From Longimicrobiales bacterium (GTDB taxonomy: Bacteria; Gemmatimonadota; Gemmatimonadetes; Longimicrobiales; Gaopeijiaceae): a stretch of DNA of 64,000 nt. Where the stretch lies: positions 384,001 through 448,000 of the forward strand of contig CAXXKM010000002.1 in NCBI GenBank assembly GCA_963664435.2, written 5' to 3'. Positions 1 through 64,000 of the stretch are shown one piece after another. The position numbers and the translations under genes are program-made. The number at the start of each line of letters is the position of its first letter. Position 1 is the stretch's first letter. The notes under the pieces were generated by a model. The model searched no databases. It saw nothing but the letters and a program-made list of their open reading frames with translations, and was not told where the DNA came from.

Positions 1-194
1 GCTCCGCCCGCCTGCACCTCCTGCGCGAGTTCGATCCCGAGGCCGGCCGCAACAAGGACGTCCCCGACCCCTACTACGGGCGCAGGCGCGGGTTCGAGGA
101 GTGCTTCCGGATCGTGGAGCGGTCGTGCCGAGGGTTGCTGGAGAGCTTCAACCACCCTCCAGCACACGCGCCATCCGGCGAATCGCCTCGCTGA
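1..194 (+). CDS. Low-molecular-weight protein-tyrosine phosphatase, C-terminal part (5' end outside window)
   Basis: Frame 3 reads LLREFDP..KDVPDPYYG...FEECFRIVERSCRGLL; DPYY general-acid loop of LMW-PTPs; TGA at 192-194 overlaps the 3' end of the convergent aminotransferase. Confidence 0.8.
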   Translation, partial: SARLHLLREFDPEAGRNKDVPDPYYGRRRGFEECFRIVERSCRGLLESFNHPPAHAPSGESPR

Positions 195-1332
195 GCAGGT
201 CGTCGGAGGTCGCGAAGCTCATGCGCGCGTAGCGGTCGTCGCCGAAGGCCGAGCCCGGGACCAGGGCCACGCCGGCCTCCTCCAGCACGCGGGTGCAGAA
301 GTCGCTCGACCCCTGGCCGGGGCCACAGGCCGAGTCCACCCGGAAGAAGAGGTAGAAGGCGCCGCCGGGCTCCACGAACGACAGCTCGGGCAGGAGCTCG
401 CGCATCAGGGAGACGACCAGGCGCTGACGCCGCCTGTACGCCTTCGCCATCTGCCCGATGTCCTCGAGCGAGCGCTCCACGTTGCCGTAGGCTGCGAGCG
501 CCGCAAGCTGCGACGGGGTGGCGGGATTGGAGGTGGCATGGCTCTGGAAGGCGGCCATCTTCTTCGCGCCGGCTCCCTCGCAATAGGAGAAGCCGATGCG
601 CCATCCGGTCATCGCGAAGGCCTTGGAGACGCCGTCGATGAGCACGAAGGGACCGACATCCTCCGGGTCCAGCTCCAAGAGCCCCGGCGCCGTCCCGTCG
701 CCGTCGAAGTGAATGTGGCGGTAGATCTCGTCGTTGATCAGGCGGACGTCGTTGTCCCGGGCCCAGCGCGCCACTGCGGCGAGTTCGGCGCGCGTGTAGA
801 CGGCTCCCGTGGGATTGCTGGGCGAACACATGATCAACCCGCGGGTGCGCTCCGTGCGGGCGGCCTCCAGGTCCTGGGGACGAAGCAGGAAGTTCTTCTC
901 CGCGGGCCCCTGGACGAAGACGGGCTCGGCGCGCGAAAGCGTCACCATCTCCGGATAGCTGGTCCAGTAGGGCGAGGCGATCATGACCTCGTCGCCCGGT
1001 CCGAAGAAGGTGAAGCAGGCGTTGAAGAGGGCCTGCTTGGCCCCGGCGGTGACCACCACGTCGCCCCAGGCGGCTTCCGCGCCCCGCGCGACGAGCGAAT
1101 CCGCAATGGCGGCGCGCAGCTCCGGCATTCCGGCGGCAGGGGTGTAGCGAGTGGCGCCCGCACGCACCCCCTCCACGGCCGCATCCACCAGCCAGGACGG
1201 GGTATCGAAGTCGGGCTCGCCGGCGCTCAGGTCGATGATATCCCGCCCTTCCGCGCGCAGGCGCTTCGCAAGCGAGCTGACGGCCATGGTGGCGGACGGC
1301 TGGAGTCGGGCGACGTTCTCGCTGAATGTCAT
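148..1332 (-). CDS. PLP-dependent class I/II aminotransferase (aspartate aminotransferase-like)
   Basis: LSAGEPDFDTP, SPSNPTG, DEIY and SKAFAMTGWRIG (PLP lysine) motifs; 394 aa. Confidence 0.95.
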   Translation of the reverse strand: MTFSENVARLQPSATMAVSSLAKRLRAEGRDIIDLSAGEPDFDTPSWLVDAAVEGVRAGATRYTPAAGMPELRAAIADSLVARGAEAAWGDVVVTAGAKQALFNACFTFFGPGDEVMIASPYWTSYPEMVTLSRAEPVFVQGPAEKNFLLRPQDLEAARTERTRGLIMCSPSNPTGAVYTRAELAAVARWARDNDVRLINDEIYRHIHFDGDGTAPGLLELDPEDVGPFVLIDGVSKAFAMTGWRIGFSYCEGAGAKKMAAFQSHATSNPATPSQLAALAAYGNVERSLEDIGQMAKAYRRRQRLVVSLMRELLPELSFVEPGGAFYLFFRVDSACGPGQGSSDFCTRVLEEAGVALVPGSAFGDDRYARMSFATSDDLLSEAIRRMARVLEGG

Positions 1333-1517
1333 GGGCGGCGGATCGATGGGAAGGGACGGTCGGCAGGGGATTCGCCCCGGGGACGCTCCCGCCCCGGCGC
1401 GCCACCAAGTTGCCCCGGAGAGCGCCGGCGATCAAGCGGCGAAGCGAGCGCGGCGGAACGGGGCGGCGGTCATGCGCCGCGTTGCAGCACCTTGCGCGGC
1501 CCGCGAGATTCCGCCCC

Positions 1518-2099
1518 ATGGAGGAAGCCGAGGTCATCTTCTACTTCGACTATGTCGATCCCGCGTGCTACCTGCTGGACCAGGTGCTCCGCGCCCTGGT
1601 ACCGGACGGGGTGACGCTGGCCCGCCGTCCGTTCGAGCTCCGACGCCCCCCGTTGCGGCCGATCGACCCCGAAACCGAAGCGTGGCAGGCCCGTTGCCGG
1701 GCAGTTCGAAGGGGAGCGGTGGACTACGGGCTGGCGATACCGATTCCCCTCCGGATGCCGTGGAGCCGCAAGGCGCACGAGTTGTGTCTGCACGCGCGCG
1801 CGAAGGGTTGCTGCGAAGCGATGCATGCGGCACTGTTCCGGACGTTCTTTGAAGGGAAGGCGGACATCGGCCGCATCGACGTGCTGATCGCGCTGGCGGA
1901 AGAGGTGGGGCTGGACGCCACCGAGGCGAGGGCGGTGCTCGATGTGGACCGCTACGCGGCGGAAATCGAGGAGATGCGCGAGGCCGCGCTGCGCGGCGGA
2001 GTACGGGGACCGCCCACGGTCGAGGCGGGCGGCCGCAGACTCGAAGGGCTGCCCGACCGCCGCGAACTGCTTCGCTTTCTCCGCGCGACCGCATCCTGA
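1518..2099 (+). CDS. DsbA/FrnE-like thioredoxin-fold protein
   Basis: YFDYVDPACY, ALFRTFF, DIGRIDVL and GVRGPPT motifs; ATG at 1518 chosen; only one Cys in the CxxC position. Confidence 0.8.
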   Translation: MEEAEVIFYFDYVDPACYLLDQVLRALVPDGVTLARRPFELRRPPLRPIDPETEAWQARCRAVRRGAVDYGLAIPIPLRMPWSRKAHELCLHARAKGCCEAMHAALFRTFFEGKADIGRIDVLIALAEEVGLDATEARAVLDVDRYAAEIEEMREAALRGGVRGPPTVEAGGRRLEGLPDRRELLRFLRATAS

Positions 2100-2164
2100 C
2101 GGGGAATCGAGCAAGGGTCGCGGGACCCTGGAATCGGACACCAACCAGCGAGCAAGAGAGGCAG

Positions 2165-2467
2165 ATGGCCGGATATCAGAGGAAAACGGCGCTTTCGCCG
2201 GCCGGAGTGATGGCGCGGGCCGAAGAGATCCTCCCGGACCGTGTCGGGCTGGCCCGCTCCCGGGGTTCGTCGCACGAGGCGACCTACGCGGGCGAGGAGG
2301 GAACCCTCACGCTCACGGTTCACCGCCACGGGATGTATACGTCGGTGACCGCCTCGACGGACCGGCTACGCACCTCCCGCATCGACTACGAGATCCAGAA
2401 GTTCCTCAACAACCTGCCCTACGAGCCGGGTGACAAGGGCGGGCCGGGGTCCGGGGATCCGTCCTGA
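2165..2467 (+). CDS. Hypothetical protein
   Basis: 100 aa ORF with GAGG RBS, host-like codon usage, 2 nt before the next gene. Confidence 0.65.
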   Translation: MAGYQRKTALSPAGVMARAEEILPDRVGLARSRGSSHEATYAGEEGTLTLTVHRHGMYTSVTASTDRLRTSRIDYEIQKFLNNLPYEPGDKGGPGSGDPS

Positions 2468-2469
2468 TC

Positions 2470-4095
2470 GTGGACTCCTTCGAGGAACTCGGTCTCCCGC
2501 CGGAGCTGGTGGAAGCCCTTGCCGCCGAGGGCATCGAGCGCCCCACTCCGCTGCAGAGGGATGTGATCCCGCTTCTGCGGCGCGGCAACAACGCGCTCGT
2601 GCGGGCCGGGCCGGGCAGCGGAACGCTGGTGGGGTACGGTGCGCCCCTGCTCGAGCGGGTCGACGCGGGGGGAGCGATGCCGAGGGCGGTCGTGCTCACC
2701 GCTTCGGCGGCGGCGGCGGCGGCGCTGGCAACCTCCCTCGGGCGGCTCGCGATCGCGACCGGACACGCGGTGGCTGCCCTGGGATCGCCCTGGGCTTCCC
2801 CGGAACGTTCCGACATCCTCTTTGCCACCGCCCCCGACTTGCTTGCGGCGGTGCAGAGTTCCCGGCTGCGACTGGAGGACCTTCGGGCGCTGGTGGTGGA
2901 CGGGGCCGCGACCATCCAGCGATCGGACGGCCTCGATGATCTCGAGACGCTGATCGCTTTCCTGCCGGCGGCGGCGCAGCGGGTCGTTGTTTCGCTGCCG
3001 GTCACCCCGGAGGTGGCATCGTTCGCGCGTGCGCACGCCAGAAAAGCGGGGCACGTGGCGGGGTCCGGCCTCCCGTCGGAGGCGGAGGCGGGGCCGGTTC
3101 GCGGCATCATCCGTTATCGCATCTGCCGCAAGGATGATGTCGATATCGTTCGAACCGCGTCCGAAATCCTGGAGGAGGGCGCGCGCCACGTGCTGGTCTT
3201 CTGCGCCTCCGACGATCGTGCCGCGGATGTGGGCGATCTGCTGTCGCTGCACGGCTTTCAGGCGGGCGCTGCGGGCGATCCCGACGCGCCGATCTGGCTT
3301 TCGGCCGAGGACGATGGCACCGGACCCTCCATCCTCGAGGGAATGGACGGCGCGGGGGGCGTCGCGACGTTGAGCGTCGACGTGCCGGCCGGGGCCGATG
3401 CGCTGCATCGTCGACACGGTCCGGGAGGCACGGCCGCGGTGCTGGTGCTGGGTCGGGAACTGGCGCACCTGAAGGCGATCGCGGCCGAGGCGGGCTGCAG
3501 CCCGCGACCGCTTCCGATACCTCCCCACACCCACGCCCACTCCGCGATTGAGCGCAGGCGATCCGAGCTGCTCCGCGTTCTGGAGAAGGAAGACCTCGCC
3601 TCGGAAATGCTCCTTCTGGCCCCGGTGTTCGAGCGCTACGACCCGGTGGAGGTTGCGGCGGCCGCAAGCCGCTTGGCGGGACGGGCCGCGAAGAACCCCG
3701 CGGCGCATGGCAGGCGAGGCGGAGCAGAGCCTGGCGGGGACGCCGCCAGACCCGCGTCGCCCCCGGCCGCGGTCGAGCTTCCGGTTCGCGCCAAGGCCTG
3801 GGTACGCCTGTTCATGAGCGTGGGCTCGCGGGAGGGAATCGGACCGGGCGACCTGCTGCAGGCCGCCGTGGACGCGGCCGGAATCGAACGCGGACAGGTA
3901 GGCAGAATCGAGATCGAGGAGACCTTCACCCGCGTCGAGATCCGCCAACAGGTGGCTGAAAAGGTGGTTCGCGCCCTGAACGGAACGACTCTGGGCGGGC
4001 GCAGCGTGCGGGTGGACTACCACCGCGAGCCCGCGCGCGGCCCTTCCCGGCCGAAGGGCGGCCCGGGCCGCCGACGCATCAAGCCCCGGTCGTGA
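2470..4095 (+). CDS. DEAD-box helicase-like protein with C-terminal DbpA RNA-binding domain (catalytic motifs degenerate)
   Basis: Q-motif region FEELGL..GIERPTPLQ; C-terminal RLFMSVGSREGIGPGDL..VGRIEI DbpA-type domain; motifs I and II altered (GSGTL, VVDGA). Confidence 0.8.
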   Translation: MDSFEELGLPPELVEALAAEGIERPTPLQRDVIPLLRRGNNALVRAGPGSGTLVGYGAPLLERVDAGGAMPRAVVLTASAAAAAALATSLGRLAIATGHAVAALGSPWASPERSDILFATAPDLLAAVQSSRLRLEDLRALVVDGAATIQRSDGLDDLETLIAFLPAAAQRVVVSLPVTPEVASFARAHARKAGHVAGSGLPSEAEAGPVRGIIRYRICRKDDVDIVRTASEILEEGARHVLVFCASDDRAADVGDLLSLHGFQAGAAGDPDAPIWLSAEDDGTGPSILEGMDGAGGVATLSVDVPAGADALHRRHGPGGTAAVLVLGRELAHLKAIAAEAGCSPRPLPIPPHTHAHSAIERRRSELLRVLEKEDLASEMLLLAPVFERYDPVEVAAAASRLAGRAAKNPAAHGRRGGAEPGGDAARPASPPAAVELPVRAKAWVRLFMSVGSREGIGPGDLLQAAVDAAGIERGQVGRIEIEETFTRVEIRQQVAEKVVRALNGTTLGGRSVRVDYHREPARGPSRPKGGPGRRRIKPRS

Positions 4096-4137
4096 GCGCC
4101 GGGAATACGGAACCCCTCACGATCAGGACCGCATGAC

Positions 4138-5154
4138 GTGAGCGCCTCCACGAACGGTTCGTTCTCGAGGTGGATGGCGCTGATGGCCGTTTATTTCGTG
4201 GTCGTGAATGCGATCGGCGTTGCGGGGTACATGTACCTCGAGGGCTGGCCGTTCCACGACGCCCTCTACATGACCGTCATCACGCTGACCGCGGTGGGGT
4301 ATCACGAGGTCGCCCCGCTCTCCGCGGCCGGGCGCAATTTCACCATGGGCCTGCTCGCCCTGGGACTGACCGGACTCGGCCTCTGGTTCGCCCTGATTAC
4401 GGCGTTCTTCATCGAAATGGATCTGGCGGCCACGCTTCAACGACGGCGCACCATGAAAACCATCGCCAAGCTGAGAGACCACGTTATCGTGTGCGGATGC
4501 GGTCGCACGGGACGGCAGGTCCTGTTCGAACTGGAGCAGTCGGAGCTCGACTTCGTCGTACTCGAAGTCGACCCCGACAGGGTGCGCACGATCCGCGACA
4601 GACATCCCGGAGTTCGGGTGATCGAGGGCGACGCCGCCAGGGACAAGATCCTCGAGAGCGCAGGCATTCGGCACGCCCGCGGCCTCATCACCTGCCTGAG
4701 CGAGGACGCGGACAACCTGTTCGTGTGCCTGTCCGCGCGCGTACTGAACTCCGAACTGACCGTGGTCGCGCGGGCCGACGACCGCGAAACCACCGCCAAG
4801 ATGTACCGGGCGGGCGCAAACCATGTCGTCAGCCCCAACGTCAGCGGCGGCGTCGCCATGGCCGCGATGCTGGTTCGCCCGTCGGCGACCACGCTGCTGG
4901 AGATCGGCAACCGCCTGCAGGAATTGAATCTGCGTACGGAACAGGTCGCCCTGGGCACGAGGTCGCCGGCGGTGGGAAAGGCGCTCGACGCGACACGCAT
5001 TCGCGAGTCGATGGTCGTGGTGGCCCTCCTGCGGGGAGCGGATCAGAAGGAGATCACGTTCAATCCGAAGGGGAGCACCACGCTCCAGGTCGGGGACGAA
5101 CTGGTGGTCATGGGAACGCCCGGGCAGCTGCAGCGACTGGGGCGGTGGGCGTAG
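4138..5154 (+). CDS. Potassium channel family protein (2TM pore + TrkA-N/TrkA-C RCK domains)
   Basis: DALYMTVITLTAVGY pore helix/filter, HVIVCGCGRTG Rossmann motif, AGANHVVSP. Confidence 0.9.
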   Translation: MSASTNGSFSRWMALMAVYFVVVNAIGVAGYMYLEGWPFHDALYMTVITLTAVGYHEVAPLSAAGRNFTMGLLALGLTGLGLWFALITAFFIEMDLAATLQRRRTMKTIAKLRDHVIVCGCGRTGRQVLFELEQSELDFVVLEVDPDRVRTIRDRHPGVRVIEGDAARDKILESAGIRHARGLITCLSEDADNLFVCLSARVLNSELTVVARADDRETTAKMYRAGANHVVSPNVSGGVAMAAMLVRPSATTLLEIGNRLQELNLRTEQVALGTRSPAVGKALDATRIRESMVVVALLRGADQKEITFNPKGSTTLQVGDELVVMGTPGQLQRLGRWA

Positions 5155-5240
5155 GGGCGGGGGCGTAGGGGCGGGGGCGTAGGGGCGGGGACGTAGGGGC
5201 GGGGACGTAGGGGCGGGGACGTACGGGCGGGGGCGTAGGG
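5150..5240 (+). repeat. 14-bp G-rich tandem repeat, about 6.5 copies of CGTAGGGGCGGGG(G/A)
   Basis: Units start at 5150, 5164, 5178, 5192, 5206 and 5220, with a partial unit at 5234. Confidence 0.95.
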
Positions 5241-5348
5241 CGGCGGAAGTCGCGCGGTCCCCAGCCGGGATTCTGAACGAGCCTGCGAGGGGATCGGCCC
5301 TTCAGACGGGCCCGGCCGTCCGCAGGCCGCAACTCGCTCGCGCCGGTG

Positions 5349-5555
5349 CTATTCCTCGTCGCGGGTTCCGCAGCACCCGCTTTTTCGGAGCAGCGTCCAG
5401 ACGAGCCAGACGGCTCCGGCGATCAACAGCAGCTTGAACCCAAAGGCGAAGGCCGCCGCCAGGAGCCCCAGCAGCGGGACGACAATCACCCCCAGCAGCT
5501 TCATAAGCAGGACCGCGGCGATTCCCACCGCGGACAGCTGAGCAAACCTCTTCAT
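5349..5555 (-). CDS. Small membrane protein
   Basis: 68 aa, almost entirely hydrophobic, AAGGGA RBS. Confidence 0.7.
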   Translation of the reverse strand: MKRFAQLSAVGIAAVLLMKLLGVIVVPLLGLLAAAFAFGFKLLLIAGAVWLVWTLLRKSGCCGTRDEE

Positions 5556-5992
5556 TTCCCTTCTCCGTTCGTCGGGTTTCGTGTCCGCCGCCGTACGTCG
5601 GTTCCTCGCCGAAGTTTCCGCGCCCTGACCGGGTCAAGATAACGCCTCTCTCCTGCCCGGACACCGACGCATTCATCCACACCGGCGCACCCCGCCATTG
5701 ACTCGCCCGGATTCCGCACTTCGGTACGCGTCGTGGATGAGTGACCCGCGAACAGGCACCGATTCGCGGATGCCGGGCTTTCGGTTCGCTCGCGGAGAGC
5801 ACGCGGAAGAGCCGCGCTGACCGCCACCCCCACGAGCACACCATGTCGATACATCCAGGCCCGAACCCGACGTGATTGCGGCTTCCGGGAGCTCTCGCAG
5901 CGCGATCCAGCCACTTGCGCGAATCGGATGTTCCGCTCACGCGGGCCGACAGACCGGCCCGCACAGTCAAATCCTTGGAAGGAGAGAGAGCC

Positions 5993-6244
5993 ATGATCGG
6001 CACAACCAGACGATTCGTCCGCTTGACCGGAGCCAGCCTCGCCCTGATGGTGGCGCTGGCGTTGGGCGCCGGACCGGGGCTGGCGGCACAGCAGAGAGTA
6101 GGCGGAGGGTGCCTGGGCGCAGCCGTAGTAGACTACGGAGAGTGCCTCGGGAATGCGGGGGGCTTCTGGGACCGTATGAAATGCACGGTTGTACTGATTC
6201 TGGACGCGACGGACTGCGTCACCGAAGTACTGATCGGCTTCTGA
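5993..6244 (+). CDS. Secreted Cys-rich peptide 1 (83 aa, CX10C-X12-CX10C)
   Basis: GGAGAG RBS, signal peptide ending ALALGAGPGLA, four regularly spaced Cys. Confidence 0.75.
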   Translation: MIGTTRRFVRLTGASLALMVALALGAGPGLAAQQRVGGGCLGAAVVDYGECLGNAGGFWDRMKCTVVLILDATDCVTEVLIGF

Positions 6245-6355
6245 TCGTCCCAGTCGTGTTTCCGACCAGTGCGGACGACCGTATGGATCCGGCCCGGACA
6301 ACCGCACCGACCTTCTCCACTTGATCATCCACCTCAATCCCACGGGAGATTAGCC

Positions 6356-6649
6356 ATGATGCGCGCAAGAAACCTTCTAATGCGAACCACGGGACTCGGT
6401 CTCGCACTCGTAACGGCTCTGGCTCTTGGAGCTGGACCACTGCTGGCGGAGTGCACAAACCGAGACGGCACTTCCCGCGACTGCACCCCCAGCGAAAAGT
6501 ACTACCGCTGCATGGACGGTGCCGATGACGCCCGCGCACAGTGTAGCGCGGGACAGGGCACCAGGGGTCGCATAGGATGCTGGCTTTTCTGGGGCTTTGA
6601 CGCCGCAGGTTGCAGCGCCACACTTTACACGGCCATTCTCATCAGCTAG
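6356..6649 (+). CDS. Secreted Cys-rich peptide 2 (97 aa, 6 Cys including CX10C-X11-CX10C)
   Basis: GGAG RBS, signal peptide ending ALALGAGPLLA, paralogous to peptide 1. Confidence 0.75.
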   Translation: MMRARNLLMRTTGLGLALVTALALGAGPLLAECTNRDGTSRDCTPSEKYYRCMDGADDARAQCSAGQGTRGRIGCWLFWGFDAAGCSATLYTAILIS

Positions 6650-6687
6650 AGCATCGGGTGGCGAGTCAGTATTCCGGCTGGCGGGGT

Positions 6688-6723
6688 TGCTCCAGGTCCG
6701 GTGGGAGTGCCGGATCTGGAGCA
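6688..6723 (+). terminator. 14-bp stem-loop downstream of the peptide genes (terminator or mRNA-stabilising hairpin)
   Basis: TGCTCCAGGTCCGG-N8-CCGGATCTGGAGCA; no clear U-tract. Confidence 0.45.
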
Positions 6724-6937
6724 CCTTGCGCCCGACCAGGCCCGGATGGCCGCCCCCTGCGATCTCCGACCACCGGTTTCGCGCCAATGGGACCTGGGGT
6801 GTTCTCATCCAGGCATGTTCAACACGCAGCGTCTGGGCGATCATTATAGTGAGCGGCCGCGCTGGGATGCCATGGATCGTGAAGACTGCCGACGCCCTGG
6901 CTTCCGCGACGGAACGCATAACTCTCGCGAATAGGAG

Positions 6938-8056
6938 TTGATATTCATGAGCGGCACGACAGAACAGGCCGGTGTACGGCCTGCCTCATCGTTGATGTGG
7001 GTTGCGCTTGCGGCCGCCGCGCTGGCTCTGCTGTGGAGCGTTGCAGATGTCTGGCGGGCTCGGACTGCTACTCGTGCGACCGACGATCCCAATGGTAACT
7101 CGATCGCGGTCTTGCAATCGGGACAGCCCCTCGAAGCTCCTCCGGGGACTCCTCTCTTTGAGAATGTGTTGTCGGTGGAGGACGCGGTGTTCCACAACGG
7201 CATCTGGTTCGTGCTGGACATACTCGGAAACCGCGTTCATCGACTCGCTTCCGACGGAACGCTGTTGGGAAGTTTTGGCAGGGAAGGCAGTGGACCCGGG
7301 GAATTCAGAGGACCACCTACTGCCATCGGCCTGCGTGGGGATACGATCGTCGTGACGGAGCACGGTGTGAACTCTTATCACTTGTACTCTCTTGAGGGAG
7401 CTCCCATCGAAGACCGTTTACTTCGCCTGGACGCGTGCCTGGTGCCACAGATCCTTGATGTCGCGTCGGCGTCGATGGGCTTGTTGTTCCTGGTGACGTG
7501 CACGCAAGCGGATATGCGCGTTGAGTCGAGGGTGCTTCTCGAAAGGAACGATGGATTCATCAGGACCGTCGCCACGCGGGTTCCCGCGCGCGAGGGACCC
7601 ATTGTCGTCGACGCCTTCACCCAACCCCTGCTGAGCGCGCACCCGGATGGATTTGTGTTTGGTAATCCGAAAGAGGAATGTCTGAGTGTCTATGACACAG
7701 AAGGCGACGTGCTTGAGTCGGTTTGTCACGACTGGCTGACACCGATTACCGCTCCGCGGGCGCTTGTGAACGAGATGGATGCTGCGCTGGCGAGTCGACT
7801 CGATGTCGATTGGATCCTTCCCGATCGGTTCTTTCCTATCGTAGCGGTCTTCGTAACCATGGATGAACAATGGATTTACCGGGTGCTTGCGTCTGACGAC
7901 CCGGAAAGCTATGAACTGGTCACGGCCGATGCCGGTGAGCGCATCCCGTCCGTCCCGCGCGCGAGATACGTCGTCGCACACGAAGAATCGGTTCTCGCAG
8001 GTTGGGAGGATATCGAAGGCACGCGAATTGCCATCTACCCACTGGAGGATCGTTGA
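6938..8056 (+). CDS. Membrane-anchored 6-bladed beta-propeller (NHL-like) protein
   Basis: N-terminal TM helix; signature FGREGSGPGEF..P..I; propeller-like repeats. Confidence 0.75.
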   Translation: MIFMSGTTEQAGVRPASSLMWVALAAAALALLWSVADVWRARTATRATDDPNGNSIAVLQSGQPLEAPPGTPLFENVLSVEDAVFHNGIWFVLDILGNRVHRLASDGTLLGSFGREGSGPGEFRGPPTAIGLRGDTIVVTEHGVNSYHLYSLEGAPIEDRLLRLDACLVPQILDVASASMGLLFLVTCTQADMRVESRVLLERNDGFIRTVATRVPAREGPIVVDAFTQPLLSAHPDGFVFGNPKEECLSVYDTEGDVLESVCHDWLTPITAPRALVNEMDAALASRLDVDWILPDRFFPIVAVFVTMDEQWIYRVLASDDPESYELVTADAGERIPSVPRARYVVAHEESVLAGWEDIEGTRIAIYPLEDR

Positions 8057-8057
8057 G

Positions 8058-8792
8058 ATGGCCAACCTGCCCGCGGACATACTCATCCAGGGCGTCAGCG
8101 TTTCCTACCGGAAGCTGTTTCGCCCGCGTCGAGTGCTATCGGACATCGATCTCATGGCCCAACGCGGTGAAATCACGGCCATCGTTGGCCCCAACGGCGC
8201 AGGGAAAACTACCTTGTTCAGAACTCTCCTGGGATTCCTTGCGCCGGATTCCGGCCGGTGTCTCATCGGTGGCCTTCCGGCCGGCGACTATCGGGAGCAG
8301 TTCGGCATCGCATACCAGCCTGAATCAATTCAGTTTCCGAGCCTGTGGAACGCGCGCGATCTGCTTGGTCGGGGAGTCGATCTCAGCCGCCTTTCTGCGA
8401 GCGAGCGGGACGAGGCATATCGCAGAGCCGTTGCTCGAAGTCGGTTCGATTCCACCACCTTGTCGAGGACTGCTCGACGATACTCCAGAGGGATGAAAAG
8501 GAGATTGTCTTTGGCTTACGCACTTATAGCCGAACCCGCGGTCTTGTTGCTCGATGAACCGTTTTCGGGGCTCGATCCACCGTCTCGTCACGTCCTTCGG
8601 AAGGAGATCATGGACGCCCGGCAACGAGGCGCCACGGTGGTGCTGGCCAGCCACGAACTTGCCGAAGTCGAACGGCTGGCCAACCGGGCGTTCATTCTGG
8701 AGAACGGAACGATCCGTCCGGGCCCGGACCTCACGCCGGCCGACGCACCGATCGTAACCGCATTGGAGTCTGAATTCACCGGAAGTGAATAA
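8058..8792 (+). CDS. ABC transporter ATP-binding protein
   Basis: Walker A GPNGAGKTT, signature YSRGMKRR, Walker B LLLDEP, H-loop SH; ATG at 8058. Confidence 0.95.
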   Translation: MANLPADILIQGVSVSYRKLFRPRRVLSDIDLMAQRGEITAIVGPNGAGKTTLFRTLLGFLAPDSGRCLIGGLPAGDYREQFGIAYQPESIQFPSLWNARDLLGRGVDLSRLSASERDEAYRRAVARSRFDSTTLSRTARRYSRGMKRRLSLAYALIAEPAVLLLDEPFSGLDPPSRHVLRKEIMDARQRGATVVLASHELAEVERLANRAFILENGTIRPGPDLTPADAPIVTALESEFTGSE

Positions 8793-9534
8793 TAACATGC
8801 ATACTTCCCTGGCCAGACGAACCGTCCTTTTGATCCAATCTCGTTTCAAGGCCCTTCTCCTGACGGTCCTGGCAATTCAGATTACCGAGTTCCGCCGCCT
8901 GACAGGCGGTGATATCTCGGCCATGCTGGCGAGCGGGATCGACACCTATTCGCTGCTTTGTCTTGCTTTCCCGTTCATCTTCATGGCCGGCGTTGTCTCC
9001 GGAGACTTCAGAACCGGTGTGGCGCGACTATGGTTACAGAAGCCAGTCGATCCGGTGCGTTTCTATCTATGCAGGTTTGCCGAGCGCTTCCTGGTTGCGC
9101 TGGCATGCGCGCTGCTCACCCTTGGTGCGATTCGGCTGGGCACGGTGGCACTCGGCGCACCCGACGAGGTCGGATTGCTACTCGGCCGTCTGCCATATGT
9201 GCTCGTCCTGGCATGCGTCACGTTTGGCTTCTCGTGCTGGATCTCGCGAGGATCGACTCTGGTGGCGATCGGCTTTTTGTCAGCGGGAGCCGTGGCTCAC
9301 CAGGTGGCGTGGCCCGGTCAACTCGGCCGCCCCTGGAATTGGCTGTTCGAGGCAATACTCGTTCCGATTCCCGCCATTGGAGAATTCCGTGACTTCCTGG
9401 TCGGCGTGTCCGATGCCGTCTGGATCCCGCTCGCGCAAATCCTGACCTACAGCGTCGGATGGACGGGTCTTGGAGCGATGGGCGTCTGGTACACGGTCAA
9501 CAAGGGCAGGCTGCCCCATGCGGAGCAGTCCTGA
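8785..9534 (+). CDS. ABC-2 type transporter permease
   Basis: About 6 TM segments; VSGDFRTGVARLWLQKPV motif; overlaps the ATPase stop. Confidence 0.8.
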   Translation: MNNNMHTSLARRTVLLIQSRFKALLLTVLAIQITEFRRLTGGDISAMLASGIDTYSLLCLAFPFIFMAGVVSGDFRTGVARLWLQKPVDPVRFYLCRFAERFLVALACALLTLGAIRLGTVALGAPDEVGLLLGRLPYVLVLACVTFGFSCWISRGSTLVAIGFLSAGAVAHQVAWPGQLGRPWNWLFEAILVPIPAIGEFRDFLVGVSDAVWIPLAQILTYSVGWTGLGAMGVWYTVNKGRLPHAEQS

Positions 9535-9585
9535 GCATGCTGGATCCCGCACCGCTTGCCGTCATCCGGGTGGCCGAAGGCCAAC

Positions 9586-10614
9586 TCAACTTGCCGCTGG
9601 CCGCACCACCACCGTGAGTTCCACGTCCGCGAACAGGCCGCCGTCGTCGGCTCGGCCGCGCAGGAGGTATGTGCCGGGCTGGTCGAAGGTCACGTTCACA
9701 GTCCAGCGGCCGTCTGCCGGGGGGTCGGGTGGGAACCACAGGGGGGCCCAGGGGGAGTTGGCGCCGGTGCGCGTGTCCTCCCACACCTTCACCTGGGGTG
9801 GGTCGAAGGAGACGCCGCCCTCGCCACGGTAGAGGAACCACGACATGAACAAGCCGTTGACCTTCTGCACGGTGACGCGGCTGGGGGGCGCGAGCTGTCG
9901 GCGGCTGAAGGTCGGGGGCGCGCTTGCGATCGAGTCGGCGCGCGCGGAGTCCTCCGCGGTCTCGGGGGGCGGGGGTACCCGCCGGCGGCGGGGGCGCAAC
10001 AGGCCGTCATCTTCGACGAGCACGGTAATGCCGACCGGCCGTCCCACCGACGTCTCGCGGACATCAGGGCCTTCCAGCGTGATGGTCGGCGGCTGGTTGG
10101 CTCGCATCTCCGGGCTGCTGGAGCCGGCCCCCAGGGCGCCGGTCTCGGACATGACGACCGTGTTGTCCACGATGTAGTCCGGCCGCAGGGTCGCGTAGGC
10201 GCGCTCGGTCGCTCCGTTACTGGTCAGAGTCCACACGAGTTCACGGTCGCCCCAGTCGGGGGGCACCCGAACCTTGAAGACGAAGCGGTTGCGGCGGGGA
10301 AGGAAGTGGGTCGGCTGGCCGCGGTCGGCCGGGCCGGGCGAGAACGCGTTTTCTCCCCCGATCGGCACATCGACTTCCTCGAGCCAGTTCCGGTTCATGT
10401 AGCCGAACAGGAAGTTGAACGAGCCGTCCTCGTTCCGTTCCCAGCCCTCGAACGCCGGAGCCACGTTCTGCCCGCGCGAATAGGTCTGGGCGGCGGAGCC
10501 GTGGGCCCAGACCCCGGCGACGAGCAATAGCGCCCCGAACGGGCGGATTGTCCTGAGTGCGGCGCGGGGTCCCGTCCCGATGCCGCGGGTCAAACGACCC
10601 CGGCAGGTCCTCAT
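9586..10614 (-). CDS. Secreted hypothetical protein with C-terminal Ig/PKD-like segment
   Basis: Signal peptide ending SAAQ; GQNVAPAFEGW..FGYMNRN motif; C-terminal VTFDQPGTYLLR..ADDG; start uncertain. Confidence 0.7.
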   Translation of the reverse strand: MRTCRGRLTRGIGTGPRAALRTIRPFGALLLVAGVWAHGSAAQTYSRGQNVAPAFEGWERNEDGSFNFLFGYMNRNWLEEVDVPIGGENAFSPGPADRGQPTHFLPRRNRFVFKVRVPPDWGDRELVWTLTSNGATERAYATLRPDYIVDNTVVMSETGALGAGSSSPEMRANQPPTITLEGPDVRETSVGRPVGITVLVEDDGLLRPRRRRVPPPPETAEDSARADSIASAPPTFSRRQLAPPSRVTVQKVNGLFMSWFLYRGEGGVSFDPPQVKVWEDTRTGANSPWAPLWFPPDPPADGRWTVNVTFDQPGTYLLRGRADDGGLFADVELTVVVRPAAS

Positions 10615-10630
10615 ACCCACCCTCACGCCG

Positions 10631-12259
10631 TTATCGGTTGCGGGAGCCCGGCGGCGGATTGCCCGTCGATCCGGCTCGTTCGCCACCGGCGGCCGCCGCA
10701 TCCGCATCTGCGTAGTACCGCGGATTGCCGTTTTCCGGAGTGACCATGCACAGCGGGCAGCCGATGACATGGTCGTTGGGACCCAGCCCCAGCCGATCCC
10801 GCCGCCTCGCCATCTCCTCCACGAACTGCTCGTCGGTGAGTTCCACCCGCATCCCGAGATCGATGAACATGTTCGCCACCGAGCGGTTGCCCGAGCCCTG
10901 CCAGTTGCGGGTGTCGGGCACGTTCCGGTTCTCCTCGGAGGTGTCCATGTAGCCGACGATGTGGAGGATCGTCCCCTTGGGCAGCAGTGGCTGGTGATCC
11001 TGGGCGTAGGTGTAGCCGCGCACCCAGTTGTGATCGTAGCCGACGCAGTTGATGGTCTCGACGTTGAAGCCCCAGACCGCCTCGAGGCACATGCGCATCC
11101 CGGGCGCGTGCAGGTGGGGCTCGAAGGTGACGATCTTGGTGTGCTGGTTCAGGACGCGGTACGCGTGCAGCTCCTGTCCCGACTCCCCGGCCCGGATGTC
11201 GATGTCGCTCCCGTTGCCGAGTCCGAAGCTGGCCCGCCCGTACCGGGGCTCGTAGTCCGGGGGATGGAACCGGAAGCCGATCTCCAGGTGGGCGCGGGTA
11301 TCGCGACCGTTGGAATGAAGATGCACCGAGTTGGAGACGACCGCCGACCCGGCGCGAAGGAGGCGGCCCGCGTCCTCGTCGAAAATGTCGGGTTCGCGCC
11401 CAACCTCGTGCACCGGCCAGCCGACGTCGGTGGAAGCCCGCTCGGCGCCGACCCCCGATTCCCTGCCCTCGAGCACGCGCGTGCTCCAGATCATGTGGTG
11501 CACCACGAACCGCCCGCCGACCGTGTGGCGACCCTCGTGTTCGGCACCGGTCCGCGTCGATGGCACGTCGTTGACTTCGCGGATCTCGACGGACTTCACG
11601 TACCGGTCCTCGGTGAGGCCGATCGGGGCGCTCTCGATCTCGCCCCACCAGTCGGGCGCGTCCCCCTCCACCAGCACCTCGGGCAGGCGCACGATGAGGT
11701 CGGGTTCGCCTGCGGTCCACACGATTTCGTCGTCGAACTCGAGGGGCGGCGGCATGTCCGCCGGATCACCCTCCGGGGCTCCCGCCTGATACCAGGCGTC
11801 GATCGTGGCGATCTCGCGGTCGTCGAGCGACATGTCGTCCTTGAAGTGCTGGATGCCGATGTCCTTTTCGACGTACCACGGCGGCATGGCCCCCGCGCGA
11901 TCACGAATCCGGGTCCGTTCGGCGATGCGGCGGGCATAACGGCGCACATCCTGGTAGGTCGCCAGGGACATCGGCGCCACGCCGTTGTCCCGGTGGCAGC
12001 GGATGCAGGCGCGCTGCAGGATGAGCGCGATGTCCCGGCTGAAGGTGACGTCGCCGAGCGCCGGCCCGCCGGCCGGTGGGGGTGCGCCCTGTGCCGCCAG
12101 CCCCGATGCCGCGAGAAGCGCCAGGACGATGCCGGACATCGCGCCGGCCAGCGCCGCACCGATTGTCGCGGCCGCCCGTCCACGCGCCAACTTCATGCCG
12201 GCCTCGCAATCGGGACCCGGGGCCTTCGTTCCAATCGCCATGGTCGCTCCCTCCCTCAC
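10631..12259 (-). CDS. Exported cytochrome c (CxxCH) fused to a type II copper monooxygenase-like (PHM/DbH-like) domain
   Basis: CIRCH heme motif; VHHM, VHLH, PHLH and a late Met (ANMF) match the order of PHM copper ligands. Confidence 0.65.
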   Translation of the reverse strand: MREGATMAIGTKAPGPDCEAGMKLARGRAAATIGAALAGAMSGIVLALLAASGLAAQGAPPPAGGPALGDVTFSRDIALILQRACIRCHRDNGVAPMSLATYQDVRRYARRIAERTRIRDRAGAMPPWYVEKDIGIQHFKDDMSLDDREIATIDAWYQAGAPEGDPADMPPPLEFDDEIVWTAGEPDLIVRLPEVLVEGDAPDWWGEIESAPIGLTEDRYVKSVEIREVNDVPSTRTGAEHEGRHTVGGRFVVHHMIWSTRVLEGRESGVGAERASTDVGWPVHEVGREPDIFDEDAGRLLRAGSAVVSNSVHLHSNGRDTRAHLEIGFRFHPPDYEPRYGRASFGLGNGSDIDIRAGESGQELHAYRVLNQHTKIVTFEPHLHAPGMRMCLEAVWGFNVETINCVGYDHNWVRGYTYAQDHQPLLPKGTILHIVGYMDTSEENRNVPDTRNWQGSGNRSVANMFIDLGMRVELTDEQFVEEMARRRDRLGLGPNDHVIGCPLCMVTPENGNPRYYADADAAAAGGERAGSTGNPPPGSRNR

Positions 12260-13545
12260 CGTTCGACGGTCGCGCCGACCAGCTGTGCGATCGCCGCGAG
12301 CGTGGTCTGCGCGGCGTTCAGCCCGAGCCGGAAATCATCGTCCGTGTAGGTGGTCCAGACGTCGGTTGGCTGGTGCCAGTTCGGGTTCCAGCCGGCGCCC
12401 ACCTGCGCCCCCCTCTCGTTCTCGCGCAGGCTGATCGCGGGAACGAGGTGCATGAAGGGGGTCGAGTCGGTGTTGGTCATGTGCGGACCGACGGTGGCGG
12501 GATAGTCGGTCGCGTACTGCTCGTTGGCGGCCTTGAAGAAAAACGCCAGCTCCATGGCCTCGGTCGCCCGCTCGGCGTTGGACTGGAACTCGATGTTGAC
12601 ATCGGCCTCCGGACGCTGATCCCGGCTTACCCGTCCGTCGGGGCCCGGCGCTCCGTGGTCCCAGAGCATCATGTCGTGCTGGATCATCCCAAGCCAGCGC
12701 GGCTCGGGATACCTGCCCGACCCGGGCGGATCCTCCAGACCCTGCAGCGCCTCGCGCTGCTCCACATATGCGCGCGCGCCGTTCAGGCCGGTCTCCTCGT
12801 TGTTCCAGAGGACGAAGCGAATCGAGCGTTCCGTCTCGACATCCGGGGAGCTGAACACGCGCGCGAGCTCCATCACCAGCGCGGTCCCGGATCCGTCGTC
12901 GTCCACGGCCTCGTTGACCCCGTGCCCATCCATGTGCGCTCCGATGATGTACATCTCGTCGGGACGGGTCGCACCGACCTTGGTGCAGTAGACCTGCGAC
13001 CGGTCCCCGTCCACCGGCTCCTCGCGGTTCAGCTCGCGGATGCGCTCGTCGGGCTGCGCCATCGGATCGCGGTTCACGCCGGTGCGGGCCCGGTAGCCGA
13101 AGATGACGCTGCCTCCGGGACCGGGGCCGCGTCGGCCGACGTCGCCTCCGGTCGCGGTGGCCGTATTCTCGTTAGGCGGCGGTGGAGGCGGCCGGGGCCC
13201 GGGGGTGGCGAAGGAACGCCGCGGCTGCGCGCCCGCGGGCGGATACTGGTAGTGGACGCGTTCGGTGCTGGTGCAGCCGAAGTCCTGCAGGGTGGCCTCG
13301 ATCCAGTCGACGGCATCGCGGTTGCGCTGCGTGCCCTGCCGGCGGTCGCCGAACCGGGTAAGACCCTTGAGCGTGGCCTTATAGTCTTCCAGGGTGAGGC
13401 GCGAGACCAGTTCGCGAGCGGGATCGTCCGCTTCCTGTCCGTCCGGTTGTTGAGCTTCGCCCGGCGCGACGCCCGCGCTGGCACCGAGAACCGCGGCGAA
13501 CAACCAGAGGACCGGAACGGTGACTGCTGAAACTCCCCTGCGCAT
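12256..13545 (-). CDS. M28 family metallopeptidase, exported
   Basis: IIGAHMD, DDDGSG, NNEETGL, TDSTPF, WHQPTD motifs; signal peptide. Confidence 0.9.
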   Translation of the reverse strand: MRRGVSAVTVPVLWLFAAVLGASAGVAPGEAQQPDGQEADDPARELVSRLTLEDYKATLKGLTRFGDRRQGTQRNRDAVDWIEATLQDFGCTSTERVHYQYPPAGAQPRRSFATPGPRPPPPPPNENTATATGGDVGRRGPGPGGSVIFGYRARTGVNRDPMAQPDERIRELNREEPVDGDRSQVYCTKVGATRPDEMYIIGAHMDGHGVNEAVDDDGSGTALVMELARVFSSPDVETERSIRFVLWNNEETGLNGARAYVEQREALQGLEDPPGSGRYPEPRWLGMIQHDMMLWDHGAPGPDGRVSRDQRPEADVNIEFQSNAERATEAMELAFFFKAANEQYATDYPATVGPHMTNTDSTPFMHLVPAISLRENERGAQVGAGWNPNWHQPTDVWTTYTDDDFRLGLNAAQTTLAAIAQLVGATVER

Positions 13546-13765
13546 CGAGACCTCCGCGGGTATGATCGGACGGCTCTACGGCCACCGTCGCTGAACTGGC
13601 AGAATCGGCAGTGGATACGGTAGATCCGCGCTGTGGCCAGTGCAACACCCCGGCAACGCGACCCGCCGGCAGGAACACGCCCCATTCCCGGCTGGCGCGA
13701 AACTCACGCCGGCAGGCGGCGATGGCAATCGTATGCGAGGGCAGCCCCAGGGCAGGATGGCCGGG

Positions 13766-14629
13766 CTATGACCTGGTGTCGCCGGCAGGCGCGCGCCCGG
13801 GCTGCGACCGGATGACCTCCTCGACACCGCTCGCGGAAATCCGCTTCCGGGGGTTGCAGATGGCGGCCGCCTCGAGGACGTGCGCCAACTCGCGGACGTT
13901 GCCGGGCCAGGTCTGCCGCATCAGGAGCTCCACGACGCGGATCGGCAGCGTCGTCGTGCGAACCCCGTACCTGGTGACGAGTCTCTCGAGGAGCGCGTGC
14001 GCCAGAACGGGGATATCCTCCGCCCGCTCCCGCAACGGCGGCAGAGCGATGCACAGCACGGCGATCCTGTGGAACAGGTCGGCCCGGAAGCGACCCGCGG
14101 GCACCGCCCTCGACAGGTCGCGCGAGGTCGCGGAAAGCACCCGCACATCCAGCGAGCGGAGCTGCTCGTCCCCCACTCGACGCACTTCGCGGTCCTCCAG
14201 CACGGTCAGCAGCTTCGCCTGCTGCCGCTCCGGGAGCTCCGCGACCTCGTCGAGAAACAGGGTGCCGCCATCCGCAGCCTCGAAGAGCCCGCGCCGGCTC
14301 TCGACCGCACCCGTGAACGCGCCCCGCCGATGACCGAAGAACTCCGTCTCGAACAGGCCCTCGGGGATTCCCGAGCAATTGACGGGCACCAGGGGAGCAC
14401 CGCGCCGTGTGCCGTGCGCGTGGATGAGGCGCGCGGCCAGGCTCTTTCCGGTGCCGGTCTCTCCCGTGATCAGCACCGGGGCGTCCACTCCCGCCGCGCG
14501 GACGATCAGGCGACGCGCATGCTCCATCTGCGGGCTCTCACCCAGCAGCTCCCGCCTGATGCCTTGCGCGGTACTGAGCATCGTCCTCCCCGGGCGCCAC
14601 ACGCGTTGCACGTCGCCATCTTCCCCCAC
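13766..14629 (-). CDS. Sigma-54 enhancer-binding protein, AAA+ domain only
   Basis: [36 protein letters not shown]; no receiver domain and no recognisable C-terminal Fis HTH; start may be ATG near 14581. Confidence 0.85.
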
Positions 14630-14827
14630 AAAGCTCGCTCATCCGGACGGGCGCGGGGATGGCAGTCGGGGATGACCGGACGCGACGCCGGGATACCGGC
14701 GAAGCGGCGCGGCGACTCGTACCGGCTCGGGAACGCGGGGCGACTCAGCGGCCCGCAACGGTCTGGGCGAAATAGAGCGCGGCGGGGCGGGGACATCGCG
14801 ACCGGAGAGACTCCGGAGGCGACGACA

Positions 14828-14858
14828 GGTACGAGGAGGCGCGGTGGCCACTCGTACC
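14828..14858 (-). terminator. Stem-loop just after the infA stop
   Basis: GGTACGAG-N15-CTCGTACC inverted repeat 10 nt downstream of the infA stop. Confidence 0.35.
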
Positions 14859-14868
14859 GGGTCAGGAA

Positions 14869-15084
14869 CTACTTGTACCTGTAGGTGATGCGTCCCTTCG
14901 ACAGGTCGTAGGGAGACATCTCGCACTTGACCCGGTCGCCTTCCAGCACGCGGATGTAGTGCTGGCGCATCTTGCCGGAGAGATATGCGTGGATCTCGTG
15001 TCCGTTTTCGAGACGGACACGGAAGGTCGCATTGGGCAGAACTTCGATTACGGTTCCTTCGATTTCGATTGCATTTTTTGCCAA
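14869..15084 (-). CDS. infA: Translation initiation factor IF-1
   Basis: [59 protein letters not shown] start at 15084. Confidence 0.98.
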
Positions 15085-15171
15085 AAGCGGGCCTCTTATC
15101 GTGGCATGGGGGACGGCACTACAGCCAAACCCCGTAACGCGATGCCTGCCGCGCAAGGGGGCCGGGCGGCC

Positions 15172-15366
15172 ATGAGTTTCACACCTGGGGAAGAGCGCCT
15201 CCTCAAGGGGCGCCTGGACGGCGGTGAGGCGCCTCTGTGCCCCCGGTGCCGATCAGCAATGGTTCGGCGCGATGTTCCTCCGCGCTCCGACGTGTCGTAC
15301 GTGCGCGATCGCGTCTGGTTGATGTGCGAGCGTTGCCGGCGCACGGCCGTGCTGGAACGAAGATAA
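15172..15366 (+). CDS. Small zinc-ribbon protein (CPRC...CERC)
   Basis: 64 aa with two CxxC pairs; divergent from infA. Confidence 0.7.
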
Positions 15367-15448
15367 CGGCTCGCGCTCCGCGCTTCGCCTGCGGTACCGA
15401 ACCCGATGGCGTTCCAACTCCAGTCCCGTGCGGGCAACAGCGACAAGG

Positions 15449-17881
15449 CTACAGCCGGAACCGGTAGCTCACCTTCGCGAAGAGGCCGTCCGCCTGGGGC
15501 GCCACGCGCTGGAACCGGAAGGGTCCCGTGTCCTCCATCTCGCGGGTATAGCCCACATACATCACGGTTCCCGGCGAGGGTTCGTAGCTCAGCAGCACCT
15601 CGACGTGGATGTCGTATCCGTCGGACGTCGAAAGCGCGCTGCAGGCATCCCCCGGGCAATACTCGAGCGGCAGCCCGCTCACCGGGTTCAACAGCGATTC
15701 CTGGTCGCGGAGGGCGTACTCGACGATGCTCCGCAGGAACAGCGCCTTGGTGAACTGATACTGGGCCCTGATGCGCGGAATCGTGGCCGAAGAGTAGCGG
15801 CCGCCCCCGCGCTTGCGGATGAGCGTCTCGTGGTTGATTCCGACCTCGGCCTGCAGCGAAGTGAAGGGATAGAGGTTCAGGCTCACGCTCCCGGAATACT
15901 GGTCCGCGGTCTCGATGGGAACATCCAGCGACCGGTAGAACAGCGGCGCCTCGGACCAGCTGAAGCGGATGTTTCCACGCACCTTGCTCCAGGAACTGGC
16001 CATCAGAAAGGCCGTGGCGCCGTACAGGCCCTGGAAGTGCGACTGGCTGACCGACAGCGGGCTCAGGACGTCCTCGCGCTCCCGCGTGAAGAGGCCGTTG
16101 TAATCGCTCTCGGGGAAGAAGAAATCGGTGCGCGTGCCCGTGAGGAAGAGGGTGATGTTGTTGCGGAACGAGGCCGTGCCCGTGAGGCGGATTTCGCTCT
16201 CTTCGGTGCGGCCGCCATCCCAGAACGTGTCATGGTCCCAGAGCGTGCGCACGGACAGCGACGGCCCCCAGCGCTCCACCAGGTCGCCCGGACGTCCGAT
16301 GCTGTTGATCGAAACGTTCCCCTGCATCTGGGTCAGCCCGACGCGCCGAATGAAACCGCTCCGAGCCTCGAACGCGGGCTCGATGTTCTCGAACTCGCCG
16401 TTGAATGAGAACGTGCGCCCGGTGCGCGCGAAGCTTGCCGAGGTCAGCGTTCCCCATTCCGAGCCGCCCTCTCCCTGCCCTCGAACGCTGCCCGCGCCGA
16501 CGAACTGAAAGGTGTAGCGGCCGCCCATCACCAGGCGCGCGTCCGCGCCCATGACCCGGTTGAAGACATCGGTGGAGCGCATGCGGTCGGTGTAGGTCAA
16601 CCCGATGGTCGAACTGGTCCCCAGATCGCGCCGCATGCGCACGAAGTTCACGACGGCGTCGTTCCCGGACAGGTCCGAGGAGACCTGGTCGACCGCTCCC
16701 ATGTAGCCGACGTTGAAGTTGCCCACCTTGCCGGTGATCTTCGCGCCCGCGATCGGATCCACGACCGAGCGGGTGTAGACGAGCTGCTTGGGCAGCTGGA
16801 AGATGTCCATCCCCTCGAGGAAGAACGGACGCTTCTCGGGAAAGAAGAGGGCGAAGCGCTCGTTGACCGCGATCTGCCCCGCATCCGCTTCCACCTGACT
16901 GAAGTCGGGGTTGTAGGTGCCGTCGAGGGTGAGGTTGGACGTAAGCCCGTAGGTTGTGTAGAAGCCGAAGTCGCCGACGGGATCGTCTCGCTGGAAAGCA
17001 TCCGCGTCCGCGTCGTAGGCGCCCAGGCGCTTCCCGGTCACGACGGGGTTCATCTCAAGGAACAGGCCGGGATCGAGTTCCCGCAGATCGTCCAGCGTTC
17101 CGGACTGTTCGAGCTGGTTGGCGAGATCGCGGGAGAGCGGCGCCCACGACTGCTGGTAGCCGGTGCGCTGCACCCGGCGCATGACGTTGATGCCCCAGGA
17201 TTGCATGGCGACGTTCTGGAAGCGGATGCTCTTGAACGGGATGCGCATCTCGACGGTGTATCCCTGGTCGTCCAGGCGACCGTCCGATTCCCAGATGAAG
17301 TCGGGGTTGTAGTCCACCGGCGGAGGCCCGAAGCCGCCGCCGCGGCGCCCGCCTCCACCGCCACCGCCACCACCGCGGCCTCCCCGGCCCCCTCCGCCGC
17401 CGCCCTGGCCACCCTCGACCCAGATGCCGTCCTGCTGCACCCCGTAGGCGTTGACCATGAAGTTGTAGGCGCGCCGCCTGTCGTTGAACGTGTCCAGCAC
17501 GACCCGGATGTAGTCGTCGGCCCGGCCCCAGCTGTCACGCTCGCTGAGGGAGGCTCGCACCCCGCCTGGATCGCTGTCGTAGGCGCGAACCCCGAAGTAG
17601 ATGGCGTCGTCGCTGACCAGGACCAGCGCCTCGGTCGGCTGCACCGCGGGAATGCCCTCGACCGGATCGTACTGGCTGAAATTGCGCAGGAGCGCGGCGC
17701 TCTCCCACGCGGGGTCGTCCAGACGACCGTCGATATTGATGTCGGGGTCCTCGAGCCGCGGGGTCACGACCTCCAGCTGCCCTGCGGAGCCGTCATATTC
17801 CGCCACTGCCGGCGGGCGCTCGGGCACGTCGCCCTGAGCAGGCACGAGGATGGCCTGCACGGCGATCAGCTTGAGAATCAT
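15449..17881 (-). CDS. CBM9-like / DUF5916 outer-membrane protein
   Basis: N-terminal IDGRLDDPAW..YTVEMRIPFKSIRF; NPDFSQVEAD and FFPEKRPFFLEG motifs; C-terminal FAKVSYRFRL. Confidence 0.85.
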   Translation of the reverse strand: MILKLIAVQAILVPAQGDVPERPPAVAEYDGSAGQLEVVTPRLEDPDINIDGRLDDPAWESAALLRNFSQYDPVEGIPAVQPTEALVLVSDDAIYFGVRAYDSDPGGVRASLSERDSWGRADDYIRVVLDTFNDRRRAYNFMVNAYGVQQDGIWVEGGQGGGGGGRGGRGGGGGGGGGRRGGGFGPPPVDYNPDFIWESDGRLDDQGYTVEMRIPFKSIRFQNVAMQSWGINVMRRVQRTGYQQSWAPLSRDLANQLEQSGTLDDLRELDPGLFLEMNPVVTGKRLGAYDADADAFQRDDPVGDFGFYTTYGLTSNLTLDGTYNPDFSQVEADAGQIAVNERFALFFPEKRPFFLEGMDIFQLPKQLVYTRSVVDPIAGAKITGKVGNFNVGYMGAVDQVSSDLSGNDAVVNFVRMRRDLGTSSTIGLTYTDRMRSTDVFNRVMGADARLVMGGRYTFQFVGAGSVRGQGEGGSEWGTLTSASFARTGRTFSFNGEFENIEPAFEARSGFIRRVGLTQMQGNVSINSIGRPGDLVERWGPSLSVRTLWDHDTFWDGGRTEESEIRLTGTASFRNNITLFLTGTRTDFFFPESDYNGLFTREREDVLSPLSVSQSHFQGLYGATAFLMASSWSKVRGNIRFSWSEAPLFYRSLDVPIETADQYSGSVSLNLYPFTSLQAEVGINHETLIRKRGGGRYSSATIPRIRAQYQFTKALFLRSIVEYALRDQESLLNPVSGLPLEYCPGDACSALSTSDGYDIHVEVLLSYEPSPGTVMYVGYTREMEDTGPFRFQRVAPQADGLFAKVSYRFRL

Positions 17882-18100
17882 TCGAGATATAGCCTCTCGG
17901 AAACGGCCTGGCTTGTGGCGGACGCTCCGCGAACGCCGCTTCGAGACGATAGGTCCGCGTACGCGCGCAAGCTCGGTAACCTAACTCTCAGGACACGCAG
18001 CCGGAAAGCAGTGTTGACACGCCGGCACCAGTGTGGCTTCATTCTGGTGTCGCGCTCATCCCGGTCCGGGGCGGGCGCGAAAGTGGCAAGCGGACCGTGA

Positions 18101-18173
18101 TGGGGTGTAGCTCAACCGGCAGAGCGCCTGGCTGTTAACCAGGAGGTTGGAGGTTCGAGCCCTCCCGCCCCAG
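18101..18173 (+). tRNA. tRNA-Asn (GTT)
   Basis: Acceptor TGGGGTG/CGCCCCA, anticodon arm CCTGG-CTGTTAA-CCAGG, T-loop GGTTCGAGCC; CCA not encoded. Confidence 0.97.
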
Positions 18174-18263
18174 TGGTCGCGAAAACCCCGGCCGCCAGCG
18201 CAAGGGAGACGGCAAGCGACCGCCTGATGTCTGCGACTTCGCTAGCCTTTCGGGGCCGTTTCC

Positions 18264-19919
18264 TCACCTGGTCTGGAATGTCAACGGAATGGCGATCCAG
18301 ACGGGCACGGGCTCGTCCCCGTCGAGCGCAGGGCTGAACCGAAAGGTGCGGGCAACACGGAGAGCCGCCGAGTCGAGCGCTTCGTGACCGGACGGCTGGG
18401 CGACAAGAACCCTCTGCACTACGCCCTCGGCATCGATGAAGAAGTGCACGTTGACCGTCCCTCCTATTCCCGCGTCCCTGACTATCGGGGGGTATTCTCT
18501 CTCGAGGGCCCGCTGCACCTCCCGCTCGTTCACCAGGTCGGGACGCACCGTGTAGGTAGTGAGCGTCGGCTCCCGCATGAGGTCCGCCAGCGGGTCAGCC
18601 GCGGAGACCGGCTGACCGGCGGGTTCCGTCCGGGCATCCGGATCATTCGGGTCATCGGGCTCATCCTCGTCTGTCTCGCTCCTCTGGAACGTGAGCGGAA
18701 TCGCGGTCCAGACAGGGACCACCTCATCCAGGTTGAGCGCGGGCGTGAACCGAAAAACGCGAGCAACTCTGAGGGCGGCGGAGTCGAGCGCTTCGTGGCC
18801 GGAGGACTCGGCGACGAGGACCGTCTGCACCCGGCCCTCGGTATCGATGAAGAAGTGCACGATGGTGGTGCCGCCGATTCCCTCGTCCCTCAGCCTCGGC
18901 GGATACTCCTCCTCCAGGGCTCCCATGACCTCTCGCTCGTTCACCAGATCCGGACGCACCGTGTAGGGGGTGAAGGTTGGTTCGGCCATGAGGTCGACGA
19001 GTTCCTCGGGCACGGGTGCGTCCTCGCCGCGAATCCGTGGGAACAGGACCGCCAGAGTCACGATGGCCGCGGCGCCCAACAGGAGAAGCGATACCTGGAT
19101 GCGCCGGGCGCGCGGCATCTTCTCTACCAGCCCGCGGATGCGACGCTCCAGCTGCGACCGTCCCTCGGACAACGACACGAGCGCCAGACGATGCAGCCCG
19201 TTTCGTCCGGCGCCGACGCGCAGGAGCAGGTTTCCGTAGGCGAGGCGGTGTCCAGGCATCCGGCCCATCACCCTTCGGTCACAGTCCAGTTCGACGGCGA
19301 GATTCAGACGATGGCGCAGCAGCCACAGTGCGGGATTCCAGGGGAAGACGAACAGCGGAAGCGTCATCAGGAAGCGGAGCCGCGCGTCGCCCGCGCGGAT
19401 GTGCTCCTCTTCGTGCGTGAGAATCAGTTCCTGCTCCCTGCGCCCGATCGCCCGCACCCACGCGGGCAGCACGACGCGTGGCCGCAGGAGGCCGACGATG
19501 GTCGGGCCGGTGTCCCGGGACCAGAGAACGGAGCGATGGCCAAGTGAACCGGGCTGCCACGATTTTCCCTCCCGCATCAGGCGCGCGAAGGCGAACAGCA
19601 CCGTCACCATCAGCAGCGAGGAGAGCACCGCCCAGCCCAGCAGAAGCAGGTCGTCGAAGGAGCGGAGCATCGAGTCGCGGGCGACCGTCACCGTCAGCGG
19701 CTCGAGCAGTGGAGGCGCGTACCCCGGTGGAGGAACCGCCTGGTCCGGCGTGCTTCCTGGAATCCGGAGCGCCGACAGGAGGGTCGTCGCCGCACCCGCG
19801 ACGATCCAGACCCATCGCGTCGGACGGCCGCCCAGGGTGAGGAGCCGCTCGGCCGCCAGGCCCGCAACCAGGAACAGCACGCCGATGCCGGCCGACCAGA
19901 GCATCCATGCGGCAATCAT
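18264..19919 (-). CDS. BlaR1-type M56 metallopeptidase with two C-terminal TonB domains
   Basis: TM segments, HEEEH zinc motif, PWNPALW..ELDCD; duplicated YPP..GIGG..VHFFID.EG..SGHEALDSAAL TonB_C domains. Confidence 0.9.
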   Translation of the reverse strand: MIAAWMLWSAGIGVLFLVAGLAAERLLTLGGRPTRWVWIVAGAATTLLSALRIPGSTPDQAVPPPGYAPPLLEPLTVTVARDSMLRSFDDLLLLGWAVLSSLLMVTVLFAFARLMREGKSWQPGSLGHRSVLWSRDTGPTIVGLLRPRVVLPAWVRAIGRREQELILTHEEEHIRAGDARLRFLMTLPLFVFPWNPALWLLRHRLNLAVELDCDRRVMGRMPGHRLAYGNLLLRVGAGRNGLHRLALVSLSEGRSQLERRIRGLVEKMPRARRIQVSLLLLGAAAIVTLAVLFPRIRGEDAPVPEELVDLMAEPTFTPYTVRPDLVNEREVMGALEEEYPPRLRDEGIGGTTIVHFFIDTEGRVQTVLVAESSGHEALDSAALRVARVFRFTPALNLDEVVPVWTAIPLTFQRSETDEDEPDDPNDPDARTEPAGQPVSAADPLADLMREPTLTTYTVRPDLVNEREVQRALEREYPPIVRDAGIGGTVNVHFFIDAEGVVQRVLVAQPSGHEALDSAALRVARTFRFSPALDGDEPVPVWIAIPLTFQTR

Positions 19920-20290
19920 CGTCGCTCCTCCTTCTCGAGTCGCTCGTCAAGCAGCTTGCGCAGGCGCCTGATGGTCTGCGCGGAAAGGCGTTCGTCGGAG
20001 ACCAGGTTGGCCACGAGCATCTCCGTGGAGCCCGAATAGACCTTCTTCCGGAGCCGGTCGAGCACCGTCCGCCCGGCTTCTCGCCGCTCGAGCAGCGGAT
20101 GGTAGCGGTGGGCGCGCCCCTCCCTCTCGTAGCCGACGAGGCCCTTCGATTCCAGGATGCGAAGGACGGTAAGCACCGTCGTGTAGGCCAGATCATCCTC
20201 CAGCCTGGCGCTTACCTCGGCCACGGTGGCGGATTCCAGGTCCCAAAGAACCGACATGACGTCCATTTCGCGGGCGGTGAGCGATGTCAC
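19916..20290 (-). CDS. BlaI/MecI/CopY family transcriptional repressor
   Basis: LTAREMDVMSVLW..ATV..LAYTTVLTVLRILESKGLV..RAHRYHP; ATGA coupling to the M56 gene. Confidence 0.95.
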   Translation of the reverse strand: MTSLTAREMDVMSVLWDLESATVAEVSARLEDDLAYTTVLTVLRILESKGLVGYEREGRAHRYHPLLERREAGRTVLDRLRKKVYSGSTEMLVANLVSDERLSAQTIRRLRKLLDERLEKEERR

Positions 20291-20381
20291 AGGTGCCTCC
20301 TCAGGTGTCCGCGACCGTGCTCGCGAGTTGCCGGACGATGGTTCGCCAGGCTTGGCGCGCCTCCCTCACGGAGCATCCGCT

Positions 20382-20443
20382 TACTAATTATATAGTAGCA
20401 AAATGAGTGAGCGGGTTCCGATTTGTCAACTACAGACTTAGTA
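20382..20443 (-). promoter_or_regulatory. Two (T/A)ACTA-N6-TAGTA inverted repeats (candidate BlaI operators) around promoter-like elements
   Basis: TACTA-ATTATA-TAGTA at 20382-20397 and AACTA-CAGACT-TAGTA at 20428-20443; TTGACA on the minus strand at 20424-20429; AT-rich patch in GC-rich DNA. Confidence 0.65.
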
Positions 20444-20448
20444 GAGCT

Positions 20449-20817
20449 TCAGGAAGAAGCCGGATCGCGAGAACCCACCACCTCGTGCAGAGGCTGGTAG
20501 ATCCCGAGCTCCCCTCCGCCCGGCAGGGTCACAGTCGTCAGCCTGCCCCACCCCTGTTCCTCGACCGGACTGCATTGGACGCCCGCCGTGGACAGGTGCT
20601 CGACCAGCGCGTCGACGTCTTCGCACATGAGGTAAAGCTCATGGACGTCGTTCTTCTCCGAGGGATGCACCGCGACTTCCGACGGAGGCAGGGCGAAGAG
20701 CAGCCAGCCACCCCCGATGTCGATGTTCGGCAAGGCGAGCACGTCGCGGAAAAAGCCCCGGTCGGCAGCTGGATCCGTACTGTAGATGATGGTATGCGCG
20801 CCGCTGATCATCGTCAT
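20449..20817 (-). CDS. VOC/glyoxalase family protein
   Basis: GAHTIIYSTD..FFRDVL, LYLMCEDVD, QGWGRL..LPGGGELGIYQP; GGAGG RBS. Confidence 0.9.
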   Translation of the reverse strand: MTMISGAHTIIYSTDPAADRGFFRDVLALPNIDIGGGWLLFALPPSEVAVHPSEKNDVHELYLMCEDVDALVEHLSTAGVQCSPVEEQGWGRLTTVTLPGGGELGIYQPLHEVVGSRDPASS

Positions 20818-20911
20818 TCCCATCGCCTCCTCGCTGGCCGTAGAGGGAGAAACCGGGCCGCGGGGGCGACCGACCCCCCCGCGAACCGGCTCTCCCATAC
20901 GCCCCCCCGAA

Positions 20912-22258
20912 TCAGCTGATCGGCGGCACGTTGGGGTTGCGGTCGCGCTCCGACTCGGGAATGTCGAAGCAGTACGACCTGGGGTTGCGCGTGAACATGT
21001 TGGTGCGTGACCCCGGGGCAAACGCGGTGCTTCCCCAGTCGGGCGTATCCAGCGCCCCGGGTATGTTGGTCGCAGCCCACCGTCGCTCGTCACCGAGCCT
21101 GCGCCCCTCGAGCCAGAGCTCGATGTAGCGCTCCCGCTTGAGGAAGGTCCAGGCTTCCTCCATGCTCATTGCGACCCAGGGATCCAGCGCTTCGCCGGTG
21201 GTGTCGCTGATGTTGCGGGTGCGCACGCGGTTGATGATGGTCATGGCCGCCTGCCAGTTCCCGGAGTTGAGCTGGGCCTCGGCTTCCAGGAGCCGCATCT
21301 CCCAGCCGCTGACGATGCGCTGGTCGTCGTTGCGGCTGTTGTACTTGGCCTGGTTCTTCCACTCGACCTGGCCGTAGGTGTCCAAGCTCGCGGTGGCGTA
21401 GGGAATGTTCGCGTCCTCGAACCAGGGCGTCCTGGGATCTCCCGTCGCCGTATAGTATTCATCGAAGAAGGTGTAGATCACCGAGTAGGATCCGGCCGGC
21501 TGGCGCGCGTTGGCCTCGAAGATGGTGTTGTAGTAGGGCTGGAGCTCATCGTCGTAGTTGATCCAGAAGACGAAGTCGTCCGGGATCGTCGCAGCGTCCG
21601 AAGCGGCCGCACCCCAGTCCCCCAGCCAGGCGTGCGCGGCTGCTCGACCGCCCCGTGCCGCATGGGTCTCCTCGGGCGTCGAAGCGTACCCAAGAGCCGC
21701 GGTGAAGCTCGCGACGGCACGCTCGAAGTTCCCCGACGATCCCTGCTCGTAGCTGCCGGGCGTGGTATCGTCCGGATCCGTGGGGCCCAGGACGGCGTCG
21801 CACCACCACTCTCCCATGGTACGGTAGGTGAAGGCGTTCCACAGATATGCCTGATACAGCATGTTGTCCGGCGCTCCGACCTCGAGGAACCGGCTGATCG
21901 CCGTCTCGGTGATGAAGCGCGCCTGCACTCCGTCGTTCCAGCGATTGGAGAAGCTTCCGGGCAGGATATGCCCGGACTGGGTAATGGGATCGTGGCCCAT
22001 GAAGCCGGTCTGACCGCCAGGGAAGAGTTCCCGTGCCAGGATGGCGTGCGTGTAGCTGCCGTAGGTCAACAGCTCCGCCAGCCGGCGCACGCCGCCATTG
22101 ACGAGCCCCTGCTGGGACGCGGGCTGCGCCAGGAACTCGTCCTGGATGGGACCGGGGTTGGTGACCTCGCAACCCGATGCGGTCACGCCTGCGACTCCGG
22201 CGATGAGAAGAGCCCTGGTGAAACGTGTGCGGACACTCCTGTCTCTTGTCTCGTTCAT
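20912..22258 (-). CDS. RagB/SusD family outer-membrane lipoprotein
   Basis: Lipobox ASGC; EMRLLEAEA, INRVR, ERYIELWLEGRRLGDERR, IPESE..NPN. Confidence 0.9.
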   Translation of the reverse strand: MNETRDRSVRTRFTRALLIAGVAGVTASGCEVTNPGPIQDEFLAQPASQQGLVNGGVRRLAELLTYGSYTHAILARELFPGGQTGFMGHDPITQSGHILPGSFSNRWNDGVQARFITETAISRFLEVGAPDNMLYQAYLWNAFTYRTMGEWWCDAVLGPTDPDDTTPGSYEQGSSGNFERAVASFTAALGYASTPEETHAARGGRAAAHAWLGDWGAAASDAATIPDDFVFWINYDDELQPYYNTIFEANARQPAGSYSVIYTFFDEYYTATGDPRTPWFEDANIPYATASLDTYGQVEWKNQAKYNSRNDDQRIVSGWEMRLLEAEAQLNSGNWQAAMTIINRVRTRNISDTTGEALDPWVAMSMEEAWTFLKRERYIELWLEGRRLGDERRWAATNIPGALDTPDWGSTAFAPGSRTNMFTRNPRSYCFDIPESERDRNPNVPPIS

Positions 22259-22272
22259 CGTTCAGCCCTCCC

Positions 22273-25200
22273 CTAGAAGGTGACCCGCATGGAAATGCGG
22301 AACGTGACCGGGGACGGCACCCGTTCGGTCTGGTTGCCGATTCCGTCATCCAGAGCCGGTGAGTTACCCAGCGACTCGGGGTCGTACCAGGGAATCTCAC
22401 GGTACCAGTCGAAGTAGTTGCTGAGGGTTGCGGTGAGCGTGGCGTTGGAAATCCGCTCCGGGAACAGGGCGTCGACAGGCACCGTCAGGCTCACGTTACG
22501 GAGCTTGAAGTAGTCCGCGTCGAACCAGTAGTCTCGCGCAAATCCCGGAGTGCAGCGCTCGCGCCAGATGGCGGGCGTGTCCGACTTCAGCTCGATGGAT
22601 GTCTTGGGGGAGACGTACCACGGGAAGCAGAGCGGCGAGCGCACCGACCGGCTGATGGAGATCTCGTTGATGTACGCCACATGCCCGCCCTGGTACTCGC
22701 CCCGTGCCGAGAGCAGGATGTTGTTGGGGAAGCGCACCGAGATCATCGGCGTGATGATATGGGTCGGCAGCTGGGCCCCGATGATCACGTTCTCGCCGGT
22801 CCTGCCCGGCAGTGCCGGCGTATCCGGATTATCGTCGAACACCGGGGGAGCGATCTCATCCCGATTGATGACCCGGCGACCCATTTCCACCGGAAGCGCC
22901 TGGCCCTCGATGATCCATCCGTTGAGGTCCGAGAAGCGATCGATGCACTTTGCGCCGGGATCGCGCGCCAGCACGACATCGCTCGGCTCGGTTTCTCCCT
23001 TGCACAGGCTGACCACCTCGGAATTGATGGTGCTGATGCCCAGCCCGGCGTCCACGCCGAAGTTCGAACTCTGGAACAGAGTGGCGTCGACTTGCAGCTC
23101 CAGCCCGGCGTTGTCGACGGTGCCGACGTTCTCGAGCTGGCTCTGGGTGAAGCCCTGGGAGGGGATGGCGCTGACGCTCATCAGTGCGTCGGTGGTGCGC
23201 TGATCGAAGTAGGTGAAGGTGGCCGCCAACCGGTCGTCCAGCCACGAGGCGTCAAAGCCGAACTCCCACTCCCGGGTCACCTCGGGTCCCAGATCGGGAT
23301 TCCCCAGGTTGTCCGGCGTGAAGGCCGGGGTGCCCGCGTAGCCCGCCGGATTCCACGTTCTCACCGCGTCGAAGGCGCCGGGGGCGCGGCCGGACTGGCC
23401 GTATGCGGCGCGCAGCTTGATGGAGCCCAGGCCGGGATCCCAGAAGTCCTCGTCGCTGATCACCCAGGTGCCGCTAACCTTGGGATAGACCTGGAGTCCG
23501 AAGCCCGAGCCGAAGGCACTGTTGCCGTCGACCCGGATGCCGCCGGTGACGAAGTACTTGTTGCTGATGTCGAACACGTTCTGGAAGAAGAAACCCGCGT
23601 TCCAGACTTTCTCGCGATCCTCCTCCGCCACCTTGATGGCCGCGGAACTCACGGTGGGCTCGGCGGCGCCGGGGAAGTCCTCGCCCAGCAGCCTCAGTCG
23701 TACTTGCGAGTCGCCGATCGCCTGCCCGCCCCACGAGAAATTCGAGTTGATGCTGGACGTGACCGGCAGCGTGAAGGTCCCGACATAGTCGAACGTGAGG
23801 ACCCGCCGCTGGAACGTGTCGTTGGTGCGCGAGCCCAGCGGCTTGAGGAAGAAGCCGAAGTTGCGCTGGTTCTCCCTTCCTGGTTGGAGAAGTCGTAGCC
23901 GAAGGTAAAGCGGTTGGTCAGCTGGGCCTGGGGCGTATAGGTCAGGGTAATGCCCGAATTCAGGCGCTCGTTGCGCTGGTCGAACTCGTATTCCAGCAAC
24001 TTCCCGATCTCGCGCGGGTCCGCCGAGCCCACGTAGTTGCGCTCCTGACGGAAGGCGTTGAGCTGGATGCCCTCGGCGTTGTTGCCCGACGGAGTCCCGC
24101 TCAGCCACTGGCTGGTGTAGCCGGTGTTCCACTGGATCTGGAGATCCTCCACGGGCGTCATCGTGAAGTTGCCGCGGAAGTTGTACTTCTCCAGCTCGTC
24201 GTTCGCGAGCACGTAGCTGTCGTCCTGGTACTGCCCGGAGATGAAGTACTGCAGGTTCTGGCCGCCACCCCTCACCGAGAGCAGGTAGTTCTGGAACCAC
24301 ACCGAGCCCGGCCAGCTGCAGGGGCCGCTGGCGTTCTGGTTCACGCCCTTCCAGCGGTCGTCGTCGGTGACGCAGTCAGGCGCGTATTCGCCGCCTTCGT
24401 AGCCGCCGCCCCACCAGGCGTCGCGCATGTAGTGCTCCATCTGGATGAAGTCGCCGCCCGGGGCCCCGAACGGCTGCATCCACCCGGTGCCCTGCTGGAT
24501 CTCGGCGGTCCACACGGGCGCGCCCGCGGAGCCACGCTTGGTGAAGATCTGAATCACGCCGGCAGAGGCTTCGGTCCCATAGAGGGTGGTCGCCGCGGAG
24601 CCCTTGATCACCTCGATGCGCTCGATGTCGTTGGGGTTGATCATGTCGAGCGGGGTCACCGTGATGAGCGACGGACGCCCGAGTCCGGTCCCGGGGGTCG
24701 CGACCACGGGGAAGGCGTCGTCCATGATCCTCACGCCGTCCACGTAGATGATGGGCTGGTTCGACATCGCCACGCTGGAGTTGCCGCGCAGGCGGATCTG
24801 CTTGCCCTGGGCGGGCTCGCTGCTGCCGCCGATGACGTGCACGCCGGGTGCTGCCGCCTGCAGCAGGTCGGACACGGCCGCCTGACGCTCGGGGACATCG
24901 GTCAGGTTGATCTGCGCGATGGCGTTGCCGATCTCGCGCCGGCGCGCGGCGCCCGCGGCCCCCGTCACGACGATCTCGTCGAGGCCGAGCGCCTCCGTCG
25001 ACATGGCGAAGTCCTGGGTGACGGTGCCTTCGGCGGGCACGTCGATCGACTGGGTCACGGTCTGGAAACCGATTCGCTCCGCCCGGAGCTCGTACGACCC
25101 CGGGGGCACGTTAAGGACGAGGTAGCGTCCGTTGGAACGGGTCAGCGTCCCCAGCGTGGAGCCGACCACGTAGACCTGCACCTCGCCGATCGGGCCGCCC

Positions 25201-25358
25201 GACTGGGCGTCGGTGACGACTCCGGTAATGCGCCCGTTTTGCGCGTGCGCGGGCACCGCGCAGAGAAGCGCGAGGCCCGTGACAATCAGAACGGCCACCC
25301 CTCCCCTTGATCGACCAGGCCCGCGGGGTCTGTGAGGAAACAGGGACAATCGGGACAT
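22273..25358 (-). pseudogene. SusC/RagA TonB-dependent receptor with a single-base frameshift near 23870
   Basis: N-terminal ORF has carboxypeptidase-like and plug domains (LDEIVVTG, IERIEVIKGSAATTLYG); the barrel continues in another frame (GNPDLGPE, DYFKLR, C-terminal F); may be an assembly error. Confidence 0.85.
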
Positions 25359-25740
25359 GGAGCCCTCCTTCGGCGACGCAAGTCACCGGCGTTGCGCCCG
25401 GTGCGCCGAGAAACAGACTCCTGCCAAATGCCCCTGGGACGGACTCCCAGACCGCGCGTGGACGAACTGCCCGTCTCAAACTGACGCTGGTGCTGGTGAA
25501 TTGAGGGGTTGAACCGCAATCTTCTAGAATTCGCTGCGAGTGGGTGCTACGTAAGCAAGAGTGCGTGCGTCGGCAGTTGCGGACCCGGGGCCGCGTCGAG
25601 CGGCCGCGGGGTTGCGTTCATCCGGGGCAGCGCGGTAATCGTGAACCGAACCACCATCGAATCCCGGGCAGGGCGAAGCTCTACTCGACCCCGCGGAAAG
25701 CTCTGCTGGAATCCCGCAGTTGCCCGGATGGGAGGCTGCC

Positions 25741-26232
25741 ATGCGAGGAAGGAACACGAGGCGGGCCGTCTGCTGTGTCGCGGCCCTGCTCTTCTCTCCG
25801 GCGTGTTACCGCTATGTGCCCATCGAAACAGCGGCGGCGGCACCCGGAGAGCCGGTGAGGATCTACGTCACCCAAGCAGGCACGGAGAGCTTCCGCGAGG
25901 TCCTGGAAGTGGACCAGACCGTGCCCGTTCTGCGCGGCACGATCACGGGACGGGACGCCGGCGACCTCCTGATCGCCGTGGAGGTTGCGCAACGGCAGGT
26001 GGGCTTCCAGGCGATGGGGCTCGAACAGACCCTGCGCATTCCGGAGGGCGAGATCGTAGCTACGGAGCGGCGGTCGCTGAACGCGCTCGCCACGTCCGCC
26101 TTCGTGGGGGTCGTCGCCGGCGGAGTGGCGGCGATCCTCAGCCTCATTCTGGAGTCCGAAGGCGAGCCGGCGCCACCGGACCCGGACCCGGATCTTATGG
26201 TGCCGCTGATCTCCCTGCCTGTAGGACGATAG
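25741..26232 (+). CDS. Hypothetical lipoprotein
   Basis: GGAGG RBS, lipobox SPAC-YRYVP, C-terminal hydrophobic segment. Confidence 0.75.
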   Translation: MRGRNTRRAVCCVAALLFSPACYRYVPIETAAAAPGEPVRIYVTQAGTESFREVLEVDQTVPVLRGTITGRDAGDLLIAVEVAQRQVGFQAMGLEQTLRIPEGEIVATERRSLNALATSAFVGVVAGGVAAILSLILESEGEPAPPDPDPDLMVPLISLPVGR

Positions 26233-26247
26233 GCCTGAACGAAAGAA

Positions 26248-26306
26248 TCTGCCAAAATGGCAGACCCATAGCTGCGGAAGAGTCAAAGTCTGCCAAAATG
26301 GCAGAG
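26248..26306. repeat. Two copies of palindrome TCTGCCAAAATGGCAGA (candidate left att cores)
   Basis: Exact copies at 26248-26264 and 26289-26305, 41 bp apart. Confidence 0.9.
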
Positions 26307-26643
26307 CCACGGTGGAGGTGATCGCGGCAAGGAATCACGTAAGTTCAATCAGGGCTGCACGATCTGCCATTCTTGCCGCTGGTCTGTATCTGGTTTGTCC
26401 GCGCTCAAACGGCGGCAAAACCGTCTCAAATGCCGGGAAGCTGCGGGAGTGGCCAATGAAATCCTTGGGGCTGTCCTGAATGGTCACCTATTCGGGAGAC
26501 GGCGGGGTCGCCTGCTCGACACACCGCTTTCGGCGGGGGACTTGCGTGGCGATCTCGCAAACCCGCTTCCACCGCCCCGTAGCCCTACACCTATCGTTCA
26601 CACGGCTTCCAAGACTTCCCGAGATCCATCCACCCTCCTGAAG

Positions 26644-27183
26644 TCAGGTATGCAGCTTGGCCGTCATCGTCTCGACCTGCCAGCCGTCGTCATTCTCACG
26701 CAGGTGCATCTCGTACAGGACGCCGCCCCACCCGTACTCGGGGTGCATGTAGCCGATCCCGACGGAGACCCTGTAGCGTCCGCCGGCTTCCATGTGCAGC
26801 CCGCGGATGGACAGGATGTATTCCCCGTCGCGGATGGACATGCTGTTGTCGCCAGCGACGAAGCGCGCGTAATCGCGTCCGTCGATCCGCACCGGCTCGC
26901 CAGCGTAGTTCCCGCCGAAGATCCGGCTCGCGTCGATCCGAACCCTCGTGTGCCGGGCAACTCCCGTGAACTCGCCGTTCTCCATGACGTGCTTGAGGGC
27001 GGCGTTTACGAGCGGATAGCGCACATCATCGGCCAAGCGCACCGCAGCGCCTTGGCGCTCCAGCGGGATGGTGGTGGGCATCGTGTCTGGCTCCTCCTGC
27101 GGAAGCGGCGTCATGCTCTCTCCGAAGTTATCGCCGCAGGAGAGCGCGAGGAGGGCAAGCGCCAGAGTCAGCGTGCGTTTCAT
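26644..27183 (-). CDS. Hypothetical lipoprotein (partner of upstream HExxH protein)
   Basis: MKRTLTLALALLALSC lipobox; AGGAG RBS; 17 nt after the upstream stop. Confidence 0.75.
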   Translation of the reverse strand: MKRTLTLALALLALSCGDNFGESMTPLPQEEPDTMPTTIPLERQGAAVRLADDVRYPLVNAALKHVMENGEFTGVARHTRVRIDASRIFGGNYAGEPVRIDGRDYARFVAGDNSMSIRDGEYILSIRGLHMEAGGRYRVSVGIGYMHPEYGWGGVLYEMHLRENDDGWQVETMTAKLHT

Positions 27184-27200
27184 GGTTTTCTCCTATTCTC

Positions 27201-27737
27201 CTAGTAGTCGAAGCAGATGTCGCCCGCGTTGTACGAGTTCAGCGCGCCGCTGTTGTGATGCACGCCGACATGGTGTGCCGACTCATGGGCGAGCGAGCCC
27301 GGTCTGCCGTTCAGGCCCCACCGGCCCCTGTTGAAGCCGTAGTGGGGCCACGAGTGGTCGTTGACGTGGAAGCCGTTCGAGGGATTGTTGGCGTCGTTGT
27401 ATTCGCGAGCCGAGCCGGACGCGATCAACGTCCGCAAATTGCCGTGCAGCTGGTCGTACATGTCGTTGCACATGCTCCAATGAGGAGAATTCGAACTGAG
27501 ATCGTGGGAAAGGCTCATGCCATCGAGGACGGGCAGGATCTCGTTGATGAAGCTGGTCGACATCGGGACGGTAACCACCCAGCCGCTTTCGGTCTCGACA
27601 CACATCTCCTCGGGGCTCGTCGTGTAACACTCCTGCGTTTGGGTGACGGGGAGAACGAATCCCCCAAGCTCGATGATGAGGGATCCTACGAGGAGCAGCA
27701 CCAGAAAGGCGCTGACCCTGCGTTCGTTGGGTGTCAT
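27201..27737 (-). CDS. Small exported HExxH (zincin-like) protein
   Basis: N-terminal hydrophobic signal; SLAHESAHHVGVHH near the C-terminus. Confidence 0.6.
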   Translation of the reverse strand: MTPNERRVSAFLVLLLVGSLIIELGGFVLPVTQTQECYTTSPEEMCVETESGWVVTVPMSTSFINEILPVLDGMSLSHDLSSNSPHWSMCNDMYDQLHGNLRTLIASGSAREYNDANNPSNGFHVNDHSWPHYGFNRGRWGLNGRPGSLAHESAHHVGVHHNSGALNSYNAGDICFDY

Positions 27738-28113
27738 GGATTCGGTTTCCGATCTCCGGATTGTGAGGGATGCGATACGGTCGGACGGCGACTAAAAGTT
27801 AGCTGACAAGCCAAGGCCTACGCTACACCACGGGAAGTACGTCGGCTGTCGGCAATCCCATGGAAAGGAAGACGACTACCCCCCGACCGGACTCCGCCGA
27901 ACGAGAGAGCCGTTTGGGATACCGGGGTCACCGCCGGACAACGCGGGCCTTCCGTGCCGACTGGGTCGGCTGCTCGCTCCCGCACCGTGATGGCTCACTT
28001 CGCGCGCTTCCGAGAGGTCGGCGATCCCCAGGGTTCGTGAACATCACGCGTACCCCAAAGCTCTCACGGGGTCACAGGCTCCCGTCCACCATCCGGGACG
28101 CAACGGCGCTGGC

Positions 28114-28181
28114 TGACGGGGATTTCCCCCCATAGTGACGGGATTCTCCCGCTATGGGGGGCTGCCCGTCTTGTCGATAAT
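28114..28181 (+). promoter_or_regulatory. 22-bp-period direct repeat with overlapping inverted repeat, followed by GATAAT
   Basis: TGACGGGGATTTCCCCCCATAG / TGACGGGATTCTCCCGCTAT; CCCCCCATAG..CTATGGGGGG; upstream of the 28266 gene. Confidence 0.35.
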
Positions 28182-28265
28182 GAATGTGCGGGGAGGACTG
28201 CCAAGGCTGTCAGCGGTCCGAGGGACGCGAGTGAACCGTTGAGAACTCAGAAGAAAGAGAGTACC

Positions 28266-30014
28266 ATGAGCAAGCTTGGAACGAACGTTCTTGCAGTAGG
28301 AGGCGTGCTGCTTGCCACAGCCTGCACCGACGATCCGTTGGGCGTCGATCCATCCCCCTTGCCCGGTGATCCCACGACGATCGAGAGGTTCCCCGCTGTG
28401 GTCCGTGCCGGGTCCGATGCTCTTGTCACCGAGATCGTCGACCCGTTCCGACCGCGACTCGCCATCGAGATCGTTGCCGTCGGAGCGGTTCTCCCCGACC
28501 TGCCGGTCACGCTCCGGCTCGAAGGGCGCGCCATTGAGGATATCTCCGGCGGTGAGGTGACGGTCACGCTCCCGACCCAAGCGGCTATGGCTCATTCCGG
28601 ATCGGGCAAGCGTCTCTCCTATCCGCCGAACGCCAAGCTCCCGGTCGTTGCCCGTTGGACGCTGCCCGCGATGACCGCAGACGATGTCTGGATAAAGGAG
28701 CTCGCTGTCGGGACGGTCGAGGCGGGCACCTACCATGTTGCGGTGCAGGCGGACACACGCGGCCCGAGGAACAGTCCCTACATCCTCGACGATGTCTACC
28801 GCAAGGCGTGGATGTTCGTCATCGAGGGTGGCGGTACGCTTTGGGGTACACTCGATGCGTTGGCGTTCCCAAGCCGCACCGCCCCGGTGCCCGGCCCGTT
28901 CCGGCCGAAGGCGCCATACCGAGCGAACCAGACCGGCCAAGCGACCGCATCTGGAGCGCTGACCGCCAGCTACGGATCCTCGGTTCAGGTCAAGGTCCTG
29001 TACAACGAGCGCGGCCTGCATCTGCGACCTGCCGTCGGCGCGACCATCTGGGCCAACACCGCGAGCGTAGAGGATCCGGACTACATCACGGGGGCGACGC
29101 AGAGCTACACGGTGCCGACAAGCGGCATCGTACGCTTCAGGTGCCCCGCGGAGGGCTACTATTTGGCAGGCGGCGGGAATCTGCCGGCAACGTCCGAGGT
29201 GGGAAGCGGCTCGTTCCTCGGGTACTGGGAGGCGACTGCCGACGATTGCAACACCTCCATGCAGGTCGTCGGCACCGATCACACCTACATGCCGTGGTCG
29301 AACCTGAAGGAGGCGATCCCGCGGATCGACTCGGGGTTCGGCGGCTATTTCAAGGCACGGCAAAGCTGGGGGACCGACATGGGGCACGGCGGCCGCTCTT
29401 ACTACCTGCAAACGTCCGACCGCATCGTTTTCGGCCCGTATTCCTTTTGGAACAAGTTCACGGCCGCCCACGAGTACGGACACGCCTTGCACCACAAGGC
29501 GCTCGGTGGACTGTGGGACACCGAATACGCTTGCCGCACGCACGAACTTTGGGAGGAGTCGGGCTACCGTTGCGCGTTCCAAGAGGGCCTCGCCGACTAC
29601 GCCGGGAAGATCGGGTCGCGCGACCCGCACCCGTCCTACAACTTCGAGTCTCCGCCAACGGACGGATCGGACCGGGAGCCACTGACCGAGGGCTACGTCG
29701 CGGCGTTGTTCTGGGACCTGATCGACTCGGTGAGCGATGGCGACGACGACACGAACTACTCGGCCTACTACGTGATGACCGTATTCCGGACTTGCAAGGT
29801 GCAGCGCAGGAACGAGTTCGGCATCGTCCGAACCCACGACCGCGAGAACGTCTCCGATTTCGTATGGTGCCTTGAGAACCGCGTCAACAGTACGGTCCAC
29901 AACCGCGAGTTTCGCGGCATCCGCGCGCCAGAGAGTGCGGGCGAGGGCGCGACGGAGCCACGGGGCTGGAACGCCAACGACATCCGGGACACCTGGCTAC
30001 AGAACATCGGATGA
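28266..30014 (+). CDS. Lipoprotein with gluzincin-type metallopeptidase motif
   Basis: Lipobox ATAC; AAHEYGHALH followed by AFQEGLADY (third zinc ligand Glu). Confidence 0.7.
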   Translation: MSKLGTNVLAVGGVLLATACTDDPLGVDPSPLPGDPTTIERFPAVVRAGSDALVTEIVDPFRPRLAIEIVAVGAVLPDLPVTLRLEGRAIEDISGGEVTVTLPTQAAMAHSGSGKRLSYPPNAKLPVVARWTLPAMTADDVWIKELAVGTVEAGTYHVAVQADTRGPRNSPYILDDVYRKAWMFVIEGGGTLWGTLDALAFPSRTAPVPGPFRPKAPYRANQTGQATASGALTASYGSSVQVKVLYNERGLHLRPAVGATIWANTASVEDPDYITGATQSYTVPTSGIVRFRCPAEGYYLAGGGNLPATSEVGSGSFLGYWEATADDCNTSMQVVGTDHTYMPWSNLKEAIPRIDSGFGGYFKARQSWGTDMGHGGRSYYLQTSDRIVFGPYSFWNKFTAAHEYGHALHHKALGGLWDTEYACRTHELWEESGYRCAFQEGLADYAGKIGSRDPHPSYNFESPPTDGSDREPLTEGYVAALFWDLIDSVSDGDDDTNYSAYYVMTVFRTCKVQRRNEFGIVRTHDRENVSDFVWCLENRVNSTVHNREFRGIRAPESAGEGATEPRGWNANDIRDTWLQNIG

Positions 30015-30604
30015 GGAGCGCGGCAGCCAGAAGGGGAGTGGTGCGGGCAACGGCGGTCGCGCTGCTCGCGCTCGTGGCGTGTGCCGACGTAACCGAGGAA
30101 TCCGGCGGCGCGTGTCTCGAGGTCACGGTGCCACTCGGTGTCAGGACCATCTCCTTTGAAGGGGACAGGCTTACGCTCCGCAACTCGATCATCGACCCAG
30201 TCGGCCTCGCCGGTCTAGAGGTGGCGGTGCGATGGGACGCGGACACGGTGACGCTCGGGTCGAATCACCTGCCGTCGGGCTGCTTCGCCGTGCCCGAGTC
30301 CGGTCTCGTCTTCGTGGACGTGACACTCTCGCAGACGGGCGAACTGGTGTCGCAGGGCACTGCGTCCTGGGGGCTGCTACCGAACAGCGAGTGGGAGGTC
30401 GCGGTCGACCGCGCGCCCTCAGCGATGGACGCCGGGATCGACCCACGCTGGCCGGACGAGCCGAACCCCAAGGCGTGCTCGTGGTTCTGGTGCCACGGCG
30501 TTTGGGAATTCAAGATCCGCCCGGACGCCCGCCACTACGAGGAAGAGGCGCTCTGGCTGACGATCTGGCGCGTGGTTCCCGGCGAATGCGCGGATGTCTG
30601 CTAG
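30011..30604 (+). CDS. Hypothetical Cys-rich lipoprotein
   Basis: Lipobox LVAC; ATGA overlap with the upstream gene; CSWFWC and terminal ECADVC. Confidence 0.75.
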   Translation: MRSAAARRGVVRATAVALLALVACADVTEESGGACLEVTVPLGVRTISFEGDRLTLRNSIIDPVGLAGLEVAVRWDADTVTLGSNHLPSGCFAVPESGLVFVDVTLSQTGELVSQGTASWGLLPNSEWEVAVDRAPSAMDAGIDPRWPDEPNPKACSWFWCHGVWEFKIRPDARHYEEEALWLTIWRVVPGECADVC

Positions 30605-30857
30605 TCCGGCCGGCCCCCTCAAAGCCTCGGCTCTGGACATCGGCCCCATGGACCCCTACGGGGTGGTGTCGAGGGCCACACACAAGCCCGAATGAGAAGG
30701 AGACGTGACCCTTACACGGATCAACAGCCCGCTGCCCTGCTCGCCGTGTCCGCCCGGTGAACCGTTCGCTGGCTAACCTCGGCCAACCGCGGGCGGCACC
30801 CCACCATTTGGCGACACGATCGGAGCGCCCGTATCTTGCGCGAAGGAGAGAACGACC

Positions 30858-32186
30858 ATGAGAACACGAACGAACGTGGGGCTTGCGGCGGCGCTCGCGC
30901 TGCTTGCGGCCTGCGGCCAGGATGCCACCATGCCCCCATTGGGCGATGCCGGGCCGCCCGTCGCCGGAGACATGGCCACCGATTCGGCGTCCGCCGATTC
31001 GGTCGCGGCGCACACCCGGGCAGGCACGCTTGAGGCGCTCTCCGACAGCGTGACGGTGCGGAGCGACAGCATCTTCAAGGACACTACGGTCATTGGCTAC
31101 GTCGTGGAATGGGAGGGGGAGGACGGGACGAGCGGTTCCGGGGACGTTGGTCCGGGAGACTGCTACGTCATCCTCACCATCGAAAAAAGGGAGGGCGTGT
31201 GGGTGGTGGTGGGCAAGCGGATCGTCTACTGCGTCCCCGAGGACCCCGACGATCCAGACGGCGGCGGTGGCGGCACGGAGAGCGACACGCTGACGGTCAA
31301 ACTGGAATGCGAGCCCGACGGAGGCGTTGAACGGGGGACCGACGTCACCTGCACCCTGTCCGCCGACGAGTCGTCGGCCATCTTCTCCGGCCTCCAGTGG
31401 TCATTCCCGGAGACCGGGGCCACGCAATCGGGCGGAACGTCGTGGGGGGGCAGGGCGGTGCTGTCGGGGACCATGCAGGTGACGGGTCTGGTGAACGGGA
31501 CGGCCTTCGAGCCCGCGAAGGCGGTCATCGCCGTGAATGGCCGGGGGTGGAGCTGGCAGAGTGACATGAACGTGCGCTGGGCCGACATCGAGTGCGCCGG
31601 CGTTAGCGCTAGTTGGAAGCCCGCCGGCACGAGATGGGGCGCCGCGATGCCCGACCTGTGCGGCGACGACTTCTTCAACCGCGGGGACGACAGCTTCGCG
31701 GTGGACTCGGCAACGGGGCCGTGGGAAGGCCGATTCTACGTGTCGGCCGTGAACGCGCCCGTGGCCGTCTCCGCCCAGCTCGCGCCGGTCCTGACGAGTG
31801 GCGGGCCGAAGCATCCGCTGGCGGGGGAACCCGATCTGGTGGAGGCCTGCGGATCGGGCGTCACCAAGGCCAACGAGCACTACGTGAACACGAAGTGCCT
31901 GGACATATCGGGGTACAAGCGGATGGTGACGGTCGTCGAGCAGCACGAACAGGGTCACCTGAACGACTTCGCCAAGGTGGTCGGGGAACACGACATCTAC
32001 GCCGTGTGGGACGGGCTGGTTGGCATGTCGAGAAGCGCGGTCGTGACGGCGGCGAAGCAGGAGGCGACCGACGCGCACGACGAGATGAGGCGCTTGGCCG
32101 AAGAGCGCGATCCGCCCAGCTATGCCGGTTGGGAGTGGTGGCTCTACAGATACGGCAGCTATTGGGACTGGGCCGTCCACAAGTAG
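30858..32186 (+). CDS. Lipoprotein with Ig-like region and C-terminal HExxH motif
   Basis: AGGAG RBS, lipobox LAAC, DPDDPDGGGGG linker, VEQHEQGHLND. Confidence 0.7.
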   Translation: MRTRTNVGLAAALALLAACGQDATMPPLGDAGPPVAGDMATDSASADSVAAHTRAGTLEALSDSVTVRSDSIFKDTTVIGYVVEWEGEDGTSGSGDVGPGDCYVILTIEKREGVWVVVGKRIVYCVPEDPDDPDGGGGGTESDTLTVKLECEPDGGVERGTDVTCTLSADESSAIFSGLQWSFPETGATQSGGTSWGGRAVLSGTMQVTGLVNGTAFEPAKAVIAVNGRGWSWQSDMNVRWADIECAGVSASWKPAGTRWGAAMPDLCGDDFFNRGDDSFAVDSATGPWEGRFYVSAVNAPVAVSAQLAPVLTSGGPKHPLAGEPDLVEACGSGVTKANEHYVNTKCLDISGYKRMVTVVEQHEQGHLNDFAKVVGEHDIYAVWDGLVGMSRSAVVTAAKQEATDAHDEMRRLAEERDPPSYAGWEWWLYRYGSYWDWAVHK

Positions 32187-32220
32187 GTCCATTCAACACT
32201 TCGGAAAGGAACATTCGGAA

Positions 32221-33051
32221 ATGCGAAACATGGCAACATCACTGGCGGCGGCGGTCCTGCTGCTGGCTCCGGCTGGGCTGGTGGGGCAGGCACCTGCCGA
32301 AGCCAGTCTGCAACGCATCGAGCAAATACATCGGGCCTGGACCATCGATTCGGTCCTGGTCGCGCTGGCCACGGACGGGGAGACGAAACAGGCGGCAATG
32401 GCCGCCGGTGCCATTCTTCGTGGTTTCGGTGGTAGGCAATGGAAACAGTTGGAGGGCATCGGCTCCCCATTGCCACAAGCCGAGCGGGACGCCTTCGCTG
32501 AACGGCTGGTCGCCATCGCGACCGCCAACCCCGAAAGCGAGGGCGCACGCGAAATCCTGCTTGTGATGTGGAATCAAGGCGACTTCGACGCCGTTCTCCG
32601 AATGTACGAGGCGGGGGCCGGCAGCTTGTGGAACCTGCTCCAGATTGACCCTCGGCGCGGCATCGAGGTCGGCATGAAGAAGCTACGGGCGAACCGTTGG
32701 CGGGTCCGTACCGACCTCGCCGAGGCGCGGGCCAGACTTGGGGGTGCTTTCCGGCCGAAGGTCCCGGGGTTCTACGAGATGTGTCACTTCATCGGGGATC
32801 TCGCGCCGCCGTTCGGCACGCTGGCGGTCGTGAACGGCCAGCCGGTGTTCACGTTCCACGAGGGGGTGGACCTGTCCCCAATGTCCGACGGGCGGAAACC
32901 GACGAAGGAGGAATACGACGCGCTCGACGACGCGACCAACGAGCTCTACGAGGTGGGGGTTATCGACAGCCCATGCCCGCATCCCGGTTATCCACCTGGC
33001 GCCAGCTTCTACACCAAACACGATCCGCCGACGAGGCCGCGCGGACGGTAG
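32221..33051 (+). CDS. Exported hypothetical protein
   Basis: Signal peptide MRNMATSLAAAVLLLAPAGLVGQ; AAAGGA RBS; 34 nt after the upstream gene. Confidence 0.7.
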   Translation: MRNMATSLAAAVLLLAPAGLVGQAPAEASLQRIEQIHRAWTIDSVLVALATDGETKQAAMAAGAILRGFGGRQWKQLEGIGSPLPQAERDAFAERLVAIATANPESEGAREILLVMWNQGDFDAVLRMYEAGAGSLWNLLQIDPRRGIEVGMKKLRANRWRVRTDLAEARARLGGAFRPKVPGFYEMCHFIGDLAPPFGTLAVVNGQPVFTFHEGVDLSPMSDGRKPTKEEYDALDDATNELYEVGVIDSPCPHPGYPPGASFYTKHDPPTRPRGR

Positions 33052-33377
33052 AGCGAACCGCGCAACCCGAAAAAAAGCGGTGCCCCCTCAGACCCCCGGA
33101 GATCGCGCCGCCGCGGCGGCGGAGAACCCGTTCGCCGACCAGCTGGCCGCCGGGCTGTTCGGCATCGCCGCGCAAGGACGGGACGCGGATGTCGCGGGCG
33201 GCAGTTTGCGCAGTCCCGGCTCCAGACGCACTTCCGGGGACCGACCATGCCGGGCGGCCTCCTAGTGCCGCGGCGGATGTCGTTCGGGGGCCTGGGGGCA
33301 TCCCCCGGCCAGAGGTTTTCGTGAAGCGAAAACACATCTGGCTCCTCAACAAACCGCAGAAATCAACGCCCCAGTGG

Positions 33378-34272
33378 CGCCGGCGAGTGGGGCCGGAACC
33401 GGGTCCGGGTCTTTCCGGATCCGAAGACTGGCCTGTACCAGTTGGAGTGGCGGGAGAACGGGCGCAGGCTCACCCGGTCCCTCAAGCACCGCGACTGGGC
33501 AAGGGCCAAGCGGCAGGCGGACGAGTTCGCCGCTGGCGTCGCGATGCACGAGCCCGGCGCCAAGGCGGAGACCGAACCCGAGCCGTTCAGCTTGGAGAAG
33601 CTGTTTGAAATCTACGGTGAGGAGGTGACGCCGACCAAGAGTCGGCGGTCGCGGAGCTACGACGGGACCGCGATGGAGATGTTCTTGGGATTCTTCGGGA
33701 AGGACCGGAGGCCCGGAACGCTTTCGCGGCGCGACTGGGACAGGTTCATCCGGGTGCGCAAGGCGGGCAGGATCGGGCCGAGCGGAAAGCCAGTGTCCGA
33801 CCGAACGGTCGAACGGGACCTGACGTTCCTGCTCGCGATCCTCAACTGGGCCGCGAGGTCGAGGGACCGGCAGGGACGGCTCCTCCTGCGGTCCAACCCG
33901 CTGAGGGGCCTCATGGTGCCGAGGGAGAAGAATCCGAACCGGGTGCTGCTCACGCAGGCGGAGTACGAAGCCCTGCTGGAGGTGTCTGTGGAGATGGACT
34001 GGCGCTTTCGCGTCGCGCTCGTGCTCGCGCCCGAAACCGGTCACCGGATCGGGGCGATCCGCAAGCTCAGGTGGTCGGACATCGACGTGGGAGCCGGTGT
34101 CATCCGGTGGCGGGGCGAGCATGACAAGACCGGCCACGAGCACCGGACGCCGGTGACAGCCGAAGCGCTTTCGGTCTTGGAAGAAGCCCGCGGACACAAC
34201 CCCGGGATCGGGGACGTACCGCTGCTGCCAGCGCCGAGCGATTCTTCGCGCTGCGTCCGCCGCTGGCAGGCC
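33378..34272 (+). pseudogene. Truncated tyrosine integrase (paralogue of 41436-42599)
   Basis: Highly similar to the intact copy from GEWGRNRV to CVRRWQ; no start, LAHETG changed to LAPETG, lacks HxxR and the catalytic Tyr. Confidence 0.9.
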
Positions 34273-34522
34273 AGGCGCTCGCGGAGCCGTTACCTTTCAG
34301 AAGCCCCGACCACTGCCAAGGTTAGTGCGCCGCGGGGGGCGGGACCCGGCGTTGAGCGACTAACCTCTCCCGGGGGGACACCATGGCACCTTGAAGCCCG
34401 CTAGGTCGAGATCGCCGTTCGCCGGGTCGGCTCCGGGATGTCTAGCCGGTAGCGCACGGAGTCCGGTGAGCTAGATTCGGGTTCGTAGCCATTCGCCAGT
34501 CAGACACCCGGGGGGACGATCC

Positions 34523-35662
34523 ATGATTCAGAGATTCTACGCGGACAACTTCCGCTGTCTCGTGAACTTCGAACTGAAGTTCGACGAGCTGAATGTCTTC
34601 TTGGGCTCGAATGGCACCGGCAAGAGCTCGGTGTTCGACGTGCTGCTGAAGATTCAGAGCCTCGTCTACCGAGGCAGAAAGGTCGACGAGGTCTTCCGAC
34701 GAAGGGACCTATCACAGCTTTACGCCGGCAACCACCAAGACAGCGCTGGCGACCACGAGGACAGTGGCGTGCGGCAGAAGATTGAGCTTGATCTCGACAT
34801 CGCGGGTCACTCGTACCACTACCGGTTGAGCATCGGCCACCGCGAACCCAAGCTAATGCGAATTGACGAGGAAGTCCTTCTGTGCGACGAGAGACCCCTC
34901 TTCGAGTTCCGAATCGGCGACGCTCAACTGTACCGGGATGACGGAAGTCAAGGACCGAAGTACCCGTTCGATTGGACGCAATCCGGACTCGCTGCCCTGC
35001 ATGAGCGGCACGACAACAAGAAACTGTCTCGCTTCAAGAGGGAGTTGGCGATGTGGACCATCGTCCGACCCTGCCCGCCGATCTTCGAGGAGGAAGCCAG
35101 GACGGAGGACGAGCTTCTGACACAGGCTATGACCAATTTTGTCGCGTGGTACCGCAGGGTCTCCCCTGAGCGGCTGGGCGCTGCCGTGGACCTACTGGGT
35201 GATCTCCGTGACGTGCTTCCCTCATTTGAGTCACTGAGTCTCATTGCCACTGGTGAAGATGCTCGTGCATTGGAGGCTGTGTTCAAGCGGCCACACAAGC
35301 GTTCGCGGTACCGGATCGGGCAGTTGTCGGACGGGCAGCGGGCGCTGATCGCCCTGTATTGCCTACTGCGTTTCTGCGACGGAGGGGGGGCGAGGGCCTC
35401 GCTGTTCGTCGACGAGCCCGACAACTACATCTCGCTGCGTGAAGTGCAGCCGTGGGTGGTGGCGCTCTCCGAAGCTCTGGGAAACACTCTCGAACAGGCT
35501 GTCATCATCTCCCATCACCCCGTGACAATCGACTACCTGGGCGGGAAAGCCAAGTGGTTCTTCCGGGACGACGACGGACTGGCGCGGGTGAAGTACGAAC
35601 CACCTTCGTCGGCGGGGCCGGCATCCTATTCCGAATTGGTCGCACGGGGTTGGGAGCGGTGA
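34523..35662 (+). CDS. AAA_15/AAA_21-type ABC-fold ATPase
   Basis: NFRCL, GSNGTGKSS, LSDGQRAL, FVDEPDNY, ISHHP. Confidence 0.9.
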   Translation: MIQRFYADNFRCLVNFELKFDELNVFLGSNGTGKSSVFDVLLKIQSLVYRGRKVDEVFRRRDLSQLYAGNHQDSAGDHEDSGVRQKIELDLDIAGHSYHYRLSIGHREPKLMRIDEEVLLCDERPLFEFRIGDAQLYRDDGSQGPKYPFDWTQSGLAALHERHDNKKLSRFKRELAMWTIVRPCPPIFEEEARTEDELLTQAMTNFVAWYRRVSPERLGAAVDLLGDLRDVLPSFESLSLIATGEDARALEAVFKRPHKRSRYRIGQLSDGQRALIALYCLLRFCDGGGARASLFVDEPDNYISLREVQPWVVALSEALGNTLEQAVIISHHPVTIDYLGGKAKWFFRDDDGLARVKYEPPSSAGPASYSELVARGWER

Positions 35663-36207
35663 GCGCGAGCGTGATTCTGCTCTGTGAGGACCTGCAGACG
35701 GACATGTTCGTGCGTCGCTTCCTCCGTTGCCGGTTTGGACGCCGGTTCCGTCGCCGGATTCACAGTATTCCGTGTGCGGCTGGGAGTGGATCCGGTGAGC
35801 AGCGCGTGCGTGAGCAATTTCCCGACCAGCTGAGGTTGATTCGGGGTCGGCGGGGGGCCGCCCTGATCGTGGTCATCGATGCCGACACGGAATCGGCGGA
35901 AGCTCGTCGAACGCAGCTCCAAGGGCAGTGTGCGGAACGGGGCATCGCGGCTCTCCGAGCTTCGGATCCGGTTCTCGTAGTGGTTCCGCGCCGCAGTATC
36001 GAGACGTGGTTCCGCTACCTGAGCGGCCACGAGTTCGACGAGACGACCCGCTATCGGCACCTTCGGCGTGAAGCCGATTGCCAGCCACTGGCCGACCGGC
36101 TGTACGACATGTGCCACAAAGATCAGAAGCTCGCGGAGCCGGCCCCGGCCTCGTTGGTTGAGGCGTGCCAGGAATACCCAAGGCTGACGGGCCTGCTACA
36201 ACGATGA
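35659..36207 (+). CDS. TOPRIM-like partner (DUF4276/RloB-like)
   Basis: ILLCED, VVIDADT, PRRSIETWF motifs; GTGA overlap with the ATPase. Confidence 0.6.
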   Translation: MSASVILLCEDLQTDMFVRRFLRCRFGRRFRRRIHSIPCAAGSGSGEQRVREQFPDQLRLIRGRRGAALIVVIDADTESAEARRTQLQGQCAERGIAALRASDPVLVVVPRRSIETWFRYLSGHEFDETTRYRHLRREADCQPLADRLYDMCHKDQKLAEPAPASLVEACQEYPRLTGLLQR

Positions 36208-36668
36208 TTCGCTCGTTAGGAGCGGCCACTGCGGACCATGCGCCGCGACGACGGTCCCGTGGACCCGTCCCGTGCAGACATTGGTCAGTGACCATGCTGA
36301 CCAAGTGGGCAGCGACATGGGCGGTAACCATGTATCGGTGCGGTCGATCTCTCGCCAGCGCGCCATCGTGCCGGCGTGAGAGCCTCCGCGAAGCTCGGCC
36401 GAGTTCATGGAGTGCGTGCGGGCGTTCACGCTCAAATTATGGGAGGTGGTCATGGGCGAATGAGCTAGCGGTGAATCATCGTCGGGGACCTTGACAGCGT
36501 GGCTCTGTCTCTGGTAGTGGAAATCGCGCGGCGGGTGCTTCTCTACCTCTGTAGGGAGGCACTTCACAGGTTGAGGCCTGCGCCACCCACACCGCTTGAC
36601 GCTCTCGCAACAGCCAGCCTTGGTGCCGCCCTCCAAGCTGCGGCGACCGCCAGCTTGGAGCCGCGGCC

Positions 36669-37034
36669 ATGATCGAGAGCAAGGGCAACATCAGAAGTGG
36701 TGGGAGCATCTTCATGGCGGAGGCACCGATCAAGGTCAACATGCCCGACGGGAAGTCTCTGGCCTGTCCGGCCGGCACCCAGTTCTCTGCCTACAACCAA
36801 TTGGTGCCTGACCCCGAACGCAAAAGTATCGGAGCCCGCATGGTCGTAGAGGTTCTGCTCCATGAAGGAGACCGGGAAACTACGGAAAGCAAGGCATCGC
36901 TGCTTCGCAAGATTACTCGTGCCGAGGGTCGCCAGCGGTGGAAGAGAACCTTAGCAACAGGAATTCTGGTTGGCGTGATCGCCGGACTCGTCCTTGAAAT
37001 TGCGCGACGCTTCGTCGTGCCGATCTGGCCGTAA
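36669..37034 (+). CDS. Hypothetical protein with C-terminal TM helix
   Basis: 121 aa ending TGILVGVIAGLVLEIARRFVVPIWP; lower GC. Confidence 0.45.
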   Translation: MIESKGNIRSGGSIFMAEAPIKVNMPDGKSLACPAGTQFSAYNQLVPDPERKSIGARMVVEVLLHEGDRETTESKASLLRKITRAEGRQRWKRTLATGILVGVIAGLVLEIARRFVVPIWP

Positions 37035-37453
37035 GCAATTCAACCGATGCTCCCAGTTGGAGTGGAGCTAGCCGGGTGGAAGGTGCGCGAGCCCCACCGA
37101 CGAAGCGAATCGAGGGACGCGGAGCGGCGCGAACGCCCGACCCTGTCGAATCCTCTACCGATGATTTGTGCACCTCCAGCGCCGTGAGTCATGACCGTGT
37201 ACGCCCGCGAAAACGACATGGGGTGCCGATGCGCACCGCGGCACTCGGGTCGTGCGCACCGGCGGAGCGGTCGAAGCTTCTGCGCACAAAGGGCTTGAGC
37301 GTCGCGGTCCCAGCCGACCGGGGCCGCAGGGCTCGCTCGGCCGTGGCTGGGAGTATCCATGTCAAGTGGATGCCCGTTTTGAGGCAGAGTGGACCTGTCT
37401 CGCGGCGTCCCTCCCGACGCCTCGGTTGCGGTGTCCGCTGTTGCTTGGCGCGA

Positions 37454-38456
37454 TCATCCGTGAGCGCTCCCCGCGTGGCAGGGCGTGGGGAAGATGGGGC
37501 TGGTGTACTCTCTCGGCGGATGTTCGGTCCAGATGCGGTCCTGCTGGACGAGCGTGTTGGCGAGGACGAGGAGCTTCCGCATCACGGCAGTCAGAGCGAC
37601 CTTCGGCGGCTTTCCCTTGGCGACGAGCGCCTCGTACTTCCGCTTGAGGTCGGGATTGTGCTGGACCGCGACCAGCGTGGGCATGTAGAGCAGCCTGCGG
37701 ACCCGGTGCCTGCCGCCCTGGATGAAGCTGCGTCCCTTCCAGTGTCCGGACTCCCGGGTGACCGGGGCGAGTCCGGCGAGGCTGGCGGCCCGGGGCCCAG
37801 GGAGCATGCCCAGTTCCGGCATGTGGACGATCAGTCCCGCGGCGGTGATGTCCGATATGCCGGGGATGGAGGTCAGGATCTCGGCCCGGCGCTCCAACGC
37901 CTTCTCCTCCCCGAGCCGCCGCCGGATCTCGGCGTCGATGAGCTTCAGCTGGCGGTCGATCTGCCCCAGCTTCTGCTTGGTGATCCGCCTGCCCACCGGC
38001 GTACGCAAGTGCTTGCCACGGTTGGTGGTGGCGACCCGGTCCTTGCGCAGCGCGTCGCGGATCTGCTGGAGCTCCGCAAGGTCGCGCTGTCCTTTCGATC
38101 TCACCTCGGTCGGACGCAGGTCCTCGATGGCCGACGCCATGATGGCCAGCGATCCGGGCGTCCACCGCGTCGGTCTTGGCGCGCCGCCCGATGGAGCGGG
38201 CGAAGGACCGGACCTGGAAGGGGTTGATCGCATAGAGGGGGAGTCCGGCCTTCAGGAGGGTATCCTCGAAGTCGCGGTGGAAGGCTCCGGTGGGTTCGTA
38301 CGCGATCCGGTCGACCCCGAGGCCGATCCAGGCGATCAGCTTGCGGAGGCCGGCCCTGTCGTTGGGGAACCGGGATGCTCTCCCCTCGGGTGCGGCGAAG
38401 GCATCCAGCCAGTCCTTGGAGATGTCGATCCCGACGGTGCGAAGGATGGTGCTCAT
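37454..38456 (-). pseudogene. IS110 DEDD transposase/recombinase with +1 frameshift near 38151
   Basis: GIDISK, YEPTG, KTDAVDA (DEDD); SIPGI, LAGLAP..RESG (catalytic Ser), GGRHRVRRLLYM, AVMRKLL in the second frame. Confidence 0.92.
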
Positions 38457-38462
38457 GAGTTC

Positions 38463-38690
38463 TTCCCTTCTCCTGTGCTTGTCGTGCGAGCCTCGATGCT
38501 CGAGTATCCATTCAGGACAGAGGGAAGGACGGTGGCGATCAAACTCCCAGACGGCCCCTGACGGCCAAGCGACCCATCGATCCGACCACCGTCCCTGTTG
38601 AGCGCCCGCTCCGGCTCGCTACGCTCGCCTCTGCGGGCGCTCAACAGTCCGGGCCTTCCCCGTGACCCGGTCCTGCAAATCAAGCAGGGA
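38463..38690 (-). ncRNA. IS110 bridge RNA (5' stem-loop, target-binding loop, donor-binding loop)
   Basis: Target loop 38527-38594 carries GGGTCGCT and CTGGGAG; donor loop 38472-38516 carries ATGGATACT and GACAAG; all match the flanks or ends; transcript boundaries approximate. Confidence 0.85.
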
Positions 38691-38896
38691 TCTCCAAGAA
38701 TGGAAGAGACAAGCGACCCCGCAGTCCGAGGGCCTGCTACGGGTTCGGGGCCGGGCGCGTTTGCGCACCCCGGCCCCGCCCCCTCGGGTCGCTCCCAGAC
38801 CCAGCAATCCCTTGCGGGAAGGCCGTCGAGCCCCTGTTCCGGAGCTTGGTGGCGTCCGACCGCCGAACCCGTCGCCGCCGGGAACGCCAGCCGGGC

Positions 38897-39345
38897 TCAG
38901 AACGAGATGTAGCCGCCCATCTGGAAGAGCACGATGTTCGTACCGCCGGACCCGTCGCCGACGTGGAGGATCAAGCGCGCCCCGTAGCGCCGTCCGAACG
39001 TCAGGCTCGTACCGGCCCGGCAGTCGGTGAAACGTCTCCTCCATCGTATTCGATGCCCGCGCGCAACGCCGGACGAACGAGCCAGCTGGAACGTCCGAGG
39101 AGGACCGACCCGCCGATCCGGTTCGCCGACCCCGCAAAGTCGGCGCACCGGTAGTTCTCCACCATCCCGTACAGCGACACCGGCCCGGCGAGCCGACCGC
39201 TGATGCCGACGTAGTGTCCGGGACACGCGACGCTGTTGCCGCCCACGATCCCGGCTCCGAGCAGGAAGCGGTCCGGAGCTTCCTGGGCCTGCGCCTGCTC
39301 AGGCAACACGACGACGGCCAAGCAGGCCAGCAACAGCTTCCGCAT
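38897..39345 (-). pseudogene. Small outer-membrane beta-barrel-like protein with a frameshift near 39018
   Basis: Signal peptide ending AQA; alternating beta-strand pattern continues in a second frame ending QMGGYISF. Confidence 0.55.
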
Positions 39346-39800
39346 GTCGGTTCTCCCTCGCGTGGTTCAGGATGCTCCGGCCATCCGAGGAGGCTTCGCC
39401 GCTCTCCACCGGGGCCATCGCTCGCAACGGGCTGACCAAAGCTCGGCGCACTGGCCTTCCTCAACAAGGTCGGAACCGCGAGGGAGCCGGTTCACGTCAG
39501 CTGCCCAACGCCTTCCCGCACGGGATTGATGGCCGGGAGTGACCTCGAGGCGGGGGTGGGATGGCGTACACATCCCAACCATCGCCGTGGCGTGTGAGGC
39601 ATGCCGAACACCGGGGTCACTCCCGTCACGACCGCACCATCCGGTACGGCACCGCCGTTCGTGCGGCCGTGGTGCAACCGCAACGCGGGCAGCGACATGC
39701 GGAATCCCCGCCCCTGCACATTGACACGGCGATTCCGTGCACATGCACCCCGATGTCGATGTGCACGCGCGGTACGCCACCGGCCCCGGCCGATCGGCGG

Positions 39801-40140
39801 TCAAGAACCCTCTCCTCGAAACCGGCTCGAACGCCATACCGAATGGCCTTGGATCATTCCTCCGGGGAGGCCCGATCGGAGCAAAACCCTCATCGCGACG
39901 AGGCGGTGAAGGCAGCCGTTGAGACCGCCCAGTTCCTCGACCGTCGAGGTATCGTAGGCGGGGTCTGCGTGGACGAACACGGCGCGGTCGGAGTCCAGCG
40001 CCGCGGGGAAAGTACCGCCGCGCCCCGGTAGACGCGGACGGGCCGCATGGAGCGGTGGATGCCGAGCGCCTCGAACGCGTCCACCTTCTCGGTCTCGGTC
40101 GGAAGCCAGCCAGCGGACGCGCACGAAGCGACCGACGACC
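39801..40140 (-). pseudogene. Possible decayed TylF/MycF-type methyltransferase fragment
   Basis: Frame-broken pieces KVDAFEAL and TFPAALDSDRAVFVHADPAYDTSTVEEL resemble TylF motifs; weak. Confidence 0.25.
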
Positions 40141-40444
40141 CGGACGGGCTGGACGGGGTAGTGGATGGAGGGTCGCCTCGTCCCGAGGGCGGATCCTTCG
40201 GTCGGCAAGCTGCGAGCCGAGGGGGGTCGCCAGCTCCCCGACTCCAAGACTTACGACCGCCGGCGTGTGCATGCGACATGCAGGGGTCGATTCACACTTC
40301 GGGCTTCCGGGGATTCACACGGTCGCCGACGGGCATCCGCAGACCGCGCAACGTCTTGAGGTCCAGTCGCAAACCGGGCGTTGTCGGACGAGCCACTCTG
40401 GCGGTGGTGGGAGCGACCCGTCAGTCCGAGGGCCTGCTACGGGT

Positions 40445-40981
40445 TCACAGAGCTGATCCAGGATCCCAAATGATGCTCCCAACCTCTTCTTCCGGGTGAA
40501 TGACCACGACGGGGGACTTGGCTATCTCGCGCGAGCTTGTCGTATTGCCGGTGGCAAGCCATTCGCGAACGCAATCGCGGGGGAAGCCTCCCGCGCCGCA
40601 GGCAATCGATCGGCCGATTAGATCGACCCGACGTCCTCGCCAAGCATCGGCGGGGCGCCGACCAAACCGCGAGTGGCCGAAATCCCGCTTGCCGCGCCGG
40701 CGGTAGGGGAACGGCCGCTCCGGGGATTCCCGAAAGAAGGCCCAGACATCAAAGTCCTTGACTCCGCGATCCTGGTGGACGAAGTGCCCGGCAGCACCTT
40801 GGCAAAGGCAGACGAGCATCAGGCGATCCCGGTAGATACGGCCAGTCTCGGAACGTCGTTGGAAGAGGTCAGCAAGGTCACCGATAGCGATTTCGGCGAG
40901 CCTGTGAAGATGATGCGGCTCAATCGTTTCCCACGACCGCTCTGTCACGGTATTCGGGGTAGTTTGTTCGTGTTCGGTCAT
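40445..40981 (-). CDS. Nucleotidyltransferase-fold-like hypothetical protein
   Basis: GGAGG RBS; LCQGAA..GVKDFDVWAFF (DxD) and RRVDLIGR (third Asp) resemble the pol-beta NTase signature. Confidence 0.5.
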   Translation of the reverse strand: MTEHEQTTPNTVTERSWETIEPHHLHRLAEIAIGDLADLFQRRSETGRIYRDRLMLVCLCQGAAGHFVHQDRGVKDFDVWAFFRESPERPFPYRRRGKRDFGHSRFGRRPADAWRGRRVDLIGRSIACGAGGFPRDCVREWLATGNTTSSREIAKSPVVVIHPEEEVGSIIWDPGSAL

Positions 40982-41435
40982 GGATTCCTCCCAACATGCG
41001 AACGCAACTCACCTCAAAGTTCAAGTTAGCGCAGGCCGGGCAGGAGGCAATAGAGGTGAGGTCCGCGAGCCGGCGCAAGGTGCCTTGATCCGCCACTGTG
41101 CCTCCGACTGACGTTACACGGTTGGCAATCCTACTCGGTGCGCGATGGGTTCGTGATCTCATCATCGCAGTGAAGATTTCGGCCTTTCGGGACGGGCCAT
41201 GTCGGGCGGGCTCCTTGTGGCGCGCGGAACCGGGAACCGCATCAAGGCAGCGAGAAGAGCTCAGCCCCTCACGCCCACGACGGCGAGCGTGGCTACCACG
41301 TAGGCCATGATCGTGGCCTCGGCGCGGAAGCTGATCGCGCGCGCCGCATTGGTCATGACTTGACTGGCGGAAACCCCCCGTCCGCGCGAGCTTCCATGTA
41401 GGCAGATCGTGCAGTCCATCTTCGAAAGGAATCGA

Positions 41436-42599
41436 ATGATGGCACACACGAAACGAAGAAGTCGGCGCGGTTACAGCGCTGGCGAGTGGGGCCGGAACCG
41501 GGTCCGGGTGTTTCCGGATCCAAAGACCGGCCTCCTCCAGATCGAGTGGCGAGAGAACGGGCGCAGGCTCACCCGATCCCTCAAGCACCGCGACTGGGCA
41601 AGGGCCAAGCGGCAGGCGGACGAGTTCGCCGCCGGCGTCGCGATGCACGAGCCCGGCGGCAAGGCGGAGGCCGAGCCCGAGCCGCTCACCTTGGAGAAGC
41701 TCTTTGAAATCTACGGTGAGGAGGTGACGCCGACCAAGAGTCGGCGCTCCCGGAGCTACGACGGGACCGCGATGGAGATGTTCCTGGGATTCCTCGGGAA
41801 GGACCGGAGGCCCGGAACGCTTTCGCGGCGCGACTGGGACCGGTTCATCCGGGCGAGACGGAGAGGCGGGATCGGGCCGAGCGGAAAGCCCGTGTCCGAC
41901 CGGACGGTCGAACGGGACCTGAGGTTCCTGCTCGCGATCCTCAACTGGGCCGCCAAGTCGAGGGACCGTGAGGGACGGCTCCTGCTCCGGTCCAACCCGC
42001 TGAAGGGCCTCAGGGTCCCGAGGGAGAAGAACCCGAACCGGGTGCTGCTCACGCAGGCGGAGTACGAGGCCCTGATGGAGGTGGCGGAGGAGATGGACTG
42101 GCGCTTCCGCGTCGCGCTGGTCCTCGCGCACGAGACGGGTCACCGGATCGGCGCGATCCGCAAGCTCACGTGGTCTGACATTGACGTGAGTGCTGGCTTC
42201 ATTCGGTGGCGGGCCGAGCATGACAAGACCGGCAACGAGCACCGGACGCCGGTAACGGTTGAAGCGCTCTCGGTCTTGGATGAGGCCCGTGGACACAACC
42301 CCGGAATCGGGGACGTTCCGCTGCTGCCAGCGCCGAACGATCCATCGCGTTGCGTCCACCGCTGGCAGGTCAGCCGCTGGTGGGACAGGGCGGAACGGCT
42401 TGCCGCGCTGGAGCCGAAGCGGGGGCGCGGCTGGCACTCGCTGAGGCGGAAGTTTGCCAGCGACCTGATGGATCAGCCGCTCAAGGTGCTCTGCGAGCTG
42501 GGCGGCTGGACGACGGCCCAGACGGTGCTGCAATGCTACCAGCGGCCCGACGAGGGCAAGCTCAGGAAGGCCCTTGCGGGACGGAGGGCTTGCTCCTGA
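41436..42599 (+). CDS. Tyrosine recombinase/integrase, intact
   Basis: ETGHRIG (R), HDKT (K), HSLRR (HxxR), LGGW, QCY (Y); N-terminal arm-binding-like region; GAAAGGA RBS. Confidence 0.93.
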   Translation: MMAHTKRRSRRGYSAGEWGRNRVRVFPDPKTGLLQIEWRENGRRLTRSLKHRDWARAKRQADEFAAGVAMHEPGGKAEAEPEPLTLEKLFEIYGEEVTPTKSRRSRSYDGTAMEMFLGFLGKDRRPGTLSRRDWDRFIRARRRGGIGPSGKPVSDRTVERDLRFLLAILNWAAKSRDREGRLLLRSNPLKGLRVPREKNPNRVLLTQAEYEALMEVAEEMDWRFRVALVLAHETGHRIGAIRKLTWSDIDVSAGFIRWRAEHDKTGNEHRTPVTVEALSVLDEARGHNPGIGDVPLLPAPNDPSRCVHRWQVSRWWDRAERLAALEPKRGRGWHSLRRKFASDLMDQPLKVLCELGGWTTAQTVLQCYQRPDEGKLRKALAGRRACS

Positions 42600-42607
42600 C
42601 GCACTCA

Positions 42608-42703
42608 GCGGGAGTCAATCGGCGGGAGTTTTGGCCCGCATTCGCGTAAGTTCAACGAGGGCTTCGCAACCCGAAACCAAGGCAGTCTGCCAAAATGGCA
42701 GAG
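42608..42703 (+). repeat. Right-end att-like region: 2x GCGGGAGT, CGTAAGTTCAACGAGGGCTTC and the palindromic core
   Basis: Core at 42686-42702; the last 70 bp recur with few changes at 44953-45023. Confidence 0.8.
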
Positions 42704-42708
42704 TTACG

Positions 42709-43143
42709 ATGGTGATTCTCAACGGCCATGACGCGTTGAACGGCGGGTGCGGGCAGAAGCGGATGATCAGGTGGCCCCAGTCGCGGTCCATGATGTGGAA
42801 GGCGTAATGGTTCACCCACGGCCTCGGCACCCTGCGCTTGATCCGCCGGATCCGCCCGTCGGCCGTGTGTTCGACATCCCAGACGTTGCCCGGCGCCCGG
42901 CGCACGATGACCACGAACACGCCCTCATAGCTGGGGTCGTCGGGCAGGTAGCCCCTCCTCGTTCCGTTCTCCACTCTTGCTGTACACGACCGGTACGCCG
43001 GCACCCTTCGCCCAGCCCTTCACCCTGCGGGCAAAGCGCCCCGCCACCCGCATGAGCCGCGTGTTGTTCAGCCCCTCGTCCGATCCGTGCCAGCGCCGCC
43101 ACCACATCCGCAACCCCGCCGCTCGCTGACCGAGCTGGAAGTA
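42709..43143 (-). pseudogene. Remnant of an uncharacterised transposase-like family
   Basis: YFQLGQ..LRMWWRRWHGSDEGLNNTRLMRVAGRFARRV and PWVNHYAFHIMDRDWGHL..HPPFNA across a frameshift; family recalled from memory. Confidence 0.55.
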
Positions 43144-44303
43144 TTGAGTGTCCGGGCGATGCGGAACCCGATGCCGCTGAGCCGGTTCCCGGCGTGGGGC
43201 CTAGCGCGGAACGCCGAGCGGAGGTGGTCCGGAGAGCCGTTCCGGGAGCCGCCGCGCAACACACGTAGGGAACAGTCGCCCGACCGCCAGGCGCTCCCGT
43301 CCAGCGGTGCGCCCGCATAGCTGTCGTTCCAGCAATCCGCAGTCCATTCCCACACGTTCCCCAACACGTCATACAGCCCAAACGCGTTCGGCTGAAACGC
43401 CCCCACCGGAGATGTCACCTCGTAGCCATCCGAACAGGGAGCGGACTCGTTGCTTCCATTTGCGTACCGGCACTGCCCCGACTCGCTCTCCCCCCAGTAT
43501 CGCGCTGTCTCCGTCCCCGCCCGCGCCACGTACTCCCACTCCGCTTCGCTCAGCAGACGGTACCCCTGACCCGCCTCCCTCGACAGCCACTCCACGTACG
43601 CCTGCGCGTCCTCCCAACTCACGTTCACCACCGGCCGGTTCCCCCGGCCCCAGCCCTCGTCGTCCGGCTCATGGCCCCCGCACCCGCCACCCCTCACGCA
43701 CGCATCCCACTCCGCAAACGTCACCTCGTACGCTCCTACCGCAAACGGAGATCTGATCGTCACCAGGTGCTGCGGGCCCTCATCTGTCCCAGACTCGGAC
43801 TCCGGTGACCCCATCGTGAAGCTCCCCGAGGGGATTTCGACCATGATCGGGCAAGCCGTGCAGTCCCGAAACACTCGGCCCGGAGCTGCCGACTCCGCCG
43901 CCTGAGCCAGGAGTGGTTCCGTCTGATTGAGCAGCTCAAGCGCCTCCACGTAGTGCTCCCCTTCCCGTCCCGCCACCTCCAGGTAGCGCATGGCAGACGC
44001 TCTGGAATCCTCGGCGAATCCCGCCTCCATGGCGACGCGCGCATGACTGAACCAGAAGGGTGCCGGCAACTCCAGACCGTGCTGGGTCTGCAGGTCGATG
44101 ATGCGGTCCAAAGTCGCCAGCGCTACGATGAAGTCCTCTTCCTGCATCTGCTGCTCGGCCTGCAGCAGGAGACGGTCCGCCTCGATGGCAGGAGGCAGTT
44201 CCTGAGCAGCCAGTTGCAGCGGGCCCGCCCCCGCGGCAACGAACAGGAATCCGAGCAGCGGAATGCGGGTGGAGAGTCGCAGAGATCCAGGGAAGTAGCT
44301 CAT
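43068..44303 (-). CDS. SUMF1/FGE-sulfatase domain protein with signal peptide and TPR-like N-terminus
   Basis: FTMGS, EGPQH, PVVNVSWEDA, RLLSEAEWEYVARAG, NAFGLYDVLGNVWEW, RGGS, GFRIAR; the natural stop appears lost, so it reads into the transposase remnant. Confidence 0.9.
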   Translation of the reverse strand: MSYFPGSLRLSTRIPLLGFLFVAAGAGPLQLAAQELPPAIEADRLLLQAEQQMQEEDFIVALATLDRIIDLQTQHGLELPAPFWFSHARVAMEAGFAEDSRASAMRYLEVAGREGEHYVEALELLNQTEPLLAQAAESAAPGRVFRDCTACPIMVEIPSGSFTMGSPESESGTDEGPQHLVTIRSPFAVGAYEVTFAEWDACVRGGGCGGHEPDDEGWGRGNRPVVNVSWEDAQAYVEWLSREAGQGYRLLSEAEWEYVARAGTETARYWGESESGQCRYANGSNESAPCSDGYEVTSPVGAFQPNAFGLYDVLGNVWEWTADCWNDSYAGAPLDGSAWRSGDCSLRVLRGGSRNGSPDHLRSAFRARPHAGNRLSGIGFRIARTLNTSSSVSERRGCGCGGGAGTDRTRG

Positions 44304-44399
44304 GATTCTCGTCTCTGAAGTGGAAGGGCCGCGGCCCATCGGTGGTGCCCGTCGTTCTGCCGACCGCGATTCGGCGCGCCTGTGCTCATCGGGTCGTCT

Positions 44400-44615
44400 C
44401 TACGTCCCGTCCGGCCGACGCTGGCGCGGACGCGGAGTCCCCAAGGCCGGGATCCCTCGGAAGCGCACCCGCAAAACCTCAGCCAGGAAGGAGGTGAAGA
44501 AAGCAGCGTAGGACCTGACCTCGGTGAGGCCGATCGCGAGCGTGCTGATGCCTGCGGCGCTCCACGCCAGCTTCTTCTTCCGTTTCTCGGGGCGGGTATC
44601 GCGAATGATGTCCAA
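44400..44615 (-). pseudogene. Short orphan ORF, possibly the N-terminus of an efflux periplasmic adaptor
   Basis: MDIIRDTRPEKRKKKLAWSAAGISTLAIG (basic stretch + hydrophobic helix), then degenerates. Confidence 0.25.
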
Positions 44616-44912
44616 AATCCGGGTCCTCGATGTCTCATCACCTGTCAGCCCACGACCACCGTGGGCTTTCCCATCGCGCTTGTCTGCCAGCTTAGGGGAA
44701 AGGTTCGTGCCAAAGACACGTTTGACATACGTATTCCACCGTATTGCAATGAGTTAATAGCACTACCGGCGAATGAGCGCCCACGATGGCCATCGGTCGA
44801 TAATGGGACCACATGTGCCGATTACGAACAGGCGGGCGATGGTTCGCGCGACCCAGCTTCGGCCTAGTGCTACGCGTTTCCTGGGACTTCGCCCAGGAAA
44901 CGGGGCGCCTTC

Positions 44913-45023
44913 GGCAGGCGGAATACGAAGCCTTGCTGGAGGTGTCGGCGGTGCCCGCATTCACGTAATGCTCAACGAGGGCTTCACAACCCGCAACTAA
45001 GACAGTCTGCCAAGATGGCAGAC
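44913..45023 (+). mobile_element. Vestigial integrase fragment fused to a second copy of the element right end
   Basis: GCAGGCGGAATACGAAGCCTTGCTGGAGGTGTC matches integrase codons QAEYEALLEV, then the 70-bp end ending GTCTGCCAAGATGGCAGAC (45005-45023). Confidence 0.8.
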
Positions 45024-45084
45024 TCGAAGGCTCGCGCGGCGGTAGGGAGGTGTGGTGTTGGACTCTCGCGCCTGAGTGCCCCGT

Positions 45085-45756
45085 TTACCGCCGCGAAGCG
45101 CTGCAGTCGGTGAGGTTCACGCAGGTCACGTCGTAGAGTTGCCGCTGCCCCGGCGGCAGGGCCAGCACGCTCGCGGCCGCGACCGCGTCCCGGATGTCCA
45201 CCGGCTGCCCCGGCCGGAAGGTTATGGTGGCGCGCCAGCGCTGGGCCCCGCCGTCTCCGTAGGATTCGATCCTGGCGTCCGTAACCCACGGCACCTCTGA
45301 GAAGGCCCGGTTCAGGTCCCCCAGATCGGTGGCGCCCCGCGGTCCGGTCGCAAGCGGCAGCCACACCGTCTCCAGCGAGAACGGATGATTCTCGCGCCAG
45401 CGGTTTAGGGCCGCGTTCACCTGTTCGTGGTCCCTCCCCGTGTTGAGAAGATGCTGGGCGTAGGATTGGAGCAGCAGGTCGTTGTGCTTGACGTCCGCGG
45501 CGAGCGCCTCCTCAAGATGGTCCAGGAACGTCTCCTCGTCCCCCTGCTGCAGCGCCTGAACCGCCTCCAGGAATTCCGTATCCGGGTCTCCGGGGTTGAT
45601 CGCCGACACGACCTCCGTCATGTCGCCCCACTTCTCGTTCAGGAAGTCGACGGGCTCCTGGCCGCGCGATACCAGGTACTCCCGCGCACCCACGATCACG
45701 GCGATCGTGTAGATGCCGATCAGCATGCGGTAGCGCCGGTACCAGTCCGAAATCAC
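45085..45756 (-). CDS. Membrane-anchored hypothetical protein
   Basis: 223 aa, N-terminal TM, GGAGG RBS, host-like codon usage. Confidence 0.7.
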   Translation of the reverse strand: MISDWYRRYRMLIGIYTIAVIVGAREYLVSRGQEPVDFLNEKWGDMTEVVSAINPGDPDTEFLEAVQALQQGDEETFLDHLEEALAADVKHNDLLLQSYAQHLLNTGRDHEQVNAALNRWRENHPFSLETVWLPLATGPRGATDLGDLNRAFSEVPWVTDARIESYGDGGAQRWRATITFRPGQPVDIRDAVAAASVLALPPGQRQLYDVTCVNLTDCSASRR

Positions 45757-45831
45757 GTCCGCGTGTCCTCCATCACACCTTGTGGCCCCATCACGTCGGT
45801 CCTCGAGCGCCGCAGGATTCCCCGCCGGCCG

Positions 45832-46914
45832 CTAGAGCCCCCGCTGGGTCTGCTTGTCGCGCACCTTCCAGATGAACGAGTCCAGGTAGTAATGCATCAG
45901 CCCGTACGCGTAGACCATCATCTGCGAGAAGAGCGCGTATCCGCTGGAGTAGTCGAGGGCCGGAATCCCGAACTCGGGCAGAGCGGGATAGGGCGCGAAG
46001 TTCACCACCCCGAAGCCGAATTCGTCCAGGGGGCGGTTGATGACGAGCTGGAAAAGGACGGCGTAGGCCGCGCCGCCCACCAGGAACCAGCGCAGCCGGC
46101 CCGGCCCCGTGACCCTCGACCAGAAACCCGGCCTGGAACTCCTCTTGCTCGCCGTCCGGCGCATGTAGGAATACACCATGACGATGTACTGCACGCCATG
46201 CATGAGCCGGTGCGCGACCGCGTAGAGCAGGATCGAGGTGGTCTGCCAGGCCACGAAGTACCAGAGGAAGTAGCTGGCCCCGATGAAGAGGTACTTGATG
46301 GGGTTGATCGTCCCGCCCGCGGCCACGACCTGCCGGAGATGCAGCGCGTAGACGATCAGGTACCCGATCAGCACGATCTGGCTGACCTTCAGCAACCCGT
46401 CCACGAACCCCGCCGACACCGGGACGTGCATCCGGTGCAGCTCGCGGATCCAGAGGAAGCGGAACATGGGTGCGCTCACGAACATGAAGCCGTAGAGCAC
46501 GCAGTGGAGACCCAGGTCGAAGCGGCGCGTCGAAGGGAGTCCGGCGCCCGCCTTGAAGTCGTAGATGCGCGCGAGGCCGTGCTGTTGCATGAGGCTGTGC
46601 TGATGGTCCCAGGCGGTGACCAGCAGCAGCAGGGTGATGGGCGCGAACTGCAGCCCCAGGACGGTGAAGCCGACGATCACCACCGGTCCGGCGATGAGGC
46701 GGTTCCTGAAGCGATCCCAGATGTCGGGCATGCCGTAGGAGCGCACCCATCCGGCGTAGTGGTGGGGGATCGTGATCCAGAGGTTGATCGATGCCACCGC
46801 CACATAGGGAAGCCAGGCCTGGAAGCCCAGCGCCAGCGCGACGGCGAAGAAGGGCAGGCCGAGGAACCAGACGATGTCCGCTCGGCGATTCAGGATATAG
46901 CCCGTCTTGAACAT
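45832..46914 (-). CDS. Polytopic membrane protein with His boxes
   Basis: Multiple TM helices; PHHY, HQHSLMQQHG, HRLMHGVQY, MHYYLDSFIWK. Confidence 0.75.
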   Translation of the reverse strand: MFKTGYILNRRADIVWFLGLPFFAVALALGFQAWLPYVAVASINLWITIPHHYAGWVRSYGMPDIWDRFRNRLIAGPVVIVGFTVLGLQFAPITLLLLVTAWDHQHSLMQQHGLARIYDFKAGAGLPSTRRFDLGLHCVLYGFMFVSAPMFRFLWIRELHRMHVPVSAGFVDGLLKVSQIVLIGYLIVYALHLRQVVAAGGTINPIKYLFIGASYFLWYFVAWQTTSILLYAVAHRLMHGVQYIVMVYSYMRRTASKRSSRPGFWSRVTGPGRLRWFLVGGAAYAVLFQLVINRPLDEFGFGVVNFAPYPALPEFGIPALDYSSGYALFSQMMVYAYGLMHYYLDSFIWKVRDKQTQRGL

Positions 46915-47090
46915 GCCGCTGGAGATGCAGGTGATGCGTGCCGCGGGAGACCTCTTGCTCTCGCGGCTCCACAGGTGGACGGTAGGTACGGCGGCGCTTG
47001 GCGGGCAAGATCCTGCGGATGTCGCGGGACGTACCCTGTCCCCTTACTGCCATCGCCATACCCCGGCGGGAGAACCAGGGAGATCTGCTG

Positions 47091-47780
47091 ATGTGTGGTC
47101 GCTTCACCCGGAAAATGACGGCTCGGGAAGTCTACGACCTCTACGGTGTGACGGAGCCTGTGCCCTCGTCGGCGCATGAGCCCCGCTACAACGGTGCTCC
47201 GACGCAGGATTTCGCGGTGTGCCGTGCCGATGACGACGGCACCCGGCGCATCTCGGAGCTACGCTGGGGCCTCGTTCCCTCGTGGTGGAGGGACGCCGGA
47301 ATGGGGCCGCCGCTCATCAATGCGCGCGTGGAAACGGTTATCGAGAGGCGCATATTCTCCGACGCCTTCCGCGAGCGGCGCTGTCTCGTCCCGGCAAACG
47401 GCTGGTTCGAGTGGCAGGGACCGGCGCGTGCGAAGCAGCCCTGCTATCTGGCCCTCGCCGACGGATCGCCCCTGTCCTTCGCCGGCATCTGGGAGCGCTG
47501 GGAGACGCAGCGGGAAGTGATCGAGTCCTTCGCGATCCTCACGACGCGGGCTGTGGCCTCGCTCGCCGACATCCACCACCGCCAGCCCGCCATCGTGGCG
47601 CCGGAGTGGTTCTCGGAGTGGCTCGACCCCTCCACGGAAGCGCAGCGGCTTCTCGAGGAGGTGCGCAATCCCTGGCCCGGGCCCTACGAACGCCGGACCG
47701 TCAGCGCGCGCGTGAACAGTGTCCGGAACGACGACCCGGACATCCTGCGCCCGGTCGGAGAGCAGCTGCGGTTGATCTGA
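47091..47780 (+). CDS. SOS response-associated peptidase (SRAP/YedK-like)
   Basis: MCGRF start, LRWGLVP, INARVET, RCLVPANGWFEW, IHHRQP. Confidence 0.95.
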   Translation: MCGRFTRKMTAREVYDLYGVTEPVPSSAHEPRYNGAPTQDFAVCRADDDGTRRISELRWGLVPSWWRDAGMGPPLINARVETVIERRIFSDAFRERRCLVPANGWFEWQGPARAKQPCYLALADGSPLSFAGIWERWETQREVIESFAILTTRAVASLADIHHRQPAIVAPEWFSEWLDPSTEAQRLLEEVRNPWPGPYERRTVSARVNSVRNDDPDILRPVGEQLRLI

Positions 47781-47911
47781 CCGGGGGGCGGGCGGGCACG
47801 GCCCGCGGTTTTGCGCCATACTTCATTTCGTCGCGTCATCGATGGGCTCAACGCGATCGATGAGCTGGCGAGCGCTCTCGAACGTCCAACCCCTGCTTCG
47901 GGAATCCTGAC

Positions 47912-49345
47912 ATGATCCTGGGACGCCGAACATTCCTTTCCCGGCTCGCCTGCGCCGGGGGGCTCGCCGTCGTGGCGCCCTCGCTGTCCGGGCTGGCCGC
48001 GCGCGGCAGCGGACGCCGGGGTGAAGGAGTTGACCCCCGTTCGTTCGTCATCGAACCCTACGGGCCGCTGGTGCGGTCCCCCGACTGCCCGGAACTCGAG
48101 ATCGCAGAAAGCCTCCGCTGCGTGCGTCTGAGTTCGGGGGGCGTGCCGTCGACGGTGCGCGACGGGTTCCTGGTCCCCAATGCGTTCGACGGGATGGCGG
48201 CGTTCCCGATGGCGAACGGCAACGTGCGCCTTATCCGCAATCACGAGATGACCGACCCGCCCGACTCGGCGCGGCCGATCGGCTCGCCCGCCTATGATGC
48301 GGCCGGGAGCGGGGGCACCACTTCGCTCGAGGTGCGGATCTCGGGCGACGGAGATGGACTGAACCTCGAACTGGTGGACGAGTTCCCATCGCTGGCGGGG
48401 ACGCGCGTGAACTGTGCCGGCGGACCCACGCCGTGGGGCAGCTGGCTGTCCTGCGAGGAAGTCACGGATGGGCGTCGCGACGGGTTCGGCAAGCCGCATG
48501 GCTACGTCTTTGAGGTACCCGTGGATGCAACCGGCCCCGTGGATCCGGTGCCGCTCACGGCCATGGGGCGCTTCGTGCACGAAGCCGTGGCGGTCGATCC
48601 GGAGACGGGCATCGTGTACGAGACCGAGGACGCGTGGTACGTCCCGCTGGTCCCCAATCGACCCGGCGCGGGGCTCTATCGCTTCATCCCGCGCGAGCCG
48701 GGCGTGCTTGCCGCGGGGGGGCGGCTTCAGATGCTGGCGATCACCGGGGAGCCCGGCTACCTGACCGCACGTGAACAGACTCAGGGCACGGTGCTGCCCG
48801 CCCATTGGGTCGATATCGACGACCCCGACCCCGAAGACGCCGGGCGCGATCCGCTCGCGGTCTTCAAGCAGGGACTTGCGAAGGGTGGAGCCCGCTTCGC
48901 CCGCCTGGAGGGCGCCTTTTCCGGGGACGGCGGCATCTATGTGGTCTCCACCAACGGCGGCGACGCGACTGCCGGACAGGTTTTTCACTACAGGCCGGTG
49001 TCCGCAGACCGGGGCGAGCTGACGCTCGTGTTCGAGTCGCCATCGCCGGAAGTGCTGGACAGCCCGGACAACATCGTGGTCAGCCCGCGCGGGGGGCTGG
49101 TCATGTGCGAGGACGGGAGCGGCGACCAGTACGTGCGCGCGCTCGACCGGGAGGGCAGGATCGTCAACCTGGCGCGCGCGCCGCTGGGCCCGGAGGGCGA
49201 AGGGGCCGGCGAGTTCGCGGGTTCGTGCTTCAGCCCGGACGGGCGCGTGCTCTTCTTCAACCAGCAGGGAGACCGACGGGCGGGGGGCACGGTCGCCAGC
49301 GCCACCTACGCCATGTGGGGTCCCTGGGGAGACGGGCCCGTATGA
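47912..49345 (+). CDS. phoX: PhoX/DUF839 family alkaline phosphatase, Tat-exported
   Basis: RRTFL Tat motif; DGMAAF, RNHE, NCAGGPTPWGSWLSCEE, MGRFVHEA, PDN, CEDG. Confidence 0.9.
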   Translation: MILGRRTFLSRLACAGGLAVVAPSLSGLAARGSGRRGEGVDPRSFVIEPYGPLVRSPDCPELEIAESLRCVRLSSGGVPSTVRDGFLVPNAFDGMAAFPMANGNVRLIRNHEMTDPPDSARPIGSPAYDAAGSGGTTSLEVRISGDGDGLNLELVDEFPSLAGTRVNCAGGPTPWGSWLSCEEVTDGRRDGFGKPHGYVFEVPVDATGPVDPVPLTAMGRFVHEAVAVDPETGIVYETEDAWYVPLVPNRPGAGLYRFIPREPGVLAAGGRLQMLAITGEPGYLTAREQTQGTVLPAHWVDIDDPDPEDAGRDPLAVFKQGLAKGGARFARLEGAFSGDGGIYVVSTNGGDATAGQVFHYRPVSADRGELTLVFESPSPEVLDSPDNIVVSPRGGLVMCEDGSGDQYVRALDREGRIVNLARAPLGPEGEGAGEFAGSCFSPDGRVLFFNQQGDRRAGGTVASATYAMWGPWGDGPV

Positions 49346-50346
49346 GCGGCAAGGCGACGCGCACACCCTCCCTGAGCGGCAAGCCGGCCGTTGTCCGCCT
49401 GCCCCCGGGTCCGGGCCGGATCGCCGCCGCGGCGCTTGGCGCGTTGACCCTGCTGGCCGCGTTGGCTGGAAAGCCCGCCGAGGGGCGGGCACAGTCCGCC
49501 CAACACGGCCCGCTCGTGCTCGAGATGCCCGCCAGCACCCGCGGGCTGGCGCTGGGCGGCGCCTTCTACATGGTGGGCAACGACAGCGACGCCCTGTTCC
49601 ACAACCCGGCCCTGATCGGGGGCAACGGCGTGGTCGGCGCCGCGATGCAGCGTTTCGGGACAGCGAGCCTGCTGAGCACCGTGTCCGGCGTCGCCGATTG
49701 GTCTTCGGCCAGCGTGGCGGTGGGGGTCCGGATGCTCAGCTACGGGGCGGCGGACCGGGGTGCGGCCGTGCTGTCCCATGACGCGCAGTCGCTCTTCACC
49801 TCCGGGAGCACGGCAAGCTCGGAGGCGGCCATTTCGGTCGGTTATGCGCGGGACGTGGGGGGTGTGCGGGCCGGTATCACCGGCAAGCTGGTAGACCAGC
49901 GGCTCGGTGGCCATCACGACGCCACGGGAGCCGTCGACCTGGGAGTGACCGTCGGGGCCGGGCCCGCGCGGCTGGGCCTCGCCGTGCAGAACCTGGGACC
50001 GGGGCTCACACTGGGCGACATCGAGGTCCCGCTGCCCGTTCGCGTCACCGCTGGCGGTTCCACCCCGGCCATCCCGGTGGGACCGCTCGATCTGGGCTGG
50101 AGCGCCGCCGTCTCCCGCGAGGCGGATGGCGGGGTCCTTCCCGGGGCGGGAATGGAGGTCGCCTACTGGCCCGTTCGCGGACGGACCTTCACGGCCCGCG
50201 TCGGCGTGCGGCGCGCCCCTGAGGGCTTCGGTCACCCGGTCACCTTTGGCGGGGCGTTCAACGGCGACCGGCTCGCCATAGACTACGCGTGGCAGCGCTA
50301 CGACGGCGGCGAGGCAGCGCACCGCTTCGGGTTGAGCTGGCGGTAG
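49342..50346 (+). CDS. PorV/PorQ-like outer-membrane beta-barrel protein
   Basis: PASTRGLALGGA..ALFHNPA, GLAVQNLG, IDYAW..HRFGLSWR; ATGA overlap. Confidence 0.7.
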   Translation: MSGKATRTPSLSGKPAVVRLPPGPGRIAAAALGALTLLAALAGKPAEGRAQSAQHGPLVLEMPASTRGLALGGAFYMVGNDSDALFHNPALIGGNGVVGAAMQRFGTASLLSTVSGVADWSSASVAVGVRMLSYGAADRGAAVLSHDAQSLFTSGSTASSEAAISVGYARDVGGVRAGITGKLVDQRLGGHHDATGAVDLGVTVGAGPARLGLAVQNLGPGLTLGDIEVPLPVRVTAGGSTPAIPVGPLDLGWSAAVSREADGGVLPGAGMEVAYWPVRGRTFTARVGVRRAPEGFGHPVTFGGAFNGDRLAIDYAWQRYDGGEAAHRFGLSWR

Positions 50347-50461
50347 GCCGAAGGGGCGGGCAGGTCGGACGGGTGGGAGCGCGGGATTCTACATTGCTGT
50401 CCACTGCCTCCGTGGGACGGCGGCCCCGACCGGCTCCGCTTACGGAGGCTCCGGCAGGGCC

Positions 50462-52411
50462 TCAGGGCACCCGCACCGCCGTGTAGGCCGGGTCCATGCG
50501 CGCGAATCCCACGTCGTCCAGCACCACCTCGCCCGCGACCGCCCGGTCGAAGACCAGCCCCACTTCCCTGAGGTCGGCCAGGCGAAGCCCCGGAGCCGCC
50601 TCCACGAAGTCCGCCAGCGGAATCGAGTAGCTCTGCAGCAGCAGCTCGAAGAGATTGGCGAAGCGATCCTCCTCCAGGTCGCGCCGCCGCAGGACCCGCA
50701 TCTCGAGAGGCTTGCGCACCGGCCCGTAGCGGCTGAGCGGCAGGGAGGCGACGGTCCCGCTCCCATCTCGCGCGACGATGCTCGCGTCGATCGGTTCGTC
50801 CTCCGTTTCCTCGTCCTCGTCGGCTGTTTCGCGGCCTTCCTCCCTGTCACCGGAGTCGCCCGCATCGTCGGCTGCCTCGTCCCCCGCGCTGCGCGGCCCC
50901 GGCTCGCCCCGGGTGACCGCCAGCGACAACTCGAGCGAGGCGTCGGGCCCGAGCTCCCACTCGGAGGCGAGCGTCCCGGGCAGCTCGATGATGTAGGCCG
51001 CGGGCGGCCCCAGCGTGTCCGCCCCCGCGATGCGGTTGTTCCAGCCCAGCCACACGGCCTGGTTGTCCTGGGATGCCGAGGTTTCCGGCCGGTTGCTCGA
51101 CCGCAACCCGATGCGGGCCTCGCGCCAGGTCGACAGGCTGTCGCCGCGCAAGCGAACCCCGGGATGGGTTCCCGAGGTGACGTCGATGTCTTCCTCGAAA
51201 TCGGCCAGCGTGCGGAAGCTCTCGGTCTGGAAGCGGGTCACGTACATGGTCTTGGGCAGCCACCCGCCGATCACCCGGTGATCCCGGAACATCGGCAGAT
51301 AACGGCTGTCGTCCCGCAGCGTGGTCTCCAGGAAGGCCGAGATGTAGATCTCCGCGAAGCGCCGCTGGTCCTCACCGGGCATGAGCGCGCGCAGGTCCAG
51401 GATGCGCCCGCTGCGGGGGCCGTTGTCATGTGCCCCCCACACCGTGTTCCACTGTCCGTGGTTGGCGCGGTAGACCCAGATGGCGGTCTTGAGGCGCGGC
51501 CGGCCGTCGGTGAACTTCACGCGCTTGTACAGGCGCAGGCCGTGAAAGCTGGTCACGTCGCCGTCGTGCGATCCGTGGAAGACCATGTAGTTGACGTTCT
51601 CCACCGGCACGAAACGGCTGGTGGGCAGGTATTGCCCGTCCACCGGTGCGATGGCGATGATCGCGCGGATGTCGTAGTCGAAGTCGAACTCGAGGGACGC
51701 GTCGTCGGGATAGCGGTCCAGGCGGTTGAAGGCCGCGGCGTGGCCCACCGCCTCGCCGCCCCGCGAATGCCCGATGAGGGCGATGCGCTCCATGTCGACG
51801 CGCCCGTGGAAGAGGTTGTCCTCGTCTTCGTTGAACCCCTTCCAGACTCCGACGTGCTGCAGCAGGAACCAGCCCCGGGCGTCGTTCTCGCCCCGGATGC
51901 CGCCGTTGATGAAGTTCATGTCCACCGACGCCAGGATGTATCCGCGGCTTGCCAGCAGCTCTCCCAGGTAGTCGTAGCCGGGGTCCGAGAAGTCCCGCAT
52001 GTTGTGGTTGCCGTGCACCACCAGCACCAGCGGGAAGGGCCCGTCGCCGACCGGATACCAGACGCGCGCGTTGAGCGGGAAGCGATCCGGCTCGAAGCCC
52101 CAGTAGCTGTTGCGGCTCTCCGCGGACGAACCGAGGTCGACCAGCTTCGAGGCATCCACCGGCTCGGTCAGGTAGGTGACCGAGTCCCGGTACTCGGCCC
52201 GGTTCCTGTCGGTGCCGCTGCCGTAGTAGAGGGTGCGCACCTCATGAGGGCCGCGCCGACCGGGATCGGGCGCCTCCAGAAGCTGGCGCGAAAGAACCTC
52301 GTCCGCGTCGCTGGGGGCGAGCTCCAGCGGCCCGCGGCAGCTCGCGGTGAGAAAAAGTGCCAGGATCCCGACCCATCTCGGGGACGTGCGAACGTGGCCG
52401 GATGGTTGCAA
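50462..52411 (-). CDS. Alpha/beta hydrolase lipoprotein
   Basis: Lipobox TASC; PFPLVLVVHGNH, GHSRGGEA nucleophile elbow, DGDV, ANHGQWN; TTG start after AGGAG. Confidence 0.85.
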   Translation of the reverse strand: MQPSGHVRTSPRWVGILALFLTASCRGPLELAPSDADEVLSRQLLEAPDPGRRGPHEVRTLYYGSGTDRNRAEYRDSVTYLTEPVDASKLVDLGSSAESRNSYWGFEPDRFPLNARVWYPVGDGPFPLVLVVHGNHNMRDFSDPGYDYLGELLASRGYILASVDMNFINGGIRGENDARGWFLLQHVGVWKGFNEDEDNLFHGRVDMERIALIGHSRGGEAVGHAAAFNRLDRYPDDASLEFDFDYDIRAIIAIAPVDGQYLPTSRFVPVENVNYMVFHGSHDGDVTSFHGLRLYKRVKFTDGRPRLKTAIWVYRANHGQWNTVWGAHDNGPRSGRILDLRALMPGEDQRRFAEIYISAFLETTLRDDSRYLPMFRDHRVIGGWLPKTMYVTRFQTESFRTLADFEEDIDVTSGTHPGVRLRGDSLSTWREARIGLRSSNRPETSASQDNQAVWLGWNNRIAGADTLGPPAAYIIELPGTLASEWELGPDASLELSLAVTRGEPGPRSAGDEAADDAGDSGDREEGRETADEDEETEDEPIDASIVARDGSGTVASLPLSRYGPVRKPLEMRVLRRRDLEEDRFANLFELLLQSYSIPLADFVEAAPGLRLADLREVGLVFDRAVAGEVVLDDVGFARMDPAYTAVRVP

Positions 52412-52632
52412 GACCCCCCTCCTGCACGCAGAATGCGCTAACGGCAGCGCGATGCTCGACGGTAGCCCGGACGAAGGCCGGGAGCAGCATTCTAGGTGTC
52501 CCCGGCCACCTCGATCAAGCGGCCCGCCGAAGCGGAGCGCATTCAGGAACCTTTCGCCGGATGAAGCGATAGGAGCCTTCCGCGCTTGCGCCGCCGAAAG
52601 TGTGTCGGCAGCTCTAAAACCTGGGGTGTCAC

Positions 52633-53526
52633 GTGAGTCGGGAGCGACGCTTGCAGCAGATGGGGGGTGGGTGGAGACGGGGGATCGGCGGCGGCGCGCT
52701 CGCCGTGGCGGGCATTTCGGCTGCCGCGTTCCTCGCCGGTGGACCTTCCCTGCGATCCACCGGAGCCGAACTCCCGATCCCGGCCGGCCATCCGCCCGAC
52801 GCGACCGGCGGAGAGGCTGGGATCGCCGGGGCCGCACAGCAGGGACGCCCCCTGCCCATGCACGAGTTCTACTTCACCCGCGTGGCGTACAGCGGCGGCG
52901 GCGGGGGCTTCCGGCGCTGGCGGCGGCAGTCCTGGGCGACGGACTATCCCAAGTCGGACCGCCAGTTCCTGATCGTGGCGGAGCGCCTCACCGGGCTGGA
53001 CATGTTCATGGAGGCACATCCCCGGGAGCTCACCGACGAGCACCTGAACCGCTTCCCCTTCCTCTACGTCCTGGAGGTCGGCGGCATGTCGATGACTCCG
53101 GAGGAAGCCACCGCCCTGAGGGAATTCCTCCTGCGGGGCGGCTTCCTGGTGGTGGACGACTTCTGGGGCACGCGCGAGTGGGAGATTTTCGAGTACGAGA
53201 TGCAGAAGGTCCTCCCCGAATACCCGATCGTCGACGTTCCGCTCGAGCACGAGATCTTCCACACCTTCTACGACATCGACGAGATCGTCCAGGTACCCAA
53301 CGTCAACAACGGCAGGAGGGGGGGAGCCACCTGGGAGCGGGACGGCTATGAGCCCTTCGTGAAGGGCATCTTCGACGAAGAGGGGCGGCTGATGGTGATC
53401 ATCAACTGGAACACCGATCTGGGCGATGCCTGGGAGTGGGCGGAAGACCCCTACTATCCGCTCAGGTATTCCACCTACGCCATCCAGATGGGCGTCAACT
53501 TCATCGTCTACGCGATGAGCCACTGA
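52633..53526 (+). CDS. DUF4159 domain protein
   Basis: WATDYPKSD, LLRGGFLVVDDFWG, NTDLGDAWEW, MGVNFIVYAMSH. Confidence 0.85.
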   Translation: MSRERRLQQMGGGWRRGIGGGALAVAGISAAAFLAGGPSLRSTGAELPIPAGHPPDATGGEAGIAGAAQQGRPLPMHEFYFTRVAYSGGGGGFRRWRRQSWATDYPKSDRQFLIVAERLTGLDMFMEAHPRELTDEHLNRFPFLYVLEVGGMSMTPEEATALREFLLRGGFLVVDDFWGTREWEIFEYEMQKVLPEYPIVDVPLEHEIFHTFYDIDEIVQVPNVNNGRRGGATWERDGYEPFVKGIFDEEGRLMVIINWNTDLGDAWEWAEDPYYPLRYSTYAIQMGVNFIVYAMSH

Positions 53527-53539
53527 CCGGGCCCCGGAC

Positions 53540-55825
53540 GTGCTTACCAGCCTCTTCGAGTTCCTCTTCAAGTATCGCCCGGTCGTCTTCCAGGAGGGCG
53601 ACTTCTCGCTGGGCGTGGCGGGCGCGGTCGCGACCGGCGCCGTCGTGGCGAGCCTGGTCGCCGTCCTTGCGCTCCTGACCTACCTGGGTGTGCGCGGCAA
53701 GACCCGGCCGCTGGACCGGCTGGTCCTGGGCGGGCTCCGGTTCGCGGGGCTGGCGGTGCTCGTCTTCTGCCTCCTGCGCCCGGCCCTGGTGGTCTCGACG
53801 GTGGTGCCGCAGCAGAACTTCGTGGGCGTGCTCCTGGACGACTCCCGCAGCATGGAGATCCAGGACTACGACGACCGCTCCCGCGGCGCCTTCCTTCAGG
53901 AGACCTTCGGTACGCCGGATTCCCCGGTTCTTTCCGCCTTGTCCGACCGCTTCGCGGTGCGCTACTTCCGCTTCTCCTCGCGCACGGAACGCATCGAGGA
54001 CTTCTCCGAGATGAGCTTCATGGGGAGCCGAACACGTCTCGGCCCGGCGCTTGAGCGGGCGCGCTCCGAACTGGCCTCGGTGCCGCTCTCGGGCCTGGTC
54101 CTGGTCACGGACGGAGCCGACAACTCGGGCGAGGAACTGACCGAGGCCCTGATGCCGCTGCAGGCGCAGGGGATTCCGGTATACACGGTGGGCGTGGGCG
54201 AAGAGAACTTCCAGCGGGACATCCAGGTCAGCCGCGCCGACCCGCCCAGGACGGTGCTCGCGGGATCCTCGCTGGTGGTCGACGTGGTCGTCACGCATAC
54301 GGGCTACGAGGGCGAGACCGTCTCCCTGTTCGTCGAGGACGAGGGACAGATCGTCAGCACCGAGGAGGTCGAGCTGCCGGATGACGGCCAGCCGGTCACG
54401 GTTCCGGTTCGCTTCACGGCATCCACACCGGGCGCACGCGCGTACACCTTCCGCGTTCCCGTGGCGGTGGACGAGCAGGTCACGCAGAACAACAGCCAGA
54501 CCGCGCTGGTGAGCGTCGAGGACCGTCGCGAGAAGATCCTCTACTTCGAGGGGGAACCGCGCTACGAAGTGGGGTTCCTGGGGCGGGCCGTGGCGGACGA
54601 CGACAACCTGCAGCTGGTCGTGTTGCAGCGCACCGCCGAGAACAAGTTCCTGCGCCTGAACGTCGACGACGGGGAAGAGCTGCAGGGCGGGTTCCCGGAT
54701 ACCCGGGCGGAGCTGTACGCCTACCGCAGCCTGGTCCTGGGGACGGTGGAGGCAAGCTTCTTCACCGGCGATCAGCTGCAGATGATCGCCGACTTCGTGG
54801 ACAAGCGCGGCGGGAGCCTGCTCGCGCTCGGCGGACGCAACTCCTTCGCCCGCGGCGGCTACGCGGGCACGCCTGTCGCGGACGTGCTGCCGGTGGTGTT
54901 TTCCGACGCGGACGCGCGTCCCGACGGCTATTTCGCCCGCATCCGCGTCGAGCCCACCCAGGCCGGGCTCGGCGTTCCCGCGCTTCAGCTGGCCGGCACC
55001 GAGGAGGAATCCGGTGCCCGCTGGTCGGAGTTGCCCCTCCTCCTGACCTACAATCCGCTGCACCGGGTGAAGCCGGGAGCCACGACGCTGCTCCAGGGAA
55101 TCGCGGAGGATCTGCCGGAGGAGCATGTGGCGCTCGCATTCCAGCGCTACGGCGCGGGCAAGAGCCTGAGCCTGGCCGTGCAGGACACCTGGATCTGGCA
55201 GATGCAGCTCCCGCTCGAGGACGACACCCACGAGACCTTCTGGCGGCAGATGCTGCGCTGGCTGGTGGACGGAGTGCCCGACCAGGTGACGGCGCAGGTG
55301 CCCCGGGACCGGGCGGAGCCGGGCGAGAGCGTGGTCCTCACGGCGACCGTGAACGACTCGAGCTATCTCGGAATGAGCAACAGCGTCGTGGAGGCGACGG
55401 TGACCACCCCGCTGGGCGAGGAGGTGGAGCTGGGGATGGACTGGGCCGTGGACAGCAACGCGGGGGAGTACGAGACCGACTTCACCCCTTCGGAGGAGGG
55501 ACTGCACACGCTGACCGTGCGCGCCTACGCCGGAGACGACCTGATCGGCGTGGACGAGGCGTACTTTCAGGTGGCGCCCCAGCGGAGCGAATACTTCGAC
55601 GCGGGGGCGCGCACGCCGCTGCTCGAGCGCATCGCCGACGAGACCGGCGGAATCTCCTACACGCCGGAAACGGTCGGCGCGCTCCCCGAGGACATTCGCG
55701 TGACCGGCGCAGGCGTCACCCTGGTGGAAGAGATGGACCTGTGGGACATGCCGATCCTGCTGCTCCTTCTGCTCGTGCTGATCCTGGGCGAGTGGGGCTA
55801 TCGCCGATTGCGGGGGCTGGTGTGA
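53540..55825 (+). CDS. Membrane protein with vWA and glutamine-amidotransferase-like domains
   Basis: TM helices, MIDAS LLDDSRSM and VTDG, RGGSLLALGG, C-terminal LWDMP..EWGYRR. Confidence 0.85.
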   Translation: MLTSLFEFLFKYRPVVFQEGDFSLGVAGAVATGAVVASLVAVLALLTYLGVRGKTRPLDRLVLGGLRFAGLAVLVFCLLRPALVVSTVVPQQNFVGVLLDDSRSMEIQDYDDRSRGAFLQETFGTPDSPVLSALSDRFAVRYFRFSSRTERIEDFSEMSFMGSRTRLGPALERARSELASVPLSGLVLVTDGADNSGEELTEALMPLQAQGIPVYTVGVGEENFQRDIQVSRADPPRTVLAGSSLVVDVVVTHTGYEGETVSLFVEDEGQIVSTEEVELPDDGQPVTVPVRFTASTPGARAYTFRVPVAVDEQVTQNNSQTALVSVEDRREKILYFEGEPRYEVGFLGRAVADDDNLQLVVLQRTAENKFLRLNVDDGEELQGGFPDTRAELYAYRSLVLGTVEASFFTGDQLQMIADFVDKRGGSLLALGGRNSFARGGYAGTPVADVLPVVFSDADARPDGYFARIRVEPTQAGLGVPALQLAGTEEESGARWSELPLLLTYNPLHRVKPGATTLLQGIAEDLPEEHVALAFQRYGAGKSLSLAVQDTWIWQMQLPLEDDTHETFWRQMLRWLVDGVPDQVTAQVPRDRAEPGESVVLTATVNDSSYLGMSNSVVEATVTTPLGEEVELGMDWAVDSNAGEYETDFTPSEEGLHTLTVRAYAGDDLIGVDEAYFQVAPQRSEYFDAGARTPLLERIADETGGISYTPETVGALPEDIRVTGAGVTLVEEMDLWDMPILLLLLLVLILGEWGYRRLRGLV

Positions 55826-56853
55826 AGGACGTGCGCCGGCGGGTGGGACGGGCGTGGGTCGCCGCCGCCATGGGGCTGCTGGCGGCGAGTTCGGCCGTGG
55901 GGACGAGCGCCCAGCAGACGCATCTCGTGGTGGTCGGCGGAGCGAGCGGCACAGCGGAGTTCCGTGAGCGATTCCACGAGTGGGGGCTCACGGTTGTGCG
56001 GGCGGCGGTCGACAGGCACGGCCTCGATCCCGCGGACGTGGTCTGGCTGGCCGAGCGGCCCGAGATGGATCCGCTGATCGACGGGCCGTCCCGGCGAGAG
56101 AACATCGAGGCCGTTCTCGGGGAGTTGAGCGAGCGGGCAGGCCCGGACGACGCCGTCATGATCGTGCTGATCGGACACGGCACCTCCAGCGGAAACGAGT
56201 CGCGCTTCAACGTGCCCGGGAGGGACTTGAGCGCCACCGACTTCGCCTTCCTGGTGGAGCGGTTCGGGACCCGCACCGTGGTGTTCGTCAACACGGCCAG
56301 CGCGTCGGGCGCCTTCATAGCGGAGATATCCGGTCCGAACCGGACGGTGATCACGGCGACCCGCTCTCCCCGGGAGGGCAACGCCACCCGCTTCGGCGGG
56401 TTCTTCGCCGATGCCTTCGCGGGCGAGGTGGCCGATACCGACAAGGACGAGCGGGTGTCGGTGCTGGAGGCCTTCGCCTACGCCCGCAGGGAGGTCGAGC
56501 GCAGCTTCGAGGAAGAGGGCCTGCTCGCCACCGAGCACGCCTTGCTCGACGACAACGGGGACGGTGAAGGCAGCGACTTCGAGGGAGAAGACGATCTGGA
56601 CGGAGCGCTGGCGCGCACCGTCTTCCTCTCCCGGGGAGGAGGGCGGGTGACGGAAGCGGAGATCGCGGCCGATCCGGAACTTGCGGCGCTCTACCGGCAG
56701 CGTCAGGAGCTCGAGGAGCAGATCGCCGCGCTCACCGCGCTGAAGGACACCATGGATGCGGAGCAGTACGAGGCGGAGCTGGAGGGGCTGCTGGTGGAGT
56801 TGACGCTGACCACGCGGGCGATCCGGGAGAGGGAAGGGGGAGGCGGACGGTGA
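55822..56853 (+). CDS. Caspase/legumain-fold exported protein
   Basis: LIGHG, FVNTASASG (no catalytic Cys), VITAT, DTDKDERVSVLEAF, EHALLDDNGDG. Confidence 0.65.
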   Translation: MKDVRRRVGRAWVAAAMGLLAASSAVGTSAQQTHLVVVGGASGTAEFRERFHEWGLTVVRAAVDRHGLDPADVVWLAERPEMDPLIDGPSRRENIEAVLGELSERAGPDDAVMIVLIGHGTSSGNESRFNVPGRDLSATDFAFLVERFGTRTVVFVNTASASGAFIAEISGPNRTVITATRSPREGNATRFGGFFADAFAGEVADTDKDERVSVLEAFAYARREVERSFEEEGLLATEHALLDDNGDGEGSDFEGEDDLDGALARTVFLSRGGGRVTEAEIAADPELAALYRQRQELEEQIAALTALKDTMDAEQYEAELEGLLVELTLTTRAIREREGGGGR

Positions 56854-59513
56854 GGGCTGACTTCCGCCCGCGGGCGTCGGCGCGCGCTGCGTTCCTGCTT
56901 GCGCTCGCGATCGCTCCTTACGTGGCGGCGCCGCTGGCCGCGCAGGACGAGGCGAGCGCGCTTGCGGCGCTGGCGAGCGGAGAGTACGACGACGCCATCG
57001 GCCAGTTGCGGCGTCTCGCACGTGGCCGCGACGCCAACGTGGCAGTGCATCGCGCGCTCGCCCGCGGTCTCGCCGAGGTGGGACGCTACGAGGAAGCGGA
57101 GGAAGCTGCCCGCGACGGCCGCGAACGTCACGGAGCCGCGCTCGAAAACGTGCTCGGCGAAGTGCTGGTGGCCAGGGGGCGCTACCGGGAGGCGGAGGCG
57201 AGCTTCCGCGCGGCGATGGCGGGAAATGCCGACGACGAGGTCACCGCCCGCGTAAACCTTGCGGAGTTGCAACTGCGTACCGGGCAGCGCGACGAAGCCA
57301 TGCGCGCCTTCGACGGCTTCATCGACTTCTACAACCGGACCACCTCGCTGTCCTCGGCCGAGCTCACCGCGGTGGGCATCGCCGTGCGCCACCTGGGGGT
57401 GGAGGAATCGCCACTGCTGCAGGACGCTCTGCGGGCCTTCGACGAGGCCGTGGCCGCGGACCCGTCCAACCCGGAACCGCACCTGCGCACGGGACAGCTC
57501 TTCCTCGACGCGTACCGGAGCCCCGACGCGCGCGAATCGTACCAGCAGGTGCTCGCCCGCAATCCCCGGCATCCGCTGGCGATCCTGGGGATGGCGCTGG
57601 CGCTCGAATTCGACGGCTCGCCCGAGGCCATGGGCACGGCGCGCGGCGCCCTCGAGATCAACCCCAACCTGGTGCCGGCGCGGACTCTGCTGGCGCGCCT
57701 GCATCTGCGTCTGGAGGACTACGCGGCGGCCGAGGAGGAAGCGCGTGCCGCGCTGGAGGTCAACCCGTCGTCGCTGGAGGCGCTCTCGGTGCTGGCGGCG
57801 ACCTGGTTCCTGCGCGACCGCAACGCCGACTTCGCGGCCGTTCGGGAGCAGGTGCGCGAGCTGAACCCGCACTATCCGGGTCTCCTGAATACCGTGGCCG
57901 ACATGGCGGTGCAGACACGCCGCTACGCGGACGCGGTCGCGCTCGCGGCCGAAGCGGTGGACGTCGATCCCTACTCCTGGAAGGCACGCGGCATCCTCGG
58001 CATCAACCAGCTGCGGGTGGGCGCGATCGAAGAGGGCCAGGCCGAGCTCGAGCGGGCCTTCGCGGGCGACCCCTTCAATCCGTGGTACAAGAACACCCTC
58101 GACCTGCTGGACACCTTCGAGCGCTACCGCATCACCGAGACCGAGCACTTCCTCATCGCCATTGACGGGCGGGAAGCGGAGCTGCTGGCCCCGAAGGTGG
58201 CCGTGCTGGCCGAGGAAGCCTACCGGGCCCTGGCCGAACGCTACCAGTACGAACCGCCCACGCCGATCCGGCTCGAGCTCTTCCCCAGCCACGCGGACTT
58301 CTCGGTGCGGACCGTCGGGCTCGCCGGCCTCGGGGCGCTCGGAGTGAGCTTCGGCTCGGTGGTGGCGATGGACTCCCCCTCCGCGCGCGACCGCGGCGAG
58401 TTCAACTGGGCGTCGACCCTTTGGCACGAAATCGCCCACGTCTTCCACCTGGCCCTCTCCAACCACCGGGTGCCGCGCTGGCTCGCCGAGGGGTTCGCGG
58501 TCTACGAGCAGCGCCGCGGGGCGCCCTCCTGGGGGCACAACCTGAACCCGGGCTTCCTGATCGCCTACAACCAGGGCCGGGTCCTGCCGGTCAGCCAACT
58601 CAACAACGGCTTCGTGCGCCCGAGCTATGGGGACCAGGTCGTGCACTCCTACTACCAGGCGTCCCTGGTCTGCGAGCTGATTGCGCGCGATCACGGGCCC
58701 GAGGCGCTGGTGGCGATGCTCCGCGAGTACGCGGCGGGCGCCACCACGGAGGAGGTGTTCGAACAGGTGCTGGGCACGGAGATCGAGCGCTTCGACCGGA
58801 TCTTCACGGACTACTTCGAGGATCGCTTCGCCGGGTCACTGGCGTCGGTCGAGCCCCTGCCCGCGCTGGCCGAACGGGGCTCCCGCGCTCCGGACGAGGT
58901 GGCGCGGCTGGCGGCGGCCCATCCCGACAATTTCATGGCGCAGATGGCGATGGGCGCGCAGCTCTTCGATGAGGAGAGGCTGGACGAGGCCGAGGAATAC
59001 CTGGCGCGCGCCCGAGACCTGTTCCCGGAGTACGCCGGGCCGGGCAGCCCGGGCTGGCTGCTCGCGCGCATCTACGCCCAGCGGGGCGACAGCACGCGCG
59101 CGCTTCGCGAGATCGAGACCCTGACCAGGATCGACGAGTCCTTCCTGGAGGCGAACCTGGAGGAGGCGCAGCTCAGGGAAGCGGCCGGGGACGGCGACGG
59201 AGCCATCGAAGCTCTGCAACGGGCCGTGCACATCTACCCCTTCGACGAGGAAACCCACGGCCGGCTGGCCGAACTGGCCGCCGAGCGCGCCCTCCATCCC
59301 CTGGCCGTGCGTGCGCGAGAGGCTCTGGTGGCGCTCGATCCCGTGGACATGGCCGGGGCGCTCTACCAGCTCGCACTGGCGCACCACCGCGCCGGCGACA
59401 CCGCCAGCGCCCGCCGCACGGTGCTGCGCGCGCTGGAGCGGGCGCCCAATTTCGAGGCCGCCCAGGACCTGCTGATGACCCTGCGCGGCAGCCCGGAGCC
59501 ACAACCATGGTGA
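56850..59513 (+). CDS. TPR-repeat protein with central peptidase MA-like domain
   Basis: Many TPR-like helices; TLWHEIAH and PRWLAEG. Confidence 0.85.
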   Translation: MRADFRPRASARAAFLLALAIAPYVAAPLAAQDEASALAALASGEYDDAIGQLRRLARGRDANVAVHRALARGLAEVGRYEEAEEAARDGRERHGAALENVLGEVLVARGRYREAEASFRAAMAGNADDEVTARVNLAELQLRTGQRDEAMRAFDGFIDFYNRTTSLSSAELTAVGIAVRHLGVEESPLLQDALRAFDEAVAADPSNPEPHLRTGQLFLDAYRSPDARESYQQVLARNPRHPLAILGMALALEFDGSPEAMGTARGALEINPNLVPARTLLARLHLRLEDYAAAEEEARAALEVNPSSLEALSVLAATWFLRDRNADFAAVREQVRELNPHYPGLLNTVADMAVQTRRYADAVALAAEAVDVDPYSWKARGILGINQLRVGAIEEGQAELERAFAGDPFNPWYKNTLDLLDTFERYRITETEHFLIAIDGREAELLAPKVAVLAEEAYRALAERYQYEPPTPIRLELFPSHADFSVRTVGLAGLGALGVSFGSVVAMDSPSARDRGEFNWASTLWHEIAHVFHLALSNHRVPRWLAEGFAVYEQRRGAPSWGHNLNPGFLIAYNQGRVLPVSQLNNGFVRPSYGDQVVHSYYQASLVCELIARDHGPEALVAMLREYAAGATTEEVFEQVLGTEIERFDRIFTDYFEDRFAGSLASVEPLPALAERGSRAPDEVARLAAAHPDNFMAQMAMGAQLFDEERLDEAEEYLARARDLFPEYAGPGSPGWLLARIYAQRGDSTRALREIETLTRIDESFLEANLEEAQLREAAGDGDGAIEALQRAVHIYPFDEETHGRLAELAAERALHPLAVRAREALVALDPVDMAGALYQLALAHHRAGDTASARRTVLRALERAPNFEAAQDLLMTLRGSPEPQPW

Positions 59514-60337
59514 CGCGGTGGTGGGGCGGGACGGCCGCCGCAGGCGGCGCCGTCGCCGTCTGCGTGTTCGCCGCCATGGGGCTCGGCGCGCCCGGCTCGA
59601 CCGCGACGCGCGCAGCGGCGGCGCCCGCCCAGGAAGGCAACATCCCCTACGACGGCCGCTTCACCTTCGTGCGCATCCGCACCGACGTGTCGGGCGGACT
59701 TGGCAGTTCCATCGACTTCTCCGGGCGGGGCCGCCGGGGCCGGGGCCAGCCGCCCTGGGCGCACGACTATCCTCGCGCCGAGCGCAACTTCGCCAAGATC
59801 CTGACCGCGACCACCCTCGTAAACACCTACGAGGGCGGCAGCAACATCCTCACGTTCGACGATCCGGAACTCCACAACTACCCGCTGGCGTACGTCTCCG
59901 AGCCCGGCTTCTGGTGGATGGACGAGGCCGAGGAAGAAGGGCTCAGGAGCTACCTGCTCAAGGGCGGCTTCGTGATCTTCGACGACTTCGGCGGCATGCG
60001 CGATTGGTCCAACTTCGAAGCCCAGATGCTCAGGGTCCTCCCCGAGGGGATATTCTACGACCTGTCCGACCTCAACCCCCTGCCGTCCGTCTTCGACTCC
60101 TTCTTCGAAATCTCCGAGCCCGAAGCTCTTGCGCCTCCTTACAGAGGCGGCTGGCCGCAGTACCTGGGCATCTTCGAAGACAACGATCCCGCAAAGCGGC
60201 TGATGCTAATCGCCAACTACAACAACGACCTTGGGGACTACTGGGAGTTCTCCGACGCCGGATGGCTCCCGATCGACCTGACCAACGAAGCGTACAAGTT
60301 CGGTGTCAACTACGTCATCTACGCGATGACGCACTGA
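59507..60337 (+). CDS. DUF4159 domain protein (second paralogue)
   Basis: WAHDYPRAE, YLLKGGFVIFDDF, NNDLGDYWE, GVNYVIYAMTH. Confidence 0.85.
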   Translation: MVTRWWGGTAAAGGAVAVCVFAAMGLGAPGSTATRAAAAPAQEGNIPYDGRFTFVRIRTDVSGGLGSSIDFSGRGRRGRGQPPWAHDYPRAERNFAKILTATTLVNTYEGGSNILTFDDPELHNYPLAYVSEPGFWWMDEAEEEGLRSYLLKGGFVIFDDFGGMRDWSNFEAQMLRVLPEGIFYDLSDLNPLPSVFDSFFEISEPEALAPPYRGGWPQYLGIFEDNDPAKRLMLIANYNNDLGDYWEFSDAGWLPIDLTNEAYKFGVNYVIYAMTH

Positions 60338-60388
60338 CCTCCCACCCTCCCCATTCCTCCCCCGTCAAGGGGCTCCGGAGAAACCAGA

Positions 60389-61447
60389 GTGGCATTCATC
60401 GACAAGCCCGCAGCGGGCGCCGCCGCGCCCCCCGCCCTCGAAGAGGCCGACGACGTGGCGCTGGCCGCGCGCATGACCGCCGGCCGCGATCAGATCCTCA
60501 GCGAACTGCGCAAGGTCATCATCGGCCAGGACGAAGTCATCGAGCAGGTCCTGATCACCCTGTTCGTGGGCGGCAACAGCCTGATCGTGGGGGTGCCCGG
60601 GCTCGCGAAAACGCTGCTCGTGCACACCATGGCCCAGGTGCTGGACCTGAACTTCGCGCGCATCCAGTTCACCCCCGACCTGATGCCCTCGGACATCACC
60701 GGCACCGACATCATCCAGGAGGACCCCAAGACCGGGAAGCGCACCATGGTGTTCGCCCCGGGCCCGGTGTTCACCAACATCCTGCTCGCGGACGAGATCA
60801 ACCGGACTCCTCCCAAGACCCAGTCGGCGCTCCTGGAAGCGATGCAGGAGCACCGCGTGACCATCCAGGGGCGCACCTACGACCTGGACCCGCCCTTCTT
60901 CGTATTCGCCACCCAGAACCCCATCGAGCTGGAGGGGACCTACCCGCTCCCGGAGGCCCAGCTCGACCGCTTCATGTTCCACATCATCATGGAGCACCTG
61001 CCCGAGGACGATGAACTGGAGGTCGTGCGCGAGACGACGTCGCTGCAGGACATCAAGTTCTCGCACGCCGTCACCGGCGATGACCTGATCCGCTTCCAGA
61101 AGCTGGTGCGCAAGGTCCCCGTGTCGGACGCCGTGATGCGCTACGCCGTGCAACTGGGGCGCACCAGCCGCCCCAGCCCGAACGGCACCAGCCCGGAAGT
61201 CATCAGCAAGTGGGTCTCCTTCGGGGCAAGCGTGCGGGGCGCCCAGAACCTCATTCTGGCCGGCAAGGCGCGGGCGCTCACCCGGGGACGCTACCATGTC
61301 AGCTTCGACGACATCCGCGCCCTCGCGAAGCCGGTGCTCAGGCACCGCGTGCTCACCAACTTCCACGCGGAGTCGGAAGGAATCACCACCGACGAGATCA
61401 TCGAGGATCTGATCACCCAGGTCCCGACGCCTTCCTCCGGGATGTAG
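60389..61447 (+). CDS. moxR: MoxR family AAA+ ATPase
   Basis: GVPGLAKT, RIQFTPDLMPSDITG, LLADEINRTPPKTQSALLEAMQE, ATQNPIELEGTYPLPEAQLDRF. Confidence 0.95.
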   Translation: MAFIDKPAAGAAAPPALEEADDVALAARMTAGRDQILSELRKVIIGQDEVIEQVLITLFVGGNSLIVGVPGLAKTLLVHTMAQVLDLNFARIQFTPDLMPSDITGTDIIQEDPKTGKRTMVFAPGPVFTNILLADEINRTPPKTQSALLEAMQEHRVTIQGRTYDLDPPFFVFATQNPIELEGTYPLPEAQLDRFMFHIIMEHLPEDDELEVVRETTSLQDIKFSHAVTGDDLIRFQKLVRKVPVSDAVMRYAVQLGRTSRPSPNGTSPEVISKWVSFGASVRGAQNLILAGKARALTRGRYHVSFDDIRALAKPVLRHRVLTNFHAESEGITTDEIIEDLITQVPTPSSGM

Positions 61448-61448
61448 C

Positions 61449-62369
61449 ATGGCGCGCACCGCCGTCCGTCCATCCGGTCCGGGCACCGGGTTCATCGACC
61501 CCAGGGTCCTGGGACGCATCCACAACCTCGAGTTGCTGGCGCGCACCGTGGTGGACGGCTTCATCAGCGGACTGCACCGGGCGCCCTTCCTCGGACTCTC
61601 GGTCGACTTCGCCGAGCATCGGCAGTACATGCCGGGAGACGACATACGCAGGATCGACTGGCGCCTGTTCGCGCGCAGCGACCGCTTCTACCTGAAGCAC
61701 TACGAGGCGGACTCGAACGCCAACTTCATGGTCGTCCTCGACATCTCCCGCTCCATGACCTTCCAGCAGGACGGCATCTCCAAGCTGGACTACGGGCGCT
61801 ACCTCGCGGCCTGCCTGTCGTACTTCTCGCGGCAGCAGAGGGACCGGGTGGGACTGCTCACCATCGCCGGGGAGATCGTGGACTACATTCCGCCGGCGGC
61901 CGGGCACCTCGACCTCGTGCTGCACGCCATCGACCGCATCGAAGCCGGCGGCGCCGGCACCCTGGCCCAGCCGCTCTTCGAGCTCACCGGCCGCATCGGG
62001 CGGCGGGGCATCATGGTGGTGATCTCGGATTTCTACGAGGAGCCCGACGCGGTGGTCGACGCCGTCAAGGACCTGCGCTACGCCGGCCACGACGTCATCG
62101 TCTTCCATCTTCTCGATCCCGCCGAACTCGACTTTCCCTTCGAGAAGCCGGCCAGCTTCCAGGACCTCGAGTCCGAGGCGCGCCTTCCCGTGGTGCCTGG
62201 GCGGCTCCGTGAGGGGTATCGCGAGCTCATCCGCGAACACACCGAAACCCTGTCGCGGCGCTTCGTCGAGCACCGCATCGACTACGCGCTCTTCAACACG
62301 GGGACACCCCTCGACTACGCCCTCTTCAGCTACCTGTCCGCACGCCAGAGGTTGACCCGCGTCCGATGA
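61449..62369 (+). CDS. DUF58 domain protein
   Basis: GLHR, FAEHRQYMPGDDIRRIDW, LDISRSM, VISDF. Confidence 0.93.
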   Translation: MARTAVRPSGPGTGFIDPRVLGRIHNLELLARTVVDGFISGLHRAPFLGLSVDFAEHRQYMPGDDIRRIDWRLFARSDRFYLKHYEADSNANFMVVLDISRSMTFQQDGISKLDYGRYLAACLSYFSRQQRDRVGLLTIAGEIVDYIPPAAGHLDLVLHAIDRIEAGGAGTLAQPLFELTGRIGRRGIMVVISDFYEEPDAVVDAVKDLRYAGHDVIVFHLLDPAELDFPFEKPASFQDLESEARLPVVPGRLREGYRELIREHTETLSRRFVEHRIDYALFNTGTPLDYALFSYLSARQRLTRVR

Positions 62370-64000
62370 GTGCCCTCGCCTTCCTCGCGCCCCTGTTCCT
62401 CCTGGGCCTCGGCTTCCTGGTGTGGCCGGTGCTCGTGCACCTGGTCCAGAAGGACCGCAAGGAGGTGGTCGAGTTCCCCTCGCTGATGTTCCTGCAGCGG
62501 GTTCCCTACAAGTCGTCCCGGCGGCAGAAGATTCGTCACTGGCTGTTGCTGCTGATGCGCCTCGCGGCGCTCACGGCGCTCATCGCCGCATTCGCGCGCC
62601 CGTTCCTGGACCGCGAGGACATCGCCCTCACCGGAGCGCAGGTGGCGCGCGAGGTGGTCATCCTCGTGGACCGTTCGTACAGCATGGACTACGGCGACCG
62701 CTGGGCGGACGCCCTGGCGGGCGCGCGCGCGGCGGTGCGCCAGCTGGGCCCGGAGGACCGCGCCTCGCTGGTGTTCTTCTCGGCCGGCGCCACCCTTGCC
62801 GTTCGCTCGACCACCGACCGCACGGTGCTCTTCGCCGCACTGGACACGGCCGCGCCCGGCACCGCCGGCACACGCTTCGGTCCGGCGCTCGACCTCGCGC
62901 GCACCGTGCTGGAGCAGTCGAACCTTCCGGGACGGCACGCGGTGGTGATCTCCGACTTCCAGCGCGCGGGATGGGACGGCGACGAGGGCGCGCGCCTGCC
63001 GCCGGGCACCACGGTGGACCCGGTTGTGGTCAGCGGACCGTACGAGGGCGATCTCGCCGTCGGCCAGCTCCTCTTCCAGCGGAACTTCCGCGACGGACTG
63101 GAGCGGGTCGAAACCACGGCCCGGCTCGTCAACTCCGGCGACCGGGAGGTCGAAGACGTGGAGGTGACGCTGGAGCTGGACGGCAGACCGGTCGGGTCGG
63201 CGGCGGCAACGCTTGGGCCCAACGGCACCGCGCTGGTGACGCTGCCGCCCTTCACGCTCAGCGAGCCGTTCATGCGCGGCTCGGTGCGCGTCCCGGGCGA
63301 TGCCTTGTCCGCCAACGACGTCGCCCACTTCGTGTTGTCGCCGGGGGAAGGGTTCTCGGTGCTGGTCGTCGAGGACGGATCCGACCCCAGGGACCCCAGC
63401 CTGTATCTCACCCAGGCGCTGGACATCGGCACCGATCCCGCCTTCGACGTCGAGGTCACCACGGTGGGCGCGATGACCGCGGGCGACCTGGCCGGCCGGT
63501 CGGTGGTGATCCTCAACGGGGCGCGGCCGCCGCGGGGCGGGGTGGGGACACGCCTGCGTGAATTCGTGGAGGACGGCGGCGGCCTGGTGGTCATCCTGGG
63601 CGAACGGAGCAGCTGGCCCGCCGACGGGCCCGACCTCCTCCCCGGCCCGCTGGGACCGGTGATGGAGCCGGAGTGGCGCGAGGGCCGCGGCGGAACGCTC
63701 GGCCGCATCGACTACACCCACCCCGTCTTCGCCCTCTTCGCCGCCCCCCGCAGCGGCGACCTCACCGACGCCACCTTCTTCCGCTACCGCAACGTGCAAC
63801 TGGCGGGGGCGGAGGGCGTACTGGCCCGCTTCGACAACGGCGCGGTGGCGCTGGCGGAACGGCAGGTGGGCGCGGGACGGGTGCTGCTCTGGACGTCGAT
63901 GCTCGACAACTACTGGAACGACATGGTCTTGCAGCCCATCTTCCTGCCTCTCGCCCACCAGTTGGTCAAGCACGCGGGCAGTTTCCGTCCCCCCACGCCC
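62366..64000 (+). CDS. BatA N-terminal + vWA domain protein (3' end outside window)
   Basis: ATG 62366; PVLVHL..FPSLMFL..LLLLMRL..AFARP; MIDAS VDRSYSM, VISDFQ; still in frame at the window end. Confidence 0.9.
   Translation, partial: MSALAFLAPLFLLGLGFLVWPVLVHLVQKDRKEVVEFPSLMFLQRVPYKSSRRQKIRHWLLLLMRLAALTALIAAFARPFLDREDIALTGAQVAREVVILVDRSYSMDYGDRWADALAGARAAVRQLGPEDRASLVFFSAGATLAVRSTTDRTVLFAALDTAAPGTAGTRFGPALDLARTVLEQSNLPGRHAVVISDFQRAGWDGDEGARLPPGTTVDPVVVSGPYEGDLAVGQLLFQRNFRDGLERVETTARLVNSGDREVEDVEVTLELDGRPVGSAAATLGPNGTALVTLPPFTLSEPFMRGSVRVPGDALSANDVAHFVLSPGEGFSVLVVEDGSDPRDPSLYLTQALDIGTDPAFDVEVTTVGAMTAGDLAGRSVVILNGARPPRGGVGTRLREFVEDGGGLVVILGERSSWPADGPDLLPGPLGPVMEPEWREGRGGTLGRIDYTHPVFALFAAPRSGDLTDATFFRYRNVQLAGAEGVLARFDNGAVALAERQVGAGRVLLWTSMLDNYWNDMVLQPIFLPLAHQLVKHAGSFRPPTP

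Follow-up and report, generated by a model that had tools for sequence, protein, structure and literature searches.

Bridge RNA systems described so far

Thousands of orthologous bridge RNAs have been predicted, and one was found in 85.7% of the IS110-group elements of ISfinder (Durrant et al., PMC11208160). In IS621, a promoter is formed across the joined ends of the element (PMC11208160, PMC13626964), and a 5' stem-loop of the RNA helps binding without making specific contacts (PMC11208158). IS621 and ISPpu10 both target REP sequences, and ISPpu10 acts in trans (bioRxiv 10.64898/2026.03.19.712850). Elements of the IS1111 group carry sub-terminal inverted repeats of 11-13 bp and a long non-coding region downstream of the gene. 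Already in print are the natural retargeting of ISMch6, the structured targets and trans activity of ISPpu10, and the targeting of attC sites and Tn21 ends.

The element analysed here lies in a stretch of 64,000 nucleotides from a Longimicrobiales bacterium (assembly GCA_963664435.2, contig CAXXKM010000002.1), referred to below as the window. It shares with IS621 and ISCro4 (IS622) a recombinase of about 330 amino acids with DEDD residues and a serine, a long left end and a CT core, and handshake bases and a junction promoter are predicted for it as well (PMC11208160, PMC11208158, PMC13626964, bioRxiv 10.1101/2025.05.14.653916). As in these two systems, the target loop precedes the donor loop and the left guide stands before the right guide in each. 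Unlike IS621, it has a distant protein (E about 1e-31), a predicted RNA that is longer (about 230 nt, compared with 177 nt) and has as many as three 5' hairpins, and a target that belongs to an element of conjugative islands and not to a REP sequence; the window copy is also frameshifted.

IS110 elements from alphaproteobacterial plasmids (Sphingobium, Komagataeibacter, Paracoccus, Asticcacaulis, Pseudosulfitobacter) have proteins about 50% identical to that of the window element and resemble it in the start of the left end, in the donor loop and in having one long hairpin ahead of the target loop; a one-letter change in their donor is accompanied by a matching change in the guide. They depart from the clade of the window element in their left ends (206-217 nt as opposed to 257), in their unrelated hairpin sequences and targets, and in their very short right ends. 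ISPpu10 is also of the IS110 group, and its structured targets, likewise present in many copies, again have a left target that is paired with sequence upstream of it; it differs in using a REP whose stem has 5 bp, whereas the island element targeted in the window measures 270 bp and has a long, branched stem (bioRxiv 10.64898/2026.03.19.712850). The IS1111-group elements ISKpn4 and ISPst6 (attC) and IS4321 and IS5075 (Tn21 inverted repeats) are likewise guided by RNA to a conserved cis-site of another mobile element; unlike the window element, they have the RNA downstream of the gene, sub-terminal inverted repeats, and sites that are attC or transposon ends rather than oriT-like (PMC11187229). 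An assignment to the IS1111 group was rejected, because the long non-coding region of the window element is upstream of the gene and its ends are not inverted repeats.

The term "new natural orthologue", used in a preliminary description of this DNA, is fair, but such elements are not rare: as a bridge-RNA orthologue alone, this one is among the thousands already predicted. The bridge mechanism is known, and what appears to be new is the choice of target, namely oriT-like sites of islands, which was not found in print. The available literature, seekRNA papers included, and the available text of bioRxiv 10.64898/2026.08.14.744561 gave no IS110 element aimed at oriT, nic or an origin of transfer; the supplementary target tables of Durrant et al. 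and Siddiquee et al. and ISfinder could hold such sites.

The element and its predicted bridge RNA

The features of the element and of its surroundings are collected in Table 1. The terminal motifs that had been proposed were all in place on the minus strand: the left flank GGGTCG-CT at 38719-38712, the right end ATGGATA-CT at 37360-37352 and the right flank CT-CCCAG at 37353-37347. These ends were confirmed by four other full genomic copies and by an empty homologous site with a single CT (C1:1455630), which over 260 nt shows 86.5% identity with the flanks of the window element once these are rejoined. The genome (4.5 Mb, 68% G+C) thus holds five full copies, representing three variants with 86-88% mutual identity, and all five start with CT-TGTC and finish with ATGGATA-CT. 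In the wider set of loci, the left end begins with CTTGT in 70/70 and the right end is ATGGATACT in 68 of 69. The two-base core at each end with a single core in the empty site, the long left end (255 nt), the short right end (100 nt) and the lack of long sub-terminal inverted repeats are all as in the IS110 group.

Table 1. Positions, strand and supporting evidence of the features in and around the insertion sequence (window coordinates).
Feature	Position	Strand	Evidence or remark
IS110-group insertion sequence	37352..38713	-	1362 bp with both CT cores; ends same in 5 genomic copies
Left CT core, left target/element junction	38712..38713	-	Genomic copies and empty site
Right CT core, element/right target junction	37352..37353	-	Genomic copies; junction without differences in run X1 and X2 contigs
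Non-coding left end, 255 nt, carrying the predicted bridge RNA	38457..38711	-	Fold z -4.98 and consensus structure
Non-coding right end, 100 nt	37354..37453	-	Copy alignment
IS110 recombinase gene, broken	37454..38456	-	Extra base 38151; DEDD half upstream, serine-bearing Tnp half downstream
Predicted -10 box CATTCT, complete only in the circle	38697..38702	-	Rebuilt junction
Predicted -35 box TTGACA in the right end	37360..37365	-	Rebuilt junction
Two short 5' hairpins	38649..38688 (38688-38672, 38670-38649)	-	Second paired in 100% of cells, nearly invariant
Long 5' hairpin, 15-bp stem, GCGAGCGTAGCGAGC in loop	38595..38647	-	6/15 pairs changed on both sides; 99.5% of cells paired
Target-binding loop	38527..38594	-	Guides 38576-38568 (left) and 38550-38544 (right); inner stem-loop 38566-38553; handshake bases 38543-38542
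Donor-binding loop	38471..38517	-	Guides 38511-38503 (left) and 38483-38478 (right); inner stem-loop 38502-38487; handshake bases 38477-38476
Interrupted class-1 element, 5' part	38714..38822	-	Holds a small hairpin, the left arm (38798-38786) and an inner hairpin whose loop reads GTGCGCA
Interrupted class-1 element, 3' part	37130..37351	-	Rest of right arm; GTGCGCA words 37287-37281, 37259-37253, 37236-37230
Second class-1 element, empty, divergent from the occupied one	39509..39648	+	nhmmer E 3.5e-25
Third class-1 element, 3' half	40386..40458	-	Profile search
Remnant of the conserved winged-helix gene "MIAH" (named after its first residues)	39942..40108	-	tblastn
Tyrosine integrase of the surrounding decayed island	41409..42599	+	PF00589 E 5e-17

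The right junction was seen again without differences in runs from two studies, one of them possibly of the source sample. A contig of run X2 joins 37351 to 38712, with 2 letters shared by both sides; as this joint was matched at 85% likeness, it possibly comes from a sister island. A joint of right end to left end, as expected for a circle, was not listed in the four contig sets, in which rare forms are dropped.

When the leader was folded over 259 nt, a check that had been proposed with the preliminary description, the energy was -128.6 kcal/mol (z -4.98) and none of 200 shuffles was as good. The fold consists of two short hairpins, a 53-nt hairpin and two stems whose large internal loops expose four guide words; a stem-loop 5' of both loops was recovered both in the fold and in the consensus structure. 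All four guide words occurred together in 0/20,000 dinucleotide shuffles of the leader and three of them in 2/20,000, and a search of the leader against Rfam 15 gave no match at E <= 1. The RNA is predicted at about 230 nt if it starts near 38690.

The target-loop stem (GGACGGTGG at 38594-38586 with CCACCGTCC at 38535-38527, minus strand) and the two target guides (GGGTCGCT at 38575-38568 and CTGGGAG at 38550-38544) were found exactly as first described. The donor guides (ATGGATACT at 38511-38503 and GACAAG at 38483-38478) also stand where they had been placed, but the 9/9 match given for the left one is probably a match of 8: its base 9 is A, and not T, in 55 of the 73 loci, so that this guide probably comprises 8 nt followed by a linker base. 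Both donor guides match the joined ends, and in the target loop the left guide is followed by the right guide, the two co-varying with insertion sites. The handshake bases are complementary to the non-cognate DNA in 69/69 targets and 68/69 donors, but in columns that are invariant, and three of five distant relatives fit. The first handshake bases, also in invariant columns, agree with the pairing after exchange that has been described for IS621 (U opposite donor A, C opposite target G).

The 5' hairpin reported as unusually long is real and measures 53 nt, while its unusual length is only partly right, since distant relatives have long hairpins too: a long hairpin of unrelated sequence lies just 5' of the target loop in all five distant relatives that could be folded. 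It is probably the version of the 5' stem-loop proper to this clade; the two-sided changes in its pairs derive from few lineages. Compared with the distant relatives, the leader of the clade has about 50 extra nt. The loop GCGAGCG-AGCGAGC was also considered as a captured host repeat, and this was rejected, since only three other exact copies were found, in an unrelated shared island context and without the hairpin arms.

The IS621-type architecture put forward at the outset (ends, CT core, four guides and their registers) was upheld, with independent support from the co-variation in relatives, and every IS110-group character that sequence alone can decide is present. The window element is very probably an IS110-group bridge system of the IS621 type aimed at an island element, a judgement that leaves aside the designation of that island element as oriT. 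By analogy with IS621, the element would leave as a circle, and its joined ends would complete a sigma-70-type promoter from which the RNA of about 230 nt would be transcribed. The donor loop would then read ATGGATA-CT-TGTC and the target loop GGGTCG-CT-CCCAG, and the DEDD/serine recombinase would swap strands at CT.

As for the proposed junction-formed promoter, joining the ends does place TTGACA and CATTCT 17 nt apart, but the -10 box is weak (3/6). Within the linear region, no promoter-like site was found. Among 66 rebuilt junctions, 20 have TTGACA-17-CATTCT, 32 have TTG(T/C)GA-17-CATAAT with a right end 2 nt longer, 13 have TTGACA-18-(A/C)ATCAT and one is a mosaic. A spacing of 17-18 nt is thus retained in 65/66 junctions despite an indel of 2 nt, which supports a junction promoter as in IS621; the promoter and the bridge RNA of about 230 nt both stand as predictions. 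Two metatranscriptome contigs, X17 and X18, which span portions of related copies, were not counted as expression, because of their many differences, ends that run into the flanks and possible carry-over of DNA.

Target sites on conjugative and mobilisable islands

Guides were parsed in 73 of 93 loci, which before parsing comprised 5 from the genome of the window, 74 from genomes and 14 from metagenomes; among the 20 others, 15 were without a gene-start anchor and five (L039, L089, L091, L096 and L102) failed the patterns. Two main guide classes were distinguished by the end of the pre-core sequence, GTCG in class 1 and CTGG in class 2, the class-2 guides reading xxGCTGG-CT.

The flanks of the window element are parts of a dispersed structured element of about 270 bp (class-1 element), which gave 29 profile matches in the genome; the preliminary description had overlooked this. 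Its layout includes a small hairpin and a long stem, AGCGACCC...GGGTCGCT, around two inner hairpins. A type-specific word of 5-7 nt is repeated at about 60, 207, 230 and 255, three of these words being about 85-135 nt beyond the stem. The guide reads the most conserved octamer, an arm of the element, and both arms serve as targets; on the plus strand, the left arm at 38798-38786 is a second perfect 13-mer target, and it is empty. Among the distinct sites of class-1 guides, 17/18 are inside the class-1 element. A search of the target hairpin against Rfam gave only sub-threshold chance matches.

The neighbourhood of the element in the window, with two more copies of the class-1 element, a remnant of the MIAH gene and an integrase, is a decayed island of the class-1 family. 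In six of the six islands of the genome, the class-1 element is placed between the MIAH gene and a coupling-protein gene, and these islands also encode TrbL, VirB9/VirB10-like proteins and ArdC. A tyrosine integrase was found within 10 kb of 24 of the 29 class-1 matches, against 13% of random places. In other genomes, the element lies just downstream of MIAH, antisense, in 26/29 loci, with the coupling-protein gene beyond it in 24; one locus (L118) is an intact island with an element of nearly the window's type. Because the guide reads an octamer of an element common to conjugative and integrase islands, the IS lives on other mobile elements. The guide also points to a conserved island element of about 270 bp that is so far undescribed and to a widespread, unnamed protein with a winged helix and a nuclease fold.

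This protein has 1,836 cluster representatives, and no clear family was found for it in Pfam, NCBIfam, PDB sequences, ESM Atlas or Foldseek. The nearest named ESM Atlas cluster is DUF5697 at 0.87, which is a lead only. In the high-confidence model, a winged helix is joined to a domain that matched restriction-type nucleases best, with Z values in the middling range (SdaI, Z 7.0, rmsd 3.9, 122 aligned; a Pyrococcus repair endonuclease, 6.7; the nickase BspD6I, 5.9). No relaxase match was obtained for MIAH in Pfam or NCBIfam and no obvious PD-(D/E)XK residues were seen, and Replic_Relax, TrwC and MobA had no match in the genome. Nucleases of the restriction type are relatives of the MOB-C relaxases, and the repeats bound by TraX lie 70-120 bp from nic (PMC12857230). 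The nuclease-like fold of MIAH and the likeness to the MOB-C/TraX layout make oriT the best guess for the class-1 element, with an even chance of being right in our analysis; on the structural model, MIAH may be an unrecognised relaxase.

That the bridge mechanism is right and the class-1 element is not an oriT is a serious possibility, if somewhat short of an even one: the element could be a single-strand origin, an operator or promoter bound by the winged-helix protein, or a structured RNA, used by the IS as a multi-copy safe harbour in the way that REP sequences serve IS621 and ISPpu10. Its fixed orientation and strong folding as single-stranded DNA (z -4.90) would suit several functions, the N-terminal domain of MIAH resembles MarR regulators, and no recognisable relaxase is found beside the element, unlike in ColE1 and MOB-C oriT systems. 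These points have to be set against the constant placement of the element between the MIAH and coupling-protein genes, against the nuclease matches of the MIAH C-terminal domain, and against an inverted repeat followed at a distance by type-specific repeats, beside genes for a coupling protein and a nuclease-fold protein, which resembles a MOB-C oriT with TraX (PMC12857230). The targets of the sibling guides, which are oriT-like, also speak for an origin of transfer.

Among the distinct sites of class-2 guides, 31/42 are in a second structured element (26 matches in the genome of the window), and no site crosses between class-1 and class-2 elements. At 9 of the 13 mobC matches in this genome, the class-2 motif is found 264-306 nt upstream of the mobC Pfam match, on the opposite strand, and an MbeA-like relaxase then follows. 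A divergent mobC was found within 450 nt in 16/46 class-2-guide loci and in 0/21 class-1 loci. The class-2 target thus has, like ColE1-type oriT, CTGGCTTA or a variant of it upstream of mobC and an MbeA-like relaxase; in ColE1 this octamer contains nic (PMC5703827). The exact octamer is present in 5 of the 15 empty class-2 seed copies, and 4/15 have CT-TGTC after the same left part, which is the sequence that an insertion creates. The neighbouring relaxase matches NF047848 (MbeA) at E 1.2e-28, below the cut-off, and its motif H-x-E-x-G-G-x-H-V-H has three histidines, unlike the HEN of ColE1-type enzymes; it was therefore considered as MbeA-like and not as a strict member of MOB-HEN. Judging from the motif and its gene context, the class-2 guides probably target a ColE1-type oriT motif. 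Integron attC sites were dropped as an identification of these targets once the sites had been mapped to mobC and relaxase genes.

If the position of the nick inside the octamer is that of ColE1, the IS would lie immediately 3' of it and would be the first DNA transferred. The use of oriT-like sites of both mobilisable and conjugative islands would give an IS a direct route between cells.

RNA pairing could be necessary and not sufficient, the recombinase also requiring the target's own stem; this reading is a minority one, though with some weight. Both target classes have the left target as the 3' arm of a stem, and a requirement for such a stem has been reported for ISPpu10 (bioRxiv 10.64898/2026.03.19.712850). 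Allowing two mismatches, the 13-mer target occurs 177 times in the genome, just 24 of them inside class-1 elements, so pairing alone may not explain the site preference, near-matches outside the elements being numerous and rarely used. However, a distance of about 80 nt, spanned by a branched loop, separates the left target from its complementary arm (the loop of ISPpu10 has 4 nt), 11/42 class-2 sites and 1/18 class-1 sites are outside the elements, and purifying selection against insertions in genes could yield the same bias.

As a tentative proposal, with the odds against it as a whole, this IS110 clade may be considered as a parasite of conjugative transfer origins, whose bridge RNAs have been naturally re-aimed between two unrelated types of oriT, a MOB-C-like origin (the target in the window) served by a so far unrecognised winged-helix nuclease, and a ColE1-like nick site. 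Insertion at the latter would rebuild the natural allele GCTGG-CT-TGTC, so that transfer would survive and the IS would be first into the recipient, and the shared donor would let variants borrow guides in trans.

Recombinase, variants and co-variation of guides with flanks

By alignment to the paralogues, the recombinase gene of the window copy has one extra C at 38151, directly after the DEDD motif, which gives a +1 frameshift. PF01548 and PF02371 are in separate frames of this copy and whole in the paralogues. Its C-terminal half is 84% identical to an intact paralogue of 332 aa, which scores 209.5 bits against NF033542 of NCBIfam (cut-off 140) and aligns to the IS621 and ISCro4 chains at E 1.5e-31 and 4.3e-30. 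In these alignments D, E, D, D and S are in register, the catalytic residues of IS621 being taken from PMC11208158; the RuvC-like DEDD domain and the Tnp domain with its catalytic serine were thus found through the intact paralogues.

If the frameshift is real, the window copy cannot make a whole recombinase. It is unlikely, though by no means far-fetched, that the copy is intact and autonomous and the extra base an assembly error. The base is missing from every contig that covers the position, and broken frames are rare (2/38 distinct full elements), but those contigs come from relatives of a different variant with 27-43 other differences, and the base is outside any homopolymer run. Even with a real frameshift, the window copy keeps intact ends and an intact RNA, and all variants share one donor site; the four intact paralogues could therefore mobilise this copy or use its RNA in trans.

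One copy of the genome (L003) suggests such cross-talk. It carries a class-2 guide with 3/8 left matches, while its site fits the guide of two other loci (L106/L107) at 7/8 and 6/7; it is about 98% identical to another locus, L031, over most of its length. The same insertion is present in genome G304, and the two were counted as one event. Insertion in trans by means of another variant's RNA is the simplest reading; replacement by recombination is an alternative, as are half-match events, which have been described (bioRxiv 10.64898/2026.08.31.748434).

The left guide matches the left flank at 5.70 of 7 positions, against 4.30 with permuted guide types (33 distinct pairs, p 0.0004), and the right guide matches the right flank at 2.84 of 5, against 1.73 (55 pairs, p 0.0002); these p-values overstate the significance, as kinship and mosaicism link the loci. 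For class 1 taken by itself, permutation gave no significant result (p 0.09 and 0.08). The flank class is the guide class in 67/69 loci, and the two others, L003 and L037, are in sites unfit for their own left guide. In the genome of the window, a variant whose right guide has changed from TCTGGGAG to TACGGGAG has a flank changed from CCCAG to CCCGT in two of its three copies, and L035 and L106/L107 combine a window-like leader with an altered guide and a correspondingly altered flank. Positions +5 to +7 of the right guide are loose, with matches in 20, 20 and 24 pairs out of 62, and for many class-2 flanks the match is 1-3 of 5. It is hardly credible that the guide matches are remnants or chance and that the target is chosen by protein-DNA contact alone: right-guide matching is indeed loose in many relatives, but recombinases 84-99% identical use two unrelated target classes according to the guide, and flanks change along with guides within a window-like leader, a co-variation which already contradicts targeting by the protein only.

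Guide-directed targeting being retained, these elements form a natural series (near-identical recombinases, many target loops, one fixed donor) from which it can be read which guide positions matter, the left guide being strict and the right one loose past +4. A tree built from 38 coding regions has the class-1 guides spread over it and shows the elements to be mosaic, hence the guide switches are not placed in any order. Within the clade the donor hardly varies (68/69 loci), and in 6/6 alphaproteobacterial relatives, whose proteins are about 50% identical, the donor guide agrees with the element end, including two altered letters.

Arrangement of the target elements

In the genome that carries the window (G000), class-1 elements, the structured and oriT-like targets of which one is split by the window copy, often occur in back-to-back pairs with a spacing of 106-141 bp (see table), and those of other islands lie 0.7-1.9 kb apart. 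A block of several kilobases is present in duplicate at C2:125000-137000 and C3:63500-75500 of the same genome; besides a pair of genes, one of the Ig-domain/peptidase M8 type and one of the periplasmic-binding type, it contains two class-1 elements. The TrbL/coupling-protein islands also encode a conserved unnamed protein, here labelled MIAH (1,836 cluster representatives), whose predicted structure combines a winged helix with a nuclease-like fold (pLDDT 94), and which is considered a candidate for an unrecognised relaxase or oriT-binding protein.

A third target type is occupied by L003, a G000 copy with a class-2 guide (L003:2910 region), and is the target of L106/L107-type guides. Its three empty homologues in G000 (C3:406939, C1:720804 and C2:768689) stand about 120-160 nt past class-2 elements, the relaxase-associated targets of the sibling guides, and this type may thus belong to an extended oriT region.

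Tandem duplications of 4 to 11 nt (CTTG, CTTGCTGG and others) were seen at class-2 insertion sites, in the flanks of seven loci (L044, L052, L053, L055, L060, L062 and L081), and none was found in the empty G000 copies. These duplications may be scars left by imprecise excision, or by a relaxase and the IS acting at the same position.

Features located in the window and in related loci
Feature	Location	Strand	Remarks
MIAH gene	L019:3691-4623		in TrbL/coupling-protein islands
Class-1 pair	G000 C1:1351530-1351921		back-to-back
Class-1 pair	G000 C1:1455287-1455654		back-to-back
Class-1 pair	G000 C3:17041-17425		back-to-back
Class-1 pair	G000 C3:429307-429713		back-to-back
Tyrosine integrase	window 33442-34404	+	truncated
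AAA ATPase, then overlapping gene	window 34523-36207	+	AAA_21/AAA_15 (Pfam)
Tyrosine integrase	window 41409-42599	+	related to the truncated one

Mosaic, interrupted and truncated copies

Three copies (L059, L103 and L045) combine left and right flanks from different target classes, or a leader and a gene from different variants, as a result of IS-mediated rearrangement, recombination or assembly chimeras. The leader of L031 has an internal 9-nt duplication in the loop of its long 5' hairpin.

At L175 (G304:C2, about 192350-193760, in another genome), an L003-type copy is interrupted within its left target guide by a second IS110-family element of ~1.4 kb, with PF01548, PF02371 and IS1111-like inverted ends; the same element end abuts the left core in the left flank of L047. 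This second element seems to target the same GGCTG-GCT motif, the guide seemingly serving as a decoy target.

Four loci (L157, L176, L178 and L180) retain left-end remnants of 70-105 nt, still joined to the cognate left target, the remainder of the IS being gone.

Genes neighbouring the window copy

The gene overlapping the AAA ATPase had no Pfam match, and the two together resemble a two-gene defence or toxin-antitoxin module. About 30 integrases similar to the two tyrosine integrases of the window are present in the genome.
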